This document shows, piece after piece, positions 1 through 64,000 of a DNA stretch of 64,000 bases (position 1 is its first letter; every line of letters begins with the position of its first letter). This stretch comes from Candidatus Cloacimonadales bacterium (GTDB taxonomy: Bacteria; Cloacimonadota; Cloacimonadia; Cloacimonadales; JAFGVF01): positions 96,001-160,000 of the forward strand of contig CAXXJV010000001.1 of NCBI GenBank assembly GCA_963663475.2. The letters are read 5' to 3'. Position numbers and translations under genes: made by a program. Below the pieces are notes generated by a model. The model saw only the letters and a list, made by a program, of their open reading frames with translations, was not told the DNA's origin and did no database searches.

Positions 1-1542
1 GTTATCAGTATGTCCTACAATACAAACTCTCACACCTGGATTAGTTTTTATAGTTTCAACTAAGAGGTTAAGACTTGGGAATGATTCTTCTTTTAGGCTT
101 GCTTTATCAAAATCGAAATAGATATTTTCGATTACATAATTCTTTTCTTCAAGAAGATCAATTTGGATATCATAATTAAGCTCTTTAGTATCTGGATCAA
201 AAGTTATAGAATTTGAATAAGCTTGATAGTTTGAACGGGTAATTTGAATATCAACAAGATCAATTCTTGGTAAATACAAGTTATAGTAACCATCTTTATT
301 AGATTGAACAACATGAGTTTTTACTTCATCGTTAATTGAGAAAGTCCATGTAATATCAGTTGATACAGGATTCCCATAATTATCAACAACATTACCATAA
401 ACTCTAATACCATCAATATATTCTTCGTTTAGAATAACAACTTTATAGATATCTTCTCCACCTTGGCCATCAGCTCTATCTGAAGAGATGAAAGCTTGGT
501 TAGAATCTTTAATTCTATAGTAGTGTCTTTCATTATATATTGAATTTATTTCTGGTCCTAAATTGATAGGAGTTTCCCATTCTGTCCATGATGAACCTTT
601 CTTTCTAGCTCTAAAGATATCAAAGCCACCAAAGGTAGAATGTCCATTTGAGGCGAAGAAAAGATTGGAACCATCCCAGCTAATAAAGGGAGTTTGTTCA
701 TCGTGAATAGTATTAATAGTAGAACCTAAGTTAACTGGTTCTTGCCAGCCATTACTGTATTCTGAAACCCAGATATCATAGCCACCAATTGAGCCTGGTC
801 TGTTAGAAGTAAAGAACATTACCCTATCTTCAAAGACATATGGTTGTAGGTCTCCATAAGCAGAAGACACAGCTTTTATTTTTACAGGTTGACTGTAGGC
901 ATCTTGAATTTTCTCAGCTCTATAAATACCTCTATTTCCATCGTAATGGCCAAATAGATAAGCATAGCTTCCATCAGCTGAGAATGAACTCAAAGATTCA
1001 TTTCCGTTAGTTAAAAGAGTAGGAATAGGTTTGAGAGGTCCCCAAGAAGCACCTAATTTTTGACTAACAAATATGTTTTCTTTAAGAGCCTTACATTTTC
1101 TGGAAGAGGTGAAGACTAATTCTTGATTTTCAGGATTAAGAACAGCTGCAAAATCACTAAATTCAGAGTTCAAGTATTGAGGGAAATATCCAATTTGGTA
1201 CATTGGAAGATCCTTAGCTGTTCTAATCACAGAATCTTCAATCAGTTTTAGTAAAGTATCATAATTCTCATAATCAATTCCTGAGGCATTATCTACATAA
1301 TACTTAAGATTATCATAAGCTGCTTGTAAGTCATTCTTAGCCATTTGAACCTTGAACATAAGGAAATAATTATCCATATCTTTAGGGCTTTGAGCAATAG
1401 CCTTTTCCATAAGGACTTCAGCATGAGGATAGAATCCTCTATCTAAAAATGTTTCAGCTTGCTCTCTGTAGGATTGACCTATCTGAGCAAATAGCAAAGA
1501 AAAACTTAAAAGAGCTAAAGCTATAAAAAGTTTAGTTTTCAT
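1..1542 (-). CDS. PorE-like protein (TPR, PD40 beta-propeller, OmpA peptidoglycan-binding domain); 3' end runs off the window
   Basis: Not in the ORF track; translated by hand from ATG at 1542 (RBS AAAGGAG). Signal peptide MKTKLFIALALLSFSLLFA, PD40-like repeats (FTSNRPGSIGGYDIW; FASNGHSTFGGFDIF), and the start of an OmpA domain (IENIYFDFDKASLKEES...IVGHTDN). Confidence 0.85.
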   Translation of the reverse strand, partial: MKTKLFIALALLSFSLLFAQIGQSYREQAETFLDRGFYPHAEVLMEKAIAQSPKDMDNYFLMFKVQMAKNDLQAAYDNLKYYVDNASGIDYENYDTLLKLIEDSVIRTAKDLPMYQIGYFPQYLNSEFSDFAAVLNPENQELVFTSSRKCKALKENIFVSQKLGASWGPLKPIPTLLTNGNESLSSFSADGSYAYLFGHYDGNRGIYRAEKIQDAYSQPVKIKAVSSAYGDLQPYVFEDRVMFFTSNRPGSIGGYDIWVSEYSNGWQEPVNLGSTINTIHDEQTPFISWDGSNLFFASNGHSTFGGFDIFRARKKGSSWTEWETPINLGPEINSIYNERHYYRIKDSNQAFISSDRADGQGGEDIYKVVILNEEYIDGIRVYGNVVDNYGNPVSTDITWTFSINDEVKTHVVQSNKDGYYNLYLPRIDLVDIQITRSNYQAYSNSITFDPDTKELNYDIQIDLLEEKNYVIENIYFDFDKASLKEESFPSLNLLVETIKTNPGVRVCIVGHTDN

Positions 1543-1583
1543 GAAATCTCCTTTCTTTAATTTAATTTTTAAACTTCTTTAAT

Positions 1584-1654
1584 TCAAAACTTCTTTTAAG
1601 CACTAGGACTTAATGCTTAAAAGAAGTTTTGAGGAGGGAATCCCTCCTCAAAAC
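1584..1654 (-). terminator. Two overlapping hairpins between the porV-like and porE-like genes
   Basis: On the minus strand GTTTTGAGGAGGGA-T-TCCCTCCTCAAAAC is followed by TTCTTTT; it overlaps a 19-bp stem TCAAAACTTCTTTTAAGCA/TGCTTAAAAGAAGTTTTGA. Confidence 0.6.
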
Positions 1655-1663
1655 GATCTATGT

Positions 1664-2620
1664 TTAGAATCTAAATGTTAAACCATATCTATGATTATCT
1701 TCGTTGATTCCTTCAGAATCTTCTCTAACATAAGCATAGTTCATTTCAATCATTTTAAATCTAAAACCAAAACCAGCAGTGAATTGACCATCATTAGCAC
1801 CAATTCTTACACCAGCTTGTACTTGTGATAACATATCTTCCCAAGAAGGATTTTGAGTATTTCTCATTGTTCCAAGTCCAGCACCTAAATCAGTATCACT
1901 ACCAATATTAGTCCAATATTCTGCACCCATGTGTACAGTAATCTCATCTGAACTTTCTTCTTGTCTTAAATCACCTGATACAGTAAAACCTTTCATTGGG
2001 AATACAGCGATTCCTAGGTTATATTGCATTGGGATTGATACATCATCAAATTTACTGAATACGTCTCTAACGTGAGCACCGAAAGTAATGTATTCATTCA
2101 TTTCATACATAGCACCAAGATCCATACCAAAACCACTCTTGCTCTCATCATCCATATTATCAAATAACATTTTGATGCTTGAACCCCATAGGAATTTACC
2201 TGTGCGAGTTGCTAAGCTTAAGTTAATATTATTATCTTGGTAATCATAAGTACCAGTTGAATTACCAAAGCCATCATAGCCTTCTAAATCACTAGTACCA
2301 GCATTAATCCAAGAGATTGCCATGTAACCATATTTAAATCTCATACCCATACCGGCAAAGCTTGTAGTTCTATCAAGACCTAAGCCGTCAGTATAATCTA
2401 TACCTACTTGATAATCTGCAATCTTACCTAAACCAGCAGGATTCCAGTAAGCAGCTGTGATATCATTCATATAAGCAGTACCTGTACCACCCATTGCCAT
2501 TCCTTTTGCACCATAACCCATACGGAGATAAGGTTTATTGTGGTTATTATCAGCAATAAGAGCGGAAACAAGACTTAGCATCACTGCTACAACTATCATT
2601 ATTTTTACACTTTTAGTCAT
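1664..2620 (-). CDS. PorV/PorQ-family (FadL-like) outer-membrane beta-barrel, T9SS shuttle-like
   Basis: Signal peptide; GAKGMAMGG and AAYWNPAGL motifs of PorV/FadL-like barrels; C-terminal Phe (YGLTFRF). Confidence 0.85.
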   Translation of the reverse strand: MTKSVKIMIVVAVMLSLVSALIADNNHNKPYLRMGYGAKGMAMGGTGTAYMNDITAAYWNPAGLGKIADYQVGIDYTDGLGLDRTTSFAGMGMRFKYGYMAISWINAGTSDLEGYDGFGNSTGTYDYQDNNINLSLATRTGKFLWGSSIKMLFDNMDDESKSGFGMDLGAMYEMNEYITFGAHVRDVFSKFDDVSIPMQYNLGIAVFPMKGFTVSGDLRQEESSDEITVHMGAEYWTNIGSDTDLGAGLGTMRNTQNPSWEDMLSQVQAGVRIGANDGQFTAGFGFRFKMIEMNYAYVREDSEGINEDNHRYGLTFRF

Positions 2621-2640
2621 TTATTCCTCCAAATTATTAG

Positions 2641-2663
2641 AGGAAGGGGGCGTACCCCCTCCC
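2641..2663 (-). promoter_or_regulatory. GC-rich hairpin directly after the giant gene stop (mRNA-stabilising or partial terminator)
   Basis: Minus strand GGGAGGGGG-TACG-CCCCCTTCC with no strong U-tract; lies just upstream of the GGAGG RBS of the porV-like gene. Confidence 0.55.
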
Positions 2664-2666
2664 AAT

Positions 2667-5600
2667 TTATTGAATTGCTATCTTAACAACCTTATTAATT
2701 TCCTTAGCACCATCAACTATGTTGATTCTAGCGAAGTAAGCACCACGAGCTAATCTCTTACCATCGTTGGTTCTTCCGTCGAATTGAATCATATTATTAG
2801 TGTCTCCACCAATAGAGTTATGGCTCATTTCACGAACAAGTTTACCAGCGAAATCGAAGATTTCAATAGTAACTTGTGCTTCTTTTGTAGTAGGAATTAC
2901 GAAAGTACCAACATCTCCTCTTTGAAGAGGTGAAGGATACATATAAGGTTTTGCAGTGAACATTAAGTCAACATTTGCCCAGTCCATATCAACAGTGAAG
3001 TTCATCATCTGAGTATTACTGTTTCCAGCTCTATCATAGATTGTAGCTTCAATGCGATATTGACCAAGACCATTAACTGGAACACGGCAAGCATAACTAT
3101 TTGCAACATTATTTTTCACAGTATCAATCACAGTAACATTATCATTATCAAAGACTTTAATCTCTAACATATCAAGACCAGAAGAAGCCATAGCTTTAAC
3201 TTCAGGCATGATATCAGATAATGTCATCATAACATCAACAAACATATTCTCAGCATGAGTATATGTAGTATTTGCTACAGGAGATACAAATTCTATTGTT
3301 GGGATATAGCTATCAATTGGGTAGCTTTGGTTAGAAACAGCGTTTCCACCAGCAACATTTGATGCCATAACAAGAACTTTAACAGTATTTGCATCAGCAG
3401 GGATAAGACCACCGTGAAGGTTAATATTATAAATGCCATTATCAGCTTGAACAGTAAATGGTTCATAGATAACTTCATTATTTGGCATTGCAATGATGCT
3501 AGCCATAATTGAAGCGTTATCTAATTCGTAGCCATTACCATCAACAGTAAATGAAATAGCATTATTATTTTGAGTATTTACCCAACCGTTTGAAGCATCA
3601 AGAGCTGAGATAGCGATGATTGGAGCAGGTGCAGTAATTGCGAAGTTTCTAGTAACAGTAGTAACGTTACCAGCCATATCTTTAGCTTGAGCTTCGATTA
3701 CATAAGTACCAGCAAGTAAATCATCAGTAGAAACAGCTAAGTTAAATGCTTCAGGACTATCTGAATCAATCTCTTCAACAGTGAAATCACCATTAAGAGA
3801 AGTAACTTTTATAGAAGACATAGCTAAGCCAGACATATTGTCATTAGCCATGATATTAACATTAACATTATTTCCGACCATTACTGAGTAATTGATTTCA
3901 GGATTAACAATAGTTAATTCAGGTCTGCTATTATCAATTGGGAATGTTTGACTAGAAACTGTTTGGATAGCCCAATCATTTTCAGCAATCACTTCAACTT
4001 TGATAGCATTTTGACCAGGAGTAACAATACCACCGTGGAAGTTGATAGTACCTTGTCCATTTTCTAAAGAAACAGAGAAAGGTCCTTGAATAACTTCATT
4101 GTTAGGTAATTGAATGATATTAGCTACAACAGATTGAAGAGCTGTATCAGTATGTCCTGATTCAACAGTTAAGTCGAATTCATAATTATTAGCAGTTGTG
4201 ATCCACCATGAACCATTAGCAAGAGGGCTAAAGTCAACAAGAGGAGCAGGTCCACCAACAATTTCGAAGTTAACAGTAGCAGATGCAGTGTTACCAACAA
4301 AGTCACTTACAGAAGCAATAGCAGTATGAGCACCAGGAACTAGGTCAGAAGCTGCATAAGCAACAGAACCATTAGAAACTTGGCCATTAACCACATTACC
4401 ATCAAGAGTAAGTACAAGTGTTGAGATATCGATACCAGAAGCACCTGAGAAGTGTTGTACTAAATCGTCATCTATGAAGTGACCTTGAGGATCATTAAAT
4501 GAGAAGGCGATTTGAGCATCTGAACCGAAGTTAACTACAGGGTTAGTAGGAGCAGTAGCAGTAACAACAGGGTCCATATAATCTAAACTGAATGTTTGTT
4601 CAGCAACATTATTTACATCGATGTCGTCAATAGCATTAACTCTTACTTTAATACCTAATGAATTTGGAAGTTGTAATTGAGCGAAGCCAAATACATATTC
4701 GTTTTCATTAGCAGTAGCCACAGGGTTAGAAGTTTGGATAAGAATACCAGCTGGGTTAAGATCAGTTATAGCAAGGATAGAAACGTTGATATCTTCAAGA
4801 GCAATAGTTCTTCCATCAGCAGGAACAACACTCATAAGAAGTTCGTTTGACATTGCAGGATTTAACCACCAACCGTTTTCGAAGCCAGCGTCATGAATAG
4901 TAATTTGAGGTCTGTTAACAACTACGTTAGCAGTAACGTTAGCAGCCATTACATTAACTAAGTTAAGGTTATTTACAGCAGTCCACTGAACATTAAGAGA
5001 AGCAACTTCTCTAGAGTTTCTACCAGATCTCATTGGTTGTGGAACTAAAGTAACTAATTCTTCAACTGTCATTTCATAACTAAATTCATTACCTGTAACA
5101 GTAATTTCATTCATAGGAACATTAAGAACAGTATTAACTGCAGGATCATTGTTAGTAACAACTAAGTTATAATCCATAAGACCAGTTTCAGCATCTTCAA
5201 TTGTAGCTGTTAATGTTCTATTAGTAGCTGATAAGATACTTGTTGATTCAAATGCGATTGTAGGCATTGAGTCATCAACGAAGAAGTATAATGTTTGATT
5301 AGCATGGAAACCATTCATTTCAACATGAACTTCAAGTTCATTTTGACCTGCCATCATATTGACTAAATCGAAACTTACTACTCCATTTACAAGAGCAATG
5401 TTATTAACATTGTTGATGCCATTATTTAGAGTAATTGAGATGTTACCTAGTCCGAAACCTGCAGGTAATTGATAACCTTGTTCATTTTCTTCATGATATA
5501 CAGTGAAGTTCATAGCTACATTTGGAAGAGTCCATAAGTTAGTACCTTCAACGAATACATCATTGTTAACTGGAGCGAATTCAGTAACAAACATTTCGAA

Positions 5601-8600
5601 ACCAAGGTATTGACCAACAGTAACAACTGTATTAACAGGAGCAGTGAAAGTCATACTTGCATCAGATTCACTATAAACAACATCGATTTCTACGAAGTCT
5701 GCTAAAACAGCATCCCAAGCAAGAGCTACAATATCACCTTCAACAGCTACAGTAGCTGTAAGAGGTAAAGTATAAGTAGCGTTACCAGCGATGTTTGAAT
5801 TAACAAGAACTTGGTCAGTAAGTTGAGCATAATGGTCAGCTAAAGGCATTTCGTTATCTAACATAGTGAACCAGTAAGGGTTGTTGTAGTTAACAATAGC
5901 ACCATTAGAAGCAGCCATTGGATCTAATTCAGCAAATTTAATCCAAGCAGCACCATTAGCAACGCCTGATAACCAGTAACCTGGTAGTTCGTTATTTGCA
6001 TTAACAACTAAGTTGAATTCATAGTCTTCATTAATGGTTTCATAACCAGCATAACCGTTTTCATCAACTCTGATTACATTTGGCATGCTATCTGTATCAA
6101 CTACCATTAAGTTATTTTCATGAATTTCGATGTTTCCGTTAGCAGGAGCTAGTTCAAATTCACCTTGGTTATAAGTAACATTAAGAGGATATACAAGAGA
6201 AGATTCTTCATCATTGTTCATCATAACATTTACTTTAACCGCAATAGCATTTTGAATTGCTTCAGCATTGAAATCAAATTCATAATAAGGATCGTTGTTT
6301 ACTGTATTGATTGCGAAATCAACCCAGTTAATATTATCAGTAGTATATTGAGCAACTACAGCAGTAACATTATTACCCCAGTTAGTAACTTTAGCATACA
6401 TTTTGTCTGTTGAAATAGCTTCGTTATCAAATTCAAAAGCAGTAATCACAGCGTATGGGTCGTTTTCATTAGGAGTAACAAGCACAACATTTTGTAGTGT
6501 GTTATTGATAAATCCATCATTATCAGTAACAATAGCTTCAATAGTATAGGTTCCTACGTTTGCTAAGAGAGCAGTGTTCCATACATAAGTATAAGGAGCA
6601 TTTTCTACAATAGCGTGAGATTGACCGTTTACTTTGAATTCAACTGAAGCAACATCTTGAGGAGCAATTTCATTTGTTCCATCTGTGTAGTTAACATCAG
6701 CATTGATAGCTACCATTTCACCAAGCACAAATTCAGAATCATTATCTATATTTGTGAAGAATACTTCTGGAGCATCAGCATCGTAGTAAACCATTGAGCC
6801 AAGGTTAATATCATATTGATTTGCAGGGATAGCAAGATCAGAAACAATAGCTTTGAAGTTGTAGAATCCACTTGCAAGACCTAAGTTAGCAAATGTAACT
6901 TCAGTAAGACCAGCATTAAGAGCTGCAGGAGTGAATCCTAATGACATCCAGTTTCCGTTAAGAACGTCAGCATATTGTAGTTCGATATTTCCGTTAATGA
7001 TGTTTGTTGCATCAACATCGAAAGTAAGAGTGATTTCATCATTCATATTGAAGATAGAATCATCAACTAAAGTGTTCATGCTATTAGCAACAAGTGGTGT
7101 TATGTTATCAAATACTTGATAAGTAACAATACTTTCACCAACATTGTTATATTCGTCTTCGATTTCAGCTTTGAAGTCATAGTTTGCACCAATTGTCCAA
7201 GTTTGAGGAATAATCCATTGACCATTAGCATCAAGAGCTATTGGGTTCCAAACATTAGCAGCTGCATCAGACCAGAAGTAGTTAATAGTCAATTGAGTAG
7301 AAACATTATCCATTGCATTAGCATTGAAGGTATATGCCATTCCACGAGTAATTGAGCCATTATCATTTTCTGCAAGAACTAAAGCACCTGTAGGAGCATC
7401 AGTATCTACACTGAAAGCGAATGTTTCATTATAAGTATGACCAACAAAGTCTGCAGTAACAACTTCAATTTGATAAGTTCCAGTAGTTAAAGCTGAAATA
7501 TCAACTGAGTAGTTAACAAGAGTTGGATCTACTTGGTTATTAGTATCATAAGCAAGAGAGTGAACTTGATTACCATCAAGATTAATCACAAGACTTGCTA
7601 AATCAAGAACAGGGTTATCAACAGTAATAGCAAGATCAAGAGCATTAGCAATTGCTACAGTTGCACCAGCAGCTACAGGATTACCAGCTTGATTTACTGT
7701 TAGGTCAGTTACCATTGGAGCTTGGCTATCAATGATATCAACAAGATAAGGATTACCACCGTTAGCTATGAAGCTAGCTTGGTCATCAACATTGTTAAAG
7801 ATATCTTCAACTTGAACAGCAATTTGAACTTTTTCAGCAAAGAGATAATCCATGCCAATAGTCCAGTTGTATTCATTAGCAACAAAGCCACTTAATTGGT
7901 TCCAAGGAGAAGCTACATTATCATTTTCATCTAAGAAACGATACATATAGTTAACTTGGTTGAAGAATTCAGGGTTGCTTGAATTGAAGTTTCCAATAGA
8001 AAGGATATATTCAGAACCTCTGTTTACTTCAGTAGTAGTTTGACCTTCAAGTGTTGAAAGAGTAATTTCAGGAACGATTGTAGAGTTCCAGATATGTAAG
8101 TTAGTTTCATTAACAACCTCACCGAAGTTATATTCAGAAACTGTTCTTACAGTATAATCACCATCCATGTTAGCAATATTCCAGTTTACTGACATAAATT
8201 CAGCATAACCTGCAACAGTTCCGTTTCCTGCGAAGTTAGCAATAGGAGTCCATACTGCATTAGCAGCAAATTGCATCCAGTTTGTTCCATCCCAGTATTC
8301 GAATCTAACATTGTTAGGATCTATAACATTATTACCTTCTGGTAAGAATGCGTATAAGTTAATATTGTTACCACCGATAACATCAGTGATTTCATTATTA
8401 TTAGTTACATTTGTTTGATGGAATGTCTCAGCACCATTTCTGAAATCTGAAACAACCATTATCTTAGCACCAACTTCGTCACTTCTAAGAGTGAAGTTAC
8501 CTGCGTTGAAGATAGCAGAAACATAATCATTATGATCAGTTAAAGTAAGATCAACATTAACCAAGATGTTGTCTTGGCCATTAATAACTTCATTCATCAT

Positions 8601-11600
8601 TGCTTGTGAAGGAGTCCAGTCAAATACTAAGTTTGCACCATCATCACTTACTTTTACATCAACAAGATCTACAGTAGCATTGTGAGTGAAAGTAGCTTGC
8701 ATAGCTTTAACACCAAGGCCATTACTATTAGCATCAAGTAATTGAGCTAAGTAGTCATTATAAGCTACAGTAAAGCTATGAGTTTCTGTGTAGATACCAG
8801 ACATATTGAATGGATTGTTCACTGCAGTAATTACAGGAGCATTTGTATCAATATAAAGGTTATCACCTAAAGCAGGACTTTGATTATTTGCGTTAAATAC
8901 GAAGTCTTGAACTGTAACATCAAGATAGTAATTACCATCAGGTACACCAGCAAGAACAAGTGAGAAATCAGTTGGTCTTACATCGTAAGCAGCATAGACA
9001 TCGTTAACTATTTGATATGTATTTGCAGGATTATTTACATCAACTAACCATGCTTGAACAGTATGAACATCATTTGGATTAGCATAATCTAAAGTGAATT
9101 CAAGGTTTTCAGCAAGAGTTTTGTAAGAATCTAACATTACATAATTAAGTGCAGTTAAGTTAAATGCAGGAGCAGAGTTATCAATGATTAAGTTCATTTC
9201 AACTGCTGCAGCTTGATCATCAGTAGCAACTAAGTTATCAAATGGAACAGCTCTGAAGAGGTAAGAACCATCTGGAATAATACTTGTATCGAACTGTAAT
9301 GCAAAGCCATCTGCATTAATATTTTCAGTAACTACAAAGTTGTTAGCCATTTCAACAGCATCAATCACACCGTCGTTATTAGCATCAACATAGTAGTTAA
9401 CTACATAAGTTTCACGAGCAAGAGTAACATCTGCAGTCCAGATGTCATTTACATTAGCAAGTTCAACCCATGAAGTGTTGAGAGCACTATCAGTAATTTC
9501 AATATGGACACCAGGAATAAGAGCAAATGGGATGTTTGCATTAGCAATTGAGAATTGGTAATCAACATCAGCCATTGAATCATCACTTCCAAGAGGCATC
9601 CAGTTTACTCCATCATTATATTGGAATTCAACTGATTGAATACCAGCAGGAGTAGCAACATTAGCTGTTAATAATTCTAAACCTGAAATAACATCATCTG
9701 CATTGTGATTAACAATAGTAGTTGTGATATCAGTAGGATATAGAACGTTAACAGTTAAATCAACTTGGTAGTTATCAATAATACCATCGAAAGGAATAAG
9801 ATCACCTTCAACATTACCACGAGTATCTTCAGCGATAATAGCAAATTCAACCATAGCACCAGTATCAACAGTTACATCGAATTGGTACATATTATTTGCA
9901 TCTACTTCGTGGTCGTAAGCGATTAAGTTCCAACCAGCACCATCTATATTTCTATAGAGTTTTACAGGAGGATAGATATCATCATTAGTATTTGCATACC
10001 AAGGTTGAGTTTGATTTGCCCAGTTTTCTGTATCTTCAGTAGATAAACCAAGAATTTGTGCTCTATCGATTTGGATAGTTAAGTTCTCAGCATTATCAGC
10101 CATTACAGCAATTGGGTTGCCATCGAAGTTGTGAAGTTGGTTCATAGCTTCGCCACCATTATCAGCATCTGTCATGTAAGCAAGACTTGCAATAGCTGTT
10201 TGTGGAGCTTGGTTATCAACATAAACATCGATAGGAGTGATTTCTGAAACATTGCCATTAGCATCAGTAACAGTAACATTATAAGTAACTATACCTTCAC
10301 CAGTGATAGTATTAAGACCAGTCCAAGGGATTGATACTGTATTTGTAAGAGCATCGATTGTGATGTTAGCATTATCTGCAACATTAACTGCATTATAATC
10401 AACGAAGAAGTTGTTAATGTTAAGTCCATCAAAATCAACATAATCAAATACTAATCTATCAGTGTTACCATTATAGTAAGCGTAAGAAGTATGAGTTACA
10501 GAAGCATTATTCACAACAAGTTCAGGTTTCATATAATCAACTCTGAAGTCAGCGTTATCATTAAAGATACCAGCTTGAGGAATAACTTCATTATTTGTAT
10601 AACTATCGATTAATACAGCGAAGAATTCATAAGAATAATCACTACCATCATAGTTACCATTATTTGTGTATAAGTTAGGGTCAACAGTAATCCAGCTATT
10701 CCATACGTTAGCAGTTGCATCGTAACAGTTAGCAGGATTAACTACATTAGTATTTCCATATTGTGGATTTACTGCAGCATCATTATTTACAGGAAGAGTA
10801 GCAATCACATTACCTGTAGCAGTTTCAATTCTATTTACGAAGAATTGAATTTCTGAGATGCCTTCTAAGCCGTTTGGATATATAGCATATACTCTAAGGT
10901 TGTTTTGGATAAGTGGGTTGCTAGGGGAATAGATTGTTCCATTAGCAATTGTATTATCACTATCGAAGTTAGTATAATCAACTAATGTAAGGTCATAGAA
11001 CTTATCATAAGAAGGATTAACAATTTCGAGAACAGTAGAGAAGTCTGCTTCAGCTGAAACATTACCAACAAAGTCATAAGCTTTTGCAGTAATAACAACA
11101 GCACCAATATCATTAGCATCGTAAGTCCAGTTAACTGGATTAACCATATCATAAACTAAGACATCACCGTTAAGAGTTAATTCAACATAGTCAACATCTG
11201 TCCATGCACCAACAAGAGCAGTTAAATTAACATTGTTGTTAGCAGGTGTGATATAGTCATAAACAAGTTGGAGAGAGTTAGAACCAGCAGCAAGTACATC
11301 AGATACTTCAGGAGCTGTAACATCAGCAACTGAGTAAGTGAATTGAGCATCAGAAACTGATCTCATTTGGCTACTTGTAGTAAGAACTCTAACAATATAA
11401 TTTCTTATATTTTCATCAAGGTCTAAGTTATCACCATCATTATTTCCATCATAATTTGCATTATAAAGGTAAGAAGTATATTGAGGGCTACTTAAATCCC
11501 AGTTGAAGCCATAAGGATAAACAGCATCATTTGCTTGAAGAACAAGATTTCCAAGATCATCAGTATAATCACCATCATTATCAGCATCAAGATATACTTG

Positions 11601-14600
11601 GAATTCAACAGTATTAACAACACCGTCAGGGTCGTTAACTAAGAATTCAAGTTCGATATCGTTACCACTATTTAAAGTGATAGCAGGATCAGTAGTAGCT
11701 GAAACACCGGCAGGTGAGTGAGCATATCTGAATGTTTTAGTATCTGTGAAATTGTTACCTAAAGCATCAGTAGCATTAATAGTGATTTGATAATCACCTT
11801 CAGCTAAATCAAATCCAGAATAACCAGCATTGAATACAAATTCAGCAACACTACCGTTGAAATTAACAGCAACATTGTTGATAGCGGCTGTATTAGGAGT
11901 AACGCCGATTGTAGCTAAATTGAAGTTAGCATTAATATTTCCGATACCGTCAGTTCCAAACATTTCAGGATCTTCAAGTTCAATTACTAATGAAGTGAAA
12001 TCTTGGTCATAAATAATAACATCGCCCCAGTTATAGCTAGCAGGGCCAACTGGTGAGTTAAATGTTACACCATTAGCAATAACTTGTGGTGCAGTAGCAT
12101 CTAATAAGATGTTAATATTTTCTGATTTTTCGAAGCCATATATATTAGTATAGGTTACTGTTAAATCAGTATTGCCAAGAGTAGCTGCATCAGCAGTGAA
12201 ATCATTAGCAGTGATTGTAAGAACTGCAGTATTACCATTGATTACTGGAGTCATATCATTAACTAATTGGTTACCACTAACAACAAAGTCAGTTCCAACA
12301 GGAACATAAGCAGGGTTAAGTGATTCACCAAAGTTAGTGAAGTCTATTGTTAGGTCGAAAGCACCTAAAACAGGATTTTGAGTTCCAGGATTATTGATAA
12401 GGATATCAAAGTCATTACCGTCAACTTCAACATCAAGAGCCATTTCGTGTTCGAAAACATTAGTTAAAATGTTATCGAAAGGATCTCTGAATGAAGTAAT
12501 GTTAAGAGTAAGCATTTGATTTTCTGCAAATAGAGCAGGATCAGTAATAGTAACAGGGAATGTTGCTAGCCATTTTGAGTTGTGCATAACAGTTGGTGCA
12601 ACAGTGTAAGCACCGAATGTTAAACCAGCAACAGGATCAATAGTTACATTATCAATATACTCTTGGAATTGAGTATTAATATATACATTAACTACAGGAT
12701 CTACAGTTTGACTTCCACTTACTGCTAAGTAATTTGTAGCATTACCAGTAACTAATTCAGCATGTTGAATTAGAGGAACAATAGGACCTGAACCAGCATA
12801 AGAAATAGTCTTAGTAGAAGCAGGAGTAGATTGACCTGTAATATTTGTAGCACTTACGCTAACAACTTGAGAAGTTTGGTTATGGTTAGTAACTACAGGG
12901 ATACCTGTCAATTCAGCAACCCATTGCATTCCATCCCAAGTAATATTATTTTGAGGAACAAGATAAGGACTAGGAATATCTAAGATATTATTGAAGTCAG
13001 TAAGTGTAACGTATGGTTTTGCTACAGTACCTGTTAAAGGAGCATCACTATTGAAGATAACTTTAATAGTAGCTAGGTCACCAGGAGTAACATAATACAT
13101 ACCATTTTCACCTAATGTTTGACTCCAAACATAGATTTCATCTAAGCTTGTTGTATTACCATCGATTAAATTGAATACGTTAGCAACAGATTGTTGGCTA
13201 ATTTCGTTAGTAGAATAAGTAATTCTATATTCTAATTCTTTCCAACCAACAGTTGAGTTAACTACGATATCACTATTTAAGAAGTAAAGATCATTAACTG
13301 CATCATAAGCAAGAGCAATCCAGCCTTGGTTCGCATTGTTATAATGGTCAGCTAAGATTTCTACACTAGTAACATTAGCATTATCTGTAGCTAATGGTTG
13401 AACATCTAAGATTACACCAATTCTCTGACCATTACTAATGTATGGAGAAGTTGCTGCATTCATTCTATCTAAGCCATCATATTGGAAAGCAGTAATGCCA
13501 TCAACATCAGCTTGACTAGCGATAAATTCAACAGTAGCTTGAGGGCCTTGAGCAAGATATCTATTAGAAGGTGAGTTATAGTTTTCACCAGCATAGTTCT
13601 TGTGATTAACGAGGTCTTCTAACTCATTAAACTGAATAGTAACAATGTCTGTATTTTCAACAGCAGTGTTATCAACAGGAGTAATTTTCCAGATTAATGC
13701 TCTTTGATTAACATTAATTAACTCACTACCTAAAAGAGTAACAGTCCAAGTAGGATCAACACTTGGTAAGGTTACACCAGTTTCAGCAACTGAAACACCA
13801 TTCATATCTTCAACTATTCTCTTAACATAGAGAGAACCATCAAATTGATATGAATCAAGGTCTTGTGGGTCATTTAAAGTAAGATCAAAGTTATAGCTAT
13901 TAACTTGATTACTTAAGTTATTGATACCTGGTAAAGTATTAGCTGTAGCATAATCATTGATATTACTAGCAGCTTGAACAATAGTATAATCACTATAAGT
14001 AGGAACTTCTAAATCAATTTTGATTGATTTAAAGATTGAGATAGGATTAACAGCAAAGAAGTCTTCGTATCTTACTTCGATTTGGATGTTATCACCATCA
14101 TCATAAGTATTCCAACATGCTTGAACATCAGGTGTTCTTACCCATGTAATTTGGTGGTTATAAATTGTTACACCAGGAATTGGATTAGTAGAAGTTGTTA
14201 CAACTGTACCGTTAATCCAATTAGTATCAGGGAAGTCATTAGTGATATTGTCAAATTCAGCTATAGGATTAATATCAGCTAAAACAGAATTAACAGTCAT
14301 AGTTAATTCAACATCATGTTCAGGAGCAAACCAACCTTGTGGATCATATCCTACATAACGTGATGCAGCAATACCATTAAATGTATATTCAGGAATATTA
14401 ATAGCAACCATGTCTTGGTTATAAGGAGTTGCTACAAAATTAAAGTCTGATCTTGCTTCAACAACAAAATCTACAACTTCATAACCAGTAGTTTGATTTT
14501 CAAAATTAGCGAAATCAAAGTCTGCATTATCCCATGAATAAGTATAAGTATGTTTTTCAAAACCAGTTACAGGTTCTGATTCAAAAACATCACTTTCGTA

Positions 14601-17600
14601 TTGAGCTGAAGTAGCTTGGATACCTTTGTAGGTAAGAACAACATTTGAAGTTGTTAACTGACCTTGGTAAGCAATAACGTCAGCTTCAAATCTGATGTTT
14701 TGATTAGGGTCTATTGAGAAATAGTTTTCAGTTTCATTACCATTAACATAAACTCTTAAGTCACTAATAACAACTTGGTTATTATCTACAAAAGGAACAT
14801 CAGTATTAGTAGAAGCAGTACTTGATTCAGTTTCATAATACTCATAAGGATGTGTAATTGTAAGATCTTCAACTTTAAGAGTTGCATATTCAGGATTACC
14901 AATACCAAAATCATCAATAATAACAGTATTTAGACCATTAACTAAACCGCTAGTTACAGTCTCAACAGTACCGTTATTTAAAGTAATTTCAACTTGGCTG
15001 ATTCTGTCAGCATCTGTTAATTCAAATGTTACTTTAACCTTATTATTATTTTCAATTATGTCAATGTGGTTACCTTGATCAGCATATTGATCAAGTCCTT
15101 CTACATTATATATATTCACATTAGAAACTGTAGGAATATCTTGGATAGCTACAGCAACAGCTGGTTCATTATATATAGTATAGAAATCATAGTCTGAAGT
15201 AACTTCTAAATTGAAGTTTAATTCAACATAACCATAAGGTGGGTTACCAGCATCGATAAATTCATTATAATCGAAATCAGTTTGTTCCCATCTATAAACA
15301 TAAGTATTCTTAATAAACCCGTTAACTTCTTCACTTTCAAAAGTACTACTCATAAGAGTTGGAAGTCCAGCTGAAGCTGTTGGAGTATAGTTAAGAACTA
15401 CATTATTTATATCAATATGATTTTGATAAGCAACGAAAGTACCTTCAACGTAGAAATCATCATCTAATTCAGCTGAGAATTCATTATCTACGTTTTCTTG
15501 GCCATTAACGAAGAATTTAATGTCGCTAATAACAACTTGATCTTCATCAACGAAAGGTGTAGATAAAGCAGGATTGCTATTAGCATCAGAAGAATCATCT
15601 AATCCATTATATGGGTGAGATATTTCAACATTAGCAGCAACTACTTCATATTGATCATAATCACTAGCATCAAATGTGTCGATAACAAAAGTATTTAAAC
15701 CATCTTGATAGTTAGTAACGTTAAAGATTTGTCCATCATTAAGAGTAATAGTAACAGCATCAATTCTTTCACTGTCAGTTAACTCGAAAGTTACATCAAC
15801 AACATCACCATCTTTAATAATGTTTTGATTTTCTGGACTATTATTTAGAACAGCAACATTACTTACAGTAGGCATAGGAGTAATGTCGATAGTGTGAGAA
15901 TGAGTCTCTTCATTATCTAACATATCTTGTGCTACGAAATCGAAAGTTAATGTATTTGTTTCATAGTTATTTGGAATAGTAATTTGCCACTGATAGATGT
16001 TTCCACCTAAGGCTGTAGCTAAGGTATTATCAGCTATTAAAGTATTATCTGAACAAGAGATAGTAACTTTATCAGCTTGAACACCAGCAATAGCATCAGT
16101 TATTTCATAACTTAAAGTTAAGACTGTGTTTTCATCAACAGTGTTTGGAACAAGATTATCGTTGAATGTTGGAGCTACATTATCATAAGTAACACCGTTG
16201 TAAGTGAAATCATATTCATGAACAGCTACATCACCAGTAGTAAATCCTAATGAAAGTTCAACTGGGATTTCGATAACTTGACCATTAGCAATACCATTAG
16301 CAATACCAGTATAAGAACCAGTATAAGTAATTTCCCAGTTTCCATTTCCTAAGTCATTAACTTGAGGAGCTGAAATTGTAGCACCTGTGAAGTTTGAGAA
16401 ATTAACATCAAATAGATATTCTTCAACACCACGAGCAGGAGCTTCAATTGGAGTAATTCCTGGGTAACCATTGATACTAACTGTAAATTGGAAATCACCA
16501 GCTTCAGCAGCTTTATCCAATACCATATCAGCATCACTATTAATATAGTAGAACTGACCAGAGGCAGAAACAACTTGCGGAGCTTCTCTTAACACGATAA
16601 AGTGAACAAAAGCTTCTGAAGAGTCTGTATGCCATGCATCAGCATCAAATGGGTAAGGAGGGTTGTTATATCTTCCAGGGTTTCCACCAAAGTCATTTGG
16701 GGTCCTTAGAATTAATGTATAATTAACGTTTTCTAAAACACCATCAGCAAAGTTATCTATAGTTGCTGTGATATTAAAGTTTTTATAACCAACAGTACCA
16801 GTAGTAGGACATTCAAAATTGTCAGTTAAATTAGTTGGAGTTGCTGTAATAACAACATTAGCACCAGGAACTAATTCCAAAGTATCTTCATCATATACTA
16901 AAGCAGTCCAATCAGTTTCTTTAAGATATTCTGAAGTTTCAATATCAAAATTGAAACTATTAATTCCATTAGCTAAGTAGAAAGTATTACCAGCAGGATT
17001 TGGAATATAATTTTCAGAATTAGTACCGAGAATTTGAGGATTTTCATTATCTACACGAGTTGTAGCGTATGAGTAAGCATTTTCTGGAGCAATATAACCA
17101 GTATCTGAATAAGCTTCAGGAACAACTTTAAGCTCAACATTAAGAAGTTTGCTTGCTAAAGCACCAACAATATTGTTATTGCTATTAGTTAAGTTAGCAA
17201 AGTTCATTGTTTCGCTAAAGTTTCCGATTCCTGCTATTTTATTTCCAGAAATACTTCTTACTTTAGTTTCATCATCTGGATCATAAACTCTTAAAGACCA
17301 TTCATAATCTACAGAAGAGTTACCAATAGTGAAAGAAATTTCATTGAAAGGTTTATCAATACCGTTATGAGCCATTCCAGCTTCGTTAGCAGGATTAGTC
17401 TCTGCATCATAAGCCCAAGATGGATTACCAGGACTGATACAATGAGGAACTACATTAACGATATCACCAACAATTTCTGGCCAGATTGGTTCTTCAGGTC
17501 TATCGATTTTGAAAGATCTGTCACCAGCTGCTACATTAGAAATATTAAAAGATCCATCTTCTATATCTCTAGTAATTACTTCAATTTTAATATCTGAAGT

Positions 17601-19742
17601 AGCATTACCATAAGTATATGTACCTGTTGCGTTTTCAGCAAATGCAGATACAGGAACTGATAATGTTACACTGTTGTTTGCATCAAAGTTTGATAATTCA
17701 GCATCAAAAGCTGCTGGTAAATCATTGTTATTTCTTGTGAAAATAACTTTTTGAGCATTAATTAAATTATTAACTTCTACAACAATATCAATTGAATTAT
17801 CACCAGTATCAAAATACTGTTCTGTATTGTTAGCTGTAAAATATGAGTTAACATAGAATACAGGAGTAGTACCATCAACAGTTACTAGACTATTAGTTCC
17901 GCCTTCATGAAGTGAAGTAACATCATAAAAAACGATTTCTGATGGAGTTGTTGGGTCTGGAGGAATTACTGGAGGAACATAACCATCAAACTGATTAACC
18001 AGTTCAACTGATTTTTGTGATGTTCTAATGTTACCTGCATTATCTTGAATATAGGCAGTTACAGTATAATCACCAGCTACCCAGTCCATACTTTCAGGAG
18101 ACCAACTAAAAGAACCATCGCTATTAACAGCAGCATAAGCCTCTGTGTTCACGAAGTTAATATCAGTTTTACTAACACTATCTTCACCTAAGTCTGATGA
18201 AGTAGGATAGAAATACTTTTTAAAGCTAGCATCTGAATCAGAAACGATTTCAACCCAATACTTAACTTGTTCTTTTCTTTCAGGTTCTAAATCGTTTAAG
18301 AAGTCTCTTTTTACTGAGAATGTGAAGTAAACTTCATCAACATCATCAAGAGAATCTTCAGGACCCCAAGAATCTTCTTGTCCAGGATTATTACCACTTT
18401 CATCAATATATCTATTAATAGTATATCTTTGATTATCACTTGAAGAGTCAAATATTCTTAATTCAGAAGGACTACCATTCAAGTTTTCGAAAATAGGAGC
18501 TGTATTGTCTAAGACGAAATCAAGAACATTAAGTTCTGTTTCACCATCAGCAATATTAGGATTAACAACTGGAGGTAGTGGAGTTAATGTTACACTATTA
18601 CCAGCATTATCCATCATACTTACTAAAGTTAAGCCATAAACAGCTTCATCAAGTAGTACATTATTTACTTTACCGTCCCAAACAAATGTTATCACATCAC
18701 CATTAATGCTTACAGTTGGATCATCTATCGCAAATTCAATGTAGCCAACATTAGTGTCTGTGTTTTCATTTTGAACAAGTATTTCAAAAGCACTTGCATT
18801 ACCAGCTTGACCAAATCCAGGAATATCAATTTTAGCTGAGATAGTGTTAGGATTAGTATCCCAATCTCCCATCATATCATTACCTGGAGAGAATCTGAAC
18901 TGATCATTATCATATAAGTCAGATATGTTTCCTAATGTAGGAGGCATTCTATCTGCAGGATATGGATCTCCATTAACATCACCTGTAATAACATTTGATG
19001 GGTGAGGAACGCTCACATTACCCCATTGATCTGTCATTATCATTGGTATAGTTATAGATGGAATATAACCTGTTGAAATAGGCCCTGGCATTCTATCTGC
19101 TTCAAGTTCAGTAAGAACATAAGTTGCAGTAAATAAGTTACCATTACGAGTTGTAGCCAACTCAGCTGGCCCACCAATAGATGTTAAATCTAATTTTACA
19201 TCAATAACATCCTCTGTAGGATCATTCCAATCTCTATTGAAGACGAATTTCATTTCATCACCAATACCGAAAATTGATTTTCCTGCAGGAACTGATTCAA
19301 TGTGAGTTGAATTTCCGTTAGTTACAAAAGGAATTTGATTATCGATTAGTAGGTTATAGCTTTCAGTTGTATTGAGCGGGACTGATGATCCATCTACAAA
19401 GACAAATACTTGGTAGATATCACCATCTAATGGTTCATTTACATCACCAGCAGTTACTACATAATCTCCAGCATAGGAGTTAGCAACTCTTCTAGCTAAG
19501 GTTAAGCCAAATGACTCAGTTTCGCCAATAATATTATCACTCTTAATTTTTACAGAGTCGATTGTTGTAGCATCAGTATCAACTGTTACATCAAAATGAA
19601 CAGTGTACCCTACAATTGCGACATCTTGTTCGACGCCATCCGGATCGTAAATGGTGTGGTTAGCAGTTACTGTTGTTGCAGCAAAAGCTAGACCAGTCAG
19701 CATCACGAACAATAAGATTAAAATCGGATGTTTGTTTAACAT
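2667..19742 (-). CDS. Giant (5691 aa) secreted surface protein with many Ig-like (Big) domains and a T9SS-type/FlgD-Ig C-terminal sorting domain
   Basis: Sec signal peptide, RBS GGAGG; recurring DxxGN...DxxAP Ig-domain boundaries; C-terminal YPSP...VTIEIFDFAGKLVR...FDGRTNDGKRLARGAYFARI...KIAIQ; Asn/Asp/Val/Thr-rich. Confidence 0.9.
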   Translation of the reverse strand: MLNKHPILILLFVMLTGLAFAATTVTANHTIYDPDGVEQDVAIVGYTVHFDVTVDTDATTIDSVKIKSDNIIGETESFGLTLARRVANSYAGDYVVTAGDVNEPLDGDIYQVFVFVDGSSVPLNTTESYNLLIDNQIPFVTNGNSTHIESVPAGKSIFGIGDEMKFVFNRDWNDPTEDVIDVKLDLTSIGGPAELATTRNGNLFTATYVLTELEADRMPGPISTGYIPSITIPMIMTDQWGNVSVPHPSNVITGDVNGDPYPADRMPPTLGNISDLYDNDQFRFSPGNDMMGDWDTNPNTISAKIDIPGFGQAGNASAFEILVQNENTDTNVGYIEFAIDDPTVSINGDVITFVWDGKVNNVLLDEAVYGLTLVSMMDNAGNSVTLTPLPPVVNPNIADGETELNVLDFVLDNTAPIFENLNGSPSELRIFDSSSDNQRYTINRYIDESGNNPGQEDSWGPEDSLDDVDEVYFTFSVKRDFLNDLEPERKEQVKYWVEIVSDSDASFKKYFYPTSSDLGEDSVSKTDINFVNTEAYAAVNSDGSFSWSPESMDWVAGDYTVTAYIQDNAGNIRTSQKSVELVNQFDGYVPPVIPPDPTTPSEIVFYDVTSLHEGGTNSLVTVDGTTPVFYVNSYFTANNTEQYFDTGDNSIDIVVEVNNLINAQKVIFTRNNNDLPAAFDAELSNFDANNSVTLSVPVSAFAENATGTYTYGNATSDIKIEVITRDIEDGSFNISNVAAGDRSFKIDRPEEPIWPEIVGDIVNVVPHCISPGNPSWAYDAETNPANEAGMAHNGIDKPFNEISFTIGNSSVDYEWSLRVYDPDDETKVRSISGNKIAGIGNFSETMNFANLTNSNNNIVGALASKLLNVELKVVPEAYSDTGYIAPENAYSYATTRVDNENPQILGTNSENYIPNPAGNTFYLANGINSFNFDIETSEYLKETDWTALVYDEDTLELVPGANVVITATPTNLTDNFECPTTGTVGYKNFNITATIDNFADGVLENVNYTLILRTPNDFGGNPGRYNNPPYPFDADAWHTDSSEAFVHFIVLREAPQVVSASGQFYYINSDADMVLDKAAEAGDFQFTVSINGYPGITPIEAPARGVEEYLFDVNFSNFTGATISAPQVNDLGNGNWEITYTGSYTGIANGIANGQVIEIPVELSLGFTTGDVAVHEYDFTYNGVTYDNVAPTFNDNLVPNTVDENTVLTLSYEITDAIAGVQADKVTISCSDNTLIADNTLATALGGNIYQWQITIPNNYETNTLTFDFVAQDMLDNEETHSHTIDITPMPTVSNVAVLNNSPENQNIIKDGDVVDVTFELTDSERIDAVTITLNDGQIFNVTNYQDGLNTFVIDTFDASDYDQYEVVAANVEISHPYNGLDDSSDANSNPALSTPFVDEDQVVISDIKFFVNGQENVDNEFSAELDDDFYVEGTFVAYQNHIDINNVVLNYTPTASAGLPTLMSSTFESEEVNGFIKNTYVYRWEQTDFDYNEFIDAGNPPYGYVELNFNLEVTSDYDFYTIYNEPAVAVAIQDIPTVSNVNIYNVEGLDQYADQGNHIDIIENNNKVKVTFELTDADRISQVEITLNNGTVETVTSGLVNGLNTVIIDDFGIGNPEYATLKVEDLTITHPYEYYETESSTASTNTDVPFVDNNQVVISDLRVYVNGNETENYFSIDPNQNIRFEADVIAYQGQLTTSNVVLTYKGIQATSAQYESDVFESEPVTGFEKHTYTYSWDNADFDFANFENQTTGYEVVDFVVEARSDFNFVATPYNQDMVAINIPEYTFNGIAASRYVGYDPQGWFAPEHDVELTMTVNSVLADINPIAEFDNITNDFPDTNWINGTVVTTSTNPIPGVTIYNHQITWVRTPDVQACWNTYDDGDNIQIEVRYEDFFAVNPISIFKSIKIDLEVPTYSDYTIVQAASNINDYATANTLPGINNLSNQVNSYNFDLTLNDPQDLDSYQFDGSLYVKRIVEDMNGVSVAETGVTLPSVDPTWTVTLLGSELINVNQRALIWKITPVDNTAVENTDIVTIQFNELEDLVNHKNYAGENYNSPSNRYLAQGPQATVEFIASQADVDGITAFQYDGLDRMNAATSPYISNGQRIGVILDVQPLATDNANVTSVEILADHYNNANQGWIALAYDAVNDLYFLNSDIVVNSTVGWKELEYRITYSTNEISQQSVANVFNLIDGNTTSLDEIYVWSQTLGENGMYYVTPGDLATIKVIFNSDAPLTGTVAKPYVTLTDFNNILDIPSPYLVPQNNITWDGMQWVAELTGIPVVTNHNQTSQVVSVSATNITGQSTPASTKTISYAGSGPIVPLIQHAELVTGNATNYLAVSGSQTVDPVVNVYINTQFQEYIDNVTIDPVAGLTFGAYTVAPTVMHNSKWLATFPVTITDPALFAENQMLTLNITSFRDPFDNILTNVFEHEMALDVEVDGNDFDILINNPGTQNPVLGAFDLTIDFTNFGESLNPAYVPVGTDFVVSGNQLVNDMTPVINGNTAVLTITANDFTADAATLGNTDLTVTYTNIYGFEKSENINILLDATAPQVIANGVTFNSPVGPASYNWGDVIIYDQDFTSLVIELEDPEMFGTDGIGNINANFNLATIGVTPNTAAINNVAVNFNGSVAEFVFNAGYSGFDLAEGDYQITINATDALGNNFTDTKTFRYAHSPAGVSATTDPAITLNSGNDIELEFLVNDPDGVVNTVEFQVYLDADNDGDYTDDLGNLVLQANDAVYPYGFNWDLSSPQYTSYLYNANYDGNNDGDNLDLDENIRNYIVRVLTTSSQMRSVSDAQFTYSVADVTAPEVSDVLAAGSNSLQLVYDYITPANNNVNLTALVGAWTDVDYVELTLNGDVLVYDMVNPVNWTYDANDIGAVVITAKAYDFVGNVSAEADFSTVLEIVNPSYDKFYDLTLVDYTNFDSDNTIANGTIYSPSNPLIQNNLRVYAIYPNGLEGISEIQFFVNRIETATGNVIATLPVNNDAAVNPQYGNTNVVNPANCYDATANVWNSWITVDPNLYTNNGNYDGSDYSYEFFAVLIDSYTNNEVIPQAGIFNDNADFRVDYMKPELVVNNASVTHTSYAYYNGNTDRLVFDYVDFDGLNINNFFVDYNAVNVADNANITIDALTNTVSIPWTGLNTITGEGIVTYNVTVTDANGNVSEITPIDVYVDNQAPQTAIASLAYMTDADNGGEAMNQLHNFDGNPIAVMADNAENLTIQIDRAQILGLSTEDTENWANQTQPWYANTNDDIYPPVKLYRNIDGAGWNLIAYDHEVDANNMYQFDVTVDTGAMVEFAIIAEDTRGNVEGDLIPFDGIIDNYQVDLTVNVLYPTDITTTIVNHNADDVISGLELLTANVATPAGIQSVEFQYNDGVNWMPLGSDDSMADVDYQFSIANANIPFALIPGVHIEITDSALNTSWVELANVNDIWTADVTLARETYVVNYYVDANNDGVIDAVEMANNFVVTENINADGFALQFDTSIIPDGSYLFRAVPFDNLVATDDQAAAVEMNLIIDNSAPAFNLTALNYVMLDSYKTLAENLEFTLDYANPNDVHTVQAWLVDVNNPANTYQIVNDVYAAYDVRPTDFSLVLAGVPDGNYYLDVTVQDFVFNANNQSPALGDNLYIDTNAPVITAVNNPFNMSGIYTETHSFTVAYNDYLAQLLDANSNGLGVKAMQATFTHNATVDLVDVKVSDDGANLVFDWTPSQAMMNEVINGQDNILVNVDLTLTDHNDYVSAIFNAGNFTLRSDEVGAKIMVVSDFRNGAETFHQTNVTNNNEITDVIGGNNINLYAFLPEGNNVIDPNNVRFEYWDGTNWMQFAANAVWTPIANFAGNGTVAGYAEFMSVNWNIANMDGDYTVRTVSEYNFGEVVNETNLHIWNSTIVPEITLSTLEGQTTTEVNRGSEYILSIGNFNSSNPEFFNQVNYMYRFLDENDNVASPWNQLSGFVANEYNWTIGMDYLFAEKVQIAVQVEDIFNNVDDQASFIANGGNPYLVDIIDSQAPMVTDLTVNQAGNPVAAGATVAIANALDLAITVDNPVLDLASLVINLDGNQVHSLAYDTNNQVDPTLVNYSVDISALTTGTYQIEVVTADFVGHTYNETFAFSVDTDAPTGALVLAENDNGSITRGMAYTFNANAMDNVSTQLTINYFWSDAAANVWNPIALDANGQWIIPQTWTIGANYDFKAEIEDEYNNVGESIVTYQVFDNITPLVANSMNTLVDDSIFNMNDEITLTFDVDATNIINGNIELQYADVLNGNWMSLGFTPAALNAGLTEVTFANLGLASGFYNFKAIVSDLAIPANQYDINLGSMVYYDADAPEVFFTNIDNDSEFVLGEMVAINADVNYTDGTNEIAPQDVASVEFKVNGQSHAIVENAPYTYVWNTALLANVGTYTIEAIVTDNDGFINNTLQNVVLVTPNENDPYAVITAFEFDNEAISTDKMYAKVTNWGNNVTAVVAQYTTDNINWVDFAINTVNNDPYYEFDFNAEAIQNAIAVKVNVMMNNDEESSLVYPLNVTYNQGEFELAPANGNIEIHENNLMVVDTDSMPNVIRVDENGYAGYETINEDYEFNLVVNANNELPGYWLSGVANGAAWIKFAELDPMAASNGAIVNYNNPYWFTMLDNEMPLADHYAQLTDQVLVNSNIAGNATYTLPLTATVAVEGDIVALAWDAVLADFVEIDVVYSESDASMTFTAPVNTVVTVGQYLGFEMFVTEFAPVNNDVFVEGTNLWTLPNVAMNFTVYHEENEQGYQLPAGFGLGNISITLNNGINNVNNIALVNGVVSFDLVNMMAGQNELEVHVEMNGFHANQTLYFFVDDSMPTIAFESTSILSATNRTLTATIEDAETGLMDYNLVVTNNDPAVNTVLNVPMNEITVTGNEFSYEMTVEELVTLVPQPMRSGRNSREVASLNVQWTAVNNLNLVNVMAANVTANVVVNRPQITIHDAGFENGWWLNPAMSNELLMSVVPADGRTIALEDINVSILAITDLNPAGILIQTSNPVATANENEYVFGFAQLQLPNSLGIKVRVNAIDDIDVNNVAEQTFSLDYMDPVVTATAPTNPVVNFGSDAQIAFSFNDPQGHFIDDDLVQHFSGASGIDISTLVLTLDGNVVNGQVSNGSVAYAASDLVPGAHTAIASVSDFVGNTASATVNFEIVGGPAPLVDFSPLANGSWWITTANNYEFDLTVESGHTDTALQSVVANIIQLPNNEVIQGPFSVSLENGQGTINFHGGIVTPGQNAIKVEVIAENDWAIQTVSSQTFPIDNSRPELTIVNPEINYSVMVGNNVNVNIMANDNMSGLAMSSIKVTSLNGDFTVEEIDSDSPEAFNLAVSTDDLLAGTYVIEAQAKDMAGNVTTVTRNFAITAPAPIIAISALDASNGWVNTQNNNAISFTVDGNGYELDNASIMASIIAMPNNEVIYEPFTVQADNGIYNINLHGGLIPADANTVKVLVMASNVAGGNAVSNQSYPIDSYIPTIEFVSPVANTTYTHAENMFVDVMMTLSDIMPEVKAMASSGLDMLEIKVFDNDNVTVIDTVKNNVANSYACRVPVNGLGQYRIEATIYDRAGNSNTQMMNFTVDMDWANVDLMFTAKPYMYPSPLQRGDVGTFVIPTTKEAQVTIEIFDFAGKLVREMSHNSIGGDTNNMIQFDGRTNDGKRLARGAYFARINIVDGAKEINKVVKIAIQ

Positions 19743-19759
19743 AATTTGAAACCTCCAAA

Positions 19760-19930
19760 TTACAATTTTTTTTCTAATATTTGTAAGAAATTCCCAGCAT
19801 AGCCGACATTTCTTGTTTCAAAATTCATAAAATCTTCTACTTCTCTCTCAAATATTCTACACCAACCGTAAGGCTCTCCTCTGTTTTTTACATTAGTTAA
19901 AAGTCCATAAAAACCGCTTTTCATAAGCAT
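19760..19930 (-). CDS. Small 56-aa ORF immediately upstream of the giant gene
   Basis: Hand translation MLMKSGFYGLLTNVKNRGEPYGWCRIFEREVEDFMNFETRNVGYAGNFLQILEKKL; AGGAG upstream; stop lies 3 nt before the giant gene's GGAGG. Confidence 0.45.
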   Translation of the reverse strand: MLMKSGFYGLLTNVKNRGEPYGWCRIFEREVEDFMNFETRNVGYAGNFLQILEKKL

Positions 19931-21234
19931 TTTCTCCTATATTAAGTTATATCATTTTATTTCCGAAACGTGCAAAGTGTTTTAAACACACTAATATAGT
20001 TTCGATTTGATAACAAGTTCATGAAATTGTCAAGTTTTTTCTATTTTTTTTAATATTAGTTATTTTAGGCAATTTTTTATGGCTTTTTTATCCTTTCCTA
20101 TACTACAAAGTGCATGATCAGCATATTTCAGTTTTTGCATTTTTATTTACTTTATCATTTCTCTGATATTATATTGTCTTTTAGGCGTTTAACTCATATA
20201 TAAACATTTCACTCAGGTGAAATATTATCTAATTATGCAACATTCTTTATTTTTTTTTATTGCAAAGATAATTATCTGATACTTACCCATGTAAACAAAA
20301 CCTACACCTTGTATCTGACTCTTACTTTATCTTTAGTTCTCTAACAATAATCTTATAAAACTGAAAAGTATTCAAGGCACAAGAGAATTTAGATAAGCTA
20401 ATCAGCTAGCCCCCCTTTTTTGCTTTGTGATATTATAGGAGTAATTAGTTAGAAGGTTAAGCTAGAATGGCAAGTAGAATTTATTCGAGTAAGGCAGTTT
20501 CTTCTTCAAAAGCAAGAAAGGCAGAAATATACCCTTATCGGCAAGCATCTAGAGCATTATTAGGCGAAATTAGTCTCAGATTAACTACAGACCAAGACTA
20601 AAGTCAAGTTTAAGATGAGGCAATATAAAGTCTGCTGAAAGACTAATTTGTTTGATTAAATTTGATGAAACTTTCTTATCTTTCTTTACGGTCTATTGGG
20701 CCTCTATTAGCTATCCATTAGTATAAGAACTAATAATCTCCCAATAGACAAGCTATATAAGTTATATATACATTAGATTATCTTAGAGGGAAGAAAGGGT
20801 TACTCTCCCTGCCTTAGACCAACATGCCATCTCTAGGCAGGAGCCAACAAGCCAAAGAATTAGGTTGTCCAACTGAGACCATACCTCTGATACAGAATTA
20901 AAGAACAGAAAAGGGAAATAGCTCCTTCCATAGTATATATATTTATATATATACCAGCACTAACTTGTATTCATAAACAAGGAATAAGTATTTTAGTAAA
21001 ATTAGCATATTTATGATGTATTTCTTATATTTAAATGGCAGAAATTTAAAATTAAAGACAATAAATAGTTAGCTTTATTTTGGGATATTTAGCATTATAA
21101 GTGGATTTTAAGACTATTTAATAATATTTTTTGTAAATTTATTTTTTTTTCTTGACTAAATTGTAACGAATCTTTACAGATGAATATACGAAGTTTACAC
21201 ATAATTAATCACTTATAAATTTAATGGGGTTGTC

Positions 21235-24200
21235 ATGGAAATAGGTACTAACCAAGCTATGGAAAAGTATATTGTAGAGAAGATCTCAAAGCTATCAGAG
21301 CTTATCAATAAGTTGGAAGATAAAGGTAGTTCTCTGATTGAAGTTACTGGAAATTCAGGAACTGGCAAATCACTACTTTTCAAGAATCTAATAAAAAGGC
21401 TAGAGAGTAAAGATAGTTTTTATCAGATATTAACTCCGAGAATTTTCGGTCAAAATCATTTTAAAGACTTTGTACAATTGATGACTGGTATAAATGACAA
21501 AGACTTCAAAATGATTCATGATTTGAGTAAGGAGTACAAGACAGGTCAAAAGTATGACTTCTTCTTTTTCTTTAGTGAACAATTGAAGTTAAGAGACTTT
21601 GCTAGACCTTGTATTATACTCATCGATGACTGCAATCTAGTAGATAGTTACACTAAGGATTTCATCCAGTATATTATTAATTATTGGAAAGATATCCCCT
21701 TAAAAGTAGTTGCCTTTACACCAGAAAATACATTTACATTTTCTGATAAATTTATTTTAGACTTTCTTACACAAGAGGATATTGTTAAGATATTAACAGT
21801 ATCTTTCCCTAACATAAAAAGTGATTTCCAGAATGAAGCTGAGATTATTAAAAATATTTCTAAAGGAAATCTCTATATAGTCAACTACATTGTTTCTTCT
21901 TTAGCAAAAAGTAAAGGTAAGCTAGACCTATCCAACTTCATAGATAAGAATCTAGATAGTTTCAAAATTCATACTGCCATAATTGACTCATTAACAGAAG
22001 TTCAGCAAGACATATTATTCTACATATTCTTGCTTGACAACCATGCTGAATACAAAATACTTAAGAAAATATTTTCAAGTAAGTTAGATAAAAATTTAGA
22101 TTCACTTATAAAGTCCTTTTTAGTAGTTGACCACAAAGGCACTTTCTACATTCACAAAGTTTCATCTTATAAAGAGTATTTCGATAGCCTTTCCTTAAAG
22201 AAATATCAAGATAAGATTGAGGAAGTTGTGGATATTTTGCAACAGTTTAATTTAGAACCATATAATATTGTTAACTATTTTATTCTGCTAAACAATCATA
22301 ATTCTGAACTTTTTGAAGAATCTTTAGCCGAACTAGACTCTTTATATGACTATAAGAGTAAAATAGGACTGCTCAAATTTCTTTATTCCAAGCATAAGAA
22401 GATTGAAAAGAAGCTGGAGATACTAAAACAGTTAGGGCTTGCCCATATTGATTTAAATGATTATGAGAAAGCAGTAGATTTATTTAGAGAGTACCTACAT
22501 ATATGTAGTAAACATAGCACTCCTGAAGCAGAAATAATTTATTATTTAGCCTCAGCTTTGTTCAACTCCAACTCCTCTAATTTTGCTTTAGAAATAATTA
22601 AGCAATACTCTCCTGAAAACATAGATTTAGTCTGGAAGATTAAAATCCTTCTCTTGAAATCAGATATTTTAATGGAAGGAGAAGATTTTGTAGAAGCTAG
22701 TGAAATCATTGATCAGGTAGTTAACAGTGCTTTCCAAATCGATGATAAGAAAGTTCAGTCAAATATTTTAGGTGATACTAAGAAGTTATCAGGTAAGTTA
22801 TATTACTTCAAGAATGATTATGATAAAGCTGCAGACTTATTCATGGATGCTGAAACTTACTATAAGAAAGCAGATAATTATATTGGTTTAGCAGCTGTTT
22901 ATAATAACATAGGTGTCTTATACCAATTTAAGGGCGAGTATGATAATTCAGAAGAAATGTATAAGAAGAGTATGGAGTTAGAGAAGAACAGATATAACTT
23001 AAAGGGTATTTCTGTGTGTTATAACAATCTTGGTGGTTTAATGGACGATAAGGGCAATCGTTCTGAGTCAATTTACTACCTAAAAGAAGCTTTAGAAATT
23101 CAAACTCTTTTGAATGATCCTTATCAAATCACCAACATCTATAACAATCTTGGTGTTACTTACATGGATGAAAAGAATTATAAGAACTCTGAAGATGCTT
23201 TTAGGAAGTCTCTAGAAATAGCTATTAATTTTAATTTCTTCAGAGTATTAATTCCCACATACAATAATCTAGGAACCCTCTTCAATGCTAAAGGGGATTG
23301 GGATAAGGCTATCGAATATTATCAAAAAGCTATTGATAAATGTCTGGAATATGATGATTTTGATGGTCTAATAATTTCTTATAGTAATTTAGGTGAAATT
23401 TATGAGAAAAGAGGAGAGTTTAATATTGCCTACGACCTCTATTTCAAAGGATTAGAGCTCTTACCAAAGGTTAATGATGAGAACATTAAAGCTGATTTAT
23501 ATGGTAATATTGGTTCTGTTTTAACCAACCTACACAAATTTAAAGAAGCCTACTCTTATCTGGTAGAAAGTTTAGATTTCTTTAAATCAGTTGATGCCAA
23601 ACATAAAATTGTTGAAGGTTATCAAAAACAAGCAATGTACTTTGTAATGACCCATAATTATGAAAGTGCAGCCTATTATTTAAATCAAGCTTTAGCAATA
23701 GCAGAAGAATTAAATCTTACAAATGAACTTGGTAAGTCTTATTACCTCAAAGCTATTTTAGAAAGAGATGATTTTGAATCTGCTAAAAAATATATTCTTA
23801 AGTCCATTGAGCTTTTCTTATCAAACTCTAAGCAATATGAGTTAGCCCAAGCCAACTATCTTTTGGCAACTATTCTAGCAGATGAACAGGATTGGGAACA
23901 AGCCTTAGAAATTCTCAATAATAATAGAAAATCAATTAAGAAATTCGGAGCTATTAAACTTTTAGAAAAGAATGATATCTTAATAGCTAATATAACTAAA
24001 GAACATAAAGCTGAATTAGAAGGTTCTAGAAATCAGGTTGAGTTAACTAACAAGTTCTACGAAATAACTAAAGACCTTGGTACTATAACTAATTTTGATA
24101 CCTTATTGGAAGAATCTTCCAACAAATTAGTAGAATTTTCAGAAGCAGACTCTGCAATTGTCTGCCTTTATAACAATCAAGCTATTAAGGATAGCTGGCA

Positions 24201-25497
24201 GTATTTAAAACTTATCAATATTGAAAAAAGTGCTAAATACTTTGATGTAATCATGGATATAGCAAAACAGTCCTATAGCTCTGCTAAAAAGATTGATTAC
24301 AAACAGCCATCTATAGCCCCAATCTATAATCATATTGTTGCCTTCCCTTTATCTTTGAGAAATAAATCTCAAGGTGTAATTATTCTCATGACCAAACATG
24401 GTACTCACTACTTCCCTGAAAAATCAATTAATATGATTTCTGCTCTCTGTAATCAAATAATCGTTCTTATTGAAAATATTAGAACTTCTGATCTAGAAAA
24501 AACTCATGCCCAAATAAGAGGTGAGTTAATCGAATCTAATCCTTTTAATATTATTGGTAAGAGTAAAAAAATGATGGAAATCTTTGATTTGATCAACAGA
24601 ATTAAAGATACCCCAACTACTGTTTTAGTTGAAGGACCTAGTGGTACAGGTAAGGAGTTAATTGCCAGGGCTATTCACTATTCTTCCATAAGAAGGAATA
24701 AGCAATTTATTGCTCAATACTGTGGAGCACTACCAGAGACTCTGCTTGAATCAGAACTCTTTGGGCATGTTAAAGGATCATTTACTGGTGCAGCCTATGA
24801 TAAAAAAGGTCTCTTAGAACTAGCAGATGGAGGAACTTTCTTCTTAGATGAAATCGCTGATATATCATTATCTACTCAAGCAAAACTTCTTAGATTCTTA
24901 CAGGAAGGAGAAGTTAAAAGAGTCGGTTCCACTAAAACTGAAAAAGTTAATGTCAGAGTTGTTTGTGCTACCAATGTTTCCCTGATTGATAAAGTGAAAA
25001 CTGGTGAATTTAGACTTGACCTCTATTACAGACTTAATGTTATTAGAATCCAAGTACCAGCCCTAACCGAGAGAAGAGATGATATACCTTTACTAGCAGT
25101 ACACTTCTTAGATAAGTATAATAAACATATCAATAAAAAAGTTTCTGGTATTACAGATGAAGCAATGACTATACTTAAAAACTATGAATGGCCTGGAAAT
25201 GTTAGACAGTTAGAAAATGAAATTGAGAGAGCTGTTACATTAGCAGATAACAATGCCTTTATTAAAGCGGAAGATGTCTCTCCAGAACTTATTCATTTTA
25301 CCGCTAATAAAACTACTATAAACCTGCTCTCTAAACCACAGTCTCTCAAAGATGCTGTCGAAGAGCTTGAAATACAAATGATAACCCAAGCTTTAGAAGA
25401 AACAGACTGGAATCAGACCCAGGCAGCTAAAGCTATTGGCCTCAGTAGACAAGGATTAATTAAAAAGATTAAAAGATATAATTTAGATCGCGAATAA
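21235..25497 (+). CDS. Sigma54-dependent enhancer-binding protein with N-terminal P-loop (STAND-like) ATPase, TPR array, GAF, AAA+ and Fis-type HTH
   Basis: GNSGTGKS and IILIDD at the N-terminus; repeated YNNLG TPRs; GPSGTGKELIARAIH, ESELFGHVKGSFTGA, FFLDEI, WPGNVRQLEN; HTH NQTQAAKAIGLSRQGL. Confidence 0.92.
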   Translation: MEIGTNQAMEKYIVEKISKLSELINKLEDKGSSLIEVTGNSGTGKSLLFKNLIKRLESKDSFYQILTPRIFGQNHFKDFVQLMTGINDKDFKMIHDLSKEYKTGQKYDFFFFFSEQLKLRDFARPCIILIDDCNLVDSYTKDFIQYIINYWKDIPLKVVAFTPENTFTFSDKFILDFLTQEDIVKILTVSFPNIKSDFQNEAEIIKNISKGNLYIVNYIVSSLAKSKGKLDLSNFIDKNLDSFKIHTAIIDSLTEVQQDILFYIFLLDNHAEYKILKKIFSSKLDKNLDSLIKSFLVVDHKGTFYIHKVSSYKEYFDSLSLKKYQDKIEEVVDILQQFNLEPYNIVNYFILLNNHNSELFEESLAELDSLYDYKSKIGLLKFLYSKHKKIEKKLEILKQLGLAHIDLNDYEKAVDLFREYLHICSKHSTPEAEIIYYLASALFNSNSSNFALEIIKQYSPENIDLVWKIKILLLKSDILMEGEDFVEASEIIDQVVNSAFQIDDKKVQSNILGDTKKLSGKLYYFKNDYDKAADLFMDAETYYKKADNYIGLAAVYNNIGVLYQFKGEYDNSEEMYKKSMELEKNRYNLKGISVCYNNLGGLMDDKGNRSESIYYLKEALEIQTLLNDPYQITNIYNNLGVTYMDEKNYKNSEDAFRKSLEIAINFNFFRVLIPTYNNLGTLFNAKGDWDKAIEYYQKAIDKCLEYDDFDGLIISYSNLGEIYEKRGEFNIAYDLYFKGLELLPKVNDENIKADLYGNIGSVLTNLHKFKEAYSYLVESLDFFKSVDAKHKIVEGYQKQAMYFVMTHNYESAAYYLNQALAIAEELNLTNELGKSYYLKAILERDDFESAKKYILKSIELFLSNSKQYELAQANYLLATILADEQDWEQALEILNNNRKSIKKFGAIKLLEKNDILIANITKEHKAELEGSRNQVELTNKFYEITKDLGTITNFDTLLEESSNKLVEFSEADSAIVCLYNNQAIKDSWQYLKLINIEKSAKYFDVIMDIAKQSYSSAKKIDYKQPSIAPIYNHIVAFPLSLRNKSQGVIILMTKHGTHYFPEKSINMISALCNQIIVLIENIRTSDLEKTHAQIRGELIESNPFNIIGKSKKMMEIFDLINRIKDTPTTVLVEGPSGTGKELIARAIHYSSIRRNKQFIAQYCGALPETLLESELFGHVKGSFTGAAYDKKGLLELADGGTFFLDEIADISLSTQAKLLRFLQEGEVKRVGSTKTEKVNVRVVCATNVSLIDKVKTGEFRLDLYYRLNVIRIQVPALTERRDDIPLLAVHFLDKYNKHINKKVSGITDEAMTILKNYEWPGNVRQLENEIERAVTLADNNAFIKAEDVSPELIHFTANKTTINLLSKPQSLKDAVEELEIQMITQALEETDWNQTQAAKAIGLSRQGLIKKIKRYNLDRE

Positions 25498-25504
25498 GGA
25501 TGGT

Positions 25505-28381
25505 TTGGTGAATAATGAAATTCTGCAAGCATTCAGTTTTGTTGCAGTAGATATTAAAACTACAGGAATAAAACCTGAAACTAATAATATTATTGAAATT
25601 GGTGCTACTCTTTTCCAAAAAGGTCAAGCAGTAGACCAATTTCATTCTTATGTACAAGCTACATTTAAGGTATCTCCTCTTGCTCTTGCTTCCCTAGATA
25701 TCTCTTTAAATACTCTTAATCACTATGGACAACCCTTAAAAAATGTCCTCAAGGAACTTGATAATTTTGTTGGTGATAATAACCTGCTCTTCTTCAATGA
25801 TATTGACCAATCTGGTTTTCTAACTCACCATATTATTCAGCAAAATATTAGTCCCTTTATTGATTATTACTATGACCTCTATGAGTTAATGAAAATTTAT
25901 TTCCCCTTTTCCCAACACTTCGATTTAGAACAACTAAGCCAAAACCTAAAGTATCAATTACCTGATTCTCAGAATTGCCAAGATAAATCTAAAGTACTTG
26001 GTGAAATGTTCTATCAACTCATCGACTATGTTATTGATAATATTGCCTATCCTAAGAATAGACTCCTCTATCAAATTGCTGCTATAGCTAACCTAGATAG
26101 CGATATCAATTCAATTCTCTTAAAAATTACTGAATATCAACAGAAAACTGCACTGGTTAAAGAAGATAAGTTCACAGCCAAAAATTCTCAAGTGAATTTC
26201 ATAGATTCTCAAGTAAAATCTTCACAATATCCCTCTATTGAAAAAATTTTGGGAAATTCTGGACTCTTCTCTGAGAAATTCCCTAATTATGAGGAAAGAC
26301 AAGGGCAAATAATGATGGCCCAAGCTGTAGATACAGCCTTTCAAAAAGACCAGCTCTTACTAGTTGAAGCAGGAACAGGAGTTGGAAAATCTTTTGCCTA
26401 TCTGATACCTGCTATCCAGTATTCTACAAAAAGTAAAAGTAAAGTGATTATTTCTACTAATACTAAGAATTTACAAGAACAACTATTTTATAAAGACCTC
26501 CCTACTCTAGCTGAAATTCTCCCTATTAATTTTAAAGCATTAATAGTCAAAGGACGTGAAAACTATATTTGTTTAAAAAGATGGCTAGAGACAAGCTTAA
26601 ATATCAATTCCTTAACTAATTATGAAGCTCAAGGACTGCTTTACCTAGTTGTTTGGCAAAGTCAAACTACTACTGGCGATATATCAGAAAATAATGCTTT
26701 TGACAAGACTAAATTCCCCGCTTCTTGGCGTCTAATCGTTTCCGAAAGATACTTCTGTGGAGGTATCAATCGTTGCTCTCATGGCTCTTCTTGCCACGTT
26801 ATGTTTATTAAGAAAAAGCTAGAAGAAGCTGGTTTAGTAGTTGTAAATCATTCTTTGTTACTTTCTGACTTGATGAACGATAAAAAAACTTTAGGAGAAT
26901 ACTCTAGAGTTATCATAGATGAGGCCCATAATCTTCCTTCCGTAGCAAGTAAACATCTTGGCTTCAGTTTAACCTACTTTGATATCAATCAATTATTAAA
27001 TCATATCATCTTTGTTAAACAAAAAAAGAAAGTAGGACTTCTAGCTAATTTCCTAAATATTATTGAAAATACCCTTCAGGATAGTCAAGCCTCAAAATCC
27101 CATTTTATCTCCCAAACTAACTCAATAATAGATTTTATCACTGAACATAAAAAGAACTATTCCGATGTTTTCAATAAACTTTCCCATATTGTGGAAGAAA
27201 GAGGTTCTTATGGAAAATATAGACTGAAAGATGTCTCTGTTATTCCTGATTTTGAGTCTGACTTTACTGAGTTTAAAAATACTTGGAATCAACTAAGTCA
27301 AAAGTTCTTCCGCTTAACTGAACTGCTACGAATGACCTCTAAAGATTTAATTCACCAATATGATAAATACCTAACTGACTTTGAAGGAATCTATCAACAG
27401 CTAAGCGAAATTGAAGAATCTCTTAACATTCTTTCCAAACCTGAATGGAATGATAATGTGATTTGGTTAGAACAACTAGCTTCTAGAAATAGTGATTTCC
27501 CTCTTGTAATTATCAACTACGCCCCTATCGAAGTTAACGAGAAATTACATGGTTATCTCTATAATGCTGTAGATACTTTAGTTATGACTTCCGCTACTTT
27601 AGCTATCAGAGGTGTTTTTAAGTTCTTTCTGAACCAATCAGGATTAGCCTTGTTACAAGATAAAGCTATTGAGCAAATAATTGTACCATCTCCCTTTGAT
27701 TATAATAAGCAATCTAAACTCTTCGTAACTAATTTCCTTCCCTTCCCTAAGGATTCTTTCTATGTAGATCAAGCCTTAAAAATTCTCAACACCCTAATTT
27801 CAAATACTAAGCAAGGAAGCATGGTCCTCTTCACTTCCTATAAAGACCTTAATTATGCCTATAGAGAACTACAAGAACCCCTCTTTGAACAAGGAATAAA
27901 ACTCCTTGCCCAAGGTATCTCAGGTAGTAGAAATTCAATTTTAAATGAGTTTAAAAGAAATAAAAATTCTGTCCTTCTAGGAACATCTTCCTTCTGGGAA
28001 GGCGTTGATGTTCAAGGAGATTCCCTCTCTCAGTTAATTGTTTTTAAACTACCCTTCCAAGTTCCCTCAGAACCATCTGTGGAAGCTTATATTGAAAAAC
28101 TTGAAGCCCAAAAGAAAAACTCCTTTATGCACTTTATGCTACCTAACGCTCTGCTTAAGGTTAGACAAGGATTTGGTAGATTAATCAGAAGTAAACTCGA
28201 TAAAGGGGTCGTTATTATCCTTGATAAAAGAGTAATTACTACCAGATATGGTGACTACTTCCGCCAAATATTACCTTGCAAACTTCAAGTTATCAACACA
28301 GACCTAGAACTTGTTGACGTAACTAACAAATTTTTTAATAATTTACAGGATAAGGAACATGTACAAATCCCTGATTTCTAA
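25505..28381 (+). CDS. dinG: DnaQ-like exonuclease domain fused to a DinG/YoaA-family Fe-S helicase
   Basis: Q-motif EERQGQ, EAGTGVGKS, four Fe-S Cys (YICLKR...FCGGINRCSHGSSC), DEAH, TSATL, FWEGVD, QGFGRLIR. Confidence 0.88.
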   Translation: MVNNEILQAFSFVAVDIKTTGIKPETNNIIEIGATLFQKGQAVDQFHSYVQATFKVSPLALASLDISLNTLNHYGQPLKNVLKELDNFVGDNNLLFFNDIDQSGFLTHHIIQQNISPFIDYYYDLYELMKIYFPFSQHFDLEQLSQNLKYQLPDSQNCQDKSKVLGEMFYQLIDYVIDNIAYPKNRLLYQIAAIANLDSDINSILLKITEYQQKTALVKEDKFTAKNSQVNFIDSQVKSSQYPSIEKILGNSGLFSEKFPNYEERQGQIMMAQAVDTAFQKDQLLLVEAGTGVGKSFAYLIPAIQYSTKSKSKVIISTNTKNLQEQLFYKDLPTLAEILPINFKALIVKGRENYICLKRWLETSLNINSLTNYEAQGLLYLVVWQSQTTTGDISENNAFDKTKFPASWRLIVSERYFCGGINRCSHGSSCHVMFIKKKLEEAGLVVVNHSLLLSDLMNDKKTLGEYSRVIIDEAHNLPSVASKHLGFSLTYFDINQLLNHIIFVKQKKKVGLLANFLNIIENTLQDSQASKSHFISQTNSIIDFITEHKKNYSDVFNKLSHIVEERGSYGKYRLKDVSVIPDFESDFTEFKNTWNQLSQKFFRLTELLRMTSKDLIHQYDKYLTDFEGIYQQLSEIEESLNILSKPEWNDNVIWLEQLASRNSDFPLVIINYAPIEVNEKLHGYLYNAVDTLVMTSATLAIRGVFKFFLNQSGLALLQDKAIEQIIVPSPFDYNKQSKLFVTNFLPFPKDSFYVDQALKILNTLISNTKQGSMVLFTSYKDLNYAYRELQEPLFEQGIKLLAQGISGSRNSILNEFKRNKNSVLLGTSSFWEGVDVQGDSLSQLIVFKLPFQVPSEPSVEAYIEKLEAQKKNSFMHFMLPNALLKVRQGFGRLIRSKLDKGVVIILDKRVITTRYGDYFRQILPCKLQVINTDLELVDVTNKFFNNLQDKEHVQIPDF

Positions 28382-29252
28382 ATACTCTCCCAAGTATCTT
28401 ATTCAAAATGAAAAACTTGCTAAACATACTTCCTTTAAAATTGGTGGTCCTGCAGATATTTTTTTAATGCCAGACACAAAAAGTCTTCTTCAAGAAATGA
28501 TTAGCCAGGTAACTGATTTAAACCTAAAATATATGCTTATCGGTGGAGGAAATAATCTTCTCTTCTCTGATTCAGGATTCAGAGGTGTTATTATTTCTAC
28601 TGAAAAACTTAATAAAATTCATATTGAAAATAATATTATCACTGCCCAATGTGGAGTTTCCTTAAAAGACCTAACTGAATTTTCTCTTAAACACTCCTTA
28701 TCTGGCTTAGAGTTTGCTTGTGGCATTCCAGGTAGTGTCGGAGGAGCTGTCTTTATGAACGCTGGTGCTTACGGAGGAGAAATGAAAGATGTCATTATCT
28801 CTGTAGATTTTCTTGACCATGATAATATATTAAGAAAGCACGGATTAAGAGGTCATAATTTTGACTATCGTACTAGCATCTACCAACAAAGAAACTATCT
28901 AGTCTTAGAAGCTAAATTTAAACTTACCCCAAAAAATAGGAAGGACATTGAAGCAACTATGGATGATTTACAGGCTAGAAGAAAAGCAAAACAACCACTG
29001 GAATATCCAAGTGCTGGATCTGTCTTTCGCAGACCAGATGGTTACTTCGTTGGCAAACTCATCGATGATTGTGGTTTAAGAGGTTACTCTATTGGTGGAG
29101 CTCAAATCTCCGAAAAACACTCTGGTTTCATTATTAATAAAGATCATGCAACAGCTCAAGATGTTAAAGACTTAATAATGCATATCCAAGAAGTTGTTAA
29201 GTGCAAATTTGGGGTTGAACTTCATACCGAGGTGAGAATTATTGAGAATTAA
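28359..29252 (+). CDS. murB: UDP-N-acetylenolpyruvoylglucosamine reductase
   Basis: HTSFKIGGPAD, GIPGSVGGAVFMNAGAYG, QPLEYPSAGSVF, SEKHSGFIIN. Confidence 0.97.
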   Translation: MYKSLISKYSPKYLIQNEKLAKHTSFKIGGPADIFLMPDTKSLLQEMISQVTDLNLKYMLIGGGNNLLFSDSGFRGVIISTEKLNKIHIENNIITAQCGVSLKDLTEFSLKHSLSGLEFACGIPGSVGGAVFMNAGAYGGEMKDVIISVDFLDHDNILRKHGLRGHNFDYRTSIYQQRNYLVLEAKFKLTPKNRKDIEATMDDLQARRKAKQPLEYPSAGSVFRRPDGYFVGKLIDDCGLRGYSIGGAQISEKHSGFIINKDHATAQDVKDLIMHIQEVVKCKFGVELHTEVRIIEN

Positions 29253-29280
29253 GGATTAGATATCCAGTAGAGTAAGACTC

Positions 29281-29566
29281 CCACACGAATTAGCACGAAT
29301 TAAGAGAAGATCCTTAACACAGAGTTTCACAGAGGTTAAGAGGAGTCCCACAGAGGTTAAGGGAAAAAAAATGAAGACCTCTTAATTCCCCTCTACGGAG
29401 GGGTGCCGAAGGTGGGGTGGTCCCTTTTCTTAAAGTCCTCTTTTGGGGATTTAGGGGCTTGTGTCCTGATATTCTCAGGACGGGGTGATTCACAATGCTC
29501 CAGAGGAGCTAACTCTTTGTAGTACATGAGAATGCCAAAAAACCGTTCGACGCGTTAGCGAAGAAC
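29281..29566. repeat. Intergenic mosaic of REP-like palindromes and short tandem repeats
   Basis: CACGAATTA x2, CACAGAG x3, CCCCTCTACGGAGGGG, AAAGTCCTCTTTTGGGGATTTAGGGGCTT, GTCCTGA-TATTC-TCAGGAC, GCTCC-AGA-GGAGC. Confidence 0.7.
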
Positions 29567-29596
29567 TGATAAAACTAATACAAAAAAGGATGGAAA

Positions 29597-31822
29597 ATGG
29601 ATAGAGAACAACAATTAACAAATTATATTATCTCATTTGCCAGATTATATGGTTATGTTAGATATTTTCACCCTAGCAATGAAGCAAGTAGGATAGAATG
29701 GGAAAAGTTTGCTTCGTATGCTATCAAGAGTATTTTAAAGGTTAAAAATGATAATGAATATATCGATTATATTCAAGCACTATTCTCAAAAATTACAGTA
29801 GGGTTTAACTATTCAAAAAATGAAATTAATCTAGCACAACTTTCAAGTGATTTAACTCCAACTAATTTCTCAGAATATAAAACATCTCATTGGGTTCACT
29901 TTGGATTAAATGAAGCTTTTGGTGTCTATTTCAATAAAAGAACAAACAATTGTTATGAAATTAGAAAATTAGCTAATTTTAGATATTCCAGAGGGATAAT
30001 TACATTTAAGGACCTAAACATTTCTCCTTCAGCTGAAAATATAATCCTTAGGATCAAAATGAGGGGTATTCCGAAAAGTGATAAAACCATAGGGATTAAT
30101 CTTTTACATGGAAAGAATCAGCATTATATAGACGACTCTGAGGTAAATTCTGAAGAGACATTCCGAGAGATTGAGTTAACTACCAAGTTAGATAACCTGG
30201 CAGAGTATAATCTGAATTTATTTCTATTCGACCATGAATATATTGAAATTGCTTCAATAACAATATGGGAAAGTTATATCAATAACAGGAATATACTGCA
30301 ATCGTGGGATATGCCTCCTAGAATTGACCAATTGACCTATTTTGAATATAATGATAGTAGAATTCCCAATACTAAGTTTAGCATAGAAAACTACAAGACC
30401 CTTAATGTCCTTAGAATTGAGGAAGATAGGTCAGATTTAAATTATACTAAAGGATATGTTAAAGATATAAAAGATGTAGATCTTGAGTATCCTAAATATA
30501 TTATTTATAAAGATTTCAATGGTTATAATGTTGTAATTCCACGTGTCCTCTATGTTAGAAATTGCCAAACTACCCCAATTTTAGACATTGATAAAGTAAA
30601 TGAACTTAACAAAGAGATAAAAAAGATTAATATTGATGATGATACTGAGCTATATAACAGACTAGCTACAGTCGTAATGTTCTGGAATAACCTGGAGCAT
30701 TTTTATCCATATTGGGATTATATAGAAGAAGATATTGATGATGCTTTAATTTCTAATGATGGACAAAGTGAATATAGAAGAAAACTACTAGAAAATAGTA
30801 TTGGAGAAACTCTCAGATCAAGAAACTTAGTCGACTTAAACGAAGTTATTAATAGAATTTGCTCTGTAATCAAGGACGGTCATTCAGGTATAATGAACAA
30901 AGAAATCAATTTGAAAACTCTTCCCTTTTACATTATCCTAATAGAAGATAAATGGATAGTTAAGACTTCTAAAACTAAAGAAGTACCAATTGGATCTGAA
31001 CTAATTAAGATAGAGGGAAAAGATGCAGCTAAACAATTAGGTGAAGTAGCTCATCTATATATTAAAGCAAGTCCCCAACACACAAATGCTATGTTGTTTA
31101 GTAATTACATACGTTCCCTTAAACAAGATAAAACCAACTTGCAGTTCAGATATAATAACGAAATTATTGATTTTATATTTGACAGAAATAATGATTATTC
31201 AGAACCAAGCACTAGTGAAAGTGTAAAAGAGTATGATAATGGAACAATTTATCTAGATATTAATCATGGCAAACTCAATGATGCAGATATAGAAGAATTA
31301 CTCCCCAAACTTCTAAATGCCAAGAATATAATCCTTGATGTAAGATCATACCCAGGAATAGGGTTATCACTGCTACAACATATGCAAACGAAACCGTGCC
31401 CTTGGAGTAATAAAGATATACCACTAGTTCTTAATCCACACAGGAATAATGATTATTCTATACCATACTTTCAAAATCATCTAAAAAAGCCAAAAGAGCC
31501 ACATATCAATGCCAATATTATTGCTCTTTCTAGCAGGCATTCTATAAGCTATTGTGAATCATTCATATCATATCTTAAATACAATAATCTGGCTACAATT
31601 GTTGGGGAACAAACGGCTGGAACAACTGGTGATGTTGTGCCTGGTATATATCCGTGTAAGTCTAGAATCCACTTTACTGGTTTGAGAGTAGTTAACCCTG
31701 ATGGATCTAGATTTCATGGAGTGGGAATAATACCTGACTTAGAAGTTAAACTAACTGTTCAAGGAATATTAGATGGAAGAGATGAAGTTTTGGAGGCAGC
31801 TATTAAGCTCTGTAAAAGTTAG
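29597..31822 (+). CDS. S41-family peptidase
   Basis: FARLYGYVRYFHPS N-terminus, HFYPY, DGH, IILDVRSYP, catalytic SISYCE, GEQTAGTTG, HGVGIIPD. Confidence 0.85.
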   Translation: MDREQQLTNYIISFARLYGYVRYFHPSNEASRIEWEKFASYAIKSILKVKNDNEYIDYIQALFSKITVGFNYSKNEINLAQLSSDLTPTNFSEYKTSHWVHFGLNEAFGVYFNKRTNNCYEIRKLANFRYSRGIITFKDLNISPSAENIILRIKMRGIPKSDKTIGINLLHGKNQHYIDDSEVNSEETFREIELTTKLDNLAEYNLNLFLFDHEYIEIASITIWESYINNRNILQSWDMPPRIDQLTYFEYNDSRIPNTKFSIENYKTLNVLRIEEDRSDLNYTKGYVKDIKDVDLEYPKYIIYKDFNGYNVVIPRVLYVRNCQTTPILDIDKVNELNKEIKKINIDDDTELYNRLATVVMFWNNLEHFYPYWDYIEEDIDDALISNDGQSEYRRKLLENSIGETLRSRNLVDLNEVINRICSVIKDGHSGIMNKEINLKTLPFYIILIEDKWIVKTSKTKEVPIGSELIKIEGKDAAKQLGEVAHLYIKASPQHTNAMLFSNYIRSLKQDKTNLQFRYNNEIIDFIFDRNNDYSEPSTSESVKEYDNGTIYLDINHGKLNDADIEELLPKLLNAKNIILDVRSYPGIGLSLLQHMQTKPCPWSNKDIPLVLNPHRNNDYSIPYFQNHLKKPKEPHINANIIALSSRHSISYCESFISYLKYNNLATIVGEQTAGTTGDVVPGIYPCKSRIHFTGLRVVNPDGSRFHGVGIIPDLEVKLTVQGILDGRDEVLEAAIKLCKS

Positions 31823-32212
31823 ATTATTTTTAGTTAAATTTCTTATTTGTCATGGATTAAATTAATGAGAGTAATATAAGAAGTGTGTAAGAATTCATTG
31901 ATTTATGTAAAATAATAATGATACGAAACAGGGGACTTATGACTATAGAGATAATGTAACAAGCTTGAACTGGACTGACGAGAATATCTTTCAAACAGCC
32001 CAAAAACAGTTCTATTTTGTTATTGCCTACCCAACTGATGCTAGAACAGACATAGATGCATTTATCAATTCTCTTCGCTATATGACACGAGAAGGAATGG
32101 TTGTTAAACTACCAAACTTAAACAAATAAAGTAAAAACAAAACTTAGATACTTAAGAGTGATGGAATTTATTCTATCACTCTTCTTTTTGTTATTTACCC
32201 TTGGTCAGTAAA

Positions 32213-32238
32213 AAGGGCGTATGCAATACGCCCCTACA
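32213..32238 (-). repeat. GTAG-type REP palindrome
   Basis: Minus strand GTAGGGGCGTATTGCATACGCCC: GTAG tetranucleotide followed by a GGGCGTAT/ATACGCCC stem. Confidence 0.7.
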
Positions 32239-32300
32239 AAATTTGTATAAAAGGAAATGCTTTCAAAAAATGCAGACATTCCCAGTAATAATATTAAAAT

Positions 32301-32756
32301 CTACTCATACTTCTCCAATCTTGCACTTATTTTCTTAACATGACCTATTTCTTGTAGTCTTAAATCTTCAAAGACCTTGAGAGCAAAATCATCCAAAGCA
32401 GTAAAAGTTTTAAACATTTCATAAGCTTTTGCAGTATTTTTTTCTCTATTTAAGGCAATATTTAGTACATCAACAGCTGAGAAAGATGATTTTATTTCAT
32501 CAGTATTTATCAACATATCTAGCAGTGCCTTTTCCATATTAATAGTTTTTTCAAGTTCTTCTTTACTAAGTACTCCCTCTTCCAGCAGACCTCTTAATCT
32601 ATTATAGTGTCCAGTCTCTTCTGTAGCTAATTGACTAAGAACATCTTTAACCTCTGGGTCATTTACTATTTCACTAGCTTTTTCATAGAAAGAAAAGCTC
32701 TCTAGTTCTATCTTTTCAGCATATTCAATAATTTCTTTTAAGTTTAATTCTCTCAT
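32301..32756 (-). CDS. Ferritin-like / rubrerythrin-family protein
   Basis: Two ExxH di-iron motifs (EETGH, QEIGH) with upstream helix Glu residues; RBS AGGAGG. Confidence 0.85.
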   Translation of the reverse strand: MRELNLKEIIEYAEKIELESFSFYEKASEIVNDPEVKDVLSQLATEETGHYNRLRGLLEEGVLSKEELEKTINMEKALLDMLINTDEIKSSFSAVDVLNIALNREKNTAKAYEMFKTFTALDDFALKVFEDLRLQEIGHVKKISARLEKYE

Positions 32757-32784
32757 GGTTCCTCCTGAAAGTTTTATTTATTCT

Positions 32785-32906
32785 TGCCACCCCTGTGTCC
32801 CCCACTTAAGAGGGGAATAAGAGGTTTCTATAACGACATGAGTGCCTTTGACAACTCATGCTTTTGCAGGACATTCTTCTTTGTGTAATTCGTGTAACTC
32901 GTGGAT
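32785..32906. repeat. REP-like mosaic downstream of the Mbx operon
   Basis: CCCC-ACTTAAGA-GGGG, ATGAGT...ACTCAT, and TAATTCGTGTAACTCGTGG (same motif family as 29283 and 59186). Confidence 0.5.
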
Positions 32907-32922
32907 AGATTCTTTCATACTC

Positions 32923-34728
32923 TTATTTCTTCTGTTCATTCAAGTATTTATCCATCGCTTTGGCAGCTACATGACCGTTAGCTACACCATTAATTACATC
33001 AGGTCCTTTAATGATATCTCCACCCACAAATAGCCAATCTAAAGATGATTGGAAGCCTTGATTTACCTCAATTCGTCCACGAGGTCCAAACTTTAATTTC
33101 TCTTTCATGTCATCAGAAATATAAGATAAATCCATACCTTGACCAATAGATTCTACTATCATATCAGCTTCAAGGAAGATCTTTTCATTAGCATCAAACT
33201 TAGGATTAAAAGCACCTGCTTTATCAAAGACTGAAAGACATTTAATAAGGTGTAAGCCTTTAATTTTACCATTTTCGATTTCAATTTCTTGTGGTCCCCA
33301 CCCAGGTTCAATAACAGCTTTTTCTTCTCTGGATTCAATGATTTCTTCTCTATCTGCAGGCATAATATCTTCAGTTTCAAGACTTGTAGTCGTGATATCA
33401 ACTTTGCCATATTTGAGGTTTTGAAGTCTAGCTAAAGTCCTTGTAATATCCATAGCCACATTACCACCTCCGATAACTACTATTTTTTTACCCACAGGAA
33501 TAGCTTCTCCTAGAGTAAATTTTCTTAATAAATCAGTAGCAAAATATACTTCCGAATTATCAGAACCTGGTATTCTGGTAGATCTACCTAAATGAAGACC
33601 AGTAGCTGCATAAACAGCAGAATATTCTTTATGTAAGTCTTCTAAAGGAATGTCTTGTCCGATTCTGCTATTAAATTGAATCTCAACTCCCAGTGATTTG
33701 ATATAATCGATATCTTTGTTTATTTGATCATAAGGAAGCCTATATTCAGGTATCCCATAGCGCATCATCCCACCAGAATCAGGTAAGGCTTCGAAAATTT
33801 TAACTTGATACCCTAAAATCGCCAAATAGTAGGCTGCAGAAAGTCCAGAAGGTCCTGCCCCGATTATGGCAATCTTATGACCGATTTTTGGATCAGCAAG
33901 ATGATTACTACCTAAGACTTCTTGATATTTATCAGCAGGAATCTGATCTGCTATATATCTCTTTAACCAACGAATAGCTATTGCCTCTCCCTTATTATGT
34001 AGTGCACAAGCAGTCTCGCACTTATGAGTACAAATACGACCACATATTTCAGGTAAAGGATTAGTTTCATAGAGAATTCTAAAAGCTTCTTCTATATTAT
34101 CTTCTCTGAGAGCTGCAATATAAGCAGGTATATCCATGTGAGCAGGACAAGTAGCTGTGCATAATCCACACTCTAAACATCTGTCTGCTTCCAGCATTGC
34201 TTGCTCTTTATTATAACCTTTTACTATTTCAATAAATGATTTATCTCTATCTTCTGGAGCTAACTCTTCCATTTCTATTCTATCAAAATTGATTAAAGCT
34301 ATATCTTCTGAGCGAGAATAACCCTTCTCATCATCCTGCCATTTAGTCTTATCTGCACCAGGAGTGAATCTAAATACTTCAGGATCATCGTCAATCCAGA
34401 TATACTCATTGGACATGGTTAGGGCTCCAGTTGGGCAAACATCTACGCACAAAGCACACCAACAACATCTACCATAGTCTATCCGAGGCCTCAAACCACT
34501 GTTACCATCGGTAACCTCTTGCCCTTCTACATGCACTAAATCAATAGCTGCATTTTGACAAATCTCTTCACAAGATCCGCAACCAATACACTTTGAGAAA
34601 TCATTCTGGTGAAATCCCCTGTAGTTATCTGCTCCTGGTCTATCTTTTATAGGATCTTTAACCGTCCATGTTTCTTCAGCTATGCGTTTCCATATTGTTA
34701 ATGGTTGAATTATATCTTTTAATTTCAT
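32923..34728 (-). CDS. MbxN/NuoI 2x[4Fe-4S] domain fused to a GltD/NfnB-like FAD/NAD(P)H oxidoreductase
   Basis: CIGCGSCEEIC and CCWCALCVDVCP, then EADRCLEC...CPAH, CGRIC...CE..C, GAGPSG, GGGNVAMD, GGD. Confidence 0.9.
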   Translation of the reverse strand: MKLKDIIQPLTIWKRIAEETWTVKDPIKDRPGADNYRGFHQNDFSKCIGCGSCEEICQNAAIDLVHVEGQEVTDGNSGLRPRIDYGRCCWCALCVDVCPTGALTMSNEYIWIDDDPEVFRFTPGADKTKWQDDEKGYSRSEDIALINFDRIEMEELAPEDRDKSFIEIVKGYNKEQAMLEADRCLECGLCTATCPAHMDIPAYIAALREDNIEEAFRILYETNPLPEICGRICTHKCETACALHNKGEAIAIRWLKRYIADQIPADKYQEVLGSNHLADPKIGHKIAIIGAGPSGLSAAYYLAILGYQVKIFEALPDSGGMMRYGIPEYRLPYDQINKDIDYIKSLGVEIQFNSRIGQDIPLEDLHKEYSAVYAATGLHLGRSTRIPGSDNSEVYFATDLLRKFTLGEAIPVGKKIVVIGGGNVAMDITRTLARLQNLKYGKVDITTTSLETEDIMPADREEIIESREEKAVIEPGWGPQEIEIENGKIKGLHLIKCLSVFDKAGAFNPKFDANEKIFLEADMIVESIGQGMDLSYISDDMKEKLKFGPRGRIEVNQGFQSSLDWLFVGGDIIKGPDVINGVANGHVAAKAMDKYLNEQKK

Positions 34729-34730
34729 TA

Positions 34731-35933
34731 TTACCTCTCAATTTCTGGTGGACATGTATGAAGTGAAACCATCAAAGCTGCTAAATCAGATATTGTGATA
34801 TTTACAGCCAACTTCTCTAAGACTGATATAGCATGGGTATAACTAGCTCCTCTAGCAAAGACTCTGCGAGGATATTTACTACCATCGGAAACCATGTAAA
34901 ATCCGTGTTCACCACGAGTTGATTCAGCCTTAACATAGGTCTGACCTGCAGGTATTTTCCAATGAAGAACATTGGGTAGTTTTGTCTGAATCTCCCCCTT
35001 CTGAGGAATTTTATCTATAATCTGCTTTACTAATTTAAGACTTTGTAATAGTTCTTGCAAACGAAGTTCTGCCCTATCATAAGCATCGCCAATATCAGAT
35101 GTTAACATCTGGATATCTAATTCTGAATATTTAAGATAAGGTTGATTGATTCTAATATCATCAGCAATTCCAGAAGCTCTAGCACTAGGTCCGACTATGC
35201 CATATTGGCTTACCATCTCCTTAGTGATAATCCCTAGGCCTTTCAATCTAGCCTTTGCGATAGCATTATTGAAAAATACTCTTTCAATATCATCTAATAA
35301 TTGGTAAGTTCTATCAACAGTTTTTAGCAATCTTTCTCTAAAACCTAGAGGCAAATCTTTACGAACACCACCAGGTATCATATACATATGATAAATCCTT
35401 CCCCCTGTCATCTCTTCAAAAAGATCCAACCAGTAATCTCTCATAGCAACTGTCCACTGACCTATTGCTCCCATTCCCAGAGAACCAGCTTGTCCTCCTA
35501 ACCACATTAAGAATCCAGCAACCCGAGACATTTCTAGATTTAATGTTCTTAGCCAAGCAGCTTTTTCTGGTATTTTTATTCCAGCTAGTTCTTCCATAGC
35601 TGCAGAGACACAATATTCATTAGTATCAGGTTCAGGGACACATATCCGACAGACAATAGGAAAACATTGAATATATCTTCTGCGTTCCATTAATTTCTCA
35701 AAACCTCTATGGAGATAGCCTACATGGGTCTTAGCATCTACGATTTCATCGCCATTTACAAGAATCTCAACTGACATATTACCTGTTACACCAGGATGTT
35801 GAGGACCTTGCCATATCCTAGTAAACTTATGAGAATCTATATCAATCACTGGCTTCCCATCCTGCATCTCAGGGTACTTAGATCTATCTGCTATAAAATC
35901 TTTATATTTGCTTTCAGATAATTTACTCATCAT
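34731..35933 (-). CDS. MbxL/MbsL (NuoD-like) catalytic subunit without the full NiFe ligand set
   Basis: GPQHPG, GYLHRGFEK, RICVPE and C-terminal CPPEIER in place of the two CxxC motifs. Confidence 0.9.
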   Translation of the reverse strand: MMSKLSESKYKDFIADRSKYPEMQDGKPVIDIDSHKFTRIWQGPQHPGVTGNMSVEILVNGDEIVDAKTHVGYLHRGFEKLMERRRYIQCFPIVCRICVPEPDTNEYCVSAAMEELAGIKIPEKAAWLRTLNLEMSRVAGFLMWLGGQAGSLGMGAIGQWTVAMRDYWLDLFEEMTGGRIYHMYMIPGGVRKDLPLGFRERLLKTVDRTYQLLDDIERVFFNNAIAKARLKGLGIITKEMVSQYGIVGPSARASGIADDIRINQPYLKYSELDIQMLTSDIGDAYDRAELRLQELLQSLKLVKQIIDKIPQKGEIQTKLPNVLHWKIPAGQTYVKAESTRGEHGFYMVSDGSKYPRRVFARGASYTHAISVLEKLAVNITISDLAALMVSLHTCPPEIER

Positions 35934-36483
35934 CCCTCCTAATTTTTGGGGACTGTGGATAGTCTGGATATTTTTCTTTTTTCATTACTTCTTTAGGGTC
36001 AAAAGTTTGTCTTCCTGGTCTTTGATAGTAAGTTTTTTCTGAATAGGCTAAGGTATCAAAATCTCGTCTCATTGGAGGCATCTCTTCCCAACTCTCCATA
36101 ATGAATGCTTCATGCACTCGTGGGGAATTAGGAAAATCTATACCAAACATCTCATATAATTCTCTTTGATATTGCCAAGCATGATCCCATATTTGATGAA
36201 TAGAGTACATTGAAGCTTGATCCCTATCGATATAAACATTAAGAGCTAAATTGCCTTTAAGTTCATAGTTATAAAGCATATATGTTAGCATAAACTTATT
36301 CTCTTCTAAATAATCAACAGCTTGTAGGAAGGCTAAGTGTTTGAAAGCTAATTGATTCTTAAGGTAATTCAAGGCCATAACTAAGTGTTCTTTATCTATG
36401 GTAATAAAAGCAAGATCTGATCTTTTTTCATCCACCTCTATGATATCTACCATTTTACCTAATCTATTTATAATATCTTTCAT
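35923..36483 (-). CDS. MbxK (NuoC-like) subunit
   Basis: QRELYEMFGIDF and PPMRRDF motifs. Confidence 0.9.
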   Translation of the reverse strand: MKDIINRLGKMVDIIEVDEKRSDLAFITIDKEHLVMALNYLKNQLAFKHLAFLQAVDYLEENKFMLTYMLYNYELKGNLALNVYIDRDQASMYSIHQIWDHAWQYQRELYEMFGIDFPNSPRVHEAFIMESWEEMPPMRRDFDTLAYSEKTYYQRPGRQTFDPKEVMKKEKYPDYPQSPKIRRDDE

Positions 36484-36491
36484 TTTATCTC

Positions 36492-37133
36492 CTACCAGTT
36501 ATAGTCTGGCATATTCCAGTCTTTGATTATTTTCTTTTGATTAGCCTTATACCAATCAAAATTATCAGCATACTTATTCATTCCATCACATTGACCAGCC
36601 TGTATCTTCTTCTTAAGTCCATTAAAACCCGCGATTAAGGCTTCTGGTCTTGGCATACAACCAGTAACATAAATATCAACAGGGATATAGTAATCTATTC
36701 TATTTATAGTGTTGTAAGAATCATAATACATACCACCATTGATAGTACAAGAACCTAGAGCAATGACATATTTTGGACCCTGCATTTGCTCATAAGATCT
36801 TACTATTCTCTTAATAGTTTTTAAAGAAGCATAACCTCCAATTATGAAAACATTTGCTTGTCTAGGACTAGGTCTGCCAGCTATTCCATATCTAAAAGCA
36901 TCAAATCTTGCTGTCATCAAAGGACGTAATTCAATAGCTCCACAACCAGTTCCATAAGCTAAAATCCATAGAGACCTAGCCCTTGCCCAATTAAGGAATT
37001 GTTCTAAATACTTGTTCAAAGGTTCTATTCTCGAAGGTCTGTCATCAGCAAACAGGTCTCTCTCATGTTCAGGAAGGCCTGCATTTGCTAATTTCATTTC
37101 TCTTTCAATGTCTTTAATATCTTTATCTTTCAT
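36492..37133 (-). CDS. MbxJ (NuoB-like) Fe-S subunit
   Basis: GTGCGAIE (CG instead of the CC of complex I), GSCTINGG, GCMPRPEA. Confidence 0.92.
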   Translation of the reverse strand: MKDKDIKDIEREMKLANAGLPEHERDLFADDRPSRIEPLNKYLEQFLNWARARSLWILAYGTGCGAIELRPLMTARFDAFRYGIAGRPSPRQANVFIIGGYASLKTIKRIVRSYEQMQGPKYVIALGSCTINGGMYYDSYNTINRIDYYIPVDIYVTGCMPRPEALIAGFNGLKKKIQAGQCDGMNKYADNFDWYKANQKKIIKDWNMPDYNW

Positions 37134-37142
37134 CTTAACTCC

Positions 37143-38054
37143 TTAAAAGTAAGCAATGATTATAACTGAAAGAATACCAATTAATGTAGGTACTCGTAAA
37201 AAGAATCTGAATGCTTGTTCTGGTCTAAATCTAGGGAAAGCAGCTCCGACAAAGACAGAGAACATGTAGATACAGAAGGTTTTTATCATCATAATAAACA
37301 AGTTACTTGCTCCACCAAAGAAGAGATTCATAAAAAGAACTAGTTTGGCTGAAGCAAAGAGAGCTCTATTAGTCTGTAATGTTCCCAAAAAGCTTCCATT
37401 CATTTCAATTGGAGGGCCAATAGGTATCTCTTGGGGGGCTAATACTAGAGAGAAAGGAGCATGCATATTCATCCCTAAAAGTGATATCATTGCTGCTATT
37501 ACTGCTAAAGGATTAGTAAAAAGGGTCCAGTTCAATATACCCCCTTGCTGAGCTGCCACAATACTAGTAATATTTAAGGTCTGATATTGAATAGCAATTG
37601 AGATAACTGCTAAAGAAAATGGCAACTCAAAAGTCGACATCTGAGATAATCCCCGAGCTATTCCTAAAGGTGAATACGGGTGACCTCCTTCTCCAGCACC
37701 TAAAGCCATTCCTAACTGACCAAAGAATATAAAATACATAACTAGTAAAAGATCACCTGCCATAGAGTAATTACTAAAAACAACTGATTCATATATTACA
37801 GGTATAAAAAGGAATGTTCCCATACCACCTGCAAGTCTAAAGACTGGTCCTAAAAAGAACATATATCCATGTGATGTAGCAACTTTTCTACCATGAGTTT
37901 GAATTATATCTAAAATAGGTTGCCAGACTGGTGCCCCATGTCTTCTGTGGACACGAGCATAAATCTTTCTGACTGTTCCTACCAAAAATAAACCATATAT
38001 TGTTGCAACTAATATTGAAATTACAGCATAAAGCATTTTAATTAATATTTCCAT
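37143..38054 (-). CDS. MbxM (NuoH-like) membrane anchor
   Basis: RKIYARVHRRHGAPVWQPILD, PF...EI..GP..E, PRFRPEQ. Confidence 0.88.
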   Translation of the reverse strand: MEILIKMLYAVISILVATIYGLFLVGTVRKIYARVHRRHGAPVWQPILDIIQTHGRKVATSHGYMFFLGPVFRLAGGMGTFLFIPVIYESVVFSNYSMAGDLLLVMYFIFFGQLGMALGAGEGGHPYSPLGIARGLSQMSTFELPFSLAVISIAIQYQTLNITSIVAAQQGGILNWTLFTNPLAVIAAMISLLGMNMHAPFSLVLAPQEIPIGPPIEMNGSFLGTLQTNRALFASAKLVLFMNLFFGGASNLFIMMIKTFCIYMFSVFVGAAFPRFRPEQAFRFFLRVPTLIGILSVIIIAYF

Positions 38055-38057
38055 AAT

Positions 38058-41000
38058 TTAAACTCCTAAGAAAAATACTATTATAAAGAAAAGTATAATA
38101 TGTAACAAGTAGCTTTGCCCATTACCTGAATAGATTCTTCGGCTTACATCAGCTAGGGTATGTGACCACTCAGCACAAGCTTGCCAGAAATCTGAAATTC
38201 TTGGTTTTCCCCAAGCTCCTAAAGCCTTCCTATAATGAGCAAACATATTATGAGCTACATGGGTAGTTTGAGGCTTGTCGGGCCTTTCAGCAGCATAAAC
38301 AATGTTAAATTGCTTGACTTTTGTTATCTTACCAATAAAGAGTATTAAGAAGAAGAGAGGAACTATAAAGACACCCATTGTTACCAACATGATTAAATTA
38401 CCATTCCAGTGTCCATATGAACTATAAACATTATATCCATCTACAATAATATTTGAGTTAAAATACTTTCCAGCCATAGCACTTAAAGGTCTTATAAGTA
38501 AATTAGGGAAAGTAGATAGCAACATTATTGCACCTATGTAAATATACTGGGGAAGTATAAACCAGATTGGGGCTTCTTTTACATTCTTATGCTCATGTTT
38601 AGCCTGTCCAAGGAATACACTATGAATCAACCTATATAAGTATAAGAAAGAAACAGCTGAAGCAAAGAATAAAACTCCTGCCTGTAAATACCAACCTCTT
38701 TCTATAAAAGAAGAATACATCAACCATTTCGAACCAAAACCAGATAATGGCGGAACTCCTGAAACAGCTATGATTGATATCAAGACACTTATAAAGGATA
38801 GTGGCATTTTCTTGATCAATCCCCCCATTTCATACATGTTACGTGTATGGGTTCTATAATAAATACCTGCAATTGCAATAAAAAGAGCAGACTTAAACAT
38901 CATATGATTAAGAGAGAGATAGAAGGCTGATACCCAGCCTAAATGACTTAGCATAGAAGCAGCAGCAATTATATAACCAACCTGACTCATGCTCGAATAA
39001 GCTAACAGGCGTTTCATGTCTTCTTGGAAAGCAGCTAAAAAAGCACCAACTAAGGCAGTGAAAACTCCAATCCAACCTATCCAATAATAAATATCTACCT
39101 GTGGACTATAAGCTACCGCAGAAATAGCTACTAAAAGAAATCCCCAGATACCTGCCTTTAACAAAATAGCAGAGATGAAGGAAGACACATCAGCTTCTGC
39201 TTCTGCATGAGCTTCTGGCAACCAGACATGTACTCCTAAAACTCCAGATTTTATCATAAAACCAACTGATAACAAGATAATTGAGACAAGGGGTAATTCT
39301 ATATAACTTAAAGACGTTATTAAAGGAATACCAGCAAGTATATTTGGAGCAAAAGCGAAACCAGATATCATAAGATAAGCTCCTGCCATTGAGAAAATCA
39401 TATACATTAAGGAAGCCTTAGCTGCACTTTTACCCCTCAAGATTAAGAGGAAGGATGAGATAGTCATTAACTCCCAGGAAAAGAAAAACTCTAGATAATT
39501 TGCAGCAATGAGTAGATTACCAAAAGACATAATCATCATTAGTAACAAACCATAAAAGCCAATAGAGAGGCCTTTTCTATTCAAGGTGCTTATAATATTA
39601 ATAGCTGAACCAACTATAAAGATAACCCCAAACAAGATTTGTATTGGATTGGAAAAATCAAAGTTGCTATATAAGTAATATGTATAAGCAACTAGTCCAG
39701 CTAATGTTAAAAAGCCCTTAACTTTGCTAGGTAAGAAATCAAGTAACAAGATAGCTAAAAGACCCATTATTGGAAGAAACATATTTACTTTTCCAGGGAA
39801 ATGGCTTGTTAAAAAACTTAAACCACTTGCTATAATTAGTAATACTAAACCATATAAAATGACTATCTGATTTCTGGTAAAGAATCTTCCATAAGCTATT
39901 TTTTCCTCTGTATCACTTTTAGCTACACCTATGAACCATCTGAAAAGATATACTATTTCTAAAAGAGAACCTAAAAGAATCATAATCATTAGTCCATAAG
40001 TCTCTTGACTTACTAAAGCTCTTATAAATGCCCATTTTGCCCAAAAACCAGCAAAAGGTGGCAAGCCTGCTAAAGCAAAAATTAATAAACCAAAAATAAG
40101 GAGTAAAGATTTATGATTCCTTAAACAAGCCCAGTCTTGCATTTTACTCTTATTTACGATTCCACTTAACCAGAAAAGACCAGCCTTAGCCAGTAAATGA
40201 TTTAAGAAGAATCCTCCAACAATTAACAAGCGAAGATTATTATCTAAGCCCTGACTAAAGATTATACTCCCCAAGAGTAGTCCTATCTGACCAATAGAAG
40301 AATATCCCAAAAGTCTCTGGCTATTTTCTTGCTTCAAAGCCATAAGATTGGAAGCTAAGAATGTTAACACAGCTATTATCCCAAAAATCTCTAAAAGATT
40401 AGCAGGAATTAATGGCATTATTTTATAAAACATAAAAACTATTGCTGTTGAATTTACAACTGATATTAAACTAGCAATACCTGGATTAGTAGCTTCATAT
40501 ACATCTAAAGCCCAACCATTAATAGGGAAAGACTTTAATTCAACTATCAGGCCAAAAGCTAACATATAAACAGCTATTATCCTGTAATCAGTAAAACTAA
40601 TGGAAATAAATTCAAGATTTAATGACCCGGTAAAGAAATAGATTAATACTATTCCTAACAAATAAAACAATGATGCTATACCGGTAGCTATCATATACTT
40701 AAACCCTGAACTTATGGAATTTCTCTCCCTACCCAATGTCACTAATACAAGAGTGGAAATCGATATAATTTCTAAGAAAACAAAGGAATTAAATAAATCC
40801 TGAGTTAAGACAATTCCATTTATTCCCAACATCATCAGTAGATATAATATCATAGCCGATACAGATTGTTTTTCAAATGCCTTACCAAGATATATTGCAG
40901 TCAAAAAAGCAATTAAATTAACAGCTAGTAAAATTACAACCTCTAATAATCCTAAGCTAAAATTTATCGATAAAGGAGCAATAAACCCTGCCGTATCAAA

Positions 41001-41180
41001 AGTTGACTGCCCTAAACCTTCATAGAAAATATTATATGTCCAACTTACTGAAATCAAGAGATTTGTTGCCACTATACCTAGAAAGATAGGATAAGAAACT
41101 TTCCGACTAAGTTTATCAAATAATGGTAAAGTAAAGGCTGCTATCAAGGATATTATTACGATATAGAGTGGATTTACCAT
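38058..41180 (-). CDS. Fused double antiporter-like subunit (MbxH plus MbxH'; MrpD/NuoL-M-N family)
   Basis: 1040 aa holding two copies of the antiporter motifs: FVFLEI / FFSWELM, RLLGYSS / RLLAYSS, GLPPFAGFWAKW / GVPPLSGFGSKW. Confidence 0.9.
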   Translation of the reverse strand: MVNPLYIVIISLIAAFTLPLFDKLSRKVSYPIFLGIVATNLLISVSWTYNIFYEGLGQSTFDTAGFIAPLSINFSLGLLEVVILLAVNLIAFLTAIYLGKAFEKQSVSAMILYLLMMLGINGIVLTQDLFNSFVFLEIISISTLVLVTLGRERNSISSGFKYMIATGIASLFYLLGIVLIYFFTGSLNLEFISISFTDYRIIAVYMLAFGLIVELKSFPINGWALDVYEATNPGIASLISVVNSTAIVFMFYKIMPLIPANLLEIFGIIAVLTFLASNLMALKQENSQRLLGYSSIGQIGLLLGSIIFSQGLDNNLRLLIVGGFFLNHLLAKAGLFWLSGIVNKSKMQDWACLRNHKSLLLIFGLLIFALAGLPPFAGFWAKWAFIRALVSQETYGLMIMILLGSLLEIVYLFRWFIGVAKSDTEEKIAYGRFFTRNQIVILYGLVLLIIASGLSFLTSHFPGKVNMFLPIMGLLAILLLDFLPSKVKGFLTLAGLVAYTYYLYSNFDFSNPIQILFGVIFIVGSAINIISTLNRKGLSIGFYGLLLMMIMSFGNLLIAANYLEFFFSWELMTISSFLLILRGKSAAKASLMYMIFSMAGAYLMISGFAFAPNILAGIPLITSLSYIELPLVSIILLSVGFMIKSGVLGVHVWLPEAHAEAEADVSSFISAILLKAGIWGFLLVAISAVAYSPQVDIYYWIGWIGVFTALVGAFLAAFQEDMKRLLAYSSMSQVGYIIAAASMLSHLGWVSAFYLSLNHMMFKSALFIAIAGIYYRTHTRNMYEMGGLIKKMPLSFISVLISIIAVSGVPPLSGFGSKWLMYSSFIERGWYLQAGVLFFASAVSFLYLYRLIHSVFLGQAKHEHKNVKEAPIWFILPQYIYIGAIMLLSTFPNLLIRPLSAMAGKYFNSNIIVDGYNVYSSYGHWNGNLIMLVTMGVFIVPLFFLILFIGKITKVKQFNIVYAAERPDKPQTTHVAHNMFAHYRKALGAWGKPRISDFWQACAEWSHTLADVSRRIYSGNGQSYLLHIILFFIIVFFLGV

Positions 41181-41527
41181 TTTAACTCCTTATAATCATC
41201 TATGGAAAATGACCCCTTCTTCTTATGCATTTCAACTGCAAAAGCCAACATTAAAGCAGTAGTTGCCAATCCTATGACAATTGCTGTTAACACTAAAGCT
41301 GAAGGTATTGGATCTATTACCTCATTGATAGAATTACGTAAATTTACAGCTTTATCCAAAATAGGAGCAGTCCTCCCCTGTAAATAACCCAAAGAAACTA
41401 TTATAATATGTAAACCTGTATCTGCTATGGAAAATCCTAAGATGATTTTTATCAGATTCTTCTGTGAAAGCATAGCATAAATTCCTAATATAACTAATAT
41501 GAATCCCAAAATTAAAGTTTCTATCAT
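41174..41527 (-). CDS. MrpC/MbxG subunit
   Basis: NLIKIILG and DPIPSALVLTAIVIG. Confidence 0.92.
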   Translation of the reverse strand: MIETLILGFILVILGIYAMLSQKNLIKIILGFSIADTGLHIIIVSLGYLQGRTAPILDKAVNLRNSINEVIDPIPSALVLTAIVIGLATTALMLAFAVEMHKKKGSFSIDDYKELKW

Positions 41528-42234
41528 CTTTCCCCCTTCACTGAACTTTCAGAGGATGTATGACTCCCCATCGTGTTAATAATATTTGTTAACTCAGAAC
41601 CAACCTTAAGACCTATCAAAGAATATATCACAGGAATAGCTCCAGCAGAAATTAAGCGTCCATAATCTCCCAAAGGTAAAATGCTTGGATTAAGAAAACC
41701 AATTGTCAATACTAAACCTACAAGCCCCAGCACTACATATATAAGCCCTGAAATCGACTCCACTAAAGTCAGTAATAGATGGCTAATCTTAAAACTTAAG
41801 TCTGATAAAATTAACAGAAGAAAACCAGAGGCAATTACGACTCCTCCTTGAAATCCTCCCCCAGGAGATAAATGCCCATGGGAAAAAATATAAACACCTA
41901 AGAGAATAATTAAAGCAACAAGAAAAGATGAGGTTGTTTTTAAGTTCTCTGAAACTTCCCTTTCTTCCAACTTTCTCTTTTTATTTTGTAGCAAAAAACC
42001 TACACCTAATGTTGCTAAGAATAAAACAGTAACCTCTCCAAGAGTATCAAGACCTCGGTAAGTTACCACAATAGATGTCACAACATTTGGCGAAGCTAAT
42101 TCAGCAAGAGAACCAGTTATATAAGACTTTGCCAATGGATTCAGTTCTTCCTGTCCTTGAAAATTACTAATCAATGGAAAAAATATAAGAATCAAGCCTA
42201 TGATTCCCATAATTGCTAATATTTTATTTATCAT
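41524..42234 (-). CDS. MrpB-type subunit (MbxE/F)
   Basis: NVVTSIVVTYRGLDTLGE and HGHLSPGGGFQGG. Confidence 0.92.
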   Translation of the reverse strand: MINKILAIMGIIGLILIFFPLISNFQGQEELNPLAKSYITGSLAELASPNVVTSIVVTYRGLDTLGEVTVLFLATLGVGFLLQNKKRKLEEREVSENLKTTSSFLVALIILLGVYIFSHGHLSPGGGFQGGVVIASGFLLLILSDLSFKISHLLLTLVESISGLIYVVLGLVGLVLTIGFLNPSILPLGDYGRLISAGAIPVIYSLIGLKVGSELTNIINTMGSHTSSESSVKGER

Positions 42235-42475
42235 CTTTTTCCCCCTTCCGCATCCTGTTCAAGGCATATAGAAATACTACTGTTGTTAAAGCTGAGCCAA
42301 TAGAAGCCTCTGTCATAGCAACATCTGGAGATCCTAAAAGGAGATATATTACACTAGCTAGCAAACTTATAACTCCTGCAGAAATAATTGCTGAGAATAA
42401 ATTCTTTTGAAAAATAGTGAATATTGCAGCAAATATCATGATAAGACCTAAGCCAATAATTATAAAATTCGTCAT
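42224..42475 (-). CDS. MbxD (MrpA C-terminal / DUF4040-like) subunit
   Basis: PDVAMTEASIG motif; three predicted TM helices. Confidence 0.88.
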   Translation of the reverse strand: MTNFIIIGLGLIMIFAAIFTIFQKNLFSAIISAGVISLLASVIYLLLGSPDVAMTEASIGSALTTVVFLYALNRMRKGEKDDK

Positions 42476-42816
42476 TGACCACCTCCCTCTGCTTCTCTCT
42501 CATCTCTTCTTAACTCATCCTTCAAAGATAACTTGGCTAATTTAATTCCATAAAAATGACTTGCCCTAGCTATAACATTAGATGAAACAGGATTCGTGGC
42601 AATCACAAATAAAATAATAATTGCTATCTTTCCACACCAAGCTGAACCAAAATTAGCTAAGCCAATTCCAATTGAAAAAAGTATTGTTCCTAAGGTAGTT
42701 GCTTTAGTACCAGCCTGCATCCTATTATAGACATCAGGCATTCTCAATATTCCCAAAGCTCCTAAGAAAAGAAAAATTGAGCCACATAAACTTATAATAG
42801 CAAATAACATTTCCAT
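42472..42816 (-). CDS. MrpG/MbxC subunit
   Basis: GILRMPDVYNRMQAGTKATTLG. Confidence 0.92.
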   Translation of the reverse strand: MEMLFAIISLCGSIFLFLGALGILRMPDVYNRMQAGTKATTLGTILFSIGIGLANFGSAWCGKIAIIILFVIATNPVSSNVIARASHFYGIKLAKLSLKDELRRDEREAEGGGQ

Positions 42817-43076
42817 TATAACCCCCTCTCTAAATATCGAGCCAAGGCTATAACACCTATGAAACTTACTAGGCCATAAACAATAGCAACATCTAAATAG
42901 ATTATTCGTTGAGCAAAATGGGATATCAGTACTATTAAAGATATTGAAACTACAGTCATTGCATCTAAAGCAACAATCCTATCTGCCAAACTTGGGCCTT
43001 TGACTAATCTTATCAATATAATAAACAAACTTAAGATAATCAATCCAGCAGAAATTTGATAAATAATATTAACCAA
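42816..43076 (-). CDS. MrpF/MbxB subunit
   Basis: RLVKGPSLADRIVALD, YLDVA. Confidence 0.92.
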   Translation of the reverse strand: MVNIIYQISAGLIILSLFIILIRLVKGPSLADRIVALDAMTVVSISLIVLISHFAQRIIYLDVAIVYGLVSFIGVIALARYLERGL

Positions 43077-43563
43077 AAATCACCTCCAAATATTTCTCAA
43101 ATTTACTAACTATCGCCTCTGTACTAGCATTTATATCACTGACAGAAACATCAATCCAGTGTATGTAAAAATACTGGTCCCGCATCTCGACTGTTAATGT
43201 TCCAGGTGTTAATGTTATAGAATTTGCCAAAATAGCTCTTCCTAAAGGAGATTTAAGTTTTGTTTTAACCTTAACAATACCTGGATTTATGGGCAATTTT
43301 GGAGAGATTATCCTTCTAGCTACATCTAAATTTGACTTTATCAACTCCCAGCTAAAAACAAATATGTAGCCGATACTGTATAAAAGAGCTCGGATATTTA
43401 AATTGATATCTGCTAAAATTGTTAATCTTTCTAGGAATAATAATGAAATTATAAGACTTGCTAGACCACCGTAAACTAGCTCTTGCTTTGCAGTACCTGC
43501 TAGTAAAATCCAAGTAATGAACAATAATAAACTGGCAATAATAAACGACTTAGCTTTCTTCAT
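43069..43563 (-). CDS. MrpE/MbxA subunit
   Basis: SNLDVA, PGIV, LANSITLTPGTLT. Confidence 0.93.
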   Translation of the reverse strand: MKKAKSFIIASLLLFITWILLAGTAKQELVYGGLASLIISLLFLERLTILADINLNIRALLYSIGYIFVFSWELIKSNLDVARRIISPKLPINPGIVKVKTKLKSPLGRAILANSITLTPGTLTVEMRDQYFYIHWIDVSVSDINASTEAIVSKFEKYLEVIFG

Positions 43564-43573
43564 TGCGATTTCC

Positions 43574-44176
43574 TCACACTTGTTTTATAGAATCTATGAT
43601 CAATTTGAAAAGGTAATCATAACTATTCTCACCTTTGCTTCCTAATTCCGAAATAAAACTCTCTTCCTCTCCCCATAATGCCTTAGCTAAGACCTCTACC
43701 TCCACATCTTGCCTTACTGATCCATCCCTCTTACCTTCTTCTAAAAAACTAACAATCTCCAGATTAATCTCCTGGTTATAGTTTCTATTTAGATCAATTT
43801 CCTCTTCAATGGCTTGACACTGGCTTCTGTGGTACTTAAAAGTCTGAAATATCTTACGAAAATCTTCCTTTTTAGAAAACTCTTCTAAGAACCTCTCTTT
43901 AAATATAATCAGTTTTTGCAATCCATCACATCTTTTTTTTGAAACTTCTTTCGCTACTTGTGCAATATTTTTAAAATAATTGTTCACTATACAAAAACAG
44001 ACTTCATTCTTACTCTTAAAATATGAATAGATTGATCCCTTACTATATCCGACCTTCTTAGCTATCTCCATCATGGTAGTATTCTCAAAACCCTTTGTGA
44101 AAAATATCTCTTCAGCAGCTTCCACAATTAAATTCTTCTTGAATTCATACTCTTGTTGTTTTCTGTTAATAATCAA
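43574..44176 (-). CDS. TetR/AcrR-family regulator heading the Mbx operon
   Basis: KGFENTTMMEIAKKVGYSKGSIYSYFKSK HTH; TTG start preceded by GGGAG. Confidence 0.93.
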   Translation of the reverse strand: MIINRKQQEYEFKKNLIVEAAEEIFFTKGFENTTMMEIAKKVGYSKGSIYSYFKSKNEVCFCIVNNYFKNIAQVAKEVSKKRCDGLQKLIIFKERFLEEFSKKEDFRKIFQTFKYHRSQCQAIEEEIDLNRNYNQEINLEIVSFLEEGKRDGSVRQDVEVEVLAKALWGEEESFISELGSKGENSYDYLFKLIIDSIKQV

Positions 44177-44477
44177 GTCTTACTCCCTTTTTTCCCCAAG
44201 TAGTACAGTATTTGCCTTTATCTGCCTAAAAAACTTCTTTAGTCCCAATGGTGCAGTAGTACCTTGATAATACTTGGCTAAAGCTATGTATCACAGGTGA
44301 AGAGAACTAGATTCTTTTAGCAAATAAGTTACAGAATTTGAAGGCATATAATATATAAATTCCTGAAAATTATGTACTTACTTTTGTAAAATAAGATTCT
44401 ACTATTCTCAAAGATCTACTGCATTATTAGGTTAAATCCTACTAGGTGAAATATTAGTATCATACTAAACAGAATTC

Positions 44478-44506
44478 ATTTTATTGACCAAGAGTCAATC
44501 TGTCAA
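44478..44506 (-). promoter_or_regulatory. Sigma70-type promoter with a palindromic operator in the spacer
   Basis: Minus strand TTGACA-N17-TAAAAT; ATTGAC-CAAGA-GTCAAT palindrome at 44483-44499. Confidence 0.7.
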
Positions 44507-44563
44507 TATTTGTTTTATTTTTTTTATTAAGGGTTTAAATTTCATGATGAATTTGAGCTTTAG

Positions 44564-44733
44564 TGAAGTAATATCCGCAAAAATAAAAGAGAAAATCCGC
44601 AAGAAAAAAAGAGAAAAGTAGTTAAATCCTATTCTAATAGTCCGCAAGAATAAATGAGAAATTGTATAAAATGAATGTAAAAAAATAAAAGTCTGCAAAA
44701 AAAGAAGAGAAATTTCTCATTTAATTTTGCAGA
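44564..44733 (+). repeat. Putative transposase-binding end: TGAAG plus five 21-bp repeats
   Basis: TCYGCAA...GAGAAA at 44574, 44596, 44641, 44692 (direct) and 44713-44733 (inverted). Confidence 0.7.
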
Positions 44734-44747
44734 CTTTTAATAAAATA

Positions 44748-45485
44748 TTATAATGGATCTTCAGGTCCTGAAGCATCAATTCTCTTAAACCATACAATAA
44801 TTTTATAGGTAGAACCAACCGTTAAACCACCTATATTAATCTTATCCAAATGCTCTTTAGTAATACCAGCATAGTCTTCTATTTTCTTATATATCTTAGT
44901 AGTGATGGTGTTTTCCTGAACATAGAAGTCACCTTCATCTTTAAGAATTTGGATTGCTAAGCCAGTGGATACAGATCCTCGTAAATCTGAGCGAAGATAA
45001 GCAAAATTCTTTAATACGCTTTCATTAATATCAACAGAAGTATTATCTGCTACATATCTCAAATCATACATATAAGGCATTCTTCCAAATATCAAATCCA
45101 ATAACTGATAAACATTACTTCCATATGATAGACCCCATTGACCATAACTACATAATATTGAATTAGCCGAGTGTCCTCCAGTAAATAAATGATCACTCAA
45201 ATCCTTCAAATTCCTAGTAAATTCACCAGGGTTAGTAGTCCCGACAATAGCTAATAACAGACTTTCCAAACTACCATTTACCAATGCATCAGCAGTTTGA
45301 GAATCTATCTGTTCTGCAGTATGCTTACTTGGAGTACCAGATAAATGCTCACTTAAAGCATCTCCAATCCCTTCATTAGCTTTCATTTTAGAATCAATCG
45401 CATCAAAGTTTCCGTTCACATCATTAGCCCATCCAGAAGAGCCTTCAGCAGGCTTTTTTAAGCCATAATTAGTTGTCTCAGTCAT
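44748..45485 (-). CDS. Putative tail fibre / receptor-binding protein
   Basis: N-terminal TTNYGLKKP...VNGNFDAID tail-fibre-type start; HxAxxI motifs; last gene of the tail operon. Confidence 0.6.
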   Translation of the reverse strand: MTETTNYGLKKPAEGSSGWANDVNGNFDAIDSKMKANEGIGDALSEHLSGTPSKHTAEQIDSQTADALVNGSLESLLLAIVGTTNPGEFTRNLKDLSDHLFTGGHSANSILCSYGQWGLSYGSNVYQLLDLIFGRMPYMYDLRYVADNTSVDINESVLKNFAYLRSDLRGSVSTGLAIQILKDEGDFYVQENTITTKIYKKIEDYAGITKEHLDKINIGGLTVGSTYKIIVWFKRIDASGPEDPL

Positions 45486-45497
45486 ATTATCCTCCTT

Positions 45498-45941
45498 TTA
45501 GAATCCCCAGCTTAAACCCCATGAATTACCCCACCCAGGAGCCTCATCATAGTTAATAGGAGATAGTTCTTTATATATTGCTTTTAATTCAATTCTTGTT
45601 ACTTCAGTAAAGTATCTTAAGTCATCAACTTGACTAGGGTATTTCTCTATAATCACAGGGAATTGCTTCTTACCAGTCTCATCATAATATTCTATATACA
45701 GTTTCCCTTCTTCCATTAGGTAGTCCTTAAGCTCGTTATATTGATCAGTATTTAGAATAGCATCAACTTTAAAGCTATCTTCATAATAAGGCTCTCTCCT
45801 AATCATTATTGTAGGATCATAGGCATTAGTCTTATCAATTAAGTACTTCTTATGGGGAGAATAATCTACTTCAGCATGTTCTAAGGTAAGCATTGAAACA
45901 CTGGAAGCTATTCTGATAAATCTTACTTCTTTATTATACAT
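45498..45941 (-). CDS. Putative tail tip (distal-tail-like) protein
   Basis: Position in tail operon, overlapping junction, C-terminal WGxxWGxxWGF. Confidence 0.45.
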   Translation of the reverse strand: MYNKEVRFIRIASSVSMLTLEHAEVDYSPHKKYLIDKTNAYDPTIMIRREPYYEDSFKVDAILNTDQYNELKDYLMEEGKLYIEYYDETGKKQFPVIIEKYPSQVDDLRYFTEVTRIELKAIYKELSPINYDEAPGWGNSWGLSWGF

Positions 45942-47328
45942 TAGTCCTCCATGCTATTGCCTGGTATTCATCTTTGACATAATCTCTTTTAAGCTCTGTA
46001 AGGAATAACTGTTCTTCCTTAACTCTTATTATATCAAAGACAGACAGGTTATTCTTGTTTATATCATCTATTTTAAGCTTATATTTGATTGCTTTATTAG
46101 CAATTGAAGTATAATAGTCAGTTAAGAGAATTTTTAAAGGTTCAGCAGAGTTGTAAAGAGCATCTAAACAGCTAAAATCTGGTACTATCTGCTTAAAATT
46201 TCTAATCTCCTCACATTCAGTTACATCACTTGTTAGATCTCCATGATCAGTATTACCCCAGTGGTTCCTGACTATCCTTAAGAAGCCATCAGCCTCTCTT
46301 TTGATAATAGTGAAGTTATGAATTACCAGGAAGCATTTTAAGGCAGTAAGATACTTTCTATTATCAGATTTTAGGATTAAAGAAGTTGGAAATACCTTGC
46401 CTGAAATTGTAAGAGTTCTGTTATCAGAAGCAACCTTATAAGTTGTTCCGTATATCTCAAGGAAGGAATACTCTCTCCTGCCAATCCAAGAAGTGTCTTC
46501 ATAGTGTTCAGGATAATCTTCTTTAGCTGTTTCAATAGCGTTTCTAGCACTATCAAGAGAAGAATAAACTCCAATCTTCTCACTCTGGATATCCATATCA
46601 ATACAGACTTTATTTGATATTTCAGCAACAAAACTCCTCATTAATAAAGTATAGTCGTTATCTCCTTGATTAAGTACATCTCTTTCTGTGATAACCCAAT
46701 CAATCCTCCTAAACTTAATTATTATAGCATCATTGTGAAAAGGAAGAGTATAGCTGTCATAACCAATATCTGAAGTCCTTTCTAAGCAGGCAGTCTCATA
46801 AAAGGAGGCTATCTCATAGAAAGGATAATCAGTCAGCTCAGTATTATTATAGATAATGTTTTTATCTAGGAAGTTAGAAGTTCTGTTATACCTTTCAGCT
46901 ACCTTCTGACTTATCCCACTCATGATAAGATCTAAAGTCCTATTAGCAGGGAAGTAAGTAGTGTCCTTTTCTAAACTCAGCAAATATGAATAGGAATAAG
47001 CCTTAAATTTAAGCACTTTATCAGGATGTTTAAATCCAAGTCCCTCTAAAAGCACAGCACCTCTAAAATCAAGGATATTACCCCTATAAACCTTAATATC
47101 ATAGCTACTAATAGCATTTCTAACTTCAAGTCCATTAACCAAGTTAGCCTTAAGCCAATCATCCAGAATAATCTCAATTTCAACTCTATCAGGTTCCTGG
47201 TCAAAGTTGTTATTGATAGCTACCTTCTGAGGAGAGTATTCTATATTAACAAGTCCTGTATTGAAGTTATAAACTACAGGATTAAAGCCAAATTCAGCAG
47301 AAACAAACTCTACTCTATAATCTACCAT
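45934..47328 (-). CDS. Putative tail hub/tip protein
   Basis: Directly follows the tape measure gene with an overlapping start; function inferred from position. Confidence 0.5.
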   Translation of the reverse strand: MVDYRVEFVSAEFGFNPVVYNFNTGLVNIEYSPQKVAINNNFDQEPDRVEIEIILDDWLKANLVNGLEVRNAISSYDIKVYRGNILDFRGAVLLEGLGFKHPDKVLKFKAYSYSYLLSLEKDTTYFPANRTLDLIMSGISQKVAERYNRTSNFLDKNIIYNNTELTDYPFYEIASFYETACLERTSDIGYDSYTLPFHNDAIIIKFRRIDWVITERDVLNQGDNDYTLLMRSFVAEISNKVCIDMDIQSEKIGVYSSLDSARNAIETAKEDYPEHYEDTSWIGRREYSFLEIYGTTYKVASDNRTLTISGKVFPTSLILKSDNRKYLTALKCFLVIHNFTIIKREADGFLRIVRNHWGNTDHGDLTSDVTECEEIRNFKQIVPDFSCLDALYNSAEPLKILLTDYYTSIANKAIKYKLKIDDINKNNLSVFDIIRVKEEQLFLTELKRDYVKDEYQAIAWRTNV

Positions 47329-50249
47329 CTGCTCCTCACAATACTTCCTTCTTCATTCTTTTCATTAAATTTAGCACTATCAGCCTTATCAATTACTTCA
47401 TTGGCAGAGATGTAGTTATTTACAGTCATATTCTTTTCTCTAAATTCTTGTCTTAAAGATCTGATTTCAGTGATTAGATCATTAATGAAAGAATTGTTTG
47501 AAGATACTAAACCACCAGAAGCGTATGCTACTTTAGGAACAGCAGGGATATTCATCGTTGGTAATTGTATTCCAGTTAAAGCCTCTTTAACCTTATTAAT
47601 TGGTGCATTATTCAAGAATTCAAAGAATGGCACACCAAGTTCTCTAACTCTCTGCTTTCTAGTAATAAACTCATCCCCTTCAGCTTCAATCAAAATACCT
47701 CCCTTAGCATGTGAAGGTCCTGCAAGCAAACCTGCTAGACCACCCTTTTCTGCCTTAGGAATATATTTTGTGTTTTTAATTTTGCTAATTTCTGCAGCTA
47801 CTAGAGCTCCCTGAGTGGCTGCAACAATCATATTGAATGGGAAAGGATAATCTTTAAATGCTCTAGCTGCAGCCTCGAAACCACTTATTGTTGCTTGTGC
47901 TATTGATAAGCCTTTACCAATTGAAAATAGTGATTTAGATTGACCTTGATAAGCATTCATCAGCTTTGCACCTATTGCTACAGAGCTTTGGAGTTGTTGA
48001 ACTCTTACAGCAAGGATAGCTTTACTTTTGGCTTCTTCAATTTCAACTTCTGTTTTACCTGATTCAATAAGCCAATCATGATTTAAGTCATAATACTTTT
48101 TGATTTTCTTTATCTTATCCTCAAGCCCATCATCTTCTTCATCGAATTTTGATAGAGCTTCTTCAGAAGACAACTGATTAATTTTATCTCTATACTTCTC
48201 ATATTCATCACTATCTTCTTTATATAGTCTTTTAAGCTCAGCCATTAAGTTTTCATATTGATTTAAGAGCTTTGAGTTTGAATCTGAATCTAAAGCATTA
48301 ATTCTAGAAATAAAGTTCCCTTTCTCCTGAATCATCCTCATCTGGCTTGCTTTCTGAATGCTTTCTAATTCATCTCTTGTAGTTTGATACTCCTGGCTTT
48401 CTTCTCCATAAGCTTCTTTTACTTCTTTAAGGTAGTTAGCAAAGTCAGCTTTCATTTTATCATAGCTTATAGCTGATAATTGCTGAAGGTTAGCATAATA
48501 TTGAACCATCTCTAACTTCTTAGTATTGAGAGAATCAAGCAAAGCTTGCTTAGACTTTTCTTCCTCTATGCTTTCTGCAACTTGTGCCTCTGATTTGATT
48601 CGCTTTTCTTCATCAGCAATTTGTTTTTTATATACTAACATCTGTCTGTCTAAATCTAATTTAGCTTCAGCATTTTCAGCATCAAGCTTTCCAAGAGCAT
48701 CATATTCAGATTGTAGCTGACTTATCTTATACTGGTAGAGTTCTATACCTGAAAGACTTGCCTCATACTGCAGACGTTCCTTCTTAGCAAAATAATCTCT
48801 TGTAGCTTGAACATCAGCATCTCTTATCTTTTGTTTTAATACCGCTTCTTTGGCTTCCAGTTCATTCAGTTTATTGTAGAATTCATCAGCATCATCATTA
48901 GGAAAGTATATTATATCACTATCTCTATCAGCTCCTACCGAAGCATAAAGCTTATCTATAGATTCACTAATATCTTGCAAATCTTTCTTAGCTGTTGCAT
49001 AATCTAATGTATCGGCATAAGCTCTAGCCTCTTTTGTAAGTCTTTTAAACCTCTCTTCTTGATTCTCTATACCTCTGTTAGACTCATCAATAGCTTCATT
49101 AAAATTAGTCTGTTTTTCTTCAGCAAATACTACTGAAGAGGCATAAAGTCCTACACCAATTGCAGCAGCTGCTACAAGTGAAACCCAATTACCAGTTAAA
49201 GCAACCCCAACAGCCTTAGCTGCATTTAGGGCTATTTGTTTTGTTGTAAGATATGCTATCCTAACAGCAAGTACGCCTAATACAGATATTAACACTTTTA
49301 CAAGACCTGGGTAATCATTCAAGAAGCTAACGACTTTAGTAAGGACCTTTATTAAAGGAGTTAGAGCTTGATTTATAAAATCACCAACTTTCTCTCTCAG
49401 ATCACCTACTAAGTTTTGATATTGAACCATTGCACCTGAACCGCTTTCTGTCTCTGCTTTAGATAACTCGAAACCATCGGCCATAGCTTTTTGTAATATA
49501 GCCATCTTCTCAGTTTCATCTTTAGCACTCTGCAATGCAGGGATATATCTCTGGAGTTGAGTAAACTCACCTTCATAAGCAAGAGCTATTCCTTTCATGG
49601 CAGTCTCTCTGCTAAGTCCTGCAGATGCAAAAGCTGTAGCCAACCCTATTGAACCTTGTAAAGCTTCTTCCATCTTATCTGTAGCAAGCCCCATATTAGT
49701 TGCAAGAGTAAGAAGTTGCATACTTTCCTCATCACCTACAGTAGTTAGCTTTTGAGTCTCACTAGCTAATTTCATAACTAAATCAACATTCTTTTCAGTA
49801 GCAGTACCTTTAACTCTCATAGCATTTATAATGTCTAACTCTGCCTTTTCTTGAGTATAAGAAGCACTCACATACCCACCTAATGCGGATTTGACTTTAC
49901 CGTACAGCATTGATAATCCACCTAATGCTAAAGTTATCTGGCTCATAGTCTGAATAAGTGGCTGACCATCGCCCACAAACTTGGTCTCTTTTTCATCAGG
50001 TACTTCTGCAATAGCACCTTGAGCATCTGAAGAAGATGCAACTACTCCTGAAGCATCACCGTCAACACTAACAGTCTTACCATCAAGATCGTCAAGATTG
50101 CTTTCAGCCTCACTTACATCAATATCCAGCTTAACATTATTACCCAATGACTTTTGAACATCACTTATCTCACTTTGTATTACAGAGATAGCTCTACGAG
50201 CCTTATCTATATCAATCATCAAACTGAATTTTAAATTACTATTTGACAT
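47322..50249 (-). CDS. Tail tape measure protein
   Basis: 975 aa, Ala/Leu-rich helical and coiled-coil with hydrophobic segments; C-terminal GPSHAKGGILIEAEGDEFI motif. Confidence 0.85.
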   Translation of the reverse strand: MSNSNLKFSLMIDIDKARRAISVIQSEISDVQKSLGNNVKLDIDVSEAESNLDDLDGKTVSVDGDASGVVASSSDAQGAIAEVPDEKETKFVGDGQPLIQTMSQITLALGGLSMLYGKVKSALGGYVSASYTQEKAELDIINAMRVKGTATEKNVDLVMKLASETQKLTTVGDEESMQLLTLATNMGLATDKMEEALQGSIGLATAFASAGLSRETAMKGIALAYEGEFTQLQRYIPALQSAKDETEKMAILQKAMADGFELSKAETESGSGAMVQYQNLVGDLREKVGDFINQALTPLIKVLTKVVSFLNDYPGLVKVLISVLGVLAVRIAYLTTKQIALNAAKAVGVALTGNWVSLVAAAAIGVGLYASSVVFAEEKQTNFNEAIDESNRGIENQEERFKRLTKEARAYADTLDYATAKKDLQDISESIDKLYASVGADRDSDIIYFPNDDADEFYNKLNELEAKEAVLKQKIRDADVQATRDYFAKKERLQYEASLSGIELYQYKISQLQSEYDALGKLDAENAEAKLDLDRQMLVYKKQIADEEKRIKSEAQVAESIEEEKSKQALLDSLNTKKLEMVQYYANLQQLSAISYDKMKADFANYLKEVKEAYGEESQEYQTTRDELESIQKASQMRMIQEKGNFISRINALDSDSNSKLLNQYENLMAELKRLYKEDSDEYEKYRDKINQLSSEEALSKFDEEDDGLEDKIKKIKKYYDLNHDWLIESGKTEVEIEEAKSKAILAVRVQQLQSSVAIGAKLMNAYQGQSKSLFSIGKGLSIAQATISGFEAAARAFKDYPFPFNMIVAATQGALVAAEISKIKNTKYIPKAEKGGLAGLLAGPSHAKGGILIEAEGDEFITRKQRVRELGVPFFEFLNNAPINKVKEALTGIQLPTMNIPAVPKVAYASGGLVSSNNSFINDLITEIRSLRQEFREKNMTVNNYISANEVIDKADSAKFNEKNEEGSIVRSRW

Positions 50250-50290
50250 TTCTTACCTTCTTCTTATTTTTTCTATGTGAGGTGAATATT

Positions 50291-50494
50291 ATGACTTTTA
50301 ATGAAGTTTTGTCTGTTATTGTGCCAATTATAGCACTTTTCATTATTATATTTATCCCTGCTAAATGGGGTAAACCAATTACCTGGCTTCAAGATTTGGG
50401 AAGATATCCTCAATCTAAAAAGAAAGCTGAGAATATAACTAAAACAAAGACCTATCATATCAACATATCTCTTGATGAATCTCATCAAAAATAA
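50291..50494 (+). CDS. Small membrane protein (moron) antisense to the tail operon
   Basis: GAGGTG RBS then ATG at 50291; one TM helix (VLSVIVPIIALFIIIFIP) and a basic tail. Confidence 0.55.
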   Translation: MTFNEVLSVIVPIIALFIIIFIPAKWGKPITWLQDLGRYPQSKKKAENITKTKTYHINISLDESHQK

Positions 50495-50498
50495 CTTC

Positions 50499-50920
50499 CT
50501 ACTTGCTTTCATCTCTATATTTACTCAACAGATAAACAGCTTCATCAAGCTCAATATCATCATACCACAAACCCAATCTTTTAAGCATATAGATATAGTC
50601 TAAGAAGACATTCCCTGTGTTTTTTTTAGAATCCCCATTTTTTTGATTACTGATTCTGGTAAGAACTTGATGATACCTGTAAAAAAATCTGATACAAGTT
50701 GTTGCACCTCCTCAGGCTCCATTTCTCCAAAATCAACATCATTGTTTCTGGTAATTGTTTGTAAGAATTCAATAGCTTTTCCACCTGTTAGCAAATCATT
50801 TAACAGTTCATCTAAGTTCTTATTGGCTTTAGCTTCTCCATCAAGGACACCATTCAAACCTACTTCATCTAACAATCTCTTTACCTTAACCAAAGTATTA
50901 ATATTTGTATATACCTTCAT
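50499..50920 (-). CDS. Tail assembly chaperone (G, 50600-50920) with a predicted -1 frameshift extension (GT) ending at 50499
   Basis: Slippery T TTT TTT at 50687-50681; the -1 frame stays open about 60 codons to TAG at 50501-50499; lies upstream of the tape measure gene. Confidence 0.7.
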
Positions 50921-51366
50921 CTTATCTCCTTATATTCTCCACTTTTCATCATCTCAGATAGTTCTTTAGCTCTATAACCTACCTGCACAGCCCATTTTGA
51001 TCTAAGCATCTCTTTACTAGCTTCATCAAAGTCTTCAGACTCTATCAAAGCAATTGTCTTCTTAAATGCTCCAAATCTTGGTATTCCTAAGTTAAAAGCC
51101 ATATCAATAACAACAGCCTTTCTAACAGCATTAAGTTTCTCAAACCAGTCATATCTTGCTTTAAGAACTTTAATCACACTATCAATATCATGCTCTAACA
51201 TTAGATAAGCTTCTTCTTCACTTATCCCATTATCCTGTAGATTGCGACCAACCCCAATAGTTAGCTTGCCTGCAGTACAGCGGTAAGGCTTAAGTTTTAG
51301 CCCTTCATGCTTTACTAACATCTTTCTAACTAATTCTTTATATTCAGCTTTAATGTGTCTCATCAT
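50917..51366 (-). CDS. T4-lysozyme-like (GH24) endolysin
   Basis: HEGLKLKPYRCTAGKLTIGVGRNL, DMAFNLG, SKWAVQVGYRA. Confidence 0.92.
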   Translation of the reverse strand: MMRHIKAEYKELVRKMLVKHEGLKLKPYRCTAGKLTIGVGRNLQDNGISEEEAYLMLEHDIDSVIKVLKARYDWFEKLNAVRKAVVIDMAFNLGIPRFGAFKKTIALIESEDFDEASKEMLRSKWAVQVGYRAKELSEMMKSGEYKEIR

Positions 51367-51410
51367 TGCTTTCTCCTTAAGAGATGAAGCAGACCGCAGT
51401 CTGCCTTTGT

Positions 51411-52196
51411 TTAATAGTTCTTTATCAGAATCTCTGTCTTTGGTAGTGTTTTCCCTGATAGAGAATAAAGTGTTTCAGCCTCCTGGATATCATAACCTTT
51501 GTATAATTCTCTTACTTTAGGATGATCATTATAAGAGAGTAACCATTTGCCTTTTACCTTGCCAAGAAGCTCTCTAAGTTCCTTATGCTGAGTAAAAGCA
51601 TCAACAGAATCTCTGTCATAAAGTTTCTCTTTCTCATAATAAGGAGGATCTACATAAAAGAAGGTAAAATCCCTATCATACTTAGTAATTAATTTCTCAA
51701 AGCTAAGATTATCTATTACCACATTAGCCAGCCTTTTAGAAGCTTTATCAACTTTATCCTTATTGAATAGAGGGATAATGTTAGAACCACCTCTTAAAGC
51801 AAATGAACGAGATAATCCACCAAAAGAACAAGACAGCTTATAATAAAAGAATACAGCTCTCTCTAAGTCTGTTCTAGGTTTCATTTCAATCATCTCTTTA
51901 AAAAGCTCTCTGGAAGCCATATATTGTTCTAACTCCTTATGAAAAGCATCTGGGTGGTATTTGATATATCTCCAGAAGTTTATCAAATCACCATTAATAT
52001 CATTAAATATTTCTCGGTAATTCGGTTTATTCTCTATTTTCCAATCTTTCGCATCATTGCTTTTAGCAAATAAAATCCAACCTGCTCCACCAAATGGCTC
52101 ACAGTACCAATTATGTTTTGGGATAAGTGGAATGATCCTTTTTCTTAAAAGTCTCTTTCCTCCTACCCAGCCTATTATACTACTCTCGAATGTTAT
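51411..52196 (-). CDS. Dam/D12-class DNA adenine methyltransferase; true 5' end lies upstream of the ORF call and has no in-frame ATG
   Basis: The frame continues upstream through GWVGGKRLL...YCEPFGGAGW...NDINGDLINFW; DPPY catalytic motif; WLLSYND. Confidence 0.8.
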   Translation of the reverse strand: MTFESSIIGWVGGKRLLRKRIIPLIPKHNWYCEPFGGAGWILFAKSNDAKDWKIENKPNYREIFNDINGDLINFWRYIKYHPDAFHKELEQYMASRELFKEMIEMKPRTDLERAVFFYYKLSCSFGGLSRSFALRGGSNIIPLFNKDKVDKASKRLANVVIDNLSFEKLITKYDRDFTFFYVDPPYYEKEKLYDRDSVDAFTQHKELRELLGKVKGKWLLSYNDHPKVRELYKGYDIQEAETLYSLSGKTLPKTEILIKNY

Positions 52197-52212
52197 ATTT
52201 CTCCATTATATT

Positions 52213-52240
52213 ACTGGGAACGCCTGCATCCTGCAGGCAT
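52213..52240 (+). repeat. ACTGGGA-led palindromic repeat (prophage REP-like family)
   Basis: ACTGGGAAC-GCCTGCA-TCC-TGCAGGC-AT. Confidence 0.75.
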
Positions 52241-52247
52241 TCCATGA

Positions 52248-52655
52248 TTAAAACAGCTTCTTAGCTAATCCTTGAGCAAGTCCAGTCATAGCCGTTCGAC
52301 CTAATCCAGTAGCTAAGTTTTTAAGCCAACCTGAACCATCTTGTTCTCCTGCTTTCCTAGCAGGTTCTGTTACTATATCATATACTTTCTGCACTGGATT
52401 ATCCGTTGCTAGTTTCTTAGCTAATTTAGCCATTTCAGCAGAAGGAATATTCTTAATATCCTTCTCTATTTGTGATGCTGGATGTTCATACCTGGAAGCA
52501 CCCAGTATTGCTTCTATTACTCTTTGAACAGTAGGAAGTACACTATCGATAGAAAGCATTTTCTTTCTAATCAGATAAACTACTCCTATAATGATCATTG
52601 TTACTACCACACTTATTGCAGATACTACTGCAGGATGATTTAGTAATTCACTCAT
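52248..52655 (-). CDS. Hypothetical membrane protein, possible holin
   Basis: N-terminal TM helix; located in the lysis region. Confidence 0.45.
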   Translation of the reverse strand: MSELLNHPAVVSAISVVVTMIIIGVVYLIRKKMLSIDSVLPTVQRVIEAILGASRYEHPASQIEKDIKNIPSAEMAKLAKKLATDNPVQKVYDIVTEPARKAGEQDGSGWLKNLATGLGRTAMTGLAQGLAKKLF

Positions 52656-52656
52656 C

Positions 52657-52854
52657 TTATCCTCCTATTATCGGTTTCAAAACACTGGCTATCATTACTC
52701 CAGCCATTAACCCATTCAACCAGATGACTATATTTAGCTTAGTTTCCACTCTGCTTAATCTCTCTAATATTCCAGGTCTTCCATTACCATCTAACTTCTT
52801 TTTGATATCTTTAATATCTCCTACTAAACTCTCGTGGTGTTCGCATACTGACAT
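52657..52854 (-). CDS. Small coiled-coil plus TM protein (XhlA/holin-like)
   Basis: Coiled coil LSRVETKL followed by a C-terminal TM helix; RBS GGGAG. Confidence 0.5.
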   Translation of the reverse strand: MSVCEHHESLVGDIKDIKKKLDGNGRPGILERLSRVETKLNIVIWLNGLMAGVMIASVLKPIIGG

Positions 52855-52868
52855 CTCAACTCCCTTGT

Positions 52869-53405
52869 TTAAGCTTCAGGAATTGAATCAATAATAAAAT
52901 ACCTATCCTTAGTAGGACCTGAATATTCAGTGCTTATAGTAGCTGTATATAAGCCATTAAACTCATTACTTCTCTCATAGCTCCATCTCATAGCATTGAA
53001 GATTAAACAGCTTGCTTTATCAGCTGACCATAAAGCAATAGTCCTAATTGCTTTGTTTAACTGACTTTCAAGCCAGTCTTTTCTAGCCTGATTAAGACCT
53101 ATTAAAGTCAGTTCGATTGTATTAGAACGCTTACCTTCAATTAAGAAGTTTGTTGTTTTAAACTTAGCTACCTTAGATTCTTCTTTACCAGGATTCTCTC
53201 CGAGGTCAGAAATCTCATCAAAAGCAGAGTTTAAAAAACCTTCAAACTCTCTTTGATTTAACAATACTTCAGGAGGTATGGCTTCAATAGCTTCAAAAGC
53301 ACCATCTCCTAACCAACAAGTACCATGATTAAAAACAGCTATCTGATCATGAAAATTTGTTACTAATTTATCTAAACTAGGTTTTGTAGGTATTCCACCT
53401 GCCAT
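52869..53405 (-). CDS. Putative major tail (tube) protein
   Basis: Strong RBS AGGAGGT, about 180 aa, beta-rich, follows the capsid gene; function inferred from position. Confidence 0.45.
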   Translation of the reverse strand: MAGGIPTKPSLDKLVTNFHDQIAVFNHGTCWLGDGAFEAIEAIPPEVLLNQREFEGFLNSAFDEISDLGENPGKEESKVAKFKTTNFLIEGKRSNTIELTLIGLNQARKDWLESQLNKAIRTIALWSADKASCLIFNAMRWSYERSNEFNGLYTATISTEYSGPTKDRYFIIDSIPEA

Positions 53406-53416
53406 AATCTACCTCC

Positions 53417-54331
53417 TTATGAAGTTGGGTCTGCAGTAGTTTTATCAGAGACCTGGTAAACCCAAGAGTCTTCTAATTTACCTCTACCAAATGTTCTGTA
53501 AGGTACATATCTATCAGTAGCAGATAAGTCATTAGTACTTGATAGAGTTTCCATTAATTGATTACCATACATATAGCAATACTTGTGGCCGAAGATAACA
53601 GGAGTACTATCATTTTTTACTGCAGTAGAGTTAATAGCACCAGCTTTATCTACCTTTGGTAAGTGATTTAATAGGATCACATCAAAACCCATCAATCGAC
53701 CTATCAAACCATTTGGAATCGGCATTTTACTCTGTTGGCCAATTTTATCAGCAGAAATGAACTGATCAATTTTGAACAATTGAGATTCATGTTCAGGTCC
53801 AATTAAACAGAATCTACCTGTTAGAGGTGCATTCTTTTCATTAAGATGTTTTCTTGCGTTGATGAAGTCATCTAAAGTAATCTTATTAGCTGTAGTCGCA
53901 TGACCCGCAAAATCAACCTTTTGCCCTGCAGGAATAGCTCCAATCAAACCTGTTAAGATATTAACATCTTCTTTGGTTAAAATGTGAGAACCAGAATCTT
54001 CAGACTTTTCTTTCAATGTTTTTACTGTTGTTTGATAATCAGTATCTCTTTGCACTATAAAAGGATTACCTGCTTTTTGATCTACTGCTAAATCAATAGA
54101 ACCTTCACCTGCACCTGAAGGAGCTTCGAAAGCTTCACCAATTCCCACAGTCTGGCCTGACTCAGTTGTAATATAAGGAACATGAATCACCTTCATTCCT
54201 TTCTTAGCAAACTTTGAGACATCATACAAATAGCTCATTGCATATCTATTATCCTGGCTCTTACGTTTAATTGCATTAAGGGTTTCTGTAGTGATTAAAT
54301 CACCAAAAATTGTGTTACTTGCGTTTGGCAT
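53417..54331 (-). CDS. Major capsid protein (HK97 fold, P22-coat-like)
   Basis: Follows the head protease; ARKHLNEKNAP..GRFCLIGP and NGLIGRLMGFDV motifs. Confidence 0.85.
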   Translation of the reverse strand: MPNASNTIFGDLITTETLNAIKRKSQDNRYAMSYLYDVSKFAKKGMKVIHVPYITTESGQTVGIGEAFEAPSGAGEGSIDLAVDQKAGNPFIVQRDTDYQTTVKTLKEKSEDSGSHILTKEDVNILTGLIGAIPAGQKVDFAGHATTANKITLDDFINARKHLNEKNAPLTGRFCLIGPEHESQLFKIDQFISADKIGQQSKMPIPNGLIGRLMGFDVILLNHLPKVDKAGAINSTAVKNDSTPVIFGHKYCYMYGNQLMETLSSTNDLSATDRYVPYRTFGRGKLEDSWVYQVSDKTTADPTS

Positions 54332-55371
54332 TATCTGTTATCCTCCAGGTATTTGTTTCTTAGTTCTTCGTATAACTTAGGATTTGTGTTATAGAGTTCT
54401 CCTGCCTTTTCAGGGTCCTGTATCAAAACTTCCCAAGTTAGTTCTTCATCAGCATTTGCACCTAGGGTGATAGTTTTAGTCAGATCTGACTTACTATTAC
54501 CAGCATTTTTAACAAACTCATCAAACAAAGCTTCATCTTTATTAATGAGTGTTGTCGCAAAGTCTTTCTGGGCTGGGGTAATCTTACCTTCACTTATTGC
54601 TTGATTGATTTTAGCTTCGATATTGATTTTTCTTAAGTCTTTTACTTCTGTTTCTAATTTCTGATTCTTTGTCCTTAAAGCTGTTACTTCAGTAGTTAAA
54701 GAATCAATCTTAACAACTGCTTCAGCCTTATCTTTTACACCTAGAACTTCAAATAATTCTTCCATATTCTCCTCTCTTATATTGTTTTTTATCCACTCTT
54801 GATACTCTTGTTTACCTTCGAATTGATGACCAAAGTTGTTACTAACTACTACATTATCTACTATTGAATCAATGAATCCTTTCTCCTTTGCTTCTTTAGC
54901 AGTTAACCAGGTTTCCTGATCCATCAGACTGCCTATCTCATCTGCAGATAGATTACTGTGACTAACATAGATATTAACTATCTGTTCTTTAATTCTATCT
55001 AAGAGTTCAGCATTCTTTCTAAGTTCTTCAGAGTCTCCAGTAACATTGACCAAAGGATTATGTATCATAAACATACTATTCTCTGCCATTTCGATAGTCT
55101 CTCCTGCTAAGGCTATAATAGAAGCCATTGAAGCTGCAATCCCTTCAATTTTAGTTGTCACTTTTGAAGTATGAGCTTTAAGAGAATTATAAATTGCCAA
55201 TCCATCAAAGACTTGCCCTCCTGGTGAATTGATATGTAAAATGATATCATTCTTAATCTGCCGAATCTCTTTCACAAAATCAGATGCCCTAGTACCCCAG
55301 AAGCCTATCTCATCATAGATATAGACATCAGTATGCTCTACCTTATTAACTATCTTATACCATTTGTTCAT
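54331..55371 (-). CDS. ClpP-like head maturation protease with C-terminal scaffold
   Basis: HINSPGG, AASMAS, MIHNP, ETWLTAKEA; coiled-coil C-terminus with AISEGKITPAQK. Confidence 0.92.
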   Translation of the reverse strand: MNKWYKIVNKVEHTDVYIYDEIGFWGTRASDFVKEIRQIKNDIILHINSPGGQVFDGLAIYNSLKAHTSKVTTKIEGIAASMASIIALAGETIEMAENSMFMIHNPLVNVTGDSEELRKNAELLDRIKEQIVNIYVSHSNLSADEIGSLMDQETWLTAKEAKEKGFIDSIVDNVVVSNNFGHQFEGKQEYQEWIKNNIREENMEELFEVLGVKDKAEAVVKIDSLTTEVTALRTKNQKLETEVKDLRKINIEAKINQAISEGKITPAQKDFATTLINKDEALFDEFVKNAGNSKSDLTKTITLGANADEELTWEVLIQDPEKAGELYNTNPKLYEELRNKYLEDNR

Positions 55372-55592
55372 TTAACCTTCCTCATATCAAAAGTAATCAA
55401 ATTTCTACCTAAGTTTGACATTTCCTCAAACTCACTTGTCGATAATTTGCTACAGTTTGTAATAGTGATATGACTCTTTGACTGAGCTGCTAAAAATATT
55501 AATTCCTCAATACTGCTATTGGTGAAGTTATCGCACTCTAGTATTACATTACTACCATTCTTTACTGCTTGTTTAATACTATCGAAGAACAT
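55368..55592 (-). CDS. Small hypothetical protein heading the capsid operon
   Basis: RBS AGGAGG; 4-nt overlap with the protease start. Confidence 0.6.
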   Translation of the reverse strand: MFFDSIKQAVKNGSNVILECDNFTNSSIEELIFLAAQSKSHITITNCSKLSTSEFEEMSNLGRNLITFDMRKVK

Positions 55593-55720
55593 TGTTCCTC
55601 CTTAAACTTTCTTTTAATCAACACCACCATATCACAGCTAATCATTTTTATAAAAAAAATGGGGTAAAATACCCACTTTTTTCAGTAAATTATTAACTCT
55701 ATGATATCATGGCTCCAATA

Positions 55721-55749
55721 ACTGGGAACGTGGATGACCACATCCGCAT
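55721..55749 (+). repeat. ACTGGGA-led palindromic repeat
   Basis: ACTGGGAAC-GTGGATG-ACCA-CATCCGC-AT. Confidence 0.7.
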
Positions 55750-55774
55750 ATTAAATATTATTAAAGGAGCAATA

Positions 55775-56176
55775 ATGCTAAGTACTTTATTAGAAGAATT
55801 AATCGTAAAATTGAAAGACTTGGAAACAGAGGAAGGGAAACTATTTAAGCAGGTAGAACCTTATGAAGGGCAGTATGATAACATTAGTGAATATACTCTA
55901 TTTCCTCCTTCTGCTTTTGTAGAACTTTCTGATGCTGACACTAATCCAAATGGCAGACAAAACACTATCAGAACTAGTATAGCTGTTTATATCTCCACAA
56001 ATCATATAAAAGGTAAGAAACCAACAGCAATCTTTAATATTATTGATGATATGCGTAAGTCACTTAATAAAAGAAGCTTCGCTAAGGGATTCTTATACTT
56101 TAATGGCTTTAGAAGACTTGCTATCTTCCCTGGATTTATAACCTACCAGGTAAATTTCATTCATGATGAATCTTAA
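55775..56176 (+). CDS. Mu gp37-like tail terminator / head-tail protein
   Basis: ATG at 55775 with AAGGAG; YEGQ...PPSAFVE motif. The track start at 55709 runs through a repeat. Confidence 0.6.
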   Translation: MLSTLLEELIVKLKDLETEEGKLFKQVEPYEGQYDNISEYTLFPPSAFVELSDADTNPNGRQNTIRTSIAVYISTNHIKGKKPTAIFNIIDDMRKSLNKRSFAKGFLYFNGFRRLAIFPGFITYQVNFIHDES

Positions 56177-56177
56177 C

Positions 56178-56254
56178 ACTGGGAACACCACTGGGAGCGC
56201 CGACATCCCTGTCGGCATCTTCATTAACTGGGAACGTGGGCTTCCAGCCCGCAT
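56178..56254 (+). repeat. ACTGGGA-led repeat cluster (one partial and two full units)
   Basis: ACTGGGAGCGCCGACATCCCTGTCGGCAT; ACTGGGAACGTGGGCTTCCAGCCCGCAT. Confidence 0.8.
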
Positions 56255-56278
56255 CTTAAATAAATATAAGGAGAAAAA

Positions 56279-56656
56279 ATGTACGGTACAATAGATAATT
56301 TAAAAGACTCTTTTGGGTCTAAAAAAGACCTACTTTTACAAGATATTACAGACACACAGCTTACCATGTTGCTGGAAGACCAATCAAGCTACATTGATAG
56401 CTTCCTCCAGGTTAGGTATGAACTACCCTTACCTGGTTCAAATGCTATAATTAACAGACTCTGCATAATTCTTTCTAAAGCTGAATGCTACAGACTTTTT
56501 GCTTCTAATGACATCCCAGAAGCAGTTAAAGAACAAGAGAAACAAGCTTTAAAAGATTTGGTTAAAATTCAAAAAGGGCAAATTCTAATCATGAAAGAAG
56601 ACACCCTGGAGGATGATATCATTTCTAAAGAAGTCTATTTTGGAGACTGGCTATGA
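56279..56656 (+). CDS. Mu gp36-like (DUF1320) head-tail connector
   Basis: MYGT..DL, IDSFLQVRYELPL, ALKDLVKIQKG. Confidence 0.8.
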   Translation: MYGTIDNLKDSFGSKKDLLLQDITDTQLTMLLEDQSSYIDSFLQVRYELPLPGSNAIINRLCIILSKAECYRLFASNDIPEAVKEQEKQALKDLVKIQKGQILIMKEDTLEDDIISKEVYFGDWL

Positions 56657-57162
56657 TTCAAGATCAACAACTTTTAAAAGCAATTGGCCAAGTAATTACC
56701 AGGAACATCAAGTCTAGGATAAGACAAAATAAAATCACTCCTGCTACTCCCAATAAGCTTAAAAACAAGGCTACTCTAACTGATAGTGGTAACCTTCTAA
56801 GTTCGATAACTTATGTAGTCCGAGGTGATTCTGTTGTGGTTGGCACCAATGTTACTTATGCCAGAATACACCAGGAAGGAGGGACAATCACTCCTAAAAA
56901 GGCAAAATACTTAGCAATACCTCTAACACCTGCCGCTAAGGTTAAAAGGCCTCTTGAATGGGAGGATACATTCATTCGGAAAGGCATCATCTTCAGAAAC
57001 CTGGGAAACGATAAAGTAGAGGCTCTCTATAAGCTCCAGAAGTCAGTCAAAATACCTGCAAGACCTTATTTGTTTATAAGTCCTGAAGATGAAAATCAAA
57101 TCTCTAATATTATTAGCAAATACTACGATAATAAGATAAGGAGTAAGTTCAATGGCTCATAA
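56653..57162 (+). CDS. Phage virion morphogenesis protein (Mu gpG-like)
   Basis: LTDSGNLLSSI, VGTNVTYARIHQEGG, IPARPYL. Confidence 0.88.
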   Translation: MIQDQQLLKAIGQVITRNIKSRIRQNKITPATPNKLKNKATLTDSGNLLSSITYVVRGDSVVVGTNVTYARIHQEGGTITPKKAKYLAIPLTPAAKVKRPLEWEDTFIRKGIIFRNLGNDKVEALYKLQKSVKIPARPYLFISPEDENQISNIISKYYDNKIRSKFNGS

Positions 57163-57625
57163 ACGTATTGTAAAAGAACAAGCTGAAAGACTCTACATCA
57201 TGGAAGGCAAGCCAATAAACGAAATTGCTACTATTCTAAAAGTCTCTCAGCAGACAATCTATGCTTGGAAAAAGAAACATGAATGGGATAAGGCTATTAG
57301 AGCTTCAGGTACCATTGGTTTAACTATCGAAATGACTAAGTCTCTCTTTTCTGAAATGAATAAAGCCATGAAAGAAGGAAAGTTAACAGATCCTAAAACT
57401 GCTGATGCTTTAGCAAAGATATCAAAAATAGCAGAGAAACTATCTCCTGAAAAAATGATGCTTTCCAACATCTTTAATATGTTAGAAGACATTACTCATT
57501 GTATTCAGAATAAAATAAGAGATGAAGATTTTCTTATGCTCTGGGGCAAGTATCTTAGAGAAATTTCAGATGATTTAAGAAGAAAATATGCTTCTGGTAA
57601 CAACTTTAGGATGTCTGATGAATAA
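57152..57625 (+). CDS. Terminase small subunit (DUF1804-like HTH)
   Basis: AERLYI...EIATILKVSQQTIYAWKKKHEW; directly precedes the large subunit. Confidence 0.75.
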   Translation: MAHKRIVKEQAERLYIMEGKPINEIATILKVSQQTIYAWKKKHEWDKAIRASGTIGLTIEMTKSLFSEMNKAMKEGKLTDPKTADALAKISKIAEKLSPEKMMLSNIFNMLEDITHCIQNKIRDEDFLMLWGKYLREISDDLRRKYASGNNFRMSDE

Positions 57626-59116
57626 GCAAATTACAGTAAAAGAATTTGATAAGAAACTCGAGCTCTTAATAGCTAATATTAAGAAGTTCTCTACACCTCT
57701 GCCTAATGATAGAGTAGCTAAAGCCAAGAGAATTGATAAAGCTAAAAAAGACTTCTTCTTCTTTGCCGAAACTTACTTTCCTCACTATATCCGCTGTAAG
57801 TCAGGAACTCCTCATAAAATAGCTCATGAAGAAACAGAAGTACTGGGTCAAATTACAGCTATTGCTGGCTTTAGAGGTATGGGTAAGACAACTCAGTTAT
57901 CTATTATCAAACCTATCTGGAAAGCTCTTAAGGAAGAAATATTCTTTAATGTCAAGATTGCTAAATCTGATGACAAAGCAGCTGAAAGAACTGCAGCTAT
58001 TAGAGCTGAATTCCTCTTTAATGAAAGAATAAAGCAAGACTTCGGTCAGCTCTTAGCATCAACATCTTCAGAGTCTGATTTTACTATTAAAACTGGCTGT
58101 CGTTTCATAGCTCTTGGTTATAAATCAGGAGTTCGTGGTATTATCAATATGACTCACAGACCTGACTATATAGACATCGATGACTTAGAAGACCACCTAT
58201 CTTTTAATGAAAGAATTGCTAAGGAAAAACTTCAATTTGTTACTGAAGAAGCTTATGGTGCCCTGGAAGATGGACAAGGCTATATCATCTGGCTTGGTAA
58301 TCTTACTCACCAGAAATCAGCTTTAAATCTCTTTAAGAAATCACAGAAACAGGAGATCTCTCTGGTCGTAAGATGCTTATCTTCAAAGTTGATGATGGTC
58401 ACTTTAATCCAACATGGCCAGAAAAACATACCAAAGAACAACTGATCAAAATCTATCAGACTATCGGTCGTTTTGGTTATGAACGCCACTTTAGGATGAA
58501 TCCAGTAGTCGAAGGCCTTAAGTTCAAAGAAGCCTGGTTTAGATATTACTCACCTGAAGATATCGAAAACATCACCTTTGAGAAAATAGTTAACTACACA
58601 GACCCTTCTTTAGGTGAAAAATCTACTTCAGACTACAAAGCCTCCATGACTATTGGCTTCTATAAAAAACACTATTATCTACTTGAATGCTACTTAAGAA
58701 AAGCTTCTATTACAGAAATGCTTAAATACCTCTATTCAGTTCATAGTAGATACAATGCCCGTCTTTATATGGAGTCCAACTTCTGGCAAAAGGTTATCTG
58801 GGACTACATCCCTGATATTGCTCTTGTTATGGGTTATATGCTACCTCTTTCAGGAGTTGAAAACAAAGAGAAGAAAGAACTTAGAATTGAAAGACTTGAA
58901 CCTTACTTCGAATGGGGTTGGCTTCTCTTTCCTAAACAAAAAACAGCAGAAACACAACTACTGGAAGACCAATTACTCGGCTTCCCTGATTATCCTAACG
59001 ATGACGGACCTGATGCCTTAGCAGGAGGAGTAAATTGCCTTAGAATTAACTCTCAAGAAGAAAGCTATGATACAGTTGAAACAAGTCTGGCCACTCAATT
59101 TTCTGATGTCTGGTAA
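57618..59116 (+). pseudogene. Terminase large subunit split by a 1-nt frameshift near 58335-58341
   Basis: ATPase half (GFRGMGKTT, IDIDD) in one frame; nuclease half (YTDPS, DDGPD) in the -1 frame. One extra A in AAGAAATC restores a single ORF. Confidence 0.8.
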
Positions 59117-59120
59117 CACT

Positions 59121-59225
59121 ACTGGGAGCGCCGACATCCCTGTCGGCATCTTAATTAACTGGGAACGTGGGCATCTTGCCCGCATTAATTCGTGTTAATT
59201 CGCTTAAATTCGCGTTAATTCGTGT
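59121..59225 (+). repeat. Two ACTGGGA-led units plus four AATTCG tandem units
   Basis: 59121-59149 is identical to the unit at 56190; followed by TAATTCGTGT TAATTCGCTT AAATTCGCGT TAATTCGTGT. Confidence 0.8.
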
Positions 59226-59256
59226 AAAAGCTCTTAAAATATTAAAGGAGAAAAAA

Positions 59257-61935
59257 ATGAATATACTTGATTTATTTAAAAAAACATCAACAACCATCTT
59301 AACTCAAAATAAAATTGAGGAAGAAAAACCTCTTTGGTCAGCTAAAATCACACCTTCAGAAATGGATTTAGCTCTACATAATGCCCATAATGGAAGATTG
59401 AAACACCTTAATAACTTATATGATAGACTTTATAAGCTTGATGATAACCTGGCTGGGGATACTGATGTCAGAGTAGAAGCTCTTAAATCAGCTTCTTTCA
59501 CTTTCCCTGAAGGTCTCTCGAAGCAACAACAAGACTTCTTTAAAGCCTTTTTAGAGAACTTTTTTACAGTCCTCATTGACCAGGCTCTTGATTTAAAACT
59601 AACTGGTTCTCTCTTTCGTCAGATTACCTTTAAGCTGGAAAACAATCTTTATACCATAGACAAGTTCATAGAATACAAAAACCTCGATTTGAGGGCTGAA
59701 AAATCTGAATTGGTCTTGTATGTCGAAGATGAGAAGAAAAGCCTCTCTGATGATAAATTTGTGCGTCTATATCAAAATTATTCAGTCTATGAGTCTATAA
59801 TCAAATACTATGCTTTCTTTTCCTTTGCTCTCAACAACTGGGCTTCCTTTGTTGAAACCTATGGAAAACCTATCAGAATTGGTAAGTATAAACCAGGTTC
59901 AACCCCTGAAGAGAAGAACCTACTCAAGTCTATGGTAAAGAACCTGGGTACAGACTTAGGAGCTGTTATCTCTGAAAATACTCTAATTGAGTTCGCAGAC
60001 TTTAAAAATGCTTCAGCTAATGCTAATCTCTACGCAACTCTTTTAGATTTCTGTAAAAAATCAATCTCTAAAAGAATACTTGGCCAAACTCTCACAACTA
60101 ATACTGAAAAGACAGGATCCTATGCTCAAGCTAAGGTTCATAACATGGTCAGACAGGATATCCTCCAGGCTGACATCAGAGACTGCTCTAAGTATATCTC
60201 TTATATCTGCTCCAGGTTAAACAGATTGAACTTCGTTGACCAAGATATTAAAGTAACTCTTACTATCCCTGAACATGTTGATTTAAACACTAAGATAAAC
60301 ATCGATACTCAACTAAACAAAATCATCGAAATCGAACCTGATTATTGGTACACCACTTATGGCATCCCTGTACCAAAGTCTGGTGCAAAACTAAAGGAGG
60401 TTGCATCTCAGCTCTTCCCTTTTCAGAATAGGATTGGGGTTGGCTCCACTGGGATCGCTGGCATCCCTGTCGGCATAACTGGGAACACGGGCATCCCTGC
60501 CGCCATAACTGGGAACGCGGGCATCCCTGCCCGCACAGGCAGTTCAACTGATTGTATATCTTCAAAGTCCCCTTCAGGGGATTTAGGGGCTTCCCTCAAA
60601 GAACTCAAGAAAATCAAATCTCAAATTAAAGAAGCCAAATCTTTCAAAGATATAGAAAATATGTCTTATCCTAAAGACCTCTATTTAACCTATGCGAATG
60701 AGATGTATCAAACACTTCTTAAAGAATACTATAAGCTAAGAAAAGCTTCTCTAAAGAAGAAAGCTTCCTCTTCAATTCTCAACTCTCAATTCTCAATTCT
60801 CAATTCTGATGACTTCAACTTCGAAATAGACTGGACCCTGGAAGATACCAAAGCCCTCCATGCATTCAGAGCAGAAACCTTTATCGTAGCAGGAGTTACT
60901 TCTCAATCCATGCTTGACATGATTAAGTCTGAAGCTGAAAAAGCCTTTACTCAAGGTACTACCTTTCAAGAGTTCCAGGAAAATCTAAAACTAAAAGGCT
61001 TTGAACCTGATAATCCTTACCACCTAAGAACTAACTTCCAACAAGCTATTAAATCAGCTCGTGCATCTGCAGAATGGAAAGATATCCAGGACACTAAAGA
61101 AATCTTCCCTTATCTCCGTTATGTTACTATGCAAGATGATGCTGTGAGAGATGAACATAGAGCCTTAGATGGCATAGTCAGACATGTAGATGATCCTTTC
61201 TGGGATGAGTATTATCCTCCTAATGGCTGGGGTTGTCGTTGTGGTAAAGAACAACTAACTGAAGAAGAAGCAAACGGAGACCCTGGACTCAAGAGAGATG
61301 TTCCTCCTGATTCAAATGTTAAAGAAGAGTTTAAACGCAATGTAGGCAAAGACAATTCTCTCTTTGGGGATTGGTTAAGCTGTGAAGATGCTAAAAACAT
61401 CTCTATTTTATACCCAGAAATGTCTATCAGAAGCAAGCGTTTACACATCTACAACTCAGGTAAAAAGCATTGCCCTGATTTATATGCAAATACCTACAAG
61501 GATTTAAAGCTTAAGGATTGGAAAGATATGCCAGAGAATAAACTGCCAAAACTCTACGATACAGATGGTAAAACTAAAGATGAATTGCTCAAAGACTATG
61601 CAGATTATCTTGGAGACAGGAGGATTAAGTACAACGATAACACTCCAATAGAACTACTTGCTATTAAAGCTCAAAAATTCAAGAACTACGATTTGAAAGA
61701 CATTAAAGGTAGACTAAAGTATATGAATACCATCGATGATGTTTTAACAAAGCCTGATGAAGTATGGCAACAATCTGATAAAAAGAGAATACGATTCTTT
61801 AAGAAATACTCTAAAAATATCATTCTTCTTGTGGAAATCAAGGAAGGTTCTTATGAATACTTTAACATCATTGTAGCTTCCAATTCAAATAGTATAGATA
61901 AAAAACGTACTGGATTCTTTGGAATAAAGAAATAA
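59257..61935 (+). CDS. Portal (DUF935 / Mu gp29) - MuF minor head - PBECR2-like nuclease fusion
   Basis: ATG at 59257 with AAGGAG. Portal motifs YGKPIRIGKY, ILGQTLTT, GSYAQAKVH; MuF motifs VRDEH..LDG, DDPFW..YYPPNGWGCRC; C-terminal L..PDEVW...RFFK.Y...R.G. Confidence 0.85.
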   Translation: MNILDLFKKTSTTILTQNKIEEEKPLWSAKITPSEMDLALHNAHNGRLKHLNNLYDRLYKLDDNLAGDTDVRVEALKSASFTFPEGLSKQQQDFFKAFLENFFTVLIDQALDLKLTGSLFRQITFKLENNLYTIDKFIEYKNLDLRAEKSELVLYVEDEKKSLSDDKFVRLYQNYSVYESIIKYYAFFSFALNNWASFVETYGKPIRIGKYKPGSTPEEKNLLKSMVKNLGTDLGAVISENTLIEFADFKNASANANLYATLLDFCKKSISKRILGQTLTTNTEKTGSYAQAKVHNMVRQDILQADIRDCSKYISYICSRLNRLNFVDQDIKVTLTIPEHVDLNTKINIDTQLNKIIEIEPDYWYTTYGIPVPKSGAKLKEVASQLFPFQNRIGVGSTGIAGIPVGITGNTGIPAAITGNAGIPARTGSSTDCISSKSPSGDLGASLKELKKIKSQIKEAKSFKDIENMSYPKDLYLTYANEMYQTLLKEYYKLRKASLKKKASSSILNSQFSILNSDDFNFEIDWTLEDTKALHAFRAETFIVAGVTSQSMLDMIKSEAEKAFTQGTTFQEFQENLKLKGFEPDNPYHLRTNFQQAIKSARASAEWKDIQDTKEIFPYLRYVTMQDDAVRDEHRALDGIVRHVDDPFWDEYYPPNGWGCRCGKEQLTEEEANGDPGLKRDVPPDSNVKEEFKRNVGKDNSLFGDWLSCEDAKNISILYPEMSIRSKRLHIYNSGKKHCPDLYANTYKDLKLKDWKDMPENKLPKLYDTDGKTKDELLKDYADYLGDRRIKYNDNTPIELLAIKAQKFKNYDLKDIKGRLKYMNTIDDVLTKPDEVWQQSDKKRIRFFKKYSKNIILLVEIKEGSYEYFNIIVASNSNSIDKKRTGFFGIKK

Positions 61936-61950
61936 ATAAGTTATAACGTA

Positions 61951-61977
61951 AAAAGGGCTATTCTATATAGCCCTTTT
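61951..61977. terminator. Bidirectional intrinsic terminator
   Basis: AAAAGGGCTAT-TCTAT-ATAGCCCTTTT. Confidence 0.85.
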
Positions 61978-62200
61978 GTTTGATATTAAGACGCTAACAC
62001 GCCACGAATCAACAAACGTCGCCTCAGGGTTAGCCCCATCAGTCAAGATGCTCGTGGTTTACTTATCAACCTCAGCGTCCACACAGCTTAAACAAGGATA
62101 AGCTCTGGCTGTGCTTCCAGTTTCATGGACCCGTAAAGTCTTAATCACTTCTAGGCTTTCCACACCAATCAAACGAGGATTAAGCTCTCTCGGTGCTTCT
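61951..62200 (-). ncRNA. Structured multi-pseudoknot ncRNA; resembles the skipping-rope class from memory
   Basis: Closing stem ATTAAGAC/GTCTTAAT (62145-61985); internal stems GTCCA/TGGAC, CTGG/CCAG, CCACGA/TCGTGG; long-range pairings CACAGC/GCTGTG, CTTATC/GATAAG, GCTAAC/GTTAGC; own promoter and terminator. Confidence 0.75.
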
Positions 62201-62206
62201 ATTTAT

Positions 62207-62234
62207 ATTATACTCAAGTTCTTACTTTTTGCAA
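62207..62234 (-). promoter_or_regulatory. Sigma70-type promoter for the ncRNA
   Basis: Minus strand TTGCAA-N16-TATAAT; predicted start near 62200. Confidence 0.65.
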
Positions 62235-62238
62235 GTTA

Positions 62239-63537
62239 TCATTCATCAATTAAACCCAAAATCCACTCAATCCAAGAAATTACAGTACTTGCTCTTCGAT
62301 TATATGTATACTCTGATTCTACACTATTAATATTAGATATTTTCATAAATTCTACTATACTTTCTTTCTCTGGTCTAACCTGATTATCTAAGTAATCTAA
62401 TAGTGCTAATCTGAAAGGTTTATGAGATAATATTAGTTCTGTATATTTAAGATTTCTTTCTCTATTAGTTTTATTGAAAAGAGATTTACCCATTTCACTC
62501 AAGTAATATACGATATCTCCTTGTTCATTTTTTCCTTTCTCTATTAGCATTAAATATAAACAAGCATTAGTATAATAGCCAGTTTGTCTATTAGTAAAAT
62601 TATAGTTTTCAGTTATTTCATCATTGCTAATCTCATTTTTATCGTTCAGAATCTCACAAATGTTAATAACTCTTTCAAAACTATTAGCTTGTGGAAAAGG
62701 TACATTTGTAGATTCCTCTGTAACTCTTACAAAAGATAATATCTCTATAATATCATTTAGCCGTATTGGTGAATCTGTGAAAGTATAAGATTGTTTTCTC
62801 ACGAGTACTATTGAATTATATTTGTTTTTGTCAGTAAATCTGTATTCATGTAGAGTAAAAATACCATTTAAAAACGTCATATAAACTGGTCTTATAGTCT
62901 TATTGATTTTATTCTCCCATAAACGGTATGGATAATAAAGTTGCCTAATCAGAAAGTCCTCAGATATTGTGTTCTTAGCTTCTATTAGAATTAAAGAGTT
63001 TTGACTCTCAAATCCTCCATCTATCTCCATTTGAGATTTCTCTACAGAACACTCCAAAAGATTCAGATCATGTTTTTGGACACTAAAATTGAAACATCCT
63101 GAAGACATTCTACCACTTACTGTTAATTGGCTATCCTCATCAAAGAAATCATTAAAAATACCTGAAATTTGAGCAATATTTATTGCTGTAGATTCGCTTG
63201 TGATATTCCCTTGTTCAATTGATAGGATATGTTCTGGAAAAGGTACAGTCTTAACATCTGTTTTAATTTTTTCAAAGTCATGATATGCTTCAAAATTTGA
63301 AATGACATAATCACCTCTTGTTAAAGGGAGGATTGCAAGTTTATATTTTTTAAATAATTTTGGCAAAGTATTCTTGAAGTCAAACTTAGTCATAAGTCTT
63401 GCTTCTCGAAATTCTTTAATCTCCTTTGCGGTAATAATATATTTACCTTCATCAGTTATTTTTTTATCAATCTTATATTTATCAAACAATTTTCCCCAAG
63501 CCTCATCAAGCTTAGTTTCACTAGATTTTTTACTCAT
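62239..63537 (-). CDS. Putative type II restriction endonuclease (PD-(D/E)xK) with a C-terminal wHTH-like domain
   Basis: QMEIDGGFES...ILIEAK...RQLYYPY; overlaps the upstream Dam MTase stop. Confidence 0.7.
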   Translation of the reverse strand: MSKKSSETKLDEAWGKLFDKYKIDKKITDEGKYIITAKEIKEFREARLMTKFDFKNTLPKLFKKYKLAILPLTRGDYVISNFEAYHDFEKIKTDVKTVPFPEHILSIEQGNITSESTAINIAQISGIFNDFFDEDSQLTVSGRMSSGCFNFSVQKHDLNLLECSVEKSQMEIDGGFESQNSLILIEAKNTISEDFLIRQLYYPYRLWENKINKTIRPVYMTFLNGIFTLHEYRFTDKNKYNSIVLVRKQSYTFTDSPIRLNDIIEILSFVRVTEESTNVPFPQANSFERVINICEILNDKNEISNDEITENYNFTNRQTGYYTNACLYLMLIEKGKNEQGDIVYYLSEMGKSLFNKTNRERNLKYTELILSHKPFRLALLDYLDNQVRPEKESIVEFMKISNINSVESEYTYNRRASTVISWIEWILGLIDE

Positions 63538-64000
63538 AGTTCCTCACTAGGACTTCATCAACTTCTCCTCTAGATGATCCTACAGAGTTAATCGACCTTC
63601 TAGCCTGAACATTAAGTATTTGATAATCTTTGTATAATTCTCTTATATACTCTGTGTTTGAATTAGATAAAAGAAATTTAACTCCTCTTTGATTTAAATT
63701 ATCACATAATAATTTTAATCTCAATTGCTCATCTTTATTGAAGCCACCCTGAGTGTATCCAGTAAAACTTGAACTAGAAGAAACAGGATCATAAGGTGGA
63801 TCAAAATAAACAAATGCTCCCTTTCTAATTCCTTTTACTGATTCTTCAAAATCACCATTGAGAAAAGTTATATTATTATTCAACAGATATTTACTAACAG
63901 CTCTTAGTGTTACCTCATTAACGATGTTTGGATTCTTATAGAAACCAAAAGGGGCATTGAATTCTCCAGCTTGATTTACTCTAAACAAACCATTATAACA
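63530..64000 (-). CDS. Dam/DpnM-like DNA adenine methyltransferase, C-terminal part (5' end outside the window)
   Basis: CYNGLFRVNQAGEFNAPFG, FVYFDPPY, FTGYT, LLSNS, ARRSIN. Confidence 0.9.
   Translation of the reverse strand, partial: CYNGLFRVNQAGEFNAPFGFYKNPNIVNEVTLRAVSKYLLNNNITFLNGDFEESVKGIRKGAFVYFDPPYDPVSSSSSFTGYTQGGFNKDEQLRLKLLCDNLNQRGVKFLLSNSNTEYIRELYKDYQILNVQARRSINSVGSSRGEVDEVLVRNYE

Follow-up and report, generated by a model that had tools for sequence, protein, structure and literature searches.

The window analysed here is a stretch of 64,000 nucleotides from a Candidatus Cloacimonadales bacterium (assembly GCA_963663475.2, contig CAXXJV010000001.1, positions 96,001 to 160,000). 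The following genes and signals lie at its right-hand end.

59167..61935, plus strand: portal-MuF-PBECR2 fusion gene, 922 aa (Pfam domains Portal_Mu, Phage_Mu_F and PBECR2 only)
61951..61977, both strands: bidirectional intrinsic terminator of 11 pairs with a loop of 5, common to the small RNA (sRNA) and the portal-MuF-PBECR2 gene
61950..62200, minus strand: predicted sRNA transcript, ~250 nt (promoter, terminator, GC content and RNA-library contigs)
62207..62234, minus strand: sigma-70-type sRNA promoter, TTGCAA-N16-TATAAT
62239..63537, minus strand: gene for a type II restriction enzyme-like protein (DUF6996/6997/7226; PADLOC REase_II, E 4.6e-120), a cargo gene lying upstream of the sRNA
63530..64000, minus strand: Dam-type D12 DNA methyltransferase gene, running past the window edge (domain and defence-gene searches)

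We found that the minus-strand feature at ~62200-61950 is a genuine, previously undescribed gene for a small RNA in a Mu-like prophage. Its promoter (62234..62207) ranked first among 18 promoter-like sites, with 10 of 12 matches, and the terminator at 61951-61977, which starts 16 nt past the stop of the 922-aa ORF, was the sole terminator-like site within 61000-64000. Since an A-run precedes the terminator stem and a T-run follows it, this element can work in either direction. Between 61950 and 62238 the minus strand contained no ORF of at least 40 aa, the overlapping ORFs being all on the plus strand, and no ORF was found between the PBECR2 stop (61935) and the sRNA. GC content was 48.5% at 62000-62199, compared with 24-33% in the restriction enzyme-like gene and 27-35% in the PBECR2-coding end. 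The fold had an MFE z-score of -2.6, and 1 of 200 shuffled sequences folded equally well. A preliminary description of this DNA had pointed to a separate promoter, a shared terminator, the lack of a credible ORF, raised GC and dense pairing, and all of these were borne out. Besides, contigs of two RNA libraries from two studies contained the sRNA sequence, covering 61980-62202. Uncovered parts of 61700-62500 in the RNA runs are not evidence of silence because the flanks vary between phages and silence is not something that contigs can reveal. Both transcript ends are predictions: the start is placed at AGAAG (~62200) and the 3' end within the T-run that follows the terminator. One permuted RNA contig of 239 nt (run X11) was considered as a circular RNA, and this reading was dropped because the contig looks no different from one made from tandemly arrayed DNA, an arrangement that does occur (X5, L066).

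Comparison of loci revealed that the transcript is a head-to-tail tandem of two ~80-nt units belonging to an undescribed sRNA family of Mu-like prophages of Cloacimonadota, rather than the single ~250-nt pseudoknotted RNA first envisaged. Every unit opens with the conserved sequence AGAAG and forms two hairpins with mutually complementary apical loops, which are predicted to make a kissing-loop (pseudoknot-type) contact. The elements below, all on the minus strand, were assigned in the window.

62120..62200: unit A, with the canonical two hairpins (92.1 bits with model R1, E 4e-29)
62162..62196: unit A hairpin 1 (RNAalifold), apical loop UUAAUCCUC at 62183-62175 (L1)
62135..62151: unit A hairpin 2, loop GAUUAA at 62146-62141 (L2), complementary to L1
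62041..62118: unit B, a diverged second unit without its own promoter (R1, 30.5 bits, E 1e-7)
62113-62082: unit B hairpin 1', stem CACAGC/GCUGUG, loop CUUAUCC at 62102-96
62071-62056: unit B hairpin 2', loop GAUAAG at 62067-62
61985..62057: 3' extension of unit B, rich in GC, with GUCUUAAU at its end and common to L002 and L010 at 75-82% identity

The number of units varied from one to four per locus, each ~80 nt; the window has two, many loci contain only one, and a subset of units carry their own promoter. AGAAG was conserved both at promoter starts and at internal unit junctions. In three loci (L017, L028 and L031) the promoter was TTGACA-N17-TATATT, unrelated in sequence, yet AGAAG lay at the identical distance. 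Direct ACGAATTA repeats were found upstream of the cassettes, which suggests regulated expression.

Pair statistics supported this fold. Among 24 distinct units of the main family, 92.0% of cells were paired, against 81.0% in shuffled controls and 29-41% with slid partners, and both sides had changed in 10 of 22 pairs. For the individual helices, pair counts revealed changes on both sides in 4 of 7 pairs of the hairpin 1 outer stem of unit A and in 4 of 5 pairs of its hairpin 2 stem; the L1-L2 helix was 97.7% paired, with compensatory changes in 2 of 6 pairs. A second homologous sub-family (sub-family 2, 12 distinct units) gave 93.9% paired cells, against 83.4% (shuffles) and 27-45% (slid partners), and compensatory changes in 6 of 15 pairs. 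Here the kissing reading rests on hairpin 1 homology and the pair statistics of these 12 units, as MFE folding of sub-family 2 and of L077 renders the complementary segments as nested helices. Over the two sub-families the loop-loop pairing covaried through at least nine different letter pairs: UUAAUC/GAUUAA, UUAAAC/GUUUAA, UUAGCC/GGCUAA, CUUAUC/GAUAAG, CCUGC/GCAGG, CCUUC/GAAGG, ACUACC/GGUAGU, GCGCC/GGCGU and CUUGCU/AGCAAG. One genome, G079, had four paralogues, each with its own loop pair, while the remainder of hairpin 1 was almost identical. Compensatory changes in three helices, together with complete swaps of both loops, indicate selection on the fold.

These comparative data also sorted the pairings listed in the preliminary description. 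CTTATC/GATAAG proved to be the loop-loop pair of unit B and CACAG/CTGTG the outer stem of its first hairpin, and CCACGA/TCGTGG was kept, with a G-U pair or a bulge, in both other loci having that part; TTTAC/GTAAA, the CTGG...CCAG hairpin and GGG-CTAA-CCC had no comparative backing. The closing stem ATTAAGAC/GTCTTAAT was likewise not backed, because L002 unit 1 and L010 lack its 5' arm, which is the conserved hairpin 2 loop, and yet both end in GTCTTAAT.

The sRNA had no match among the known families of Rfam. A search of the window against Rfam 15, in which models for C4, pRNA and skipping-rope RNAs were assumed to be present, gave no gathering-score match, nor did searches of L002, of a set of 5 loci and of a set of 13 loci. 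At E values up to 10, the interval 61850-62300 returned only nine unrelated families (E 0.76-9.8), and the suggested likeness to the skipping-rope motif was not supported. No tRNA or tmRNA was detected in the window, and among GenBank phages neither the sRNA (blastn) nor the PBECR2 part (tblastn) had a match. Pattern matches outside Cloacimonadota, in 9 of 18 genome and 2 of 5 viral stretches, had no similarity in their flanks and were taken as chance. The idea that the sRNA mimics the host's CRISPR repeat or is antisense to it (array G000:C1, ~1257800-1264100) was rejected, as local alignment and duplex energy were within chance (p 0.03-0.2).

In the fusion protein, the PBECR2 (PF18810) match covered aa 832-917 (61660-61917) with an E value of 2.7e-11 and a score of 44.2 bits, compared with a gathering cut-off of 27.1. 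Among related prophages the portal and MuF parts were 90-99% identical and the C-terminal 160 aa just 55-60%; the gene fits the layout of MuF toxins, a MuF domain followed by a variable C-terminal domain. The top structural neighbours of an AF2 model of the PBECR2 domain (pLDDT 86) were, weakly, BECR RNases (colicin D, Z 4.5; CdiA-CT, Z 3.8; BrnT, 3.4; RelE, 3.0), and Foldseek against the PDB returned no match at E <= 0.001. An alignment of 13 PBECR2 sequences had no invariant His or Ser/Thr, which makes RNase activity uncertain. Its invariant residues were E105, W107, K119, F139 and G156, and Arg89 occurred in 12 of the 13 sequences, with His instead in L091. RNA binding has been proposed for the inactive PBECR domain of Mu gp30 (Iyer 2017, section 19), and the domain here may be a non-catalytic RNA binder of the same kind.

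The other neighbours of the sRNA were not constant. An association with the restriction-modification-like pair, offered earlier as an alternative, was not recurrent: only L137 has a methylase, and the sRNA is preceded by an ORF6N/HTH gene in L002 and by membrane ORFs in G006. The idea of a TnpB with an omega RNA for the 432-aa neighbour was rejected, since this protein is restriction enzyme-like.

We then considered the linkage between the sRNA and PBECR2. Each of the 8 distinct loci of the main family in intact prophages had a unit convergent to the PBECR2 end (the window, L002, L004/7, the G006 type, L006/L022, L038, L066 and L046/L068). Decayed prophage copies often retained a stub of the portal-MuF-PBECR2 gene: PBECR2 3' stubs persisted beside the unit in L010 and L045 and, by inspection of the loci, stubs were present in L072 and L017/L070 too. 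In genus g5, five species retained the sRNA beside a mere 30-60-aa stub. Eight distant PBECR2 loci, whose PBECR2 parts were 25-46% identical, had a promoter-like site on the convergent strand ~90-110 nt from the stop in 6 cases and a terminator on that strand in 5; three of these loci represent sub-family 2. Weak R2 matches in L077 and L087 fell exactly where a convergent cassette was expected. Among the distant loci, no convergent promoter was found in L079 and L089, and L091 had no GC-rich gap. At the same place, none of 8 MuF genes without PBECR2 had an R1 or R2 match; by inspection, two of the non-PBECR2 MuF genes, with a HEFGH peptidase-like tail (L115 and L116), had a co-directional small ORF 2 nt past the stop. 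The earlier suggestion that a separately transcribed, structured noncoding RNA occupies the usual position of the immunity ORF beside the PBECR2 gene was supported, with the link to the PBECR2 end recurring in distant phages.

Across genomes, the association was less tight. Credible R1 or R2 matches occurred in 15 of 151 genomes, of which only 7 had PBECR2 at the Pfam level, and PBECR2 was present in 16 genomes, of which only 7 had an R1 or R2 match. Weak R1 matches in G052, G084 and G135 were excluded because the motif was absent on inspection, and weak R2 matches in G030 and G140 on score alone. In G101 three orphan units were found at two loci (two in L028, one in L031), with no PBECR2 or stub seen. 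Unit types also did not go with the PBECR2 variant: one variant occurred with U1 alone (L004), U1+U2 (L038), hairpin 1 plus extension plus U2 (L002) and U1+B+U2 (L066). Moreover, shared descent is a confounder of the linkage, as the PBECR2-type MuF genes seen all come from a single phage lineage, in which the early operon stops at this position.

We tentatively propose that the sRNA partners or inhibits the PBECR2 domain. Encoded tail to tail with the portal-MuF protein, the folded unit would act as the RNA partner of this protein's C-terminal PBECR2 domain. Most likely the unit would bind the predicted RNase and restrain it in phage-carrying or phage-producing cells, and it would thus do the work that a small immunity protein does at other MuF toxin loci. 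With tandem units and a strong promoter, the RNA could be made in excess, and orphan chromosomal copies may on their own provide RNA immunity when incoming phages inject the domain.

In type III toxin-antitoxin systems the toxin cleaves the RNA array to single units, which inhibit it by forming a complex with it. The locus resembles these systems (ToxI, CptI, TenpI) in its structured noncoding units with a pseudoknot-type fold, repeated at some loci including the window, its adjacent gene for a predicted endoribonuclease and its place on a mobile element. It differs in that type III units are ~36-45 nt, compared with ~80 nt here; in that type III RNAs lie upstream on the same strand, with a terminator between them and the toxin gene, and are co-transcribed with the toxin, whereas the sRNA is downstream and convergent in all loci, often with its own promoter; and in that the toxins are ToxN/AbiQ, CptN or TenpN, whereas the protein here is a portal-MuF head protein with a BECR-fold domain attached. 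AGAAG at the unit junctions is the only hint of type III-like unit cutting at these loci. Type I systems such as par/Fst and txpA/RatA have convergent RNAs that share a terminator. The likeness here is a convergent prophage sRNA sharing a bidirectional terminator with the gene of a putatively harmful protein; the differences are an overlap limited to the 27-nt terminator, a 922-aa structural fusion rather than a small peptide, and no conserved antisense site in the PBECR2 mRNA. MuF toxin-immunity modules of temperate phages share a MuF head protein with a variable C-terminal domain. In a survey of 191 MuF toxin genes, 89.4% had a small immunity ORF (Jamet et al. 2017, PMC5576092). A protective partner is expected directly downstream, whereas our loci have an opposite-strand sRNA cassette without an ORF; the toxicity of the tail is putative.

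A different possibility, which we consider somewhat unlikely, is an antisense or regulatory RNA independent of PBECR2, in which one loop is the effector and the other its matching site on the same or another transcript. The loop letters would then choose the phage or target, and the place at the end of the early operon would reflect genome architecture only. The high diversity of loop pairs, with the four paralogues of G079 each bearing its own, agrees with such a specificity code, as do the survival of copies where PBECR2 decayed, the ACGAATTA repeats and a hairpin 1 copy in G006 that, with an identical promoter, forms the leader of two small membrane ORFs. Tandem multi-copy sRNAs are also common among regulators. 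On the other hand, in most copies the terminator follows hairpin 2, leaving no downstream gene to regulate, and a genome-wide search for anti-Shine-Dalgarno targets yielded no clear or conserved target (77 sites complementary to L1 against ~42 expected). Antisense control of the PBECR2 mRNA itself was rejected: a 10-nt match inside the PBECR2 ORF was confined to the window, with no covariation elsewhere; the match was 8 nt in variant-2 loci (p ~0.15) and absent from L006, L021 and L046. The models for this reading are the c4 antisense RNA of P1/P7 and the CI RNA of P4, phage RNAs of ~80 nt that, like the sRNA, have loops fitting short stretches of their own transcript and vary in a compensatory way from one related phage to the next. 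The sRNA differs in having no match to the Rfam C4 model, no regulated gene downstream and a location other than the immunity region.

It is improbable, in our view, that the RNA self-associates on the portal fusion, with L1 of one molecule pairing with L2 of the next, hand in hand as in phi29 pRNA, to give an oligomer held by a non-catalytic, RNA-binding PBECR2 domain on a 12-fold portal-MuF, acting in head assembly or being packed and injected. In phi29 pRNA two complementary loops covary between relatives, and its gene lies on the packaging side of the genome; the sRNA is similar in its two complementary, covarying loops and in its gene position. Such an assembly is also consistent with the orthogonality of loop pairs within one genome, the adjoining portal gene, the lack of the canonical His and Ser/Thr together with the proposal for Mu gp30 (Iyer 2017), and the ~10-nt linker between hairpins, which may disfavour an intramolecular kiss. 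The evidence against it includes orphan chromosomal copies without phage head genes, tandem arrays that vary in unit number, the lack of a match to the Rfam pRNA model, and the MuF part of the fusion, which should face the capsid interior and not the motor side. The phage is, moreover, Mu-like and terminase-based, unlike phi29. We know of no such RNA in Mu-like or terminase-portal phages.

That the RNA has no function of its own, the cassette being just a promoter, a leader and a terminator at a boundary for recombination or cargo insertion, spreading and duplicating with the moron region while pairing only stabilises a by-product transcript, is very doubtful: the tandem duplication of cassettes together with stubs of the neighbouring gene (L045 and L072), the differing cargo genes upstream and the copy acting as a leader for ORFs fit this view, but compensatory changes in three helices and both-loop swaps, a start retained despite differing promoter sequences and the retention of the sRNA in five species of genus g5 speak against it.

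If the sRNA does neutralise or serve PBECR2, a BECR-fold RNase would for the first time have an RNA partner; to our knowledge, this fold has so far been paired with protein immunity factors. RNA-based immunity would then reach beyond type III toxin-antitoxin systems to virion-carried effectors, with chromosomal stand-alone immunity genes in addition. On the outside chance that PBECR2 is instead an RNA-binding module with the sRNA as its specific ligand, and that units are joined hand in hand by their coded loops into an RNA assembly on the 12-fold portal-MuF that becomes part of the head or enters the cell with the injected DNA, phi29 pRNA would gain an independent second example of a structural or packaged phage RNA beside it, and the loop codes would separate co-resident phages. 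Whatever the function, the family represents a compact natural RNA whose two loops have changed sequence on at least nine occasions and stayed complementary. It offers a ready set of orthogonal kissing-loop pairs, a test case for specificity coding in phage RNAs, and a handle on the nearly unstudied phages of Cloacimonadota.

A scan of the locus bore out the promoter, shared terminator, lack of an ORF and raised GC noted in the preliminary description. Features of the sRNA locus in the window:

59167..61935, plus strand: portal-MuF-PBECR2 ORF of 922 aa with Portal_Mu, Phage_Mu_F and PBECR2 domains
61951-61977: terminator-like hairpin with flanks suited to both strands (A-run before the stem, T-run after), 16 bases 3' of the stop of the 922-aa ORF
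62234..62207, minus strand: promoter-like site TTGCAA-N16-TATAAT, the best-scoring of the region, directed at this terminator
62200-62120, minus strand: sRNA unit A, 92.1 bits with model R1
62118-62041, minus strand: sRNA unit B, 30.5 bits with model R1 (E about 1e-7)

The hairpin was the sole terminator-like site within 61000-64000, and no minus-strand ORF of at least 40 aa lay between promoter and terminator. GC content peaked at 48.5% in 62000-62199 (background 24-35%), and the 261-nt sRNA stretch folded moderately better than shuffles (z -2.6). No tRNA or tmRNA was found in the window, and an Rfam search of the window and the sRNA region returned no matching family, so that the suggested likeness to the skipping-rope RNA was not borne out. 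Taken together, these results make the raw observation sound.

We found a second copy of the sRNA in the same genome, 2.5 Mb distant and likewise convergent to a MuF-PBECR2 gene, in which the middle ~75 nt was missing and the 5' motif was repeated near the 3' end. Relatives G007 and G006 had shorter forms of ~80 nt followed directly by the terminator. Model R1 was built from an alignment of 13 ~80-nt units, for which RNAalifold gave a fold of two hairpins. Its match at 62118-62041 indicates that unit B is a diverged copy of unit A; the RNA, previously taken for a single pseudoknot of ~250 nt, is instead a tandem of two units. Unit B retained the outer stem CACAGC/GCUGUG, its loop CUUAUCC was one base shorter, and its GC-rich 3' extension was common only to L002, L010 and L066. 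Across loci, arrays contained 1 to 4 units, with a promoter present or absent ahead of each (L017, L038, L066, L072).

In the canonical unit, the hairpin 1 loop UUAAUC is complementary to the hairpin 2 loop GAUUAA. Other units had different pairs, such as UUAAAC/GUUUAA (L006/L022), UUAGCC/GGCUAA (genomes G044/G073) and CUUAUC/GAUAAG (window unit B), and in the L002-L010 comparison C-to-U in the first loop was matched by G-to-A in its partner. Among 24 distinct main-family units, 92.0% of cells were paired (shuffles, 81.0%; slid partners, 29-41%); the loop-loop helix was paired in 97.7% of cells, and 10 of 22 pairs showed changes on both sides. Because both stems enclosing the loops covary as well, the predicted loop contact is of the kissing-loop (pseudoknot) type rather than a nested helix.

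Twelve Cloacimonadota genomes had PBECR2 without a credible R1 match. In many of them, a terminator came after the PBECR2 stop, then a GC-rich non-coding stretch of ~90-100 nt and a promoter-like site in convergent orientation; of 8 PBECR2 loci scanned, 6 had such a site and 5 had a terminator on the same strand as the site. Three of these loci could be aligned with one another, and their first hairpin was recognisably homologous to its main-family counterpart, sharing the start AGAAGCAUC, a GAG bulge and the end GAUGUGGA. The corresponding model, R2, detected this sub-family 2 in 11 of 151 genomes, with weak matches in two. Its loops were very unlike those of the main family, yet complementary again (CCUGC/GCAGG, GCCUGC/GCAGGC, CCUUC/GAAGG, ACUACC/GGUAGU and GCGCC/GGCGU), with 93.9% of cells paired versus 83.4% in shuffles. 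Genome G079 had four paralogues, each with a separate loop pair, and L077 showed CUUGCU/AGCAAG and gave a weak R2 match at the expected place. No complementary loop pair was found in L079, L081, L087 and L089.

Contigs of two RNA libraries from different studies, a microbial mat (X11) and a marine sediment (X14, summed depth up to 236), contained window 61980-62202 at 85-99% likeness, including array-form junctions also known from DNA. Such libraries may contain DNA and contigs reveal neither ends nor strand; the contigs are consistent with expression, short of proof. One X11 contig of 239 nt had a circularly permuted order: 62172-62202 was joined, through one additional base, to 61980-62184 (62202 to 61980). 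A tandem array is a sufficient explanation; the alternative is a circular RNA with a length of about 224 nt. In two X14 contigs, Illumina adapter directly followed window 62183 and 62185, which means that some fragments stop within the loop of hairpin 1 or at its border; cleavage there or ordinary fragmentation might account for this.

The unit was convergent to the PBECR2 end in all 8 distinct intact main-family prophage loci. Stubs of the PBECR2 3' end adjoined the unit in L010 and L045 and, by our reading, in L072 and L017/L070, and in five species of genus g5 the sRNA was retained beside a 30-60-aa stub in an apparent prophage remnant. MuF genes were present in 55 of the 151 genomes of the phylum sample, and none of eight strong MuF genes lacking PBECR2 was followed by an R1 or R2 match or a comparable gap. 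Two of these eight had a HEFGH peptidase-like tail and a small co-directional ORF 2 nt downstream (L115 and L116, from G112 and G137; tails of 270-320 aa with a metallopeptidase-like motif, small ORFs homologous), probably toxin-immunity pairs. Among 191 MuF toxin genes, 89.4% have been reported to be followed by a small ORF, the usual immunity layout (Jamet 2017, PMC5576092). Several findings speak against a strict partnership of RNA and PBECR2, the stub-only g5 loci among them. Pfam-level PBECR2 occurred in only 7 of 15 genomes with a credible sRNA match, and an R1 or R2 match in only 7 of 16 PBECR2 genomes; G101 had three units with no PBECR2 nearby, and unit sets did not track the PBECR2 variant. 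All PBECR2-sRNA cases are related by descent, so that the association might reflect synteny and nothing more. A specificity-coded antisense or regulatory RNA, our second-ranked and doubtful reading, best accounts for the orthogonal loop codes and the orphan copies. The hairpin-1 loop has a perfect 10-nt complement (GAGGATTAAG) within the stretch that encodes PBECR2, at window 61620-61629 (p 0.003 versus shuffled probes); this match was conserved in none of the other loci. Homologous 88-93-aa ORFs of no known family adjoin orphan units at L028 5355-5621, between two convergent units, and L017 6416-6697 (C-termini ...FWWYLDEL and ...YWWWLEKL, respectively). In L006 (968-1447), the PBECR2-coding part has an in-frame stop (YLGD*TIKG) and the sRNA unit is intact.

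The features of the domain itself also count against a strict partnership. An alignment of 13 PBECR2 sequences contained no invariant His or Ser/Thr, and Arg89 was kept in 12. In the section of Iyer et al. 2017 on this fold (PMC5512222, section 19), the BECR active site is usually His plus Ser/Thr, with Arg in one family, and the Mu gp30 PBECR is termed inactive and 'probably' RNA-binding. Foldseek found no PDB match at E <= 0.001 for the AF2 model of the domain (pLDDT 86); a wide structure search with this model gave BECR RNases in its top rows at low Z (4.5-2.9). Our third-ranked reading, an RNA that associates with itself and is held by a portal fusion able to bind RNA, is improbable.

The host element is a Mu-like prophage, whose minus strand continues beyond the window with a MuA-type transposase, an AAA protein, a GemA-like gene, DUF3164, the Dam methylase and the restriction enzyme. 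The sRNA forms the end of this early operon and meets the packaging block head-on; that it is a functionless cassette boundary, our fourth-ranked reading, is very unlikely. The type II restriction enzyme-like (DUF6996/6997/7226) and Dam-type methylase genes (window 62239-64000 and L040 1531-2427) are cargo at the early-operon end; this pair is cargo of the window copy only, and the suggested tie of the RNA to it does not recur. Two to four direct ~10-nt ACGAATTA-like repeats lie just 5' of the sRNA promoter -35 (L002 1400-1470; L072 3760-3830 and 3990-4040; L082 about 1870-1900; L087 about 1890-1920), are retained even among phages with diverged sRNA sequences, and might bind a phage regulator. 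Genome G006 had four identical copies of one prophage region (L005, L008, L011-L016), as expected for an active transposable (Mu-like) phage. In this prophage, two small ORFs for membrane proteins (80 and 179 aa) lie downstream of a hairpin-1 copy that has the sRNA promoter. Within the portal-MuF ORF, three tandem ~30-nt repeats (GGCATCCCTG...ATAACTGGGAAC; window 60430-60540) encode a GIP/GIT-rich linker, and a related repeat family of 53-nt period occurs at many genomic places. A large CRISPR array lies at about 1257800-1264100 of G000:C1, in the window's own genome (repeat word 87 occurrences; repeat about 36-37 nt, period 73, end ...ATTGAAAC). Close relatives shared 90-99% identity over portal and MuF but just 55-60% over the last 160 aa, the pattern of a polymorphic C-terminal domain.

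Searches of open-access text on PBECR/MuF, MuF toxins, Cloacimonadota noncoding RNA and Cloacimonetes RNA motifs did not turn up any RNA described at MuF-PBECR loci, and the parts consulted of a 2026 BECR preprint report only proteins as immunity partners (10.64898/2026.08.28.747851). The sRNA gene has its own signals, a covarying two-hairpin structure, a conserved start and a recurrent position. Since it occupies the position of an immunity gene, accompanies PBECR2 across deep divergence and is absent from MuF genes with other tails or none, we tentatively rank first the reading that this RNA may be a partner or inhibitor of the PBECR2 domain.
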